Shown here: piece after piece, positions 1 through 64,000 of the stretch
Layout of the letters: every line of letters starts with the position of its first letter
Numbering within the stretch: the first letter of the stretch is position 1
Assembly: GCA_037447605.1 (NCBI GenBank)
Contig: CM074804.1
Span: 8,595,909 to 8,659,908, forward strand
DNA: 64,000 nucleotides
From: Zygnema circumcarinatum SAG 698-1b
Lineage: Eukaryota > Plantae > Zygnematophyceae
Reading direction: 5' to 3'
Notes under the pieces: generated by a model
Database searches by the model: none
What the model saw: the letters and a program-made list of their open reading frames with translations, nothing else
What the model was told of the DNA's origin: nothing
Made by a program: the position numbers and the translations under genes

Positions 1-1686
1 GTTATCAACTGTACCGCACGGACAGACTTGGATGTCCTGGCGAAGCACATAACCATGGCCCAAGATTTTGGAGTGGTGGCGCTCGTTCCAGCTGAGAATG
101 CTGACATTGGTCCTTACGAGGATTTTGTGCAGTACTTGGGAGAAAAAAGACGAGCAGGAGTAGCGAAGCTGGTGGATGGTTCTACGCTCTTTTTGGTTCC
201 ACCCTCCGATTTCTCACAAATCGTGTTGAAAGTCCCTCGGAAGGATGCGCTGTTTGGTGTGGCCCTGACAATGGCCCAGCCACAATCAGGGTCGTCTGGA
301 CCTTCTCAGCTGCCTTCAGCCCAGTCACATCTCTTGCCAGCCCCCCCCCCGATTCAAATTGCTCAGCCTCCGGATGCACCTGCCCAGACAACGCCCTCGC
401 TCGCTGCACAACCTGCTCCTGTTCTGTCTCAGACTCAGCCGAATTCCCTGCCCTCAGTGGGCCAAAGTGGGCCTGCCGCCCAGCAGAGTTTGCCGCAGGG
501 CCTTTCGCCTGAGGTGTTGGCGTCTCTCACCTCTGCCCTCCTTCCGCAGACAGGGAGTCAGCAGGTTCGAGCACCTGCCCCCGTATCTGCAGCCCCGCAA
601 GTAGGAAGCCAGTCTTCTGCCGGCTTGGCATCTGGTCCAGTCCAAGGCCAGGGGATCTCATCAATCAGGCCTGATGCGGGTAGTTCAGCAGGGTTACTAC
701 AGACAACCTCCGCGATTCAGAGGCCCCAAGTGGCTTCTTCATTTGGAACCCAAGGTGGAATACTATGGCAACCTTCATCACAAGATCCCCAGCAGGGGCC
801 TGCAGGCCTTCGCAATGGTTTGTCACAGCAGGAGATGCAGTCATACCTGCATCAGCAGCCACAGCAGCCTACGCACTTTGATGGACCTCAAGCCTCGTTG
901 TCCGGGCCACAGCAAATGCAATCAGTGCCCTCTGTTCCTGGCGGATCATTCCAGCAGCAAGTGCAGCAGGGAGGCTTCCCGAGTGGGCAGGCTGTGCAGT
1001 ATCCGCAGCCATCGCAGGGCCAAGCCCGCCCTTCTCAGGGAGGTTCGCCCCTCCAGCTCCCTTCAGACCAGCTGGCGCAGCTGGCAGCAATGTTGTCGCA
1101 GAGACCGCAAGCGCCTTCACAGCCGTCTCAGCAGAGTAGTGTATATCTGCCGGGTCAGCAGCAGCAGCAGCCGCAGCCGCCGCCTCCACTGTCACAGCCG
1201 TCGTATGCGCAGCAACAGCCTCTGGCTGCAGCGCTGCAGCAAGCACAGCAAGGGCAGTTTCAATCCCATCCAGTTCCCCAGCCATGGCCTCCTCTCCCCT
1301 CACAGCCACTATATCCTCAGCAGCAAATGTTTGCACCTGCTCCGGTGCAGCAGGCCCCTCCACAGCTGCAGGCGCCACTACCACACATGCAGCAAGGTGC
1401 GCAGGGGCAGTGGGAGGGTCATGGGTCACAGGCTCAGCCCGTGGTTAGTCAGCCTCAGCCTCAACCCCAATCTCAGTCCTTGCCACAGAGTCAGCCTCCC
1501 GCTCAGCAGCAGCCTTCATCGCAGCCACAGCAATCGTCCAGTCAACAGCCTGGAAATCCAAATGACGTTGCGCTGCCAGCACAGCCTCAGGGTGAGGCAG
1601 AGGCCAAGCGATTCCAGGCTACACTCCAGTTGGCAGCCGCTCTTCTGCAACAAATGCAACAGCAGCAGCATATGAAGAACTCATAA
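1..1686 (+). CDS. FPA: Flowering-time control protein FPA-like (Spen family), terminal exon: SPOC domain plus Q/P-rich tail; 5' part lies outside the window
   Basis: Frame is open from base 1: VINCTARTDLDVLAKH...YEDFVQYLGEKRRAGVAKLVDGSTLFLVPPSDFSQIVLKV matches the FPA SPOC domain. It ends ...LQLAAALLQQMQQQQHMKNS*, similar to the C-terminal motif of plant FPA. Confidence 0.9.
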   Translation, partial: VINCTARTDLDVLAKHITMAQDFGVVALVPAENADIGPYEDFVQYLGEKRRAGVAKLVDGSTLFLVPPSDFSQIVLKVPRKDALFGVALTMAQPQSGSSGPSQLPSAQSHLLPAPPPIQIAQPPDAPAQTTPSLAAQPAPVLSQTQPNSLPSVGQSGPAAQQSLPQGLSPEVLASLTSALLPQTGSQQVRAPAPVSAAPQVGSQSSAGLASGPVQGQGISSIRPDAGSSAGLLQTTSAIQRPQVASSFGTQGGILWQPSSQDPQQGPAGLRNGLSQQEMQSYLHQQPQQPTHFDGPQASLSGPQQMQSVPSVPGGSFQQQVQQGGFPSGQAVQYPQPSQGQARPSQGGSPLQLPSDQLAQLAAMLSQRPQAPSQPSQQSSVYLPGQQQQQPQPPPPLSQPSYAQQQPLAAALQQAQQGQFQSHPVPQPWPPLPSQPLYPQQQMFAPAPVQQAPPQLQAPLPHMQQGAQGQWEGHGSQAQPVVSQPQPQPQSQSLPQSQPPAQQQPSSQPQQSSSQQPGNPNDVALPAQPQGEAEAKRFQATLQLAAALLQQMQQQQHMKNS

Positions 1687-4544
1687 GGGAGAAACCGGAG
1701 GGCAGATCTTCACGGTCTACATGGTATGCCCCACTTCTCAAATGACCCACTGAGAATTATACACGTAGATTTACCCGGTCAAAACAACAGGCTTCTGCAC
1801 GTAACCCCCCCCCAGCACATGCCTTTGCCTCCGCCTTCCTACACACTTTCAGTTGCGAATCCTCTGCACACTTGTGCAAAACATGATGTCTTTCCAGAGT
1901 TGCCAGACGAAATGACCTGATAAGAGGGAAATGATGACTACATTCTGCATTTTCCACTAGCCGACTAAAACGGGAGTCAAGACTATTTAGCCATAATGTA
2001 CCCCAATTCATCCTTTCAACCGATTTCACATCAAGGTCTCTCGTGAACAGATTTAGGACCCTTTCTGGTGGTGATTGTGCCTGGAACTTCGAATCGCAGC
2101 TGTGACTGTTCTACTTTACCGCTTCAGTCGGTAGCTCGCGACAAAAGTGAATGTCTGCTCATATTCTATAGGCGTACTAATCAGGATGTGATGCGCAGTA
2201 ATTGAACACGTTTAAGCACATCATATCTAGCGTCATATCAATTGCCCGGCGTTACTGTTGAATTTGTTTAATGTATTTTGATCACATCATAAACACACAA
2301 TGGCGATGCACCAATACAACGACTGCGTCTTATGCCTGGACTCGGCATCTAGAAAAAGTTTGCAGTCGATCTAAAATGCCAGTAGAGAAGTCGTTGTAGT
2401 ATGAGCTCAAATGCAATAGGATGGTCGACTACTTGTTGGGTTTAATTTGACGTTTCATGTTATCGTCACCTGTTTCCGAGGTTCGCAGTCTGTCCTTGTT
2501 GGGCTCGTCGAGCTTCCATGAGAAGTCAGTGAACACTAAATAATAGTCTGCAATGCCGTAGTGGCTGGAGTTAGAGGGCAAGCCATCCGTGCCTGACTAA
2601 ATAAAGCCTTCAACCTGGGTAGAATGTCGGGGTGATGCAATCACATATACATAATTCAACTTGCTGCATGCAGAGCTGACACACGGAAAGGAACACGCAA
2701 GGCGTTCTCTGCATATTTCAGTAGTGGTGCCAAGAAATTGCATACTCTAAGTTCGCACTGACACCCTTTCTGCTGTAGTTATCCTTATGCAGAGGTTTGT
2801 TTCACTGACATAAATGACTCGCCTTAGCATGCCTGCCTGAACAGGAGGTGCAAGCAGCAGCATGTGTACTGACTATGGCAGGATGGCACGGTTTACATCT
2901 GCATACTCTGTTTGATTTGCAAACGTAAACCTGCCAGCGTTTCTCAGTGTTGCACAGGTTCAGAGGTCGAGGTCAGAAATGGAACATTAGGTTCCGAACG
3001 AATCTTCTGCTCTGGATTGTTGCTGGAGTTCTGCACTTCGTAGGTGGCAGTTCTTTTCTCTCTCCTTCGCAGAGCAGGCATCACCCCTCGGATGTCCCAT
3101 GCCATGCATCGGAGAACCTTGGCAAACTTTGAAGCTACATCGTTTCTGTCAGAAGGGCATCAGGGCTGTGTGCATTCACTCCAGGAACATTGCTGGGACA
3201 TTATTTTTTATTTAGCGGAAGAGAAGCTCCTCATGCCAGCCGTGCCGTCCCATGCCTTGCCTGCTTATCTCTGACTGTCGCCACTCGAGCCCACCATTGA
3301 CCGCTTGCAGCTACCAACCCCGTAGCGCATCGATTCTGACCATTGCAGGGCGTCTCTTTGCGTGGACTTCAGATGTGTGCCGTCACCATCAGTGCAGCCT
3401 TCGTCAAAACGTGTGCACAGAAGTAGTGAAGCTTGGGCGCCTGCACGGGGAGGTATCGAAGGCCGTCGCGCCGTTATATGCGAAGCATGTGGTTGAGACA
3501 TGGTGTGAGGGCGCCTTCAACAGTAGTTAGCACATGCCACTTAGGATTAGTGTGAATAGGAGGCAGCCCCACTGCCCGCAATAGCCAGAGCTTTGGCAGA
3601 GGTTACCCGGGCGTTCTTGAGCAGTTGAGAATGCAGAGGGAAGGAAATCTGCTCCAGGAAAGCAGCGACTTGTGCAGAGGGCTCGATCATCACAAAAGAG
3701 ATTCGCATAGTTCGCAAAACGGTGGTTAATTGCCACTTTGGCGCTATGAACAGTTGAATGTCGTAACCAGCCTATGCCGCTGTCTCATTTTGTTCAAAGT
3801 GGTTGTGAGCTCGCCAATGTCAGCATTTAGCATTCCACCAGCTCTCTGCAATGCACTGCAGCAGCACTAGCGGAACGCTGGTTCTACGTCTTGTCGGAAC
3901 AATGACTGAAACCATCTCCTTTACATGAAATAAACCATTGTGATGTCTCGAAAATGGGTGAAAGTTCGAATAGAATGAGCCACCCCACCAGCCACAACCC
4001 GTTTGTTAGTTTCAAAGGTGGACAGACTCGTCCGCCGCCCTCCTCCACGCGCTGCACGTTTGTTGGAGCAAATGTGGGGCGAAAGGACCGCAAAGATCAA
4101 GAGATTCACAGATCAGTGCCACATCCTTGTCTTGGCAAAGGGCTGAAAATGGCCGTTTTGGCGCTGAAAAGCATGTCACATGCTGCTGAACCTGGACCGG
4201 ACCCTGCGCCAGGTGCATTACCCGTCACACCGAAAATCGCCCTTCCGACGCTGACGATGGATTCCCCCTCCCGCGATGTACCGCGCATACCGGGTGACAC
4301 CGATATCCAGTATCCGATATACAATATTATATTCGATACGGGCTACGGTACAGAAGCAGCCCGGCGTCCGTACCAAATGTTCGTACCGTACGGCCTGTCA
4401 CGGTCTGTTGCCTGCACGGCAACGGCGTTCCATGCCGAGAATACGGCGGCGAGGGAGCGGGAGAGGGAGAGGGAGAGGGAGAGGGAGAAAGGGGAAGGGC
4501 TTGGAGGGGTTTCGGAGGGGACGGGGGGCGCGGGGCGGGGAGCC

Positions 4545-5524
4545 ATGGCGGCGGCGATGATCAGCTTCGACAGCGTGCGGGACAAGAACGTAATGCAGCT
4601 GCGCAAGATCAACAGCAGCATCTTCCCCGTGCGCTACCAGGACAAGTTCTACAAGGACGCCGTCAACTCCGGCGAGTTCACCAAACTAGGTGAGCGCTCA
4701 GCCTCTGCCTCTGCCGGGCCGTGCTTGGGCTCAGCGCCCCCTCGCTGCCCCACGGGCTTGCCATTTGTTGCCAAGAGAGGCGCACGTGCCTGATTTGTGA
4801 ACGGTGGCATTTGAGCCCAGGAGAGGGAAGGCAAGCTCGCGGGGATGTCTGATTGCGCCACGTGTTGGCCTTACAGCCTTCTATGGAGACATCTATGTCG
4901 GAGCCGTGGCCTGCCGAGTGGAGAAGAGGCCTGCGGGCGGCCAGCGGCTGTACATTATGACGCTTGGAGTGCTGGCGCCGTACCGGAGACGAGGCATAGG
5001 TCGCTGTCTTGCACTCTCCACCTTGTCAAGAAGTTTGTTTCACTTCTGTTTGGTTGGGCGCTTTAGGGCAACTTGATTATCGAATGTTTTTTCTTTCGTC
5101 TAGACGGGCCCCTGATGTCCTCCAGCAATTTTTGTCGGCTGATTAACAAAATTGGTGATGCCAGTTTGCCTTCCGTTTTTTTTTTTTCAATTCTCGCGGT
5201 TATTGGACTCACGTTTTGAGAGCATGCTAGACTTTGTCTGGTGGCTGGACAGTTTGCACCAGGGTCAAGTTTGATTAAAATGAAGCTGACATTTCTATAT
5301 TTTATGTTGCAGGTTCGCGATTGCTGCAACATTGTCTGGACCTATGTCAGCAAGATTCAAGCATACACGAAATCTACCTCCATGTTCAGACCAACAATGA
5401 CGATGCCATCGCATTTTACTCGAAGTTTGGCTTTCATGTAACCGGCACTGTTCACAACTACTATCGCAGAATAGAGCCTCCAGATTGCCACGTACTCTCT
5501 AAGGAGCTTAAACCCTCATCTTGA
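4545..5524 (+). CDS. NAA50: N-terminal acetyltransferase 50 (NatE catalytic subunit, GNAT); exons 4545-4689, 4877-4999, 5313-5524
   Basis: Spliced product MAAAMISFDSVRDKNVMQLRKINSSIFPVRYQDKFY...LYIMTLGVLAPYRRRGIGSRLL...IYLHVQTNNDDAIAFYSKFGF. GT-AG boundaries keep the frame; gccATGg start context. Confidence 0.95.
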
Positions 5525-6323
5525 CACTTCCACACGCATTGCGAGTTAGGAATAGACCCGAATTTTTTTTTGGATAGTTTTGGCAATAAGGAGCTTCCAA
5601 CCAAGCACATGATACTGCTCAGGAGAGTCATGATGTAGGTTCACAGCCGAGCTTTTCTCTTCTCCAGAGGCTTGTGCAACAGGCCTTTTTCATGATGTGA
5701 CCAATAAAATCAATTTCAAAACGATGAAGAGTTAAAAAATCCTTTTTGGCAGCTACTCGGTGCTGTAATGTGAACCGCGCATCATTGCTGTGCCTGTCCT
5801 GTCGCGGTCAAGCTTTTCTGAATGGCACCCATCGCGCGTGACCCTATTACTGACAAGCAGGTCGACATGTAGCAAGACTGACAATTGCCACTCGCTGCCT
5901 TCATTTTCAAAGTCTGTCTGTTGTTTGTGGGATGTTTTGGGCGTTATGGATTTCAGCGAGGAATTGCAGCTGCAGATTAACAGCAGCACCACTACATCCA
6001 ACGGATGGCAGTTGCTTAAGCGAAGACATTTTGTCAAATCCAATGCACAAACGTAATTTGTCCAAAAGTGTCGAACGACTTCAGGTTCCTCAAGAGGGAG
6101 GGCAACAAGTCCTACAAAACTGGTGGATTGCCCAACGAGCAAAGTTTATATACACGCAATCGACCGACCTCTCCCTGGGAATGCCTGGGAATGCCTAACT
6201 AACAGGGTCGCCCCCCTGCTCTCAACACAAGAACCCCAGTACACGCCATCCATGAAGAAATGCCTCAGCTCGACTTAAGACGATAGGCCTCTCCTCCTCG
6301 GTGATATCACATCCCGTGGCCCT

Positions 6324-11902
<5,579 letters not shown>

Positions 11903-12363
11903 GGCCGCCTCCTTTCCCCCCCCCCCGCCTCCCTCCTCCTCCTCCTCCTCCTCCTCCTCCTCCTCCTCCTCCTCAGTCCGTTATCTGACCCCAACGGAGC
12001 ATTCCCCGGCCTGCCCCCACCCCCACCGCCTGCCGCTGCCCTTCAGCGGGAGCCCTGACGGAGGAGAACGCCCCGGGCCATGGCGGTGCATCCGTGCATG
12101 CCCATGGCCATGCCCATGCCCATGATGGCCATGGATGGATGATGGCTGATGGGTTTCTTGGCTTGACATGTGATATGATATGGTCACAGGCATGTCGCGG
12201 CCATGTACGGACAGGGCGAGAGGTGTACGGCCGGTACGGCAGGCCCCTTCAATGAGCACCTCCCTCCCTCCCTGTCTGCCAGGAGGGGAGGGGAGGAAAG
12301 GGGAGGGGAGGAAAGGGGAGGGGAGGAAAGTGGAGGGAGGAGGGAGGAGGGAGGGCGGGCGCC

Positions 12364-15300
12364 ATGGGGGGCGCGGAGGCGTACTACAAGAGCAACCTGG
12401 ACCTGGTGCTGCGCGAGAACAAGGCGCTCAAGGCGCGCCTCGACCAGCTCGACGCGGAGACGCGCCTGCTCAAGCGCTCGCTCTACGACCTCACCCTGCG
12501 GTCCCGCCCCGCCCCGCCCCGCCCCGCGCTCTAAGACATTCTGCCGTCCGTCGGGTCCTTTGCTTAGGCCGTCAGCTGGACGGGGGTTATCTTAGACACT
12601 AGTCTCATCTGCACCGTCTGAACTATAGTTTCGGTCCTACCACTAATGATTTGAAAAGTTTTAATTTATACGAAACATTTAATTTTCTTTTTCAAAAGCC
12701 CTGAATTATTTGAATTTTTTTTCCTAAATTCCTTCAGCATACTTCCGGAATTTCCGCTGCCCTTTGCTTACAGATTACCGTTTCTTGAAAGCTGGTACTG
12801 AACTCCCATAGCCTTCATGTTTGTAAAGTTGAATGTCTTAAAACCTCTCAGCTGTAGTGCTTCCTCTATTCATTAACTTCGCCCATTGAGGATTCTTCGC
12901 TTTCAGCCTTGCCATGCCAAAGACCTTTATCTCCTAAACTTCCTGAACTCTCTCTTCTTTCCTTCCATTGCATTGGGGGCTGCAGTCACAGTGCGTGCTT
13001 GGAGCGGTTGGGATGCTCCGCGGAGCCCCTTAGTTTGGACACCACGCCAGTTCTTCCTGCAGATTTGACACCCTCTCTCACCCTGCATCAGCTGCCCCGC
13101 AGTTCTGATCAATCCATTACTTCCTCAGCAGGTGTTTTTTTATAACCGAGGTGATGCTTAATTCCAGGTTGAAGTGTTTGTGTGAACGACTGCCAGTCCC
13201 GCATGCAACAATGCATTCTATCTGAAGTTTTAGACGCAAATTATATAGAATAGGCTGTTGCAATGGCCTTGGCGGAGAGGTCCAGGTCGAGTGGGAGGAC
13301 AGGCGAAGCAGCAGAGCGATGGAGTATATCTGCTGCCCACCGCGGAACTGAAGGTGAGCCACAAGCAGAGGGGAAGCCTTAGCGGCCTCATGGAAAGCAA
13401 CTTTTGAAATCGCCCACAGTCCTGCGGAGGCCATCTCAGCAGGCTCGCACTTCTGGCCGGTCCCCTGCAGGGCCACATGGGAGCCGTGTACTCCGCCCAG
13501 TTCGCTCCAACAGGGCGCCTGCTCGCCTCGGGCTCCTTTGACCGCAGCGTGCGCCTCTGGGACACAGCGCAGCAGCGCGAGGTGCCGACCACTCTCCGGG
13601 GCCCGCCAGGAAGGGGGGGGAGGGGGAAGTCAGCGGCTGAGGGAGGAGAGTGACGGGGGGGGGAGGGGGGGCAGGTCGCCTGTCTGGAGGAGCATCAGCT
13701 GAGCGTGGCCGACGTCTGCTGGTCGGCAGACGGTGCGCGGGTGCTCTCTGCCGGCTTCGACCACTCCGTGAAGGAGTGGGACCCCGCGGGGGGGCGGGCC
13801 GTGCACTCCTACGACACGCGCAGCGGCTTCGTGCAGGCCGTCTGCTGTCATCCCAATGGTGCCTCCAACGCCTGATATCCCCAAGCTACAAACGCACAAA
13901 GCCCTACATGCCATGCCATGGCATGGCATGCCGTGCCGTGCCAACGCCACACCACACCATAAATCAAGTTCATAACTCCCCTCCCGACCTCTGAGAATGT
14001 GGCAAAGCATGCTGAACGGCTGCTTGTAGAGAAAGTTTTTCTGAGACTCGACACGCACGTTCTGTGCTGCCAGACGGTGCCCTCTTTGTGGCGGCGGGAA
14101 CAGCAAAGCGGGTGTATGTGTTTGATCGGCGGCAGGGCAGCGCGGCGGCCATGGAGCTCGAGTGCGAGGGGAAAGTGAGCTCTGTGGTCGTCAGCTGCGC
14201 GTGGACGTGTGTGTCCGGCGACTCGCGGGGAGCCCTGAAAGAGTGGGACCTGCGCACAGCCGCCTGCTTGGCCTCCCGCTTCAACGACCCCACGCACAAG
14301 CCCATCTCCTGCCTCGCATTCGTGGAACCGCAAGGTGTCTATGCATTTTCAGGCCCGTGATTCAGGAAGCGTTATTCTGCACATTTTGGAATTCTGCGCT
14401 TCAGAAACTCGATCCACCTTAGGCTTTTCGTCCAGACAGTGTCTACTCAACAAATTTATCTCGATTTCCGCGGTTCCTTTTCAGTAAACAAAGGTCAACT
14501 GGTGGTGCTGGGACTTGCAGATGCTTCGCTGGAGAGGGAAAGTCAGCTGGCAGTCAACAGCGACGAGAATGGCAAGCTCACAAGCCCTTCGACTTGGGCA
14601 CCAATAGCTTGCTTCGACAGTTTTAGATGTGACGGCCACTTCTGCATTTGCCATTTGCACTGAGCCTGTCTGGGGAAGGAGCAGTGCTCCGAGTCTACGA
14701 TGCATCGGCCGAACCAGCTGGCGATTTCTCTGGAGGCCACGTGGCGGCGCTGCAGCTCCGGCACGCCATTGAGGGGACGCGCAGCGAACACTGGAGCATC
14801 CGCTGCTCGCTGCTGCGCGGGGCGCTCTGTGAGTGAGGGGGGACAACGGCATGCATGTGCATGGGGCTCATGTGCATCAGCCATGTGGCGCCTTGGCCCG
14901 TTCCAGCACGTGTGGGGTAACTTGCCACGTGTCATGGGAGGTGGCACAGACAGCAGCAGAACGCGGTCGGAGAGTCAACGGACTGGCGGGGGCGACGGCA
15001 GAGATGCGCGCAGCAGAGGGTGAGGGGGAGGGCGCAGCAGCGTGAAAGCCCTCCAATCCTATGAGGTCCAGCCCCTTCCCCTGCTGCTGAGCAGGACTGA
15101 GAGACTGATTGGGTGCGAATGGAAATGGGGGCGGCAGGTGGCTGGACGGCCATGTGCAGGAAGCGCTGCTATTGGCCTCAGGCAGCGCTGACCCGTATGC
15201 CTATGTCTTTGACGTCAGCGGGCCCCAGGTTTGTGTTTCTCTCTTGTAACGGGCCTGGCTGTAGGCCGAGTGTACGGAGGGGAGGGAGGGGGAGACGGAG

Positions 15301-15511
15301 AAGGAGAGAGGGAACGAGCGATCATTCGTGATGATGTTCTTTCTGAGCGGCGACGAGCGGCGGGGCGCAGGGCTCCGCGGAGCTGGTGCAGCGGCTGGAG
15401 GGCCACGCGGACCGCGTGTGCGGCGCCACGTGGCACCCGAGGGAGGCGCTGCTCGCCACCTACTCCGCCGACTGCAGCGTGCGCCTCTGGGCTCCGCAGA
15501 GGCGCGCGTGA
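12364..15511 (+). CDS. Uncharacterised protein with N-terminal coiled coil and WD40 beta-propeller, multi-exon
   Basis: Exon 1 MGGAEAYYKSNLDLVLRENKALKARLDQLDAETRLLKRSLYDL (coiled coil). WD40 exons: 13471-13581 GHMGAVYSAQFAPTGRLLASGSFDRSVRLWD; from 13675 HQLSVADVCWSADGARVLSAGFDHSVKEWD; SGDSRGALKEWDLR; LLASGSADPYAYVFD; GHADRVCGATWHPREALLATYSADCSVRLW; stop at 15509-15511. Exons between 12500 and 13470 are not resolved. Confidence 0.8.
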
Positions 15512-16862
15512 CGCTTCACCCATGGTCATGCCATGCCATGGCATGCTTCCCTGGGGCAATGCAAGAGATTGACGCGGTTTAAAGTGTGGATGTGGAATGA
15601 AGTGTTCGTAAAATCCCATGGCACCCGACCATGAAGCCGGGCCCATGGTCCACAGTGGGCGCGGGTCGCGGGAGTGTTGTCGATTTAAAGAACACAGAAC
15701 GAATCCGTTGTGAACTTTTGCGGCTTCTTCGGTCGATTGGAAGCGCGTCATGATGATGATGATGGAGGCGTTTGCCGGTCCGCCAGCCCCTTCCGTGTTC
15801 TGCGGGCTGCCTGGCCGGTCGACTGCGCACACGCTGTGAAGAGGCCATGGTTGAGACAGTCGATCGCTCCAACAGTAGCACTCGCGCGAACTGGCTTGAA
15901 TGGCAGGTTCGTGAAACAGTCGTGTGGTTTTCATTTGTTTACATGTAACGCCTATTTTCCGTTTCACGACCAGTTCCACGAAAGATCGGCCAGCGCATGG
16001 GGACTGTCTGAATGTCCGTACAGTGCGACGACCTTATCACAGGTCCCGACAAGCGTCACCTGGCAGAGGGGGCGGCAGGTCTAGCGAGGGTTGCACGTGG
16101 CGTCACGGATATGCACTGGTCCCACGACGAGCGGATGGCTGACGTCAACAGTATTTTTCTTTAACGGGTGATCGAACGGTGTAGAATCCTCCGACGGCCA
16201 TCGACGGTCGACGAAAGAAACTTTTGCGTTGGTGGGACCACAGTCGTCACGCGGCGCACACAGACGAACTCGCACGTGCGGGCCGACTACAAATCAATTC
16301 GTGCTCGACCTCAGGGGCGTGACGTGACAGTCGCTAGACGCGCCACAAAGACGAGGATTTTTCGAAGTCGCACCCAGCCAATCAGAGGGCGTCCAGCGAT
16401 TGTGGTGACACGTGTGTAGGACGCTAAAGGGCACCGAGGCGGGGGTAGAGACACAGAGCTGTCGCACCGCGACTAATGAGTAGGCGCCACGCTAATGGAA
16501 ATTCTTCGATTTGGGGGGATCTTGGCGGAGGGGGCGATTCTGGAACCGACGCGATATAAAGCGGTATGAAAGTATGAGATGTTATCGTGCTATTGAACTT
16601 ATCGATATATCCCGGCTGGAGCAATGCGATATATTCCGATATTGCAGTGCTGAGGAAAGGCCATGGCCCCATCCCGCCATCCGTCATCGCGCCGTGCCAT
16701 GGTCATGCCCACGCGATGCGCGTTCCGGTTGCCAACCGCCAATGACCGCCCGCCCGGTTGCCACGTTTGCTCACCACGTGGCCGCTGACGTCTGACGTGG
16801 CGCTGACCGCCAGCCAGGTGCCCCGTCTCCTCTCGCCAGCGCCGGCGAGGCGAAGAGAGGCC

Positions 16863-19800
16863 ATGGCGGAGGCGCAAGGCCATGGCGGGCAGGGCGAGAA
16901 GGAGGAGGAGGATGCCGCCCTCCGCGAGGCGGCGCTCCTGCTGGAGCGCGCGGAGGGCGAGTGTTACGGGCGGCGTGCGGCCCTCGGCGCGGAGGCGGGG
17001 CGGCGGCTCGCGGCGGCGGGCGGTCCTCGGCGGGTGGCGGGCCTCCTGCGCGCGCTCGCCCTCGCCGGCCCCTCCGCCTCCGCGGGGCCCGCGGGCGTGC
17101 GCGACCTCTCCGGGGCGCACAGGGCTGTGGCGGGAGCGCAGCGGCGCGGCGCGGCTGGGGGCGGCCTCGCCGCGCACTTGGTGCTGGCGGCCGCCGCGGC
17201 CTCCAGGACGAGCTTGGGCGCGCTCAAGGCCGCCGTGGAGTCTCCGAGCCGCCGCTTCCTGCCGCTCGCCTGCACGGAGTTCGTGCGCCAGGCGGAGAGC
17301 GGAGAGGCGATAACGCAGCAGCTGTTGGCGTCTCCGCCTGCAACTCAGAAACTCCTGCTCCTCGCCTGCGTGAAGCAGAGGAAGACGACTGTCCTCGATT
17401 GGTTCGTGGAGCAGGCGGTGGGGAAAGGGGAGGCTAAGGCAGCTGCCGGTGTGCTCCATGGCTGCAGCGAGGATGTTGTCATGCGGTACCTTGGAACTCT
17501 GAAGGAAAGTGGCGGAGTCAGAGTACTAAAGATCGCAAAATTCCATGGCCGTGTATTGCTCCGCATGCTCCGTTCAGAGTTGGAGGCAGCGCGGGGTTCG
17601 GAGGCCGGCGTGTGGGCTCGGTGGGGCGGCTCCTTCGACTGGGACTCCGTGCTGGCGAGCGAGCCGTCGCTCTGCGCGGAGTTGTTCGCACTGTTCGCGG
17701 CGCGGCCCCCCCGCCAGGCCGTCCCGAGAAGCAGCCGCGCCTTCCTCCTCACGGAGGCTTTTTGCTTGCCGGGCAGCGCCAAGGCGGCGGAGACGCTTGA
17801 CCTCCCCGAAATACCGCCCTTACTAGCGGCACGCATGTCGCTGCTGCTTGCGGTCGCGCGTGAGTGCTGCGTTGAAATGCTGCGAAGCGCAGGCCTCTGC
17901 CAGGTCCAGGCAGGCGGAGTGGCGTACCTACTGCCCGACGGATTCTGGCGCTCTAGCTTTATGTCAAAGAACTTGGGCAAACTCTTTCCGGACCTGTTCA
18001 GCCTGGCGCGCATTGTGGGGGACGCCTTCACTGCGGAAAGGTTTTGTGCAGCAGCCATGTTAGGGGATGCAGGAGGCATTTTAGATGAAATGGTAGTGGA
18101 ATTCTATTTCACGACGCGGCGAGGCTCTGTGTCGCCCCTTCTGGGGGAGCAGCAGGCTGTGACGTGGTATCGATGGCTGCTGGATGTTCTGCTGAAGGTT
18201 CGGCCCGCAAAAGCTGACTTTGGCGCTGCGGTAAGGCGGCATATGTTTGGCGCACAGGAAGCGGCCAAGGAAAAGGCGGCTCTCCGCGTCCAGCAGTACT
18301 GGGACTCGCTGGTGGACCGACTGCTGAGCACAGCGCTGCGGTACTTCACCTCGTGTGCGCTGAAAAAGCCTCTCGCAGACTTCCTAAAACAGATGACGGA
18401 GTTTCTCGAGGACTCGGGAGAAGTAGCGAGGCTAGCGAGGCGGACGGTAGGGGACGCGGTGCGGGAGGCTCAGCACGTGTGGGGGTGGTTGCTGGACTTT
18501 GGGGCGCATTTTTATACCCAGAGGGCTCCGGGCGCTCTCCTGTGGCAGGATCTCGTTCTGTGGGAGGAGGGGGCTGCCGAGGGAGAGAGGCGGCTGAAGC
18601 TGAGGGCCTGCTGGCAGTCTTGGGAGATCCCTTACGCTCTTAGACTCCTCCGAAAACAGCAGCTCTGGGAGGGGATGAAGGACTGTCTCCAAAATGACAA
18701 AGAACTGGGAGAGAAAGTGTACTTAACTTTGTCCACAAGATGGAATGAAGCCTATCCAGGACTGATGGGCGAAGAAGACATTTCCTTTGAAATGTTTTCA
18801 AGGTGGTGGAACGCATCTGCTCTGCCTGCTCTTGGCGAGAGGGCCCGTTTCTCTTTTGAAACCAGGCAGTTGTGGATTCGCATGCTGAAATCCGCCTCTC
18901 CCGCCACCCGTCTGGCAGCCCTGTCTGCTCTGAGCCCCGAGCAGATGGACGCTCTCTTGCGCTGCTGGGAGGGCTCCATGGGTGCATTGGCGGGCCTGCT
19001 GCCCCGCGGAAGCGCGGTCGTCTTGCGATTCCTCGAGAGGGCGCAGGGCGGTGACCGGGAGGAGCTGGAGGCCTTTCTGGACATCGGGCTCGCCGGTCAG
19101 CGGAGGGAGTTTGAAAAGCGCGCAAGCGCGGGCAGCGTGCAGGGCCGCCACCTCGCCTGCCGCGTCCTGCTGGCGGCCTCGCTCAGAGGGGGACTCGCCA
19201 AGGAGGTCATCGTCACTCTGCAATGGCTCGCTGCCAGGGCTCGGAATGCCCGTCCACAGAGCCGGGCGTTCATTCTCGAGCAGCTTCTCGAGCGAGATGC
19301 AGAACTCCTCGACGTATGCTGCCCATCCATGGAGGCTGATGATTCGGAACGAGGTCGTCAAGGCATGGGTTTCTCGCTTGATTCTGTAGAGGAGGCTGAC
19401 TCTGCATCTCTTGTTTCTGACCAAGATAAGGAGCGCAAGCTGCAGGAAGCACAGGGCATTCGTGGAGATTCTGTATACGCAGACGGCGAGCTTGAAGTCA
19501 TTGCCACAGCATTTTCTGAAGTGTGGCGGCAGTTGACGTCTGATCTGCTGAATTCCCCAGACGTGTCAACGCCGGAGCTTGAATCTCTGCCCGGTAGGAT
19601 CGCTGAATTTGGAGACTCCGTGAAGCAGCATGTGTTGAAGCGACTGCAGGAGGGCTGCTCATTGGAGGGGGCGTTTCGCGTATGGTGGCGCCTTGCGAGC
19701 CACTTGCAGTATGAGGTGAGGTTTTCTTCCACTCCCTCTCTCCCCTCCTACTGATCTCCCTCTAAGAAATCCATATGGGACGGCAGGACAGACAGGCTGA

Positions 19801-22800
19801 TTAGCCAATCCAGTGGCATTTGGGCGGGCAGGTTCGCGTCCGGCAGTGCGGCGGGCAGCTTCACGGGGAGGAGGCCGTCTTCTTTCGCTGCAGCCGAGGG
19901 CCCCCTCGCGAGAGGCCGCCCTCCGCGGAAGTTTGCCGCGCTGTGGTGGACGCCACGGTACAAGATTACGCAGCGTTCTTCCCCTCCGCGGCGGTCGAGG
20001 ATGCGCTGGCAAGCCAGTGCCTCATACACCTCCTGCGATTTTGTGGAAGGTGCTGGCGGGAAGTCCCCCTTCTTGTGCAGGCTGTCACTCGCTTATCTCA
20101 GAGGTGGAGGGATCTGTGTGAGAAAGATGAAAACGGAATACTGATAACGCCTGTGGGGAACGACGACTTTTTCCCCGTGGAACAGCTGTTATGTAGCGAA
20201 GTGTATTCGTCGTCGGATTGGTGGAAACATGCGCACAACTGGAAAGGGGAAGCGCAAGTGTTAGTAGAAGTTTTGGACATGTTGGTGAGGTCCGACCTCG
20301 CTCCAAAGTACTTTTTGATGTGGTGGCGGCTGCACCTTCTCCAGGCGGGCCCCTCCGCCATGGCCAAGCGGCAAGCGCGCTTGACCTGCGCCCGGCGGGC
20401 CCTCGCAGTGAGCCCCTCCCTCGCCCTCTTCCGGTGCGTGTGGAGGACGCTCGCGGCCTACGACCAGCCCTGCCTCTCGCCCTGCTTGGGGGGGCCGCCC
20501 CCTGCCGCCGCCGCGCACCGCAAGGCCTTCCTGCCCGCCTCAGACTTGGCGGCGGGGTGGGGGGTTCAGCCACAGCTCAAGCGGCGGAGCCACAGCCGCA
20601 GAAAGCGACGGCCGGAGCAGGTGTTCGTGTACAGAGAGAGCGACGCTGCTGTTGACGCGTATCCTCTTCCCGCCACGTGGCATTTGCATCGCCTGACAGC
20701 TGCCCAAAGCAGGGCGTTAGAGGCGCAGTTGGTGGCGCAGATGAGCACCGACGGGCTTGCTTTGGAGAGGAGGGCCCTCTCCGCGAAGCGGCTCTGCCGC
20801 CTCCCCACCTTCGACCCGCACACGGTCGTGGCTGCCCTTGTGAAGGCCGGCGGCGCGCTCTCGGCCACTGCTGGAGAAGGTGAGGGGGGGTCCGCGGCCG
20901 GAACTGGCTGGACCGAAGGGCAATCCGCAAGCTGTCTTACAGACGAGAGCGACTTTGAAATGGTGGATGTGGCAGCAGCCACTGGAGAGGAAAGAGGTGA
21001 GGGGAAGGGGGAGGGGGAGGGGGAGGGGGAGGAGGAGGAGGAGGGACACACGGATCTGCGGGTTGACGGGGCGGGACAGATTGAAGAGATGCTAGAGCCG
21101 CTGGAAATTTCTACGCCTGAGGAAGGCCGAGATCCCCCTGTACATGGGACGAAGGGGAAGACCCGTCTCCCGTCTTCAGTGCCTCCCTTGGTGGGCATGG
21201 AGCAGCTGGCCCCTAAGATGCCGCCCCTTGTCCTCACCACGTTGCTGCGGGGTCTCACTCGACTAGATGAACCCCTCTCTGCCGTCAGCTTCGTCACTGC
21301 TCCAGCATTTTTGCGATCTCATGGCACAATCGCCATGGCATTTCTGCGCCACATTCGAAAGTTCCTTTCACGAGACGATGACTTCTACGACATACTGCAC
21401 AGTCTGCTCGCAGGGAGACGACGCGAGGCTGTGACAGTGAGTTCGGCTTCTTCTCCCAAGTAGCAGTAGTGAGCTGCGAGTGCAAGAGTTGCGGCCTCAC
21501 TGCCCTATCCTGCTTGCTTGCTGCAGCTAAGTGTGCTGAAGGAGGTCGTTCGCTTACTGGCAATGGCCGGTTCGCAGCGCTGCCTCGACCTTATCTTGCG
21601 TGAGCGCAGCCGCCCCGGGGCGCATCGGGATGTCCTGCTCGCGGTATCCATCCATCCCTCCCTTTCTCCCTCCCTCCCNNNNNNNNNNCCCCTTCCCCTC
21701 CCCCTCCCTCCCTCCCTGAAGGGAGGCATGCAGGCGAGGCTCAAGATGTGGAAGTTCCAGAAGGTACATGCGATGTAAAAGCCTTCACAACCTTGGCTCA
21801 CCTTGACGCCGGTGCCATTCATCCATTGGTTGCAGGTCCTCCAGTCGTTGGCGCGGGCCCTCGCGAGTCCCGGAGGCGCGCGGGTCCTTCCTGCGCTGGC
21901 CCTGGCCGGCCTCCCCGCGCGGGCCAGAACGCCGGAGAATCTCATCCCGTACCTCTCCATCGTCCCGAGCTCGTGGGAATCCTCGCAGAAACCGAACTTG
22001 CAGCCCTTCCTCCGGCACGGCCCGCCCTGTCTGCGGGCCTTCGCTGCGCAGCTGGAGGAGCTGCCTCGCATCGTCCTCCCCTCGGACGTCTCCGCAGTCT
22101 TCTTTCGCGACGCGCTGCTGCCTCTCTGCGCCGACTCTTTCTGGCCGCAGTCCGCCGCCTCGGGGGGTGTGCAGAAAGACGCGGAGGAGCGGTGGGCACT
22201 GCAGGCGTTGGCCAAGGCATCGCTCAAGCCCTGGGTGTACCCTGAATCCCCCGTTGCCGGGACAGCTCCATTGGTTGCTGTCCTTGTCGCAGAGCTTACA
22301 GACCTTTCCCCGTCTAAGCTTGGATTTTCTGACGCTAAAAACGCGCTGGCCGTTGCAAACGACCACGTTCAGATTCTCTGCCAGGAGTATCTGTTCCTCT
22401 GCCCGACATTACCTCTGGTAGCCCTTGGCACACCTTGCCTCGACGACTTGTTCTGCTCTCCCGCATGGAAGGGCGTGCAAGAAGTGACAGCCACCCTCTG
22501 CAAGGCCCTCGCGTCCCCCGAGGCCATCCTGCCGCCCGGAGGAGGGCAGGCCGGGCCCCGCGAGGTCCGCGTGGCGGCGTACGGCCGAGCGCAGCGCTTC
22601 CTAAGGGCGGTGCGCAGGTCGCCCCCCTCGCCCGCCCGCCGCCCCGCAAACCTCCTGTCCTCCTCCTCCTCCTCCTCCTCCGCCGATTCCGAGGTGCTGG
22701 CGGCGCTCGCCGTCGCAGAGTACAAGGAGGTCTGCTCCGTGCTGGCTCCCGCGGAGGGTCTCGGCCCCCTCCTGAGCGAGGAGGTGTACTCGGCCAAGCT

Positions 22801-24645
22801 GTGCTTCTTAGAGCAGCGAGGACACTATTCAGCGTTCTGCCCGGGCTTCAACAACTTCTCTGAAACGTGGCCCGCTTTGCTGCCGGTATTCAGACCTCAT
22901 GCGAGGGCGCTATTCTGCAGCAGGCTTGCGGAAACTTTGCACCTCGCCCTTCCAGTGCCTTTTGAAAGGAGCGCCACGTGGTGGAAAGAGCAGTACGACG
23001 AGGTGAAGAAGTATGAGGAATGGATCACCAAGCAAAGCATGGCAGTGCAGCACAGTTGGCAATTAATCAAAATGGATCTCTTAGAAGGGGGCAAGTCTGC
23101 GGACGTTGATGCAGCAGCTGTGCAGGAAGAGCTTGCATCTTCATCGACATTGGCCGTAGCTCATCTGAGGACTGGAAATGTTCCAGCCGCTGCGGACCTT
23201 TGCTCGAATGCTGTGAAGCTTCTAAGGCACGCGCTGAAGGACGGTGGCGGGGAGGGCATCCGGCCGCTGCAGCGGCTGCCTGACGCGTGGCTTCGCAGGC
23301 ACGCGGAGGGCCCTCTGCAGGAGGGGCGGGTCGCAGGGCTGCTATGCCGGGCTCTGCTTCAAACCGAATTGCTTCCTGTTCGCCCTCCGCCAAGGCCCCT
23401 GCGAGGGCTCGAGGACTGGGTCATGGAGCACTGCTCGGGGGATGCGCTCTTCACCTACGTCAAGGTGATGGTCGAGGAAGCTGCGGGTCATCTCTGCGAC
23501 TGGGGGGAAATGGCAATCCCGGGTTTGGCGAGGCACGTGTTGGATCTTCTGCAGCAGATACGAGGAATTACAGGAAGTGACCTGCTCACGAGTGACAGCA
23601 GGAAGAGGAAATGCGAGTCAGAGCTCACTGGCGAAAGGCCCTTTGGAATTTTGTTGGAGAGGATTCTTAGTTATTCGGCGGCACAGTGCGTCGCGGGGGG
23701 GGGTCCTGGTGGCTTTCAGGAAAGCTCTGATCTTCCAAAACGCGAGATTTCGTTTCCCTTCTATTTGTTCTTCCAAGAGGTCACTCTCGGTGCTCTCGGC
23801 GCGTTCCCTCACGTCCTTGCAGATGGGTACACTCCCAGAGTTCGCGCCATTGCCATGGAGGCGCTGGTTCAAGTGCTTGACGAGCACTGCACTGGTTCAG
23901 AGCCCGAAGCGGCGCTGCACGCGAAAGCAGGTGACATTCTGAAGAGGGCCTTCACTCTGGAGGGGGAGCGGGGGGGACCCTCCGCCTGCCTGCTCTCTGC
24001 GCAGTGGGCCGTGGCGGCGCTGCTCGCGGGGGAGGGCGCGGCCTCACGGGCGGAGGGCTTCGCCGAGAACGTGCTGGGCACTGCGTGGAGGGAGAGGGAG
24101 AGGGAGAGGGAGGGGAAGAGGGAGAGGGAAAGGGAGTGGGAGAGGGAAAGGGAGTGGGAGAGGGAGAGGGAGGGAGAGGGAGAGGGAGAGGGAGAGGGAG
24201 AGGGAGAGGGAGAGGGAGAGGGAGAGGAGAGGGAGAGGGAGAGGGAGAGGAGAGGGAGAGGAGAGGGAGAGGGAGAGGAGAGGGAGAGGGAGAGGGAGAG
24301 GGAGAGGAGAGGGAGAGGGAGAGGGAGAGGAGGGAGAGAGGGAGAGGGAGGAGGGAGAGGGAGAGGGAGAGGGAGAGGGAGGAGGGAGAGGGAGAGGGAG
24401 AGGGAGAGGGAGAGAGGGAGAGGGAGAGGACGAGGGAGGAGGCCCCGTCCAAGTCCAAGGGGAGGCGGCGGCTCGCGCTCGTTGTGCTGCAGGAGGCGGC
24501 GGAAGTGTGCGCGCGGAGGGAGGCGGCCGCCGGCGGGCGCCTCGCGTGGCCGGAGGAGCTCCTCGCGCTGCTGGCGGCCATGGAGGCGGCCGAGGACCCC
24601 TGCCTCGCCTGGGCGGCCAAGGTGACCGCTGTCTGTCTCCGCTAG
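16863..24645 (+). CDS. Giant (~2,400-2,500 aa) alpha-helical (HEAT/ARM-like) protein of unknown function; exons ~16863-19715, 19832-21436, 21527-21643, ~21734-21763, 21836-24645
   Basis: Three long ORFs (998, 547 and 940 aa) are joined by phase-0 GT-AG introns (GAG|gtgagg...gggcag|GTT; ACA|gtgagt...ctgcag|CTA). ggccATGg start; L/A/E/R-rich composition. The frame shifts inside a GGGAGA-type repeat at 24088-24430, and an assembly gap lies in one intron. Confidence 0.75.
21679..21688. other. Assembly gap (10 N) within a CT-rich intron of the giant gene
   Basis: Run of n characters flanked by (CCCT)n. Confidence 1.
24088..24430 (+). repeat. (GAGGGA)n/(GA)n purine repeat within the last exon of the giant gene
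   Basis: Hexamer repeats translate as ER/EG/GR runs. There is no pyrimidine-tract acceptor downstream. Confidence 0.9.
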
Positions 24646-25299
24646 CTAGAGGGCGCGCCGACACTGTGAGGAGGACGCTTTTAACGTTTGGGGGCATACT
24701 CGATAGAGCCGAACTTCAACTTCCACCTGCAGAAGCACTGCATTGATGATCTTTTTGTAAATAGCATTATAATCCGTTTCTTTAATTAATAAAATGCTGC
24801 CGCTGCTGGAAGTTGAAATTTTAGCTCTTTTATAGGCGCAGTCTGCGCTTTCCTTCATACTGCACACTCGTCGCACTTTAGTCGGAATGGCACAGCCATT
24901 AGAGACAAATGCGGGTCACACCCTCAGCATGCGCACACCAATCTCATTTAGAGCACTTGTTGCGACAGGAACCTCGATGCTCGTCAACTTGGACCCAATT
25001 GTTTAAATTGTTTTGTACATTCTCATCCATTTCAACGCGGTGCAAACTAGAATTTTGTTTGCTTATGCTTATGCTTTTGTTTTTAGTCCCTACAACTGCT
25101 TTGTGAGGTACACGGCATGTGATTGGCCTGTTTGGCAGTGAGGTGAGAGTTTCGCTTCTTGTTCACAGCCTCCTCCTCCCCAGCACGCGCACCTCCACAT
25201 TTTCGCAAATCCAGAGCCGAGCAGCAGGGGCTTGCTCGGTGCCAGCAGCGGCCTGCCTGCCTGTCATGTTTCGCCACGTGTACCAGTTTTAGCGCTTTC

Positions 25300-27848
25300 T
25301 CAGTTGGTGCCAACCTGACGGCGCCACGAGTCTTCGATGATGAGCTCTTCCAGCGACCAGTCTTCATAACTGGACAAACGAGAAGTGCGCAGCTGATTCA
25401 GGCCCTAAAGCATACGCAATGGTTGCAGAAAACAAGTCAAATGCACTCTCGTGTTTTACGCAGTTTTAAGTTTCTTCTGTTAAAAAAAACACAACACGAA
25501 AACATTGTACGACTGTCCCTGGCAGTGCAATGAAACGCTTAGAAGTCGACTGCTGTCCAAGACGGGATGATGCTGCAATTAGCTTTGTGGATCAATGGTG
25601 AAAAAATGACCTGTACTCAAAACATCAAATTCTCAAGCAACAAAAGATGCTGGATCCATACAACATACATCCGCGGAAAGCTGCTTACTGCAGTCTCTCC
25701 GCAAGCCTCACCTGCCATCTGGAAGATATCTCCTGATCGTAAACGGAATCTTCTTCTCCCGCAGTTCTTTCATTGCAATCTGCAAAGTAGAAACTCATTG
25801 CAAACATCCGTCCGCATTACCAAAAGAATGCCGCGAAACAAGCACGCGCGCGATACCTATTTAAGGCGATCAACTGGGAGGACTATCCAAATCAACAAAC
25901 CGAGCGACCAAAGTACCGACATGCATATACACCAGTTAATGCTCCACCAACTAATAGAACCTTGTCAATTTAGCATATGAAATAGGAGCATGCTCTACAG
26001 TAATATGCATTGGCACCGTCAACACAACCTTGTATCTCCGTAGTGAACGCTAGGGAAGAGAGAGTGAAAATGAACATGGTATGTAGCTGTGTCTCTAGGT
26101 CTCTAAAACAAAAACAGTAGAAGCAAATCAAAGAGGTTTAAGTCCAGTCTTGCGAATTTCAAAGTGCGTATCATGCAACACTAAAGTTAATCTACCATCT
26201 GCTCCAACATGACTTCTGAAGCAGACAACTTCAAAGACTGTTCACCAACAAGGCTACAGGCCGTTCACTATTACAACAGTCCATTCCAACACAAAAAAAT
26301 TCAACATCTTTCAACATATTCATGAAAGGAAGACCTTTCTGCATGCGCACATGACAAGAAAAGACTTCCTTCGGTTGCCTTAAAAAACTGACCTCCAAAG
26401 GATCCGTCTCTCCTGCAAGCTCCACCATGACTGGCGCGTTCATGCTGGCAATCCGCCGACAAAGAACGACTTATGAGAGCCTCCAGTTGTTTCTTATACG
26501 CAAAGCAAGCAAGCTATGGGGCGGTTCAACGACCCAAAGAAAGGCTATTCACTGCTTCCAAGAGAGCTTCCCTTCGTAGGAGAGGCAGACACAATGAAGT
26601 GCCTGGAAACAGGCTCCAATACCTCTTCTACTTAGAAAGAGTCGCTCAATTGTACATAAACATACGTAATCTGACAGCCTATTATCAACATCATGCTTCG
26701 GTTAGATAAAGCCAACATGTGCCACTAAAATCATCTAGAAACCCATCGTCTGGCAAATGACATTCTGTGACAAACAAGAACTCGAGTGCATCCCATCCTC
26801 GACAAAACCTGATCAACTTTGATCAACAAGTTTTCAAGTCTTCTGAAGTTAATTTAAGAAGATATGATCCTCGCTGCCTTCCTTATTCCTCACAAAAATA
26901 GAAATGCCAGCATTTGTAAGCCGACCTTATTTGAAGAGCTCTTGTGCCCAGCACCCGCGCTCTTTCGTACTTAGTCATGAACTTGGTTGTTTTTCGCGGT
27001 CTATTCGTCAGTTGTTCGGGCTCACTGTCCCTTATCTCGAGACCATCCGCGGGCACCCCGCCTGCATCTTCTTCCTTCTCTTCCTCTGCCTCCTCTTCCT
27101 AGTGAGACCGAAACCAGCCGACAACCCACAAGAATTTAATCACTTGTTTCCATGAGACAGGCCTTCGCGAAGGGCGGCTTGCCATGTTAATTGGCAATAA
27201 ACCAAAAGCCTCGGGGCCTTTCAGCATTCATCACACGTTCTCACGGACTGTTATATCTTTCTGATAATTACTTTTTCCCATCATCAATGTAACTTCCTAT
27301 CCCACTTGCGCTATCGTAATGAGCAGACACCTTCCCTGTGTCTGTCTTACAACTTAAGCATCTACCTTTAGCTCCGAATATAGAAACAAGAGTGTGAAAC
27401 TTTGCAATCCTGCATAATTGGAGAGTTTGCCAATCGCCTTTACATGGTGTAAGAATGATATGCATGATCCAAAGAAGTAAAGAAGCAGCATGTAAAAAAA
27501 AGGGGACGGGAGAAGGGGAACAACTAAGTATGAAAGCATCGCTACAAAAAAAGAAATTCCAAATTATAAGTTAGCTTCAACTTATTCCTCCAGAGATTCG
27601 ACCCTCATTCAGGTAATCCTGCAACGGCCTTGAGAGTCTGCGCAAGAGAGCGAGGAGAGAAGCGCGGAGCCAGACCTCCAATTCCGGAGCTTCGGGCTCG
27701 TCTTCGTACCTGCGCGGAGCCACGCGGGGGGGGGTGGCAGGGAGTCAGCAGACAGCGCGCCGCACGGGCAGGAGGGCAACAGGGCAGCAGGGCCGGCGCG
27801 CTCTCACCCGCCGTCCCCGCCGTAGTCGTCACCCTCCTCGTCCGCCAT
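25300..27848 (-). CDS. RPB6: RNA polymerase I/II/III common subunit RPB6 (RPABC2)
   Basis: Exons: MADEEGDDYGGDG (from 27848); EEEAEEE...[26 protein letters not shown] (~27098-26926); MNAPVMVELAGETDPLE (~26444-26393); [23 protein letters not shown] (~25779-25712); YEDWSLEELIIEDSWRRQVGTN* (stop 25302-25300). A short phase-linking second exon was not located. Confidence 0.95.
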
Positions 27849-28131
27849 GGCCGCCCGCCCGCTCGCCGCTGCCGCCGCTGCCGCCGCTTCCCTCGCTCCC
27901 TCTCCCTCTCTCTCCCTCCCTCCCTCCCTCCCTCCCTCTCCCAGCGACGCGCTCGCGCTCGCGCTCGCGCTTCTCGACGAGAGGCGAAACGGGTGACGGG
28001 TCACTTCAGCCCGCGCGTCGCTGCGCGTTCAAAAAGGTCCCCCCGGCGGGCGGGCGGGCGGCCGGCGGGCAGAGGCAGGCAGGCCGCAGGCAGCGGAGGG
28101 AGGCAGGGAGGGAGAGAGGGGTCGAGGGAGG

Positions 28132-31100
28132 ATGGCGGGTTCCGCAGTGCCCCTCTCTGCGCCTCCGCCGGGGCGCTCCTGCGACAAAGGCTCGCAGACT
28201 GAGCTCGGTGCGCAGGGACTGGAGTATTTCTCTGGCGGTGCTGGAGGCTGGCAGGCTCACAGAGGCGTGCGGCACTTTGCAGATCATGACGAGAGCTGCG
28301 AGGCGAGCCCGCTGCACGGTCAGCAGAGCACTCTTGAAAAAGGCAGCGACCTCGACTTACTCTGACACCGAATCCGTTAAATTGTGGTATTGGAATGTGG
28401 ACGATGTAGCGTGTACTTTCGAAATTCGGATTATCTGCTAGTGACTGCCGCTTAACCAAAGCTTCTTTTGTGGAGTGAATTTCAAGAATCACATCAAATA
28501 AACCAGATAATAATTGTTGTAAACCATGCTCTGTCCGCGCGACCATGTGCGAGCTCTATTCGTAAATTGCTCCGTATTCTGCATGCTTCATGCAGGATGG
28601 AATGCAGATAACGGAGCAGAATTGCAGCAAGAGCGAATAAGGTGCTGTACATCATCCGCGGGTCAAAAGATGAGATAGAGTCACCTTGTCTTCCAGTAAA
28701 TAACTTCTATGGCATGCGAGGCTGCTCCACTTGTGCACTCAGAATATCATGCCAGTGCACTTTTGACTGCCACATATCAGACCCTCGGTCATTGTGCGAC
28801 TTGGTTAGCATGATGAAAGTATCAGAGGACATTTCTAAGGCGCCTGCTTCTGCTTACTCCGAGTTATTACGCACAAGAGCATCCACTACATGTGGCGCTG
28901 CGGCCAATCTTGTTAGAGAAAGTGACTGCAAAAATCTACGCTGAAACCACTGTCTTCATTGTTAGAGTGGCTTGCTTTGTACTGAAAGCCGACTCTATGA
29001 ACAGTTACTTTGAATATCAATAGGACACTCCCAGTAGTTTTTTGATAAGGGCAAGTAATGATGAAGCACAGTTCTTGTTCATTTTTCAGGAGTGGAAGCA
29101 AAGCTGAGGTGCTGACACCTGTTGTCACTCTTTTCAACAACAAATGGAAGTCTACCAACCTATCGATCATGGACCTTCAATGCCACCCCTTACAAGCCGA
29201 CTTGATAGTGGCCTGTTACTGGAATCCAGCTGTGGCTTCCCTAGACTGTGGCTCGTTTTCTTACTCAAACTCCAAAGGCTGGGTCACCTCCTCTGGCAAA
29301 TCTCCAGGAAGCAGCCTTTTTAATCAGACGCATAGTTCCCTCTCCCCCGACACTATTGATTCTTCCCAGTCGCAGACGTCACGTACAGAAGAAAACACTG
29401 ATCCTGCAGTCGTCGTGTGGTCTACGCAAGGTCAACAGGTTTCAATCTTGCAGAGCGAACATCGAGTAACGTCGCTGGCCTGGGACCCTGCAAACATTCA
29501 CGTTCTTTCTGGAGGCACACAACTGGGACAAATCCTCATTTGGGACACACGGGCAGGAAGGTGTGCGATTCAAAAAAGTAAACTGATATCAGCTAGGTGG
29601 CAGGGACACCTGGACATGGTCAACAACCTCACTATGGTTGACGAAGGAGAGTCAGGAAAGCTAGTGAGTACATGTAAAGCTGGTCGATTATGCACCTGGA
29701 CCCGACGCATGCTTGATAAGGTGTTTGTCCTCTCCCTGCCTTCCACACTGCCCAGCGGTGAACGTCAAAAACAAAAGATAGAAGCCTCTGTCGATAACAT
29801 TTTCGGATTTATGAATGTCATTGAAAGTGGTAACCGACTGCTTAGTAGTTCTTTGCGGCTCGCAAGTTAAGGGCTTAAAGCAATACATATGCCGGTGCAA
29901 CTTGATAGGGAAAGTACCGTTTTGCCGTTCGTGGTTTCATTAGTAGTGTCTCCTTAGCGCTGGCCAACAGGTCTGTTTAGTTGCCACGTTACCGCCAGAG
30001 CAACAAAAAGCTTTTGAAATAGGATGTGGCCCATTTTCCAGACTTATCCTACGCTGGACATTAGAATTGCAATACTGACGGGGAGAACAAGACTGATTTT
30101 TTATCCTGACCGCGAATGCAGCCTCTGACCAAATTGGAATTGCGACAGCCCGGGAGTTCAGAGGATTCGATAAACCTGGTCACTCAGTGGAATGTCGTCC
30201 CGACATGCTTATCCTTTGCGCATGGGGACAGGAACACGTTCTTTTTGGGAACTGAATCTGGCCAGCTGTACCAGGTATACTGTAGTTTTACTTATCATTG
30301 TTGTGGCATAAGGCTACAAGTAGACGTGATGGAATAGTTGAACAAAGCTCCTTGCGTTTGTTTGTCAATTGACGTGACTTTACTTTTCTTGAGAGTTTGG
30401 GTTGATACATAGAAAGCGGGTGAACATGATAACTAAGTGAACCGCCGATTGCTATGTGGATAACAGTCAGTCTCCATTCCTTTCAGATTTCTCAGGAGAA
30501 GGGGCAATGTGTGAGGATGGCAACGCACAGGAATATGTTGGTGTGGAGGAAATGGAGATTATCACGATTTAAAATGATTCTCAGTGCTTCTTGATTTGAC
30601 AGGGTACCCTGAATGGTAGTCCGGAAGCAGACCTTCCTGGTCTCTTCCGTCAGATTGGCCCACAATCGGACCAGCGACGGGTGCGCCGGTGGAGCGGTGA
30701 GGGGTTCATGAGGAGCTCACGGCACTTGGCGAACAGGCGACCTTCTGGTAGCTCCTCACCAATCGCACAGAGGGACTCCCACTTAAGTTCCTCGTGTACT
30801 TGTCCTCATCCTTCCTTTTGTTGGATGTATCAGCCACTCCGTACTGCTTTTCCTTTGCACACTCGTCAAAGTTATTGTACCTTCTCCCAATGAGTTTTTA
30901 AGCACTTGACAGCTTTTTTTTTTCTTCCTTTACTTTCATTTCCCTGTCATCAGTTATTGCACGTCTCTCTGCTGTCCATCTTCAGCAATAGCCAGAATGC
31001 ATTGCCTTCACCTCGCCAAGCTGTCAACTTCCTATCTATGCCTCCTCCTCGTCTCTTCTTTCAATAAGCGCTTCGCACTAGGATTGGTGGTCTCTGGCTG

Positions 31101-32143
31101 TTAAGCCTCATCCATGGCTACTGCGCACATTTTTATGGTACAATATGGGGGGGAAGTTGATGGTTACGTACCTTTTGATAAATTATCAACTGTCCTTTTC
31201 TGTTTCGTGCGCATCTTTAGTTTGCTTATTCCTTTTGCTGCATCGCACCCTTTCGAGCAGGTGCCGAAGCCCACCGGGGCCTCATCAGCGGCCTCCACTG
31301 CCACCCGGGCACACAGCAAGTGGAGGGCTTGCCTGACGTTGCTGACCTTATGCTGACGTCATCATGGGACTGGACTTTCAAGTTGTGGAGTGCGCATAAC
31401 CCGTCCAGGTGAGATGCATCTATGGATTTTGTCCAAGTATTTTGAACTTTCTGTCCATTCTTGTTTCTCGTTTGTCCTTGTTTGCTGTTCATTTGTTCTT
31501 CCAGTCTCATTTTTTTTTTCTTTTTAGCTTTGCATAGTTGCAGCCCCAGGCTGCTTCATAACCAGTGACTTCGTTCCTTTCCCTGAAAGCCGGTAAAGAT
31601 GAAAGGAAGATATGAAGCATTTAGAAGTCGGGTGAACTCCAACCACTGTTCTGTCGACACGCGAGGCAATGCCCGCCTAAAATCTTTTGAAGCAGCTGCG
31701 CTTTTGTGTTTGTAATGTTGTTTGTGGCGGGGTATTGATTTCTCTTTTTTGCCATTCACAGGCCATTGTGGAGCGTGGAGTATTTGAATGCATGTCATGA
31801 CGTGCAGTGGTCGCCGAGAGATCCCTTTGCGTTTGCGGTGCTTTCGGCGGATGACAACCGAGTGCAACTGTGGCACCTCGGGGCGAGTCTGAACGGACCG
31901 GTCGGGGCGCTGCCGCTGCGGCCCACCACCACTACTACTCACCGCGGCGCTGACGCCTCCTCTGCGGGCGGCGGCCGGCTGCGGTGGACCTCGGACGGCC
32001 GCCAGATCGTCTGCGCCGACCTGCGAGGGCGCATCCACGTGGTGGGGGCGGAGGCGGCGCAGGAGGCCTTCGGCGAGCTGCCGTCCGATGCGCTCGAGGC
32101 GGTCTGGGAGAAGGTGGAGGAGCTGAGGACGCGCAGCCGCTGA
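28132..32143 (+). CDS. Dynein intermediate chain-like WD40 protein, most similar in motifs to cytoplasmic dynein-1 IC (DYNC1I/Pac11/NudI type)
   Basis: Exons 29090-29720, 30122-30274, from 30603, 31261-31408 and 31762-32143 encode LFNNKWKSTNLSIMDLQCHPLQADLIVACY, GGTQLGQILIWDTR, GHLDMVNNLTMV...LVSTCKAGRLCTWTRRMLDKP, PTCLSFAHGDRNTFFLGTESGQLY, HRGLISGLHCHPG...DLMLTSSWDWTFKLW, DVQWSPRDPFAFA and RLRWTSDGRQIVCADLRGRIHV. These are collinear with the DYNC1I propeller. The N-terminal exon (ATG 28132) has KGSQTE. Exons between 28350 and 29090 are unresolved. Confidence 0.75.
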
Positions 32144-33341
32144 CTCTGACTCTGCCTCTTCTTCCCCCCCCCCTCCCTCTGCCTGTCCTTGTGCCATCGC
32201 ACGTGCTGGACAAGTCATTTGAAACGCAACGTACCATACTCTCATTCGGTATTTGCGTGCGATGATGCTCTATGCGGTGGGGTGGGGCCGTGCAATAATT
32301 TTGCATCCAAATGTTCTGTTTCGAGTAACTGACAGAGCTTAAAGTAGGCAGTTTGATATCCAGCATGACGGAAAAAAGCGCAAGTTTGAGCACACCCACC
32401 CTGCCATTCAGCCTCACATCGCTTTCGAGTTCAGTCCATGCTGAACGAACGAACACAAATGCTCCGAGGAACGATTCTTTCATGTATTCCAATAAATTTA
32501 ACAAATGAGAACGAGTCTACAGATCAGACAGAGGCATTTTAGGTGGAAGGATGAGCAAGTGCCTGCCAGTCAACCGCTGTGGCCCCGCTGTGGCCCCTCC
32601 GGATATGGAGGTGAAAGGCAAGCACACAGGTCCTCCCGAAGCAGATGGGTCAAATAACACTGCCTTGCCTAACGCAGCTGGTCCAGAGGGTTGCTACTTT
32701 TCACATACCTCATTACCATCAAAGCTAAAAGTTCACCTACCGCGGACCCGCCCACGCCTGACATCTCCAAGTAAGCGTTGTTCCACCACCAGACCTAACT
32801 ACGATTGATTGAACCTGACAGCTGATGACTCTAGTGATGTCAATATCTACAACTCAACAGCCTCTGTGTTTTTCTTTACAAATGCCATCAAGACCCGTCA
32901 CTGCTCTCTGGACCTCGCAGCCGGCCGTCTAAACAGCTGCAGATAAATAATGGGGCCATGTGCTCCAATATTCGTGTAGACAGGAGGAGCTCCTCGCAAA
33001 CAGACCAAACTTTTCTCCAAAAACTCTCCATTGTTGGCGCCATGCTGTGTCCACAGGCCTCACTGACCCCGGAAACCGATGCTTCCCGAAGACACCTACA
33101 GCAACCGATTTATTGACATTCTACAGATTTCCGAATGAAACTCTGCACAAACTTCGCTTGTTTGAGCCTCATCTCAGTTGCAGGACAGGCTGCCAGCGGC
33201 CTCCTGAGAAGTTTTGTGCATTGGTTGACGGCAACGCATTTGTCAACGCAAGCAGCAGGGTGCTCTGCATGACTCTTCCAGTTGTCAATTCGATCATATA
33301 ATTCCATCGGTCGATCGCCTCAAGATCCCTAACGCGGCTTC

Positions 33342-35719
33342 CTATACATCCGTGCGAGGGTATTTTACGTATTCCCCACCCATCAGCTGAAGGACCTCTT
33401 CCCAAAGTTTATCGTGGGGTGTCTTCAAAAGTATACCAGGACTGCACGCTGCAATCTGCCACCATCCTGACCTGACTTCTTTCTGCAGCTGCATGGAATC
33501 CCAGCCTGCATATCCGAAAAAGAAACGGAAATCTTCTGGCCTGGCTTCATGAGTATTTACTGCGGACACTGCTGCTTCCATGGACGACATGCTGCCACAG
33601 TACGTTCCCGGTAGAACCTCATCAGAACCGTTAACGTTTCCAACATTATGAAGCAAAATAAAACGACGAGTATCCAGAGGACCTCCCACGTTGACCGGGC
33701 ATGATCCAAAGGTCTTCATCAAGCTATGGCTCATCCCCTTCATCGTGCCGATTCTGTGGCTCAAGGGCTTGTTCAGCACCACTCCATATGGTGCCTCTTC
33801 ATCCTCATGACTAAGCATGAGAATAACAGATTTTTCGAAAAACGCATACCCATTTAGCTGCTCTGTAGCTACGAGAATACAGCCTCGCTCAAGTTTAGGA
33901 ACCACATGAGCCCATTCTCTGCCTTCCCTCCCCCTGGATGAGACAGTCCACGCACCGAAATCAAATCTACTCTTTCCGTACTCATTGTCCTCGAACCCTC
34001 GAGACTCTCCTGCTCTACTCTCAGCTTGCTGTTCCATGTCGACAAGCTGCGCACGAAAGGTTCGCCAATCCATGTCGCGAGGGGTTGAAGACGAGAACGC
34101 TGGATGAAACAAAGACTGCTCTCTCTGAAACGACTCCATATCATCATCTTCAGGGGCAGGCAGCCCGTCCTTTGCACCCCCATTGCCTCGTCCAGAACTG
34201 CATATTATACTCCAACTTCTGCCTGCACATCAGAGGAACACAATAAGCAAAATCAGAATAACCGGCCAAGACTTCGCTTTTATAGCACGCGTACGTGCTT
34301 GTCCATAATAAACCTCGTCGACGTGATTCTTCTTCAGTGTGATTTACAGGCACCTACGAAGAAATCTTCTCACGCCCCAGCAATCTTCACATTAGAAAGC
34401 CATGTTGCATTCCCGGATCCCAAACATGCTTCCCCAACCCTTGCCGTGGAGAACGCGTGCAGCAAAGCATTTATAATTCTATGGCTTCAAAGCACATTTC
34501 AGAAATTCAAAATCCAGAACCGTTCTGATGCTTGTTTCCCTTGAGAAACATCATAAGTGCGTCCTGAGTAGCGATTGCTACATGAGATCATCTTGAAGCA
34601 ATGATCAAATCCAACAATCCGCACTTTGAAATTGATGAGCTCACCGATTCCTGAGCTAACATCTGATCTGTGTCAGATGATTGAAGTGTAAAGACATCCA
34701 ATGAAACAAATAAAAATTAAAAACAATGACGGGATCAATTGCATTCGGTGGGCCTCTGCAACGCCATCATTCACTGGTGCCGGTGTCAATTTCAATACAA
34801 TGCTATTCACCGGAAGTTCTGCACTACAGTCTCAACAGACTATTAACAGGGGCAAACTTCCTCAAAAGGAAAAACTTTATTAGATTGCTTCTTCTGAACA
34901 AAAAAAAAGAGAGTTCAAAATGAAACCTCAGAAAAGATGCGTCCCCATCTTTTGTTTCCGTTTCTTTTCCATCCCGCAGTAAGACAAGTTGGCCTTCTTT
35001 CCCATAAGCAATGTTCTAAAAGGCTTTTATGGCGGTATGCTTTTGGACCGAAGTTCCGACAGTCAGAAACTTTAGTAAACTATTTCAATCTCACTCAACT
35101 GCTAGCCGGTCCACATTCCGGCAAGGCAAATTTTGCAAGCTCAAAAGCTGTCATTTTGACAGCCATCTGGAAACCTGCATAACACTGTAAATCAATGCTT
35201 GCCGTAAGCAATCATGGCGTTTCCTAACTGTAGCGGCAACGTCTCCATAGCACACTCGTTCATCACGAAGCTCAAAAGGAAGCTGCAACGTTAGCAGCAT
35301 CAGGTCAAGTATCATAAGCGTGAACATCCATAGCGTCCTTTCATGGAATTGTATCAACTTCAAAAAAAAAAAAAAAAACCGACTTCCTTTCAAGCAGAAG
35401 AGACAAAAATAGCTAAAACTCCCCTTACCGATCTCCTCGCAGCCGCAGGCACCGACACAAGCATTTCATCTAGAGCAAGCCAAGGGCCGCACGTGCTACT
35501 GAGAAGCAGCAGAAAAGCACCTTTACGAGGCGCTCCAATATCTTTTCCAGAAAATGAAGGATAAAATGCCTTGGCTGACAGCAGCGTCCTCGAGGCGGAG
35601 TGCTCTTTACAGGCCCCCTCCGCGGGCGCCGCCACTCTGCAAGCGGCGCGCAGCCCTTGCGCATGCGTTCCCGAGGTGAGAGAGAAGGCAGGTGCTCCGG
35701 CGGCGACAGCAGCAGCCAT
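33342..35719 (-). CDS. DUF179/UPF0301 (AlgH/YqgE-like) protein with probable plastid transit peptide
   Basis: Main exon (~34225-33342) has the plant-type DWRTFRAQLV motif plus LERGCILVAT, FEKSVILML, GVVLNKP, GGPL, FFFGYAGWDSMQLQKEV and LWEEVLQLMGGEY. An upstream Ala/Ser/Arg-rich exon starts at agccATGg 35719; a short exon lies at ~34353-34314. The 3' end may include a further small exon. Confidence 0.85.
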
Positions 35720-35873
35720 GGCTCCTTCCTCTGTCTCCCTCCCTCTCCCTCCCTCGCTCGCGAGTGTCGCGTGTGCGGAGTCTGGAGGGATGTCAGCGGA
35801 TCAGGCGGGGGGGGGGGGGTGCGCGTCGCCCCTCCCAGTCCCATGCCCAGGCCCAGGCCCGCCCCTCAACCCC

Positions 35874-35913
35874 ACCGACCGACCGACCGACCGACCGACC
35901 GACCGACCGACCG
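35874..35913 (+). repeat. (ACCG)10 tetranucleotide microsatellite in the divergent DUF179/TrmH promoter
   Basis: Ten perfect ACCG units. Confidence 0.95.
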
Positions 35914-36404
35914 TTGGGCTCCGACTCGTCAACGGCTACACCACACCACGCCCCGCCGCGCTTCGAAAGGAACGGCTCACTTCGGAACCAGTTTACGAGG
36001 GACCTGCCCCCACTCTGGGAAGGGTACTGCGTTTGATCCACGCCGCCGCCGTCTGAAAACACCGCCGGCCCGCCCCTACCGCATATTTGCGACATTTACG
36101 ATATTGCGATATTTGAGACATTGTGTTTTTTGCGATGTTGCGATATTGCGATACGGTAGTTGTTTCCAAGGACGGCGGGCGGGCTGGCGGGCGCGGCCGC
36201 GTCTCTCCCCGCCCCGCCCCACCGCGCCCCGTCCCCTCGCCGAGTGCAGGGCAGGGCCGAGCAGAGCACGCGCAGGCAGGCAGGGAGGGAGAGCAGGCCA
36301 GGCAGGCAGGCAGACAGCCTTTCCTTCTCAAGGCAAGGCAAGGGAAGGGAAGGGAAGGGACGCCGCTGCAGGCCCGGCCATAGCCAGCCGCGGCCACCTC
36401 TCTC

Positions 36405-39210
36405 ATGGCCGCCCGCGCGACCGCTCTCGCGCGCGCCGCGCGCCTTGCGGCGCCTCGCGGAGGGCCGCCCTCACGTGCGTCGAGCCGCAGCGACGACGCG
36501 CAGGTCAGTGCTCTGCTTCAGGCGCCGTGGCCCTTGCTCGCTCGCTACAAAACGCCGTTTTCGACGCCGCATTTCTGATGCGGTAAGCCCTTAAAATATA
36601 AAGGAACAGTCCCTTTTGCTGAGTGGAGCAGGTATTTTCTTGCTTCTCAGGCAAGATATCGCATGTTTTCTACTGGATTCAAGCCGCGAGAAAATGGAAA
36701 TGCATGGCGTATTTGCTGCAGCAGGAGAAGGCTGAATGGAAGGAGCATTCATGGCGTATTTTCGGCGAATGGTGGAATTTCTCCGGAGGTCGAGCAGCAA
36801 CGAGGGCTTGCGGCATTAAAGGGAGAGGAGAGGACATCTGAGGAGGTCAGCGTGCCCGGCCGCCCGTGGCTTACTCGGCCGAGAAGGACCCCGGTATCCC
36901 GCCTGGAACTCGTCGGCTGCAAGCTCCCTCACCAAAGCAGGAAGGATACAGCAGCTCCACTCGCAATGGCGAGCGCAGATGAAGCCCGTGACATGGCGCA
37001 CCATGCAGACCTTCAAACAGAAGTGGGTGAAAGTAGTATGGGGGAACCGGTGGTCAACGAAGCTGAAAATGGAGGAGCAGTGTCCGCTGAACGATTGTTA
37101 TCATCTTTTGATGAAGGCTCTTGGACATGCAGGGGTCGACAGAAGGCAAAAACCTCGTTTCCGTTGAACTCTCAGGTTGGCAGTGATAACGGTCATTTTC
37201 AAAAAACAGCAGGACCCAAGATGTGGTTTCCTTACACGGACGAATTTGATCTTGGTTTACCAAAGCTGCTAAAGAGCACGGAAGTAATTGAGTTGTTGAA
37301 TCCTTTCCTAGTGGAGGGACGGAGGTCGCGAATGGAGCGCACTGTGGCAGAGCGCACATTTTCAATAGTGCCAGTCATTGAAGGATTAGCAGATTTGGGT
37401 AACGTTTCGGCCGTTTGCCGCACTGCAGAGGCACTAGGGTTTCAGTCTGTTCACGTTATCTCCTCCGATAACAGAAGGAGGTGAGTGACAAGTTTCAGCG
37501 TTGCAGTTTGCTTACACATTTCAAATGCAACCGTGCACACCGACGCAAGTCATCATGGCATCATCATATTGTTTTTTGTCATGTCGGTGGTGTTTCAAAT
37601 GCGGACCATTTTTACCATTTGTGTGTCGTGCAAGGAGTGCTCACAGTACAGAAACACTCACTTATACTTCTTTTGTGTTCCAGGTTTAAGGACAATCGGA
37701 ACATAAGCATGGGCACAGATAAGTGGCTTGATGTAGAGTTATGGGAAAAGGCCGCCTCATGTCTGGACGCATTGCGAAAACGTGGTTACCGGATCATAGC
37801 TACCCACATCGCGCCTGACACGGTGTGAATGACTGCGCGTTGCTAAATGTTTTAGAATAAGCCGAGTTTTGCGAACTGGGGCGGAAAATTGGCATCCTTG
37901 CTTTTCAGTCTTGGGAAAACGCCTGTTTGCTCGCTGTTTTGTAAGCATTCGGTTACCTGATGGAAGTTTTTTCCTCTACCCCTCTTTGTTGCGTCTTGAT
38001 TAGGTGCCGATATATGATATTGATTGGACGCTTCCAACAGCTGTTATTTTTGGAAACGAGCACCGGTGAGAAATAGGAAGTTGATTTAGATTCATGCTTT
38101 TTCCCATATACCTTTACGTCGCTTCCACGGGGACCCAAAAAACCATTTTAGAAAAGGGGAGGTCTTTCGTAAGCTTTCTCTATGCATGCTGAAGCAAGAG
38201 CAGAAGCAGGAGTTCCTCAAGCCTTTTAACCGAGTAATCATGTACCATGCATTACATTGGGGGTACAAAGAGCAAATGAATTCTCGAGGCAACTTCCATC
38301 CCCATGTAATAGAATTGTGGGGCAAACAAAGCTATTCAAGAAGCATCGTGTAACCATACGTCATGCAGGCATGAAAGGAAGTCTGTCTAGCAGCGTTCAG
38401 CCAGCGAAGTGAAATTACTCTTTTCGTTTCTATAGGATATTCCGTTTGCTGTCACAAAATTTCTGATGGTTTGAGTCACTGACTAGTTCTTTTCTCACGA
38501 AGAAATAAGACGCTGGGAAAGCTGTTAGTGCTTTGTCCTTGAGACACAAGGTGCAGACTTCTTTAGAGGGAGGCGGAGACTGTTCAATTCTTCCCTCTTT
38601 CTCCACGATGTAAGTCTCGCCATCTGCTGGTTTGTCTGCAGGGGAGTGAGTGCTGAAATTCTACAGGCGAGTGACTTACGCTGCGCCATTCCCATGACTG
38701 GCATGGTGGACTCCTTCAACATCTCTGTTGCAGCGGGAATCACCATGCACCACGCCATGCAGGATCGATTGCTGCGCCAGGTGAGGCCCCGGCCCCTAAG
38801 GCAAAGAATGAAAGGCAGAGGAGGTAGGGGAGGCGAGGTGCCAAGGGAGGCGGTCTTGTGTCTCGACCGCACTGCAAACAGCGATAGGATCTGCATCGAC
38901 AAGTATGGAAGCAATTGAATCTTAGTGGAAGAATATGGGTAGTTCAAGGAGAGCGCGGGGAGAGTCTCGCCATGTTGGATCTTTGCATGAAATCACAGCA
39001 ACTGTCCGTGTCATTGTGCGACGCACGCAGGGCTTCCACGGGGACTTGACGGAGGAGCAACAGAAAATCCTGGTGGCGGAGTTCATGCTGCGCCACAACA
39101 GGCACACAAAGTGCATCATAGAGCAGCTGCTGTCGCAGGAAGGAGTGAGCCTCGGGCAGAGCAAAAAGAGTCCTTTAGAGAGGTTCCTTGCCAAAACATC
39201 CGTTCCGTGA
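36405..39210 (+). CDS. trmH: SpoU/TrmH-family RNA 2'-O-methyltransferase (tRNA Gm18 type) with organellar targeting peptide; exons 36405-36503, 36651-37480, ~37684-37823, 38004-38065, ~38642-38780, ~39030-39210
   Basis: SPOUT motifs VIEGLADLGNVSAVCRTAEALG, ISMGTDKWLDV, PTAVIFGNEHRGVS and IPMTGMVDSFNISVAAGI are present in order. Confidence 0.9.
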
Positions 39211-39765
39211 TGTACAGACCACCTCCATCTCACTTCGATCGCCGATAACAGCAGTTTTATTGGAATGCAAGCGCATGAAGTATAAGTAGGACCTTGGCTC
39301 GTCCTTCTGCCTCGAAGGTGCTCAGCGCTAGGCCGCGAGTGCTCGTTTGCATAAAGGGACACCTGTTTTTCAAAAGCTACCGAAAATCCAGAACCCAGAG
39401 TTCCGAGAGGCATGGGCGCTGGCTGTAAAGAGGAGGGTTGGGACGGTTAAGTACCGACCCCATGCTGAGACCAGATGTACTGAAAGTGATCGATTGGAGG
39501 TCGCAAGTGGGCGGTGAGGCCTTTAGCTGCCTCACAACGAGGTGAAGGCAGTGATCACGCGCCGGGCGACCGCGGTTTCACAAATTAAGAACGGAGAAAA
39601 ACGCATGTTCGGGTCACAACAGGATGGACGATACATTTTGTACGTTTTTGCATGTAAAATTTAATAATTCGAAATGAATTGAAACACAGGAAATGGACTT
39701 AAATCCCAACGCCCTACTGAAGCTCGCGAGCATTGGCTGCTCGCCAAAAGCGGAGCAGTTCAAAA

Positions 39766-41096
39766 CTATTTTGAATGCCGAGGGGAAGACGGCGCCCCCT
39801 TTTCTTCCGCAGCAGCCTGTGCTGAGGACGACGCCTTCTCCATGGCCTCTTGCCATTGCCTTATGGCCGGAAAGCTTTCCAGAACTTGGAGGCGGCGCCT
39901 CAAGGCCTGCCCCATCCAACCGGCCGCTCAGCACCCCAAAACAAGAACGTCAGTTTCCAGTCTTTGTGAAAGGGGGGGGGCATTGCTCGCGCTGCCAAAC
40001 GGCCAAGGGGACGGCCAACCCACCTCCAGCTCTTCTCTGCGGATCTCTTCTTTGCGCGCTTCAGACCTTGCACTTCTCCCATACTCGAATACCAGAACTG
40101 AGCATGCAACCTATAAAAAAAAACGTCAAATATGATTACATCACCTGAGAAGTGCAGATCAACACAGCTGGAATTCAAAGTCTTTGCTTCAAGATAGTGT
40201 TAACATGCTCGTGAACGTACAGTGCTCCTTATGCTATTTAAGAGGATAAGAGTGTTAAGCAGTTAGAAGATGAGAGGATCAAGTGATAGTTTTTTAGGCT
40301 TCCGCTAATGTCTCCGCACATAGAGTTAGCAAATACAAACAGGAAAAACCTAAACAGCTCAGCTTAGCATCATGGAGTCGTGAAAGCGGCACCAACGTTC
40401 ATCCAATAATTTCTTAGGACATGACAAGGCACAGGTGCAACTGAAAGAAATTCAATCACTTTTAAACGTTAGTTACCGCAAAGACGACGCCTTCCCCCAT
40501 CATGTCTGCCGCAGCTTGCACAGCTCGGTCCTCATTGAGCGGCCGGACCTCAACGTCAGTGTCCTGGCCGTATAGACGCCGTTGGAAGTTCGTGCTCCAC
40601 TTGTGATATCGCTGCGCGAAGGCAGGACAAACTCAAGGATATCAAGAACACTCTCTGCCATCCGTTTGCTTCGTAAGGAAGCTCATTCACCTCTCCGCAC
40701 CTTGCCACAGCAACAAAAAAAAAACATTCTGATAACAAACATATTTGCTTGACACCGCCTCATAGAAAGTAGACGAGCAGACCCACAAACAGTTTCTGCA
40801 ATGACAGATGATGATGTGCACTTGCTTTTGATTGGCGGTAACAGATCGACACACGCTCCCTAAGCCAGCGCTCTGTAAGTGTGGAGTGTTTGCACCCATT
40901 CACTTCCAAATATGACAAGAATTAAAGGAACTGTTTTCTCCACCCTTCAGTTGCAGATGACACACACCTGCACATAATAACTGATGAATTCTCTGAATTT
41001 TGGATGATGAGCGGCACGAGCTTTTACAACATTCGCAAGAGGTTTACTGGCTGTACGTAGCAGCAGAGTACCAAGTTTCAGCAACGGAAGCACCAT
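39766..41096 (-). CDS. OPA3: OPA3-like mitochondrial protein, 4 exons
   Basis: MVLPLLKLGTLLLRTASKPLANVVKARAAHHPKFREF | RYHKWSTNFQRRLYGQDTDVEVRPLNEDRAVQAAADMMGEGVVFA | VACSVLVFEYGRSARSEARKEEIRREELE | ALRRRL...SK*. Confidence 0.92.
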
Positions 41097-42343
41097 TGCA
41101 TGAGCTACACCATGGAGGAGGTTTTGCACTGCGCTTGTCAGTCTTCCAAAGTCTTCCTTCCTTCCTAGGTCTGCGGCCGCAACTCAGCGCCCCTCTTCCC
41201 GGGGCCACGTCTTCGGTAGCGCTGCTGAGGCAGAGGCGTCTCCCTCCATGCGCGAGCCTCGCTCTCAGAGGCAGAGGAGAGGCCACGCTCTGGCTCTGGC
41301 TCTGGCTCTGGCGCGGAGGGGAGGGAAGGGAGGGGAGGAACGAGACGGACCGCGTTCCGTTCCGGAGAGGGCGCGTGCGCCCGTCCGCCGCTGGGCTCCC
41401 TCCCTCCCTCTCCCTCCCTCCCTCCCTCTCCCTCCCTCCCTCCCTCCCTCCCCCGCCAGTGCTCCCTCTCGTCAGGGCAGCCGCTGCTCTGAGTCCGTTC
41501 CTGCACCGCCGCGCTCTGCCGCTCTGCTGTTCTGCTCCGCCGGCTCCGACTGCTGAGGAGATTTCCTGAACAAGGTGCCTACAGCATTGTTTGCACCTCG
41601 GGTCGACGCCCTCAGCTGAACCATACGACTTCTCTCGCCAAGTGATGCTCACCTAACGCGAGCACGCGTGACTGCGTACTCGAACAAGCAAGCTCGACTA
41701 GTGCCTTTACCAAGAGTGAGTAATGCCAGAAAACGTGTCAGACTTTACTCCGCTGCTCGTGAAATCATCCCTTTGAGCTTCTATTACCCAGGGACAGTAT
41801 ATATAGATGATTAAGTGGAGTAAAGGAACGGCAACAGTGTGGATATCTGCAACAGATTAAGTACAGTGTATAAAGGCGAATACATGTACTAAAAATGGCA
41901 ACGCACTTTAGCCCAATGAGAATGTATCGTAAAATCGCGCTACTCTGTTGATACGTAACAATACTATGTCAGAGATAGCAATGCTACCTCTTCCCTTAGT
42001 TTTATATCCTAACTGTAGGCGTAAGGACCAGTCTTTTCTTTTTTAATCGTGTGTTTCCCCCTCATAAAGGTGCTCGCCGTCCAAACCCAGGATCAACGCC
42101 CTGTGTAAATAAACCCGAACAGACCTTGATAACAAGTGATGTTCTCGAAACAAAAGAGTCAAGTGCTTTCCTGGCTGACTCACTACAGCCACAGACAGAA
42201 CGGACGTTTAATTCTCCAAATGAAAATTCTACTCTCCTTTTTGTATATATTTCCTTTCCATTTATGTCGAACATTTTGTTCTGCCAATTAACACCATTCC
42301 TGCCTGGCAAACTACTTCTCAGCAGCGGAGCATCCAGTGCCGT

Positions 42344-43906
42344 ATGGATCCAGACAGTGGCGAATATGGGCCCTTTCCACGTCCGACAGTAAGAATTCAC
42401 ATCTGTGTCATTAGATGTACTATGAGTGAAGGTTCCGCGTCTGCAGTACCGCAGTCCTGAACGAGTGAGAGTCTCCTGCAACCTGCAACATTCGGTGTGC
42501 CTGCTGACCATTTGTCTGTTCTTCTGTGCAACTTCATCTGATTCCACTCAACTTTCTGTCTTGGGCTGATTCATTTATCTTACTGGTGACTAGCATTCCT
42601 TACGTCATCTAATCTGTTTTCTCTCCAACTCTGCTTAGTGATCTTGGATGCTTTCCTGCCAACTGCGCACTATCTCCAGCGCAGTTCTTGCATTGGCGTG
42701 TTCCACCCACTCTATGAATATGTACTTGGAGAAGTCCGGAATCGAGAGCATGGAACTAAGTGATGGAACATTGACGTACGATTTGAGCAACATTTTTGCA
42801 GTACACACCACGCCTCATTGACCGACTGCGTGGGAGAAAAAACCGGGGAAAACGTCCACCTCCGCCAAGTCCTCCTGAGGAGCCTCCGTCATCTCCTCTA
42901 TTAGATGCTAATCCAACGGTACCAAGGGGGGCCATCCTTCCTTTTTGGGGTGGCTTTTACCCGAGTCTACCTGAAGGACCGAGCTTTCAAGAGAGAGAGA
43001 AGGCAGAGAAGAGAGAGCGCGAGCTGGCGCCAATCAAGGATGTGTTAGAACAAGCGGTGAGGGCCGCCTGTTCCTTCCTCTTTTTTGGCATTAATTCCGA
43101 ATGTTGGAAATCGTACTTCCAATCTCTTCGGAGGGATTCAAGTGAATGATCTGGCTGACAATTTACAGTAAGCTTTTCCATTATTCCTGTTGTTTCGTTT
43201 TTAGCGTTTTCCCATGTTTTGGCGCAGAATAATTTGAAAGGAAGCATCACTCAGATGGAAGGAGAAGAAGCTGAAATCATTCGGAAACTGGCGCAGGAGC
43301 TTCACGATAAGGAATATAGGTTATTTCACCCTATTTCTCAACTCTCTGTCTTTGGAATGCTTTTGTTCCCCTATTTCTGAGCATGCTGTTGAGTTGCATC
43401 TGCATGTCCGCCACTGCTCCAGTGCAATACACTACTGACGTATTTGAAGTCCTTTTGGGACAGGGCTCCCCAGAGACCTACTCCTTGTGGAACAGAGAAG
43501 CAAGCGTGCATCTCCTGTTACACGGCCAATACAAAGGTTTCGTTCCGTTCTTTGCAAGCCCAGTAGTTGTTTCCATTCTACTCTCTAGATCTTAAACCAG
43601 CAGCCATACCGACCGGAGCAGTCCCTCCACCTGTTGCGGAGCACGAGGGGCAGCACCTGATCCGGCCACGAGCCGCGTTCTGTTCTGCGCAGGAGCCACT
43701 CCGGTGCCGCGCGGCTGTCAAGGCCTTCCAAGCGTGTGCGCTGCGCGCGCAGGAGGTGGGGCCGCTCCGCCCTGCCCTGTGCCCCTGCCCTGCCCTGCCC
43801 TGTGCTTGCTTTGCCGCTGCCTGTCCGACTGCCATTCCGATCGATGGCTGAAGCTACTTCGTGTGTTGGTGTGCAGGATTTCGTGAGGGCGACCTTGTCC
43901 CAATGA
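42344..43906 (+). CDS. Small coiled-coil plus C-terminal CHCH-like cysteine protein (plant Mic19/CHCHD3-like, tentative)
   Basis: Exons join in frame through GT-AG: YTPRLIDRL...ELAPIKDVLEQA (from 42802) | NNLKGSITQMEGEEAEIIRKLAQELHDKEYR | APQRPTPCGTEKQACISCYTANTK | EPLRCRAAVKAFQACALRAQE | DFVRATLSQ* (stop 43904-43906). The first exon (42344-42388) is uncertain. Confidence 0.65.
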
Positions 43907-44751
43907 CCCTTTTCCCCCGTTTTGTGAGTGCATTGGAGATGAAGTGACGCTGACATCAGCCAGCGCCAGTGCCGCTCTGCACCACTGCGGCCGCCTGCCA
44001 TTGCAAAGTGGGCGGGCTGCGAGGCACATTTTTGTCTTTGTTGTTGAGCACTTTCATACGCTTTGCAGAAGCGGACCGGGATGCGCACTCAATTTTTTGG
44101 ACTTTAACCTCCATAGGAAACGTTCCAGAGTACTTGAAAAAAAAGAAGAAAGGTGCATCCAATCTAAGCCACATCAGAGAAAGAGCAACAACAAGGTCAA
44201 AAACAGCCGTAAGGTCCTCCGAAAATACCTTAAGGCGTTTCCAAAGCATTCCAAAAACATTTGAAAGATATCCCAAAAACTTAAAAATTCCAACACAAAA
44301 AATCAAAAGAAAATGACAATAAGTACTAAGTATGGACATCCCAACATTTGTTAATAACCAATGCTACAGTTGCTAAATTTTTTGAGGGTTCCTCAAATAC
44401 TGTCCAGTACAAAATCAACGAAACATTTCTCAGGCTCTCGACGTGCAGGCCAAACACAGTCTACAAGCTCCTCATAAAAATAAAAGGGGTACCCAAAGCC
44501 ATATTCTCAGGAGCAAGTCTCTTGTCATTACACTGCGGACGAAGTGCAGTGAGGGAGAAAGCGAAAGGCACAGAGTATCGTAGTACGGAGCGACCTTTCC
44601 TCAAGTGAGGAACCTATACAGAACACGTGGAGCGTCTGCATCTACCGCCAGACAGGACAGACAGGTAGACATTGCTCAAGGCGATATTTTTTTCAAGCCT
44701 CCAATGACATGTGCATCCGTTGGCTACACCCTTGAGACGCCGGATCATGCA

Positions 44752-46600
44752 TCACCATCCGTACTTGGCCTGAGTCTCTGCTTTTGTCAGCTGGCCCTTC
44801 GATCGGCGCTCCGTCAGATCCATCTCCTTCAGCTTCATATCATAATACAGCGAGCTGATCTGGTGCTTGCGTCGATGAACTTTGCTCGGTTTGTCTTTGC
44901 CGGCAGATACTGGCTGCAACAAAAGCAAACGGTGGAAGCGAGAAATACAGAGAAAACTGATTCAATTTCTATCATTGTGAAATTCGACAATATATTTCAG
45001 GGAATATGTAGAATCAAAAGGTGAACAACGATCTGCAAGCATCACAATACCATTCCATTTCCTGCCACCAGGAATAACCAAGCTATTGGACCAGAGATTG
45101 CTTACACAACCAAATGAGATAATCCGTGGGATAAAGACCATACATGCACTTGAGGACAAAGCCTCCTATAGGCATGAATGCTCTGGGAGTAAAAAAATCA
45201 AGCAGCATCCAGGGAGCAAAGTCACATTTCACCAATATTGCATGGGCCTTGAAAGAGGGCCCGGCCTTAAGTTATAGAAGGACGATTAATTTAGGTGGGC
45301 AGTTACGCACTTGATAGGAAGGTCCAAATGCAATTCCAGTTGACCGCAGCTGGTCGTCCCTGACTCGTCCTTTGGTCAAATCTTGCTGTTTCACCTCCTT
45401 GAACTGCAAACCATCGATTAGTATTGATTTATCTCTCCTCTTCACCGAAGCCATTGCTTCAATGAGAGGGTCATGCGGGGCATCCGTATTGAAGGAGCTA
45501 CCTGTAGCACCTGCTGCCTCGCTTCCATGATTCCCAGAGGAGCAGGCATAAGAATGATGCTGAGCCTCTGATGAAAAATTAACGCCCGGAAGAGCTGCCG
45601 CACTCCAATTTTGAACCGTACCCCCTGTACTACTGCTGTAAGCCCCATCACTTCCTCCATAAAAAAAACTGTTTGAATCCCAACCTTGCGCTACAGAATC
45701 ACCATGCAATCCTTGATAAGTGCTTTGGTGAGCTTGCGATTGCACAGCCATCCTTCCTCCTTCTGCATAAACATATCCACCAGCCTCAATTGTTGGATTG
45801 TTCCAGTAGCTTCCTTGTGGATTCCCCCCTCCGCTTGCAGCCCCAGTGTCGGTCCACGTAGGTACTTCTGTGGCAAATGATTTAGGAGGTTCGCTACTAG
45901 TTGACACTCCGTTCCCCATACTCCTGTCTTCTGATGAGTTAGTGTCCATCATCGTTCTTCGCCCGCCTCCCGAAGTGCCTGAGCCCAAGGTGTGTTTCGG
46001 AGGAGGCAAAAATGCTGCCAGCCCTGATTTGCCCTCCTTCTCGCTAGCACCAGTGTCATGTCTTTTTGAATTTCTCACTTTATTCTCTTCTTCTTCTTCT
46101 TCTTCCAGCTCCCTTTTAGACTGCAACACTGGCTTAACAACTACATGATTTTCTTCCCTATTTCCTCGAAGCACGGACCGTTCCCGAAATTCTTCTTGAT
46201 CTCGGACCTTTTTTGTGGCAGCGGCACCCGGCTTTGACGCTCCTTTTGGTGCTGGCAATGTAGAAAACAGTGAGGACGCACCTTGGCTAATGGTTGAAGA
46301 GGGAGGTTTCTTAGTTCCTCGTACACTTGTGACAGGCTCCACTGAGAAGCTACGCTCAATTCTTCCCTCTAACTCAAGCTTCCCGGATGCACCCTGGCTC
46401 CTCGGGACCGGAAGCTTCTCAGTTTTCAGAGCAGCTCCAATCGAAGCCGAAGCCGCACCATTCCCCGGCAGCTTCGCTCCGGGATGCAGGGAGGACACAG
46501 CAGCAGAAGCGCCTTCCTCCTCCCTCTCGCCCACAGGTGCCCCATCGTCGCTGCTGCTGCTCCCATCGTCGGGGCCATAAGTTGCAAGCAGCGCATCCAT
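44752..46600 (-). CDS. PRCC: Proline-rich protein PRCC family (spliceosome-associated), 2 exons
   Basis: MDALLATYG... long exon ending FKEVKQQDLTKGRVRDDQLRSTGIAFGPSYQ, spliced to PVSAGKDKPSKVHRRKHQISSLYYDMKLKEMDLTERRSKGQLTKAETQAKYGW*, the PRCC C-terminal signature. Confidence 0.92.
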
Positions 46601-46921
46601 GGCTATGGAGGCGAAGCCTGACACTTCACGCAACCGAGGAACCGCCAAAATGAAGAAAGTGAGAACGGGAAAGCAGCGGAGGAAAGCGCTCGCCCGCCCT
46701 CTGCACCGCGGCGGGCGGCCCCTCGCTCCCTCCCTCGCTCCCTCCCTCGCTCCCTCCCTCCTCTCCGTCGACCGACGGCGAGGACGAGGACGAGGGAGGG
46801 AGGCGCGGACAGTCGCAAAGCCAAGCCAAGTCGCCTTGCGCAGAGTATTAGAGAGTAGGGTTTCTTCTCTTTTGGACGGTGGAGGACGTCTTCCGCTTTT
46901 GTCTGGATCACGGCTCTATCC

Positions 46922-49900
46922 ATGGCGTCTTCCCCCCTTCTCCAGTCTCTGACTGACGTCTCCCCCGCCATGGTCGACTTTCTTGATAGACATTTTGCTT
47001 CTGCTGAAGACCTGTCATCTTCTTCTTCCATATTGGGACACTTAGAAGCTGAGCGGCAAGGGATGCTCGAGCAACAGGCGGTGCTTCGCTCGTCTTTAGC
47101 AGGCTTGGCATCCATGGCTGCCAGCCGAGTAAATGCAGAGGCGGAGTCTCTTCAGCGGCTGGCGCAGCACGTGCATGCGGCTCAGTGCCGGGCGGACGCC
47201 GCAGGGGCAGAGATGACGGCTACGGTGGAGGAGCTCGCAGAGCTGGCGGAGGAGGTGACCCGAATTGAGAGGACGAGGGCTTACATGGAGGCGCTCCTAG
47301 TGCTTGAAAGTCAGGTAGCAGATTTGGAGGATGCTGTCGCTGCAGCTACAAAGGTAGCACTTGCTCCTTTCACCATTCACTCAATGCTGTTTGCGAGCGA
47401 GTCCTATACGGATGACTTATGTAGAGGAAGGCATTTCGTCGATGTTACTTTGAGTGGAAAGTGCTTTTTTGCTGATGGAATGGAAGAAGGGGTTACAGTG
47501 TGAAGGAGTTCTTCATTTCGTTTCTATGCAACCTCACCAGTGGTTGAATGATGTGGAAGATGTTTCCATTCATCTTTACATCACTCAGTTCGCATTCAGG
47601 CACAAATGGCTGCCAGGGTAAACGTAAAAGAAACAGAAATGTAAACGTTCTCACAGTGTTCTGAGGAAGGCAGCATCACATGCCATCACATGTAGGGGGC
47701 TTGCGGCTCCTATTATGGTAGTCTTTTTAAATGATTATGGATGCACTAAGAACTCATGGACTTCCATTTCTGCTCTCACAGTGCCAGCTGGATCACGTAT
47801 TTTCCTATGATGCATTGCCTCTCTTGCTTCAGTTGTAAATTCACTTGCATTTGGAGTGCTTCCTTTGGTCCATGGAATTTCCCAAGTGTGGGATTCTTTC
47901 TGCTATTTCTAACAGGCTCTTTGCTCCGCTGTTCAGAGAGAAGGGATTTCACCGGGAGCCCTCATCGCAGCTGCCACTGCCTTTCAAACCGTCGCAAACA
48001 CCTTGGCTGCTATGGCTGACACTCGATCGCACTGGAAACATATGAGGGAAGCAGCTGACATTCGCCTTGACCGTGCTGCTGCTGTTCTGCATCCTCTTGC
48101 ACTGGGTGCTTATAGAACTTGTCTAAGAGATATAGGATGGCCACTTCCACTCTCAAGTGCAAGTGGACCTTCCCAGAGCTCGCCATATAGCAAACATGAA
48201 GAGCAAAGTAAAAATGATCCTATTCTCAGGCTTCATGGGGAAACGAAAGGTCGCTTCGAGAATCTTTTTGCCTCCTTATCAATCGTGCAAGTGGTAGAAA
48301 AACTGCGGCGAAATCGACAGGAACTCGTCCACCGACGCGTAAGGGCTCCAGAACAAGCGAACTGGCAGAGGCAAAGTCAAAGTAGATGGAATAGCGAAAG
48401 GTTGTCAGAGTCGGAGGTGCTCTGGTCTATGGAAGAGCTTGTTGCCCCTATCGCTCGGCGTGCAGAGCCGCATTTGGTCAGGTGGCTGGAAAGACCTGAA
48501 TTGGTCTTTGCTCTTGTATTTCGCGTGGCTCGCAGTCATGTGGAGATAATGGATGTTGCATTGCAGCCAGTTCTGGACAGTGCCAGCCTTGTGGGTATCA
48601 GCGCACGTGAAGAATGGGTCAAGGCCGTGGTTGCCATTGCGACTGCACACCTAAAGGACAGGCTTCTGCCGTGGCTTGCTCAGCAGACGAAGGGAGAGCA
48701 ATCTCAAGATCTGAATTCTTCTCTTTTGTTGGACGCCGTTGACCAAGCACTAGATTTCGACGTGCAAATGCGGAGCCTGGCTATGGGGACTCCTGTGGCT
48801 TCGAGTCGAGCGCTTGAGGGGCCGTTGCCAGACACTGTTGGTGTAAATATAGGTTCCGCGTTAGATGTTTTTGCTCTTCAATCAGTTTGGCTGGAGTTGT
48901 GGACTCGCTTAGAGCTAGAAGATGCTCAGCAGAAGCTTCGGGAGGAGTTGCAACGAGAAAGTGCATGGACACAAGTCGATTCGACGGCTGCAACTCTAGA
49001 ATTTTTGGAAGGAGGGCGAGAAATGAGTGCTGCTATTGACTCTGGTGGTGCCATGGAAACTGAGCTACGACCGATGCCAGGAGCGGAAGCGTTATTTAGA
49101 ATAATGTGGGCAGCAGTATATAGATGTCGGGCACTGCGGATTAGTAAACATCGACTGGCGTTCGTTAGAGCAGTTGTCGCTCCTTTAGCTACGCAGTACA
49201 GAGAGGCTCTTCTCAATCGTGTTCAAGAAGTGGAAGCTTCGACAGCCTTAGCAGATACGACTGCCATGATGAAGGTAGCAGCGTGCGCCAGCTCTGCACA
49301 TTACTGTCAATTTACATTGCAGCAATGGAGTGATGAGGCCTTCTTTATAGAATTGAAGAGGGTTGCAGAAGAAACCGACTCTACAGCCAATGGCTGGGAG
49401 GAGCTGCAAGTTGATCCTGACGAGGGTATTGGAGGGGATTTTAGTGATGCAAACACGCAGAGAACACCTTTCTCTAGCAAAGGAAGCGGTGTTGACTCGT
49501 CTGGGAGTAGCTTGACCGGTGCTGGAATAGAAGGGTCGGTCTTTGATGCGGAAATTGATGGGTTTGTGAGGTCCCAGACAGAGTGGACAGGAAGGATTCT
49601 CACAGCTCTTTTGCGTGGTTTTGATTCGAGGTGCACCGAGTATGTCAGGAATAGGAAAAAGTGGCAGGAGGGTACAGTTCAAGACGATAGTAGTCGATCG
49701 AGTTCCAGTGACGCGGTGCGCAGCCCCGCGAAGGATGTCAGGAGGAAGGAAAGCGAAGGATGGGCGCGTCAGCTACTAGGTGGACTTCAGCTCAGGCCGA
49801 TTTTTTTTTATGAAGTTGAAGGGCAAGATGTCTCTGGGAGCTTCATAGAGCCCTTGTCTGTACTGCGGTCGCAATTGGATGTCCTTCAGAGGGCCCTAGA

Positions 49901-50306
49901 CTCGGATCTCTTTGCTGGACTCTGGCGGAGGTTGGCAGCAGCCCTTGATGAGAACCTCATGGAAAGTGTGGTCTTAGGGGGAGCAAAGTTTTCAGACGCG
50001 GGAGCGAGGCAGTTTGCTGTGGACATGTCGGCAGTGTTCTCCTTGTTCCGCGGCTACACCGCCCGGCCCATCAACTTTTTCCGAAGCCTGCGCGACTCGC
50101 TGGCGGTGCTGCTCATGGCACCCTCCGAGGCATCGGCGCTGCTGCTCATGCTCTCCATGGCCGGGACGGAGGCGGGCACTGGAGAGGGAGGGTCAGAGGC
50201 AGACAGCAAGCTGCTTCCTTTGTTGCAAAAGCGGAACATTCGCCGCATGGCGCCTGGAAGAGTGTTGGAAGTTTTGAACCAGCGTGTCGGAATAAAGCGG
50301 CCGTGA
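46922..50306 (+). CDS. RINT1: RINT1/TIP20 family ER tethering factor (MAG2-like)
   Basis: N-terminal coiled-coil exon, then a long exon with WSMEELVAPIARRAEPHLVRWLERPELVFALV, LLLDAVDQALDFD, SSAHYCQFTLQQWSDEAFFIEL and FSDAGARQFAVDMSAVFSLF...FFRSLRDSLAVL. Confidence 0.9.
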
Positions 50307-50908
50307 TTGACTCGGCTTGGTTGGACTGTTGCAGCAAGCTTGCCCTGTGGCCACGCTCTGCTTTGCTGTTTGCTGGAGAGTGGGCCGTCGTCTTACTGTG
50401 ATATAAAACGGATGTGTGGTCCGTTCCGTTGACCCGTAGCAAACACGAACGCGGCACTGAGAACATCAGTAGGAAAACGATCTTGGGGCAATCAGCTTCC
50501 TTCACCGTGACACTTTGCCCATGCAGAGGGCCGCGCATGCCTGCTCATTTGCCTGGTCTTCAAAGCCTACCCAGTTTCCATAGATGCACATGGCAGGGGA
50601 GGTGCGCACCACACAGGCGCTAAGGCCTGCCGACCATAGCGCGCATGATGCCGACATCCGCATGAGCCAAGGGCGCGTGCCATGCATGCCCCAGTGGGCG
50701 CATTAGCAGGCGACAACCATCATCAGACGGCTATCATCGATCCCAAGGAATAGTTTTAAGCACATCACACGAACAACTCGATCCAAAAGGTGCTCACTTA
50801 CGGTTCGATTATTATGACACACATGTTGAGCATCTAGCATAGTCCAAATAAGCAAAGGTCTGCCAATGAATAAAAAAGAATGAGCCCTCATGGCCGCTCA
50901 CTGGAACA

Positions 50909-53900
50909 TTACCGGCTACTCTCCTCCAACACGAGCGGCAGCTCCAATTCTTGATCCCCCCGCAACACCTTGATGCTGACGCTTTCACCCACGTTGAGAG
51001 TGTCTAGTATCTTACTCAAGTCTTGCGATGTTTGTACCTGCAGAGAAAAGGCTCAAAGTCGCTCAGAATTCAAAAGGACTGAATCTCGGATGTAAGTCGA
51101 AACAATGGAAACCTGGCTGAAAATACGCCAGACAAATCAATTCAGTGCTGCATTTTTTGTCTGCTTATGTTGGCGACAGAAGCCAACATCAGAGCACATT
51201 CCCGAGGCTCCCCCCCTTCACGCACCGGCCGGTTGCCGACGGCGATGATGACATCACCGAGGGCAATGTTGCCTGCAAAGCCACGCCTTGTTGCCATGAT
51301 TCCCGCTTTTGCTGCAGCACTGCCAGGTGGCACCTGTACGAAACTCACAAAAACTGTCAGCAAACACCTGTTTTCCAACGCTGAACATAGAAACGCATAA
51401 GTAAGCACATGGCCTTAATTCACATCCCTGACGATCTTATCCTGTTCACTGTGGGACATAGCCACACAACCAGGGATTCTTCAGAAAAGAACCTTGTTGG
51501 AAGACACAATCGTCATCTGATCAGGCAAGGAAGCTACGAATTCTGTTGATACAGTAGGAAGCAGAAGCAAACCCAAGTTCACAGGAGAGGAGCTTACAGA
51601 AAGGACAAGCGCTCCCTCTTTGACATTAAGCTGCTTGGCAATGTTGTCTGCTGCCAGCTGCACATTCAAACCGGGCCGAATCACCTGCATGCGAACCGAC
51701 GCCTCAATCTCATCATTTCCCACCACGCCCAAAAGCGGCCTTCCATCGATGCTAATATCAACCAATGGTCACTCGGTGGCAGTATCATACGATTCAGGCT
51801 TTAATTATTCCTGCTAACATTGCAAATTTCATATTTCAACAGCCGAATAATATTATGTGTTCGGGCAATTCAACTCAAGTCAAGTTGAAACAACTTTAAG
51901 TCTTTCAGTGGCATGGGAAATAGCTTCAGAGTGCCGGCCTCTGTGTATGACATGACAGCAAGACAGGCATAATGGCATTGGCATAGGAAAGTTCCGTCAA
52001 TGGAGTGTGAACGTTCACTGCCCACCTTGCCATGGGCGATGAGCTGCGGGACCACACGTGCGACCGTGTCCACGGGGATGGCAAAGCCCACGCCGGCCGA
52101 CGTGCCTGCCCTCGCGCCAAAACCGGAACTTTTCAAAGCATGAGCCCACCTGCTGAAATCGCAGAAGAATATGGATTGGAAGAAGCACGTACATAAGTTG
52201 GGAGAGTCTGGACCCCCCAACCTGTGCGCGTGAAGATGGCCGTGTTGATGCCGATGAGCCTCCCGCGGGAGTCAAGCAGCGGGCCCCCACTGCCAACCAT
52301 GGAAAGGGCAAGAGTTGGAAACTGCATCCTTATATGCCACTTTGAGAGGACAATGACGAGCGTAGCGTTGTAATGCTGCATTTTCATGGTCCAACTTCAA
52401 CTTTGCTGACGTGGTTCAGCTTTGCTGATGTCAACTCGCATATGCGGACGGTTGAAGTTCAGTAGTTGAAACTAGTTGAAAAACGTCGTTTCGAAAATTG
52501 AAAAACTCTCAGAGTCAGTTTCCAACTCCGGAGCTTCAACCAGCTGAAAAAAGTTGAACCATGAAAACGCACCCTATGCTGGAGTAGCAAGTTACTCTTT
52601 ATGTTGACAAGTCCGAAACAACAAGCCTTGGCCATGCTCATATCAAATGGTGTGCTTTTTCACTTAAACAAAAAGCACAACACACACACACACCTGCTCT
52701 CTTGTCATTGGATTAGAGATCTACTGAGACCCACCTACAACCTTGCAGTCCAGGGTTTTTAGGGATTTACAGTGAAAGGCATCACGCGCAAGAAGCTGCC
52801 CTGATTGAATGGAGGCCACATATATTAACTGATAGCCCTTGCTTGATTCAATTGTTGTCCGTACAGTACAGCGGCATCAAGCTATTGCCATTTCTGACAT
52901 ACATGGCTCACGCATGATTTCAAACATCTTTGACAAAGAGAGCATAGGGAGGGCCCCCCACAAGCGCTCGGGAGAGCGAACGAGTATGACCTGTTTCCCG
53001 GGTTGATGGCGGAGTCCGTCTGCACGCCCCCCCCTATGACGACCCCGGTCTGACTCTGAATGTCGCGGTTGAGGCCGCTGACGACCCCGGTCGTGAGGGT
53101 GTGGTCGAACCCGAAGGGGTTCCCGATCGCGAGCACTTTCTGGCCCACGCGCAGGCCCGCGCTCGCCCCCAACGGCACCGCCCGCAGCAAATAGCGCGGG
53201 GCCTCCACCTGCCGCCCCGCCCACCCCCCCCGTCAGCACTGCACTGCACTGCACTGTATTGCTGCAGCCACCGCTTGCTTGCCTTTATGCTTCCTGGTGA
53301 TGAAGGGGTCAGATGCTAGTGATGCAGATGGGTAGGGCTAAGAACTTTACTTTCAAAACTGCTAAATCGTTAAATTTATCCGTTCCAACCAGCGTTCCTT
53401 CAAAATTTCGCTGGTATCTGTATATCATTTACGCAGCAGGTTAGCTCCATGTAAAAGCGCATAAAGAGACGCGGCCAACAGTTGCACAGCCTCATGAAGG
53501 CCATGTGGAGGAATGCACCCGTCGGTCCCGAGCAGCGCGACCCGCGCGACCACTCTCCCGGGCTTCGCGCTCTGCTGCAGCGCGCTGCCGATCACTGCAC
53601 CCGCCGCATCGCAATCGATTGCAGGAGGGTGCACGTTTGTAAAGAAAGAGAAGTGCACAGCGTGGCGACCAGAGCGAGCGACGTTCAAGGGGGCTTAGAT
53701 GTCCGCACATTGTTGGTACACGTTTACACTATTCCACAACCAGTAAATGGCTTATCAACACAAAACCAAATTAGAGTAGCATTTTCATTGAACCAGCAAA
53801 AAAAAAGTGGCAATGGTCCAGCGGCAATGGTGTCGCCAAACAGTGTGGATTGATGGTACAATACAAATGTACGAGTTTGCTCTGTGAGCAATACAACCAC

Positions 53901-55746
53901 ATCAAGTAGACTTCAGTAACTCCAAAACGCCCCCTCAATAAAAAGACACAAGATCATCGTCACATACCATGATAGTTTGTAACAATGTGACCCTCACTAT
54001 CCCATACGAGCCCGGAACCATTTCCTTCTGGTACCTGCCATCAAAATTAGACCCACAAAGTTCCCTTCTAATGTGGTTCACAACTTATTGGCATTCACAA
54101 AAACAGCAATGGCATGTATCTTACCAAGACCGCGTTTGGCATGAACTCGGAATCAAGAATTCAAATGATGTCATAAAAGCACGGCACCTGTGCCCATGAA
54201 GGCCATTAGCCTTCACATGGATGGCCCTGGCGAAGCCCACCTCCACAGAGCCTGTCAGATTGACTTGCGGCCGCAGAGTAATGTCGAAAATGTTTACAAC
54301 GGAGTAGGTGCTCTTCTCAAAAAGGTCCACCGTCGCCTTCTGAGCTCCGTCAACACCAAAACGGCCATATGAACGCCCAAAATGCTTAAATACCACGCAT
54401 ACAGATAAACGATACTACACGGACACGGACTACTCTGAAGCTACCCGTTCCAGATAAGCACTCCACGCATAATGAGCAGCTTCTTCACACGATTTCGCAC
54501 AAACACGATAACCTTCGGAGCAGTTTGGTAGTCCATGGCTGTTAATTTAATTTAAATGAAATTTAAGCTAGTGATAGAAATATATCGTAGTACTATCACA
54601 TAACTTTCTGTTAAATTATTTACAAGAAACTCAAAGACTTGCAACAGAAATAGGTCTTGCTGTCGCATGCCGTTGCATATGATGGAAGAGAGGGGCAAGA
54701 GGCAAAATTCGAGAGGGAGAGGGCGAGGGAGGACAAGAAAGGGAATCAAAACGGAAGAGAGACAGAGGGAGAATGGAGAGAGAATATAAAATTAAGAAAA
54801 CAGAGGAAAAGCGAGCGGGGGGAGTCGATAAATGTCACCTCAGAAGGAAAGAGGGGCTGTGCTGGCGCTATTGGTGGAGTGACTTCTTCAATCGTTAAAG
54901 TTGGATCGCCTAACCCCCTTGCTAGGCGAACAGCCTCACCCAACACCACTGAACTCAGACGACATAGCCATAGCCAAGAGAAATCTGAAGCGTCTTGGTC
55001 GGAAACCTGCTTTTAGGACCACGTCGTAGTTTGCGATATTAAATACCCTTCTTACTGATAATAGGGCATTTGCTCTATTCACAAATGTCAGATTCCCAAT
55101 TTTTCAATTTTCTAAATCTCATCTTGACCATTCCTCTTCTGCAATATCCTCATTTGAATTGCAGTTTGCACTTTGCATTTACATCAGGCAGAGCAGAGGC
55201 AGAGACTGCAAGAGTTTCCATCCACCTTCATTTACCTGTCATGCAACTAGCGGGGCTTGTCCGTTTGAATTCACGCCATTTTAAAGTTAGAGGCTTTTAT
55301 AGCTATTAACACGTCAGTTCCGGCTTGAAGCTATGACCAGCCTAATTTTCCGGGGAGTAGAAAGGGTGGGAGGTAGAGAACAGAAGGATGAGGGGCTAAC
55401 CAGCAGGGGTGCCGATGGCTGCAGCAGAGGGGAGAGTTGACAGCGCAGCCAGCAGCGACCGGCGAGAAATTGAAGCGGATGGCAGTTGACGTGCAGATGG
55501 TTGGGAATGGCTGCAATGATGGAACCATACGCACCTTCCTTGCTCAGTGCGCGGTAGCAGCAAGCTCGCGGGAAGCACCGGAGAGTACGGCAAGAAGAAG
55601 AAGAAGAAGTAGAAGGCGCATTCCAAGGAGCCAGGGAGCCGCAGGGAGGGAGCAGCCCGCTACAGGGCGCGGAGCAGCCAGCTCAGCTCAGCTCATCAGG
55701 CGCCACCCGCGGTACCTGCAGCAGGACGGGCTACGGCGACCGCCAT
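50909..55746 (-). CDS. DEG8: Thylakoid-lumen Deg/HtrA serine protease, Deg8-like (trypsin domain plus PDZ), multi-exon
   Basis: [74 protein letters not shown]|SGGPLLDS (catalytic Ser), [11 protein letters not shown] and [17 protein letters not shown] match Deg8. Twin-Arg segment [10 protein letters not shown]. The start at 55746 is inferred. Confidence 0.9.
52374..52574. mobile_element. Degenerate ~200-bp MITE (PIF/Harbinger Tourist-like) in a Deg8 intron
   Basis: Terminal inverted repeats TGCATTTTCATGGTCCAACTT (52377-52397) and AAGTTGAACCATGAAAACGCA (52551-52571), 2 mismatches in 21. Right end ...GCACCC; flanks TAA and TAT; internal GTTGAA/TTCAAC repeats. Confidence 0.6.
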
Positions 55747-56055
55747 GGCCGGCGTAGCTCCACACGTGGCCGGACGAGAAGCACGGCCCAGGCAGCCACG
55801 TGTCGCGCAGGGAGGGCAGCGCGGCGGCGAGAGGAGGTGCCATGTGGCGGAGCGGAGCGGGGTGCGCGTCTCCTCCCTCCCTCTTCAAGGGGCGGGCGGG
55901 CAGGGGGGGGGAGGAGGGTACTGGGACCCGTGACGCGGCCTCGTTGCTGCGCGGTGAGCGTCGCCTGCCTCCGTCCTTCCTCTCCCTTCCTTTCCTCCCT
56001 CTCCCCCTCCCTCCCTCCCTCCTATGCAACACTGTAAGAGCGCGAGAGACGGAGC

Positions 56056-58903
56056 ATGGCGCCGCTTGCAGGCGGCCACCCCCCGCGGGGAAAACCTCGC
56101 CACCACCAAGGTATGCACCTCATCGTCTTCTCTGCTCGACCTTGTCATCTTTGGTATTGCGTTCATACTTATGAAAGCAACTACTTTTGGGTGAACCCAA
56201 GACTGGACGTGAAGTGAAGGCTTGTCTGTGTCGCTAGTTTCCTTTTTGCAGTTGTTGAGATGTTAAGGATGGGAAACTGAATGAGGAAAGAGTCGGATAG
56301 CTTATTTTTGTTGACTGGAAGGATTGCACATCACTTGATGGCAGGTTTGTTGGCGAAAGTATAAATTTTGCACGTTTTTACCAATCCCTGTCTGCCGATG
56401 TTGAAGCATGCCTTGTTGTTATGTCTCCGGAAACACCAAGTGAGCGGCACAGTGCTCAGTAGTGGTGACCTGAAATGCCTTTGTAGCCAAAGCTCCCCCT
56501 TCGTTGGCTGTTGCAGCGGCACGCGGATTATGTGAAGAAGCAGCGCCGTGCTGAGGCGAAGCGGGCGTTGCGTCAATGGCGTTCCGTGGAGCTCGATGCA
56601 GACGAGCACTTCAATGTACGCGGCAGGGCGTTGTACTTTCTTCGCATGCCATCCAATCCTGTGGCAGGTTATTCCTAGCAAAGCTCACGACCGATCACGA
56701 GAATCCATTGACTTTGTTGGATGCGCAGCTGCTCACTCTTCGCTATATTGTATGGTTCATGAGACTTTTTTGCAGCCCATAAAGGCTGCTAGAGGATGGG
56801 AGTTTTCCAGGTAGTACGCCACAATAGCACTGTGGGGAGCCTTCCAGGAAATGGCAGAGGAATCCCTCGCCATCAGCCTGTTAGCGAACGAGCGTGTTCT
56901 GAAAGGTGGGGCATAGCACTCTCACTTGCGCAAGTGCATTGCAGTGCCCTCTTTGGCAGCCATTAGTTTCTCAGTAAAAAATGCTTCATGGCTTGACTGT
57001 AACGGGAATGATGCAGCACAATGGAAGAGCCAAATCGCATATATTCTAGATTTGAACACTTGGCAATAAATTCCCCCGTCGCCCAAGGGTCTAGTGCAGG
57101 CACCAGTTCGCTGGGCTAGCGTTTACCGGTCTTGTCTCACCCGATTTTTATGTTTGGGAAATGGGACAGGCTGGAGAAGGAGCTTCGTCGATTCATTATG
57201 CACTGGAAAGGTGGGCACTGATATCCCTGTTTGTGAAATTGTTGAAGCCTCCTTCCTCAGCTGGAGGGGCTATTTCTCATGATTGATGGGGTTCCTTTGT
57301 GCCTGCGTACATGCTCAAGAGCATCATGTGTGAGTTCCTTTCCTGCTCTACGCCTGACACTGCCGAACAACCTTGACTCTGGATCCAATATAGGGCTATA
57401 TGGGGCGCACCATAACCCTCATTCAGCCAACTGCCACCAAGAGGCACACCATTCGGCATCAGAGAACAGAGGATTCGAGCAGCAGAACGAGACCAGTGCA
57501 AGTGGCAGGCACTTTCAGGGGCATACCGAAGCTGACAGCAGACGTGGAGGTCCCTTCTCCAACCACTTTGATTCTAATAGCAGAGGAGAGTGGAAAAGTT
57601 ATGAAAGAAATGGCAACAGTTTTGGCGGCCGTAGTAGCAGTGAGAGTGCCTGGAGGGACCGGGAAGATGGTAGCAAAGAGCATTGCAGCAGGGCCTTTCA
57701 CGAGCAGAATAGGGAGCCACGAGGATGGCATGCGTCCACTGGTGGAGACCAACAAGCGCGCGGTTCAAGTGGTGACAGATTCAGGAGAGCAGACGAGAAG
57801 AAACGGGGCAGTAGCCCTGACGGGCGGGAAAGTTTCTCAATGTCGGGAGCGTCGCATAGGAAGCTGCTGGGCCTGCCAATCGCCGGAACTCTCACCTCTG
57901 CTTGTGTGAAGCACGCGTAAGAGTTGGTGGAGCTTCGGGTGGCTGCTGGCTGGAGGGGGAAGGGGAGAGGGGGGGAGGGGGAGAGCAACTCCACTGACAA
58001 GTTCTTATTTAAAGAGTCCTTCGTGCAACTTTGTGATTGGCACCTTGCTCCGTATTACCACCCCAAGTGTTTTAAATCCTCAACTACAATGGCTAATGCC
58101 GATTTCTTGAGTTCCTGACAAATTTTGTGAATGGACAATTTAGACCAATCTGGCTTGTTGCACTTATCTTACAGTTTACCCTTTAGAAAATCTCGTACGT
58201 GGTTATCAGCATCTTGATGCACTCCAACAGTATGTTAGTGATATATTGAACTTTCAGTATGCTTCAAACTTTGCTAATAGCAGGGTTAGCCTTGAGTGTA
58301 CATCAAAGTTTTCTTGCGTAGAAGATTCAACGACTCTACAGGATATTGATTTGATTTGATTTCGGTTGGTCCAGATTTCGAACGTGCGCGCTGCTGTGGC
58401 ATCCTGATCGCCATATTGGACCTGGCAAGGTATAACAGTCGAGTCCATTGCATAAACTAACTATCCCCTCCATGTCAGTCATGTTGTTGTTGTTGTGGAA
58501 GGCGCTTGTGCTATAGATGGACTTGCAGTACCACATTGCACATATGCTGACGTCTGTACGCATTGCCATTAACATAGACCAGACATGACTAAAACACATG
58601 GCTCTCATCAGTTCTCGATCTATGCCCGGCAAGAACAAGTTGAACTTCCTTTTTAAGGAAAAGCACGTGCTGGTGTTGATGGGGATAGGACCCCCTCATT
58701 TTGGACATTGTGTTGTGTTGCGAAAATAGGCACGGCAAGCCCGATAGTGAAGCACGTAGGCCTTTGCCTGCGGAGAACTGTATTGCTTTCGTTCACTCAG
58801 TGCCCGGCTGTATTCTTCCTATCCGTTGCAGGTGATTGCGGAGGCGAAGTTCAAAGCGGCTTCAGTAGCCTATGAAGCGTTGTTGCGCTCCTGTAGTACT
58901 TAG
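56056..58903 (+). CDS. DnaJ/Hsp40 type III protein with C-terminal J-domain (5' exons uncertain)
   Basis: RHADYVKKQRRAEAKRALR exon (~56517-56615); long exon ending HRKLLGLPIAGTLTSACVKHA; exon ~58375-58429 FRTCALLWHPDRHIGPGK with the HPD motif; last exon 58832-58903 VIAEAKFKAASVAYEALL. Confidence 0.8.
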
Positions 58904-59460
58904 ATATCCATCTCAACATTACCATTCAGCATAAGGATTCATTGTTTCTCGGTGATTTCAATATTCATTGTACATTTGAAGTCGGAAATTAGCAAGCTCA
59001 GTTGAGGAGGTGATTCATATGTAAACTTTATGATGCTTAAGGATGATATTTTTTCCTCGGTTGCGGAGGCTAGAGTAGGAATGTGACAAAGCTAAGAGTC
59101 CTTTTAAGGCATTTGGAGGCACGTGAACACAACGTGATATGAAAGATTTCTAGTCAATTAGTAACTTTTGTTCTCTCTTCCTCTCTTTCCCCCTCCCCCC
59201 CCTCTCTCGCCATCCCGAGGTCCTACACCCTCCCCCTCCCGCTCCTCTCTCGTTTTCTCTCCCTCTGCCCCGACTTGCCATCCCGCACTTTCTCTCCCAA
59301 TGTCCTGTTGGCCTCACAAGCTCAATTGGTCAGATATAAATGTTGACTTCATGATAGACAACATCATCATATAGAGGAACATAGTCCTCCCTAATTTAGG
59401 TCCATTTAGAGCATAGGCCCCAAGAGGAAGAATGTTGTACGGGACTAAAGGCCGTACAAC

Positions 59461-59528
59461 GTTTTTAGGGTTTTTAGGGTTATTAGGGTTTTTAGGGTTA
59501 TTAGGGTTTTTAGGGTTTTTAGGGTTTT
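59461..59528 (+). repeat. Interstitial telomeric tract, (TTTTTAGGG/TTATTAGGG)7
   Basis: Seven 9-mers in the same orientation as the terminal array. Confidence 0.95.
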
Positions 59529-59539
59529 GACTCCCCCTA

Positions 59540-59714
59540 GGGGGAGTCAGACCTTGACCATCGCCTAACCAATTTCGTAAGCCCGTCGGGCCAATTCTGC
59601 CTTGTACGGCAGGCCTTTTTCGCAAAAAGTGGACGTTCGGCAGGTTCGGGCGCCGCGAATTCAAGAGAGCAATTTCGTAACCTTTTGCATCTCCGGGCAA
59701 GGTCTGACTCCCCC
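59540..59714. mobile_element. 175-bp unit with perfect 17-bp terminal inverted repeats (MITE-like), between two telomeric tracts
   Basis: GGGGGAGTCAGACCTTG (59540-59556) and CAAGGTCTGACTCCCCC (59698-59714). A truncated copy TGACTCCCCC plus TA precedes it. Internal direct repeat AATTTCGTAA occurs twice. Confidence 0.55.
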
Positions 59715-59848
59715 TTTTCGCCCCGCCGCGCTCCCTCCGCCGCCCGCCGCCCGCCGCCCTCCGTTTTGTCGCCACGCGCGTCACCACCGCGCGAGCGGCG
59801 TCCCGCCGCCTGCCCGCTGCTCGCTCGCTGCGAGCTCAGATCAGCTCG

Positions 59849-59871
59849 GGTTTAGGGTTTAGGGTTTAGGG
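59849..59871 (+). repeat. Short interstitial (TTTAGGG)3 tract
   Basis: gggtttagggtttagggtttaggg. Confidence 0.9.
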
Positions 59872-60019
59872 CTCCTCCCTCGCCGCCGCCCGAGCCATCC
59901 TTGCAGCGGAGCGAGCAGAGCGACCTCTCGCCTCCCCCCAGTGAACGGTGAGCCGGCGACGACGGCAAAAGTGCGACCGGTGAGCAAGTGACGACGGCGG
60001 ACTTGAGCAGCGGTGAGTC

Positions 60020-60084
60020 CTTGCCCCTGCCCCTGCACCTGCCCTTGCCTCCCTCGCCCTTGCCCATGCCTCCCTTGTCTCCCT

Positions 60085-60115
<31 letters not shown>

Positions 60116-60215
60116 TTTTCTGCTGCTGCTGCTGTTGCTGTGGGGCTGCTGCTGCTCTTGCTGCTTTTCCTGCCGCTGCTCTTGCTGCTGTTGCTCCTGC
60201 TGCTTTTCCTGTTGC

Positions 60216-60249
<34 letters not shown>

Positions 60250-60545
60250 CATACTGCTGCTGCTGCTCTTGCTGTTGTTGTTCCTGCTGCTTTTTCTGCT
60301 TCTTTTGCTGCTGCTGCTGCTGCTGCTGTGGCTGCTGCTCTTGATGCTGCTCCAGCCTTTTTTTTTTTTTTGCTTTTGCATTCTGCATTCTGCATTTTGC
60401 ATTCCGCATTCCGCATTCCGCATTCTGCCTCCCTTGCCTTTGCCCGAGCCTCCTTTGCCCTTGCCCCTTGCTGTGTTGCCCTTGCCTCTGTCTCCCTTGC
60501 CTTTGCTTGTGCCTCTTGTTCCTTTGCTTGCGCTTCTGTTGTGTG
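60020..60545. repeat. Low-complexity block: (CTG)n-rich tract flanked by CCCTTG-type repeats and a 7-bp GCATTC(T/C) array
   Basis: The + strand is almost devoid of A. Degenerate CTG run at ~60085-60350; about seven copies of GCATTCY at ~60378-60427. Confidence 0.85.
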
Positions 60546-60580
60546 TATGACTGTATGTTATTCCTCCCCCTTCCCATTAA

Positions 60581-60651
60581 GTTGAGGTGGCGGATTGGTT
60601 ACGCAACTGTTGCAAAACAGTAATAAAGGGGTTCAAATCCCCTCTTCGACT
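60581..60651 (+). tRNA. tRNA-Cys(GCA)-like gene, probably a pseudogene (6-nt anticodon loop)
   Basis: Cloverleaf: acceptor GTTGAGG/CTTCGAC (5 Watson-Crick plus 2 G-U pairs); D stem GCG/CGC with GG in the loop; anticodon stem ACTGT/ACAGT around TGCAAA; T stem AGGGG/CCCCT with TTCAAAT loop; discriminator U, the Cys identity base. Confidence 0.65.
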
Positions 60652-60736
60652 TGTAGTGTTTATTCATTCTTCTATTTTTATTAATTTAAAGTATTTGTGT
60701 TTTTGCTTCATATGCCAAATATTTGTTTTCTACATG

Positions 60737-61118
60737 GCAGGGTTTTCTGCAATGCAAGGTTTTCTGCAATGCAAGGTTTTCTGCAAGGCAAGGTTTTCTT
60801 CAATGCAAGGTTTTCTGCAATGCAAGGTTTTCTGCAATGCAAGGTTTTCTGCAAGGTTTTCTGCAGGGCAAGGTTTTCTTCAATGCAAGGTTTTCTGCAA
60901 TGCAAGGTTTTCTGCAATGCAAGGTTTTCTGCAATGCAAGGTTTTCTGCAGGGCAAGGTTTTCTGCAAGGCAAGGTTTTCTTCAATGCAAGGTTTTCTGC
61001 AATGCAAGGTTTTCTGCAATGCAAGGTTTTCTGCAGGGCAAGGTTTTCTGCAGGGCAAGGTTTTCCGCAAGGCAAGGTTTTCTTCAATGCAAGGTTTTCT
61101 GAAGTGCAAGGTTTTCTG
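60737..61118 (+). repeat. 17-bp minisatellite, consensus GCAAGGTTTTCTGCAAT, ~22 units
   Basis: Tandem units with variants (CTTCAAT, CTGCAGG, CTGCAAG) and a shortened unit. This explains the 17-aa periodicity of the overlapping ORFs. Confidence 0.95.
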
Positions 61119-61129
61119 TTCTGGAACGG

Positions 61130-62491
<1,362 letters not shown>

Positions 62492-62984
62492 TGACTGATC
62501 CATTTAGAAAGAAAGACAGACAAAGGGCAAAGACTCACTAAAGTGTGGGCCATATAGGAACCGCAAAAAGTTTGAGTGCTTGTGCATAACCAAGCTGCTA
62601 ATTGGGGAAGGCAAGAGTGTGAACCGTTGCCAATGTCCCTTATAATGGTCTACTTGAAAGCATCTAGACCCAAGGTGTATAATAACATTGCCCATGCCCG
62701 TATCAACAGTAGATCACCTTGAAAATAAAGGATGCAGGCCTCACAGACGCATCTATCTTGACTCCAAAGTGAAGTGCATGCAACGTTTACAAAAGTTGCT
62801 TTCAATGCATCCAGTGTTTCAAAATGTGCCGAACAAGATGTTCCCCTAACCCAGCCGTAATTAAGCCCACACCTAACACGCCATGCAATCATCTTCAGCT
62901 CTGGCGACGTCCAATTCTAGAAACTGCTGTGGAACCAAATTCCAAGAAAAATGTTTCAATCACTTTGTCAGATCTTTGCCAAAC

Positions 62985-63118
62985 CTTTTTATCCTTGATC
63001 TCGCTCGACTGTATCCATGCCTTAATCTGATCTCGATACCGTTGAAGTTTCTTGATCTCTTTTTTCAAGTCAGCATCAAACTTTTCTTTCTGGTTGGCGC
63101 TCTCTGTGTCGTTATCAC
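62985..63118 (-). pseudogene. NOT3: Isolated exon of CCR4-NOT subunit NOT3/NOT5 (N-terminal domain) with flanking intron sequence
   Basis: 63110-62985 translates [42 protein letters not shown]. It is bounded by cacag| and |gtttgg. The exon is 134 nt, 2 nt more than the in-frame 132. Neighbouring exons are absent. Confidence 0.88.
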
Positions 63119-63432
63119 CTGTGCATTTACGGTGTGCAGAAAGTCAGCCAATCAACTCAACTTCGCGCTTATCACTGCTTTCAAAGCAAACTATTCCACG
63201 GTTCCACGAGGTTGCACTGAGGAACCAACGACGTTCAAGTGTTGCGAAAAGACTATCATTGCCTCAGTTAATTCCGGAGAGCTCTTGAATTCTATGTGTA
63301 TGTAGAAAATGTGACACCCGCAGTTGATCCTTGCATCATATCAGCTTATTCAATGTACCGTATACACCGAATGCCAAAGATGGATTTTGCTTTTCTTCAG
63401 TTTTAATTGAGTGTTAACCCATCTTTTTTTTT

Positions 63433-64000
63433 GGGTTTTTAGGGTTTTTAGGGTTTTTAGGGTTTTTAGGGTTTTTAGGGTTTTTAGGGTTTTTAGGGTT
63501 TTGGGGTTTAGGTTTTAGGGTTTTCGTTTTAGGGTTTTAGGGTTTTGGGTTTTAGGGTTTTTAGGGTTTTAGGGTTTTAGGGTTTTGGTTTTGGGTTTTA
63601 GGGTTTTGGGGTTTTCGTGGGTTTTAGGGTTTTGGGGTTTTGGGGTTTTAGGGTTTCGGGGTTTTAGGATTTTGGCGTTTTGGATTTTTAGGGTTTTGGG
63701 GTTTTGGCGTTTTGAGGTTTTAGGGTTTTGAGGTTTTAGGGGTTTAGGGTTTTAGGGTTTTTAGGGTTTTAGGGTTTTAGGGTTTTAAGTTTTTAGGGTT
63801 TTAGGGTTTTAGGGTTTTAGGGTTTTAGGGTTTTAGGGTTTTAGGGTTTTTAGGGTTTTAGGGTTTTAGGGTTTTAGGGTTTTAGGGTTTTAGGGTTTTA
63901 GGGTTTTAGGGTTTTTAGGGTTTTAGGGTTTTAGGGTTTTAGGGTTTTTAGGGTTTTAGGGTTTTAGGGTTTTAGGGTTTTTAGGGTTTTAGGGTTTTAG
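63433..64000 (+). repeat. Terminal telomere array: proximal (TTTTTAGGG)7, degenerate zone, distal mainly TTTTAGGG
   Basis: G-rich strand runs 5'->3' toward the window end, continuous to base 64000. Confidence 0.98.

What the first reader, a model, noticed from the sequence alone, without database searches (positions are those of the whole stretch)
28132..32143. Cytoplasmic dynein-1 intermediate chain-like gene in a green-plant-lineage genome
The propeller motifs follow DYNC1I/Pac11 rather than axonemal or IFT ICs: F-x-x-x-W at the propeller start, GG-T-x-x-GQI-x-x-WD, W-x-x-x-ML-x-x-P, SF-x-x-GD-x-N-x-F-x-x-G-x-E-x-G, and H-C-H-P...TSS-x-DWT-x-KLW. The N-terminus keeps K-G-S-Q-T-E, resembling the LC8-binding KxTQT motif, but is short and lacks an obvious dynactin-binding coiled coil. 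A ~50-aa Ser-rich loop is inserted in blade 1. Cytoplasmic dynein-1 heavy chain is regarded as lost from green plants while LC8 is retained (established). This could be an orphan IC repurposed with LC8, or a marker of an unrecognised dynein-1 remnant (inference).
Basis: partly seen in the sequence, partly recalled or inferred. Interest (0 to 1): 0.75.

Follow-up and report, generated by a model that had tools for sequence, protein, structure and literature searches.

The report
Dynein-1 intermediate chain in green alga

Summary

It is a cytoplasmic dynein-1 intermediate chain (DYNC1I/Pac11 type).
- Four exons searched separately each hit human DYNC1I2 as the best dynein chain, collinear over residues 263-570.
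- In a library of 1.84 billion proteins, all of about 40 intermediate-chain-like hits are dynein-1 chains.
- The best long match is Chara braunii GBG90375.1, an unnamed "hypothetical protein". It scores 162 bits against DYNC1I2, against 64 or less for axonemal and dynein-2 chains.

Window and Chara group at 99/97 support. All three Chara introns match window introns in position and phase. Balamuthia and Gonapodya genes share none of them.

Both green proteins keep a KxxQT-type LC8 site. Both lack the N-terminal helix that binds dynactin p150 and NudE.

Papers state that dynein-1 and dynactin are absent from Viridiplantae. This scan noted the same stretch before (s1-406456) and, on other DNA of this genome, a dynein-1-type heavy chain (s1-341344); I could not re-test that heavy chain.

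Most likely this is the intermediate chain of a retained dynein-1 that lacks the intermediate-chain contact with dynactin.

The parts
28132..32143 (+). Whole coding span of the dynein-1-type intermediate chain gene (7 exons, 571 aa)
   Evidence: Spliced contigs, splice ends, open frame
28132..28342 (+). Exon 1: start codon and short N-terminus without the p150/NudE-binding helix
   Evidence: First in-frame ATG. RPB6 lies head-to-head 283 bp upstream.
28186..28203 (+). KGSQTE, candidate LC8-binding site (KxxQT[ED] type)
   Evidence: MAFFT places it in the column of KQTQTT, KTTQTD and KGVQTE of canonical chains. Chara has QQSQTS at aa 31-36.
28596..28641 (+). Exon 2, a 46-nt micro-exon
   Evidence: Joints on both sides, each with a 27-nt side. 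The frame is kept.
29090..29720 (+). Exon 3: blades 1-3 of the propeller, including GGTQLGQILIWD (29511-29546)
   Evidence: PDB: DYNC1I2 residues 263-390, 28.7 bits. Used as the query of the large search.
29229..29408 (+). Ser-rich 60-aa insert in the first blade
   Evidence: Chara has a 52-aa insert in the same loop, but the two sequences are not significantly alike.
30122..30274 (+). Exon 4: SFAHGDRNTFFLGTESG blade
   Evidence: PDB: DYNC1I2 residues 392-431. The same contig spans exons 3, 4 and 5.
30603..30747 (+). Exon 5: basic insert of about 45 aa that canonical chains lack
   Evidence: Chara has a longer insert at the same site, not significantly alike in sequence.
31261..31408 (+). Exon 6: HCHP...TSSWDWTFKLW blade
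   Evidence: PDB: DYNC1I2 residues 447-487, 34.5 bits, E 1.6e-7 for 48 aa
31762..32143 (+). Exon 7: last blades, C-terminal helix and stop codon
   Evidence: PDB: DYNC1I2 residues 490-570
28642..29089 (+). Intron 2 (phase 2, in an Arg codon); same position and phase as Chara intron 1
29721..30121 (+). Intron 3 (phase 0, after MLDK); same position and phase as Chara intron 2 (after MLGK)
30275..30602 (+). Intron 4 (phase 0, after LYQ); same position and phase as Chara intron 3 (after VYQ)

Best explanation
This is an intact, transcribed and correctly spliced gene for a divergent cytoplasmic dynein-1 intermediate chain (DYNC1I/Pac11 family). It was inherited vertically within streptophyte algae; its orthologue is Chara braunii CBR_g50623. 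Shown: the gene model, the class assignment, the Chara orthologue with shared introns, the kept KxxQT-type site and the missing N-terminal helix. Inferred: its WD40 propeller docks on the tail of the dynein-1-type heavy chain that earlier notes of this scan report in the same genome. Its N-terminal KGSQTE strand recruits an LC8 dimer that pairs two chains. Because the helix that contacts dynactin p150Glued and NudE is gone, and published surveys found no dynactin-specific subunits in plants, the complex would work without that contact. In short, it would be a reduced dynein-1 that lacks the intermediate-chain contact with dynactin.
For: Gene model and expression: six splice joints in contigs of X1 and a 571-aa open frame. 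Class: exons 3, 4, 6 and 7 each give DYNC1I2 as the best dynein chain, collinear at 263-390, 392-431, 447-487 and 490-570. The window-plus-Chara profile scores 182.7 bits on DYNC1I2, against 70 for DNAI2, 61 for IC138 and 58 for WDR34. All of about 40 single-stretch intermediate-chain-like hits among 1.84e9 representatives score above 150 bits with a PF11540-positive chain, and those with names are cytoplasmic dynein chains. Orthology with Chara: highest identity 32%, clade support 99/97, and all three Chara introns shared in column and phase, none of them with Balamuthia or Gonapodya. Architecture: KGSQTE aligns with the KxxQT[ED] site, and the N-terminal helix motif is absent in the window and Chara but present in nearly all other full-length chains, including Diplonema. 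Context: a DHC1-type heavy chain is noted in this genome. Plants lack dynactin-specific subunits (PMC3583065).
Against: The heavy-chain partner rests only on earlier AI notes that I could not re-test. One of those notes calls the heavy-chain tail highly diverged. No LC8, Roadblock, LIC or LIS1 gene of this genome was seen. The protein is very divergent (end branch 2.56, about 30% identity to any chain) and has three loop inserts. No tree with the other intermediate-chain classes as outgroups could be built. Published surveys of Chara and Klebsormidium did not report a dynein-1 heavy chain (PMC9237703, PMC5100056, 10.1101/2023.11.22.568388). Three other runs of the same species label showed no contig on the locus.
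Confidence: 0.62

Rival explanations
1. It is an orphan intermediate chain. The dynein-1 motor no longer uses it, and the protein survives as an LC8-bound WD40 scaffold with some other job.
For: The partner-binding N-terminal helix is lost. The Roadblock-binding region is not recognisably kept. The protein is highly divergent, with long branches. LC8 is known to persist in organisms without dynein (PMC9237703). The literature finds no dynein-1 heavy chain in green algae.
Against: Earlier notes report an intact, expressed DHC1-type heavy chain in the same genome. The propeller motifs that mark dynein-1 chains are kept across two streptophyte lineages that are only 32% identical to each other.
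Confidence: 0.17
2. It is really the intermediate chain of another dynein (outer arm, I1 inner arm or IFT dynein-2), and its likeness to DYNC1I is an artefact of divergence.
For: No outgroup-rooted tree was possible. Exon 3 alone scores DNAI2 at 27.3 bits, close to DYNC1I2 at 28.7. Streptophyte algae with flagellate cells do have axonemal and IFT dyneins.
Against: Exons 4, 6 and 7 prefer DYNC1I2 clearly. The Chara orthologue scores 162 bits on DYNC1I2 against 64 or less on other classes. The profile scores 183 against 70 or less. No axonemal or dynein-2 chain appears among the best 150 of 1.84e9 representatives. The three nearest Atlas structure clusters for the Chara protein are DYNC1I clusters.
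Confidence: 0.06
3. It is a decaying relic: transcribed but no longer functional, on its way to loss.
For: It has the longest branch in the tree and an odd residue make-up. Contigs also cover introns 1 and 2. No close relative was found in protein or metagenome collections.
Against: The 571-codon frame is intact across six introns, all with canonical ends. Family motifs are kept in every blade. An orthologue is retained in Chara.
Confidence: 0.1
4. It is a contaminant, or a recent transfer from a non-green eukaryote.
For: Past 'plant dyneins' turned out to be fungal or algal contaminants (PMC9237703).
Against: The gene lies inside a 64-kb contig between RPB6 and a DUF179 gene whose nearest clusters are Streptophyta and Chlorophyta. 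Seven runs from three studies hold the locus. With Chara left out, the window protein sits on the unresolved backbone and not inside any sampled clade. Its introns are shared with Chara only.
Confidence: 0.03

Closest known systems
Human cytoplasmic dynein 1 intermediate chain 2 (DYNC1I2; PDB 6F1T, 7Z8F, 9DGR)
   Same: The C-terminal WD40 propeller is collinear over DYNC1I2 residues 263-570. The family motifs match: GGTxxGQIxxWD, SSxDWTxKLW, DVxWSP and RxRWxxxGR. A KxxQT site lies N-terminal to the propeller.
   Different: The N-terminal helix that binds p150Glued and NudE is absent. Pfam PF11540 gives no match. The Roadblock-binding segment is not recognisable. There are three loop inserts: blade 1, the exon-5 loop and the last blade. 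Identity is only about 30%.
Chara braunii hypothetical protein CBR_g50623 (GBG90375.1, 638 aa)
   Same: It is the nearest long relative, at 32% identity. It is the sister in the tree at 99/97 support. Three introns are shared in position and phase. It has the same short N-terminus with an SQT motif and no coiled coil. It has inserts in the same three loops.
   Different: The window gene has three more introns. The insert sequences are unrelated by a shuffle test. The Chara protein is less diverged from canonical chains: 211 bits against P0071, where the window protein scores 137.
Dynein-1 intermediate chains of protists and fungi (Balamuthia KAL6078661.1, Saprolegnia XP_008615585.1, Phytophthora KAG7382903.1, Gonapodya P0159; yeast Pac11 from memory)
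   Same: Same family: 100-137 bits with the joined model inside a script.
   Different: Where full length, they keep the N-terminal [AE]ELExK[RK][RK]KLEE helix. Balamuthia and Gonapodya share four old intron positions with each other and none with the green pair.
Dynein-2 and axonemal intermediate chains (WDR34/DYNC2I2, WDR60, DNAI1, DNAI2, IC138/DNAI4, IC140/DNAI3)
   Same: General dynein intermediate-chain propeller with a DWTxKxW-like blade.
   Different: They score far lower: at most 70 bits with the green profile, against 183 for DYNC1I2.

Membership tests
Cytoplasmic dynein-1 intermediate chain (DYNC1I/Pac11) | C-terminal WD40 propeller collinear with DYNC1I and carrying its blade motifs | tested here: met
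   Exons 3, 4, 6 and 7 match DYNC1I2 at 263-390, 392-431, 447-487 and 490-570, in order. The motifs are seen in alignment. The fold of the joined protein was not modelled.
Cytoplasmic dynein-1 intermediate chain (DYNC1I/Pac11) | Closer to DYNC1I than to any other dynein intermediate-chain class | tested here: met
   The profile scores 182.7 bits on DYNC1I2, against 70 (DNAI2), 61 (IC138) and 58 (WDR34). The Chara orthologue scores 161.8 against 64 or less. All intermediate-chain-like hits in 1.84e9 representatives are dynein-1 type. This is a score ranking, not an outgroup-rooted tree.
Cytoplasmic dynein-1 intermediate chain (DYNC1I/Pac11) | N-terminal helix or coiled coil that binds dynactin p150Glued and NudE | tested here: not met
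   The motif is absent in the window and in Chara, and present in nearly all other full-length chains. An upstream coding exon is unlikely.
Cytoplasmic dynein-1 intermediate chain (DYNC1I/Pac11) | LC8 (and Tctex) binding strand, KxTQT type; Pfam PF11540 | tested here: inconclusive
   KGSQTE aligns with the KxxQT[ED] column, but PF11540 gives no match on exon 1.
Cytoplasmic dynein-1 intermediate chain (DYNC1I/Pac11) | Roadblock/LC7-binding helices before the propeller | tested here: inconclusive
   The aligned segment (aa 40-70) shows no clear conservation with the canonical ...EF..F......ERAL block.
Cytoplasmic dynein-1 intermediate chain (DYNC1I/Pac11) | Co-occurrence and assembly with a dynein-1 heavy chain (DHC1) | not testable with these tools
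   Only earlier scan notes report a DHC1-type gene in this genome. The rest of the genome cannot be searched from this window.
Dynein-2 intermediate chains (WDR34, WDR60) | Best sequence match to WDR34/WDR60 | tested here: not met
   WDR34 scores 58 bits and WDR60 at most 14 bits, against 183 for DYNC1I2.
Axonemal intermediate chains (DNAI1/2, IC138, IC140) | Best sequence match to an axonemal chain | tested here: not met
   DNAI2 scores 70, IC138 61 and DNAI1 47.5 bits with the profile. Only exon 3 alone comes close, at 27.3 against 28.7 bits.

The most novel reading that the evidence does not exclude
Streptophyte algae, at least this alga and Chara, have kept a working cytoplasmic dynein-1 since before the origin of Viridiplantae. 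Its intermediate chain has shed the dynactin/NudE-binding helix, making it a naturally minimal dynein-1 that lacks the intermediate-chain contact with dynactin. This would overturn the textbook statement that the green lineage lost this motor at its root.
Probability: 0.45. Interest if true: 0.82.

Novelty: new variant of a known kind. Interest (0 to 1): 0.66.

Why it matters
Three surveys read here state that cytoplasmic dynein-1 and dynactin are absent from Viridiplantae (PMC5100056, PMC3583065, PMC9237703). A review links that absence to how plant spindles and centrosome loss evolved (PMC13443282).

An expressed dynein-1-type intermediate chain is a second, independent subunit that points to a surviving dynein-1. 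It has an orthologue in Chara with shared introns, and it lies in a genome where the scan also noted a dynein-1-type heavy chain. If that holds, the loss would fall later in green evolution than the root of Viridiplantae, after streptophyte algae had branched off.

It would also offer a natural test of what dynein-1 can do without the intermediate-chain link to dynactin and NudE.

It gives a concrete, clonable handle (tagging, pull-down, knock-out) for a question that has been argued only from gene absence.

Tried and rejected
- **Word searches.** The search with the 273-aa open frame around exon 3 found nothing. That tool's length limit shuts out full-length relatives. Repeating it with the Chara protein and with a Chara-plus-exons profile gave only Chara itself and generic dynein-1 chains. 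Neither the window's own protein nor any close relative is in that collection.
- **Metagenome scan.** The scan with exon 3 gave no relative above 34% identity.
- **Pfam.** Scans of the exons gave only sub-threshold WD40-type matches.
- **Shared inserts.** I tested whether the three loop inserts and the N-termini of the window and Chara proteins are alike in sequence. They are not (1163, 1282 and 1894 of 2000 shuffles reach the observed scores). Only their positions coincide, and other lineages also have inserts in the blade-1 loop. I dropped this as evidence of orthology.
- **P0033.** A metagenome protein that looked like a second divergent relative is an ordinary dynein-1 chain of an intron-poor protist.
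- **P0139.** It seemed to share the short N-terminus but is probably a truncated gene model, because a 752-aa member sits in its cluster.
- **Other runs.** Runs X8-X10 of the same species label laid no contig on the locus. This is not proof of silence.
- **Exact look-up.** The neighbouring DUF179 protein is not on record, so the organism could not be named that way.
- **Telomere-like repeat.** A literature search for TTTTTAGGG did not identify the organism.
- **Earlier notes.** Words for dynactin, LIS1, LC8 and light chain met no note on dynein partners: the first three met no finding and 'light chain' returned only two unrelated notes.
- **Complex prediction.** Not run, because neither LC8 nor the heavy chain of this genome is available as a session sequence.
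- The joined 571-aa protein has no reference, so it was not sent to any search, fold or complex tool. It was used only inside scripts. No outgroup sequences (DNAI1/2, WDR34/60, IC138/140) could be obtained, so the rooted tree was not built.
Full report
**1. What is there**

The stretch holds a split eukaryotic gene, so open reading frames alone give only fragments.

Seven public runs from three studies, all of one coded organism, hold 75-88% of the sampled words of window 28000-32300.

Contigs of run X1 laid on the stretch carry six joints that skip 253-513 bases. One 933-base contig runs through exons 3, 4 and 5.

I shifted each joint within its stated ambiguity. This gives one GC-AG intron (28343-28595) and five GT-AG introns: 28642-29089, 29721-30121, 30275-30602, 30748-31260 and 31409-31761.

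The seven exons are 28132-28342, 28596-28641, 29090-29720, 30122-30274, 30603-30747, 31261-31408 and 31762-32143. Read together inside a script, they give an unbroken 1716-nt frame of 571 aa.

So the gene is transcribed and correctly spliced. Other contigs also lie over introns. These may be unspliced RNA or carried-over DNA, and I draw nothing from depth.

**2. The N-terminus is really short**

The first in-frame start codon after the upstream stop is the ATG at 28132.

An RNA polymerase RPB6 gene lies head-to-head. It has a Pfam PF01192 match in the exon at 26886-27056 on the minus strand. Its start codon at 27848 is followed by an acidic MADEEGDD... exon and a GTGAG donor.

Only 283 bp separate the two start codons. 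The 5'-most contig begins at 28027, and no loose end was reported. An upstream coding exon is therefore unlikely.

**3. Which intermediate chain**

Against all PDB chains, human DYNC1I2 is the best dynein chain for each exon that scores, and the matched ranges run in order.

| Exon | Bits against DYNC1I2 | DYNC1I2 residues |
|---|---|---|
| 3 | 28.7 | 263-390 |
| 4 | 14.9 | 392-431 |
| 6 | 34.5 | 447-487 |
| 7 | 21.9 | 490-570 |

Other classes reach at most:
- DNAI2: 27.3 bits, on exon 3 only.
- DNAI4: 17.3 bits.
- IC138: 15.1 bits.
- WDR60: 14 bits.

The word search found nothing, which is expected given its length limit. The family scans left the protein open. I therefore ran the one large search, with exon 3.

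Most top hits were many-repeat WD40 proteins that match one blade repeatedly. About 40 hits matched a long single stretch instead.
- All of these score above 150 bits with a PF11540-positive dynein-1 chain.
- Those that carry names are cytoplasmic dynein chains of Balamuthia, Saprolegnia, Phytophthora, Plasmodiophora, insects, yeasts, a chytrid, a gregarine and Diplonema.
- No axonemal or dynein-2 chain was among them.

No hit exceeded about 37% identity. Neither the window's own protein nor a close relative is in the collections searched.

**4. The Chara orthologue**

The best long hit is Chara braunii GBG90375.1, "hypothetical protein CBR_g50623", 638 aa.

| PDB chain class | Chara protein alone, bits | Chara plus window exons 3, 6, 7 as a profile, bits |
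|---|---|---|
| DYNC1I2 | 161.8 (E 2e-46) | 182.7 |
| DNAI2 | 64 | 70 |
| IC138 | 45 | 61 |
| WDR34 | 57 | 58 |
| IC140 | 34 | not listed |

The three nearest Atlas structure clusters for the Chara protein are also DYNC1I clusters.

I built a careful maximum-likelihood tree of 32 dynein-1 chains, using the joined model only inside the script. The window and Chara proteins are sisters with support 99/97.

Both are long branches, so I checked two ways.
- **Leave-one-out.** With either one left out, the other attaches to the unresolved backbone and not inside any sampled clade.
- **Gene structure.** The Chara gene (BFEA01000807.1) has three introns: phase 2 in Arg84, phase 0 after ...MLGK, and phase 0 after ...VYQ. 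All three fall in the same alignment column, with the same phase, as window introns 2, 3 and 4 (Arg86 phase 2; after ...MLDK; after ...LYQ).

The Balamuthia and Gonapodya genes share four intron columns with each other but none with the green pair. Intron positions do not suffer from long-branch attraction. I take the orthology and the vertical descent within streptophytes as well supported.

The loop inserts that the two proteins have at the same three sites are not alike in sequence. I do not count them as evidence.

**5. Is the locus really green?**

- The gene sits in the middle of a 64-kb contig.
- A neighbouring AlgH/DUF179 gene is nearest to Atlas clusters dominated by Streptophyta and Chlorophyta.
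- The only green relative found for the gene is Chara.
- Earlier notes of this scan treat the genome as a streptophyte alga.

I could not name the organism.

**6. Architecture and likely mechanism**

Nearly all full-length dynein-1 chains in the set begin with a helix of the type [AE]ELExK[RK][RK]KLEE, even that of Diplonema. The window and Chara proteins lack it. In canonical chains this region binds dynactin p150Glued (PMC3583065) and, from my own knowledge, NudE.

KGSQTE (aa 19-24) is placed by MAFFT in the column of KQTQTT, KTTQTD and KGVQTE, the LC8-binding strand of canonical chains. Chara has QQSQTS at aa 31-36. Pfam PF11540 does not match. No LC8 sequence was available, so binding is inferred and not shown.

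The Roadblock-binding block is not recognisable.

My reading follows; the steps are inferred.
- The propeller binds the tail of a dynein-1-type heavy chain.
- An LC8 dimer clamps two N-terminal strands together.
- The dynactin and NudE contact is gone.

This matches the published absence of dynactin-specific subunits in plants.

**7. What is known**

- Kollmar 2016 states that DHC1 was lost at the origin of Viridiplantae (PMC5100056).
- Lucas and Geisler 2022 surveyed Chara and Klebsormidium. They confirm there is no true cytoplasmic dynein 1 in Chlamydomonas and land plants, and they report none for the charophytes (PMC9237703).
- A 2026 review links centrosome loss to the lack of dynein-1 (PMC13443282).

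I found no paper on a dynein-1 intermediate chain in charophytes.

Within this scan, the same stretch was noted before in another window (s1-406456). A DHC1-type heavy chain was reported on another piece of this genome: it has a dead AAA3 site and a diverged tail (s1-341344, s1-341349, s1-341374). I could not re-test those notes. They are what tips me towards a subunit of a surviving dynein-1 over an orphan chain.

**8. Limits**

- The joined 571-aa protein has no reference. It was not sent to any search, fold or complex tool, and it was used only in scripts (phmmer against fetched proteins, alignments, trees).
- No sequences of the other intermediate-chain classes could be fetched. The class call therefore rests on score rankings against PDB and on the make-up of the database hits, not on a rooted tree.
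- The rest of the genome could not be searched for the heavy chain, LIC, light chains, LIS1 or dynactin.

**9. Verdict**

This is a new, N-terminally reduced variant of a known protein family, found in a lineage where the family is held to be absent, with a second member lying unannotated in Chara.

Interest is fairly high. Together with the heavy chain noted earlier, it makes the question "did the green lineage really lose cytoplasmic dynein-1?" directly testable.

Noticed in passing
window 26883-27848 (-): An RNA polymerase subunit RPB6 gene lies head-to-head with the intermediate-chain gene. It has a Pfam PF01192 match in one exon and an acidic MADEEGDD first exon. The two start codons are 283 bp apart, so the genes probably share a two-way promoter in a CT-rich, GC-rich spacer.
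   Followed up: partly
window 28613-29117; ATG at 29058: A contig runs unspliced across intron 2. Inside that intron, an ATG at 29058 is in frame with exon 3. Such transcripts could encode a protein lacking the first 86 aa, including the KGSQTE site.
   Followed up: no
window 33342-34139 (-): A single-exon AlgH/DUF179 (YqgE-like) gene of 265 aa. Its nearest Atlas clusters are dominated by Streptophyta and Chlorophyta. The exact protein is not on record in the assembly index.
   Followed up: partly
window 48003-50306 (+): A long open frame with a RINT-1/TIP-1 family match (E 1.7e-43), probably the MAG2-type ER tethering factor.
   Followed up: no
L009 (Balamuthia) and L010 (Gonapodya): The dynein-1 intermediate chain genes of an amoebozoan and a chytrid share four intron positions (alignment columns 339, 384, 477, 768). 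These are probably very old introns. None is kept in the two green genes.
   Followed up: partly
L001 3316-5542 (JGI metagenome 3300005826): A canonical dynein-1 intermediate chain of an intron-poor unknown protist, called as two overlapping genes. It has a long Ser/Ala-rich insert in the same blade-1 loop as the window protein, so this loop takes inserts repeatedly.
   Followed up: partly
L008 3001-19937 (Chara braunii BFEA01000807.1): The Chara orthologue spans 17 kb, with introns of about 5 and 9 kb, one of them with a GC donor. The locus holds 1137 N. The protein is annotated only as hypothetical.
   Followed up: partly
Atlas search of P0011: Among the nearest feature clusters of the Chara protein is an unnamed WD40 cluster of 52 members (613 aa) dominated by Chlorophyta. 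It could be an axonemal chain or a chlorophyte relative of this gene.
   Followed up: no
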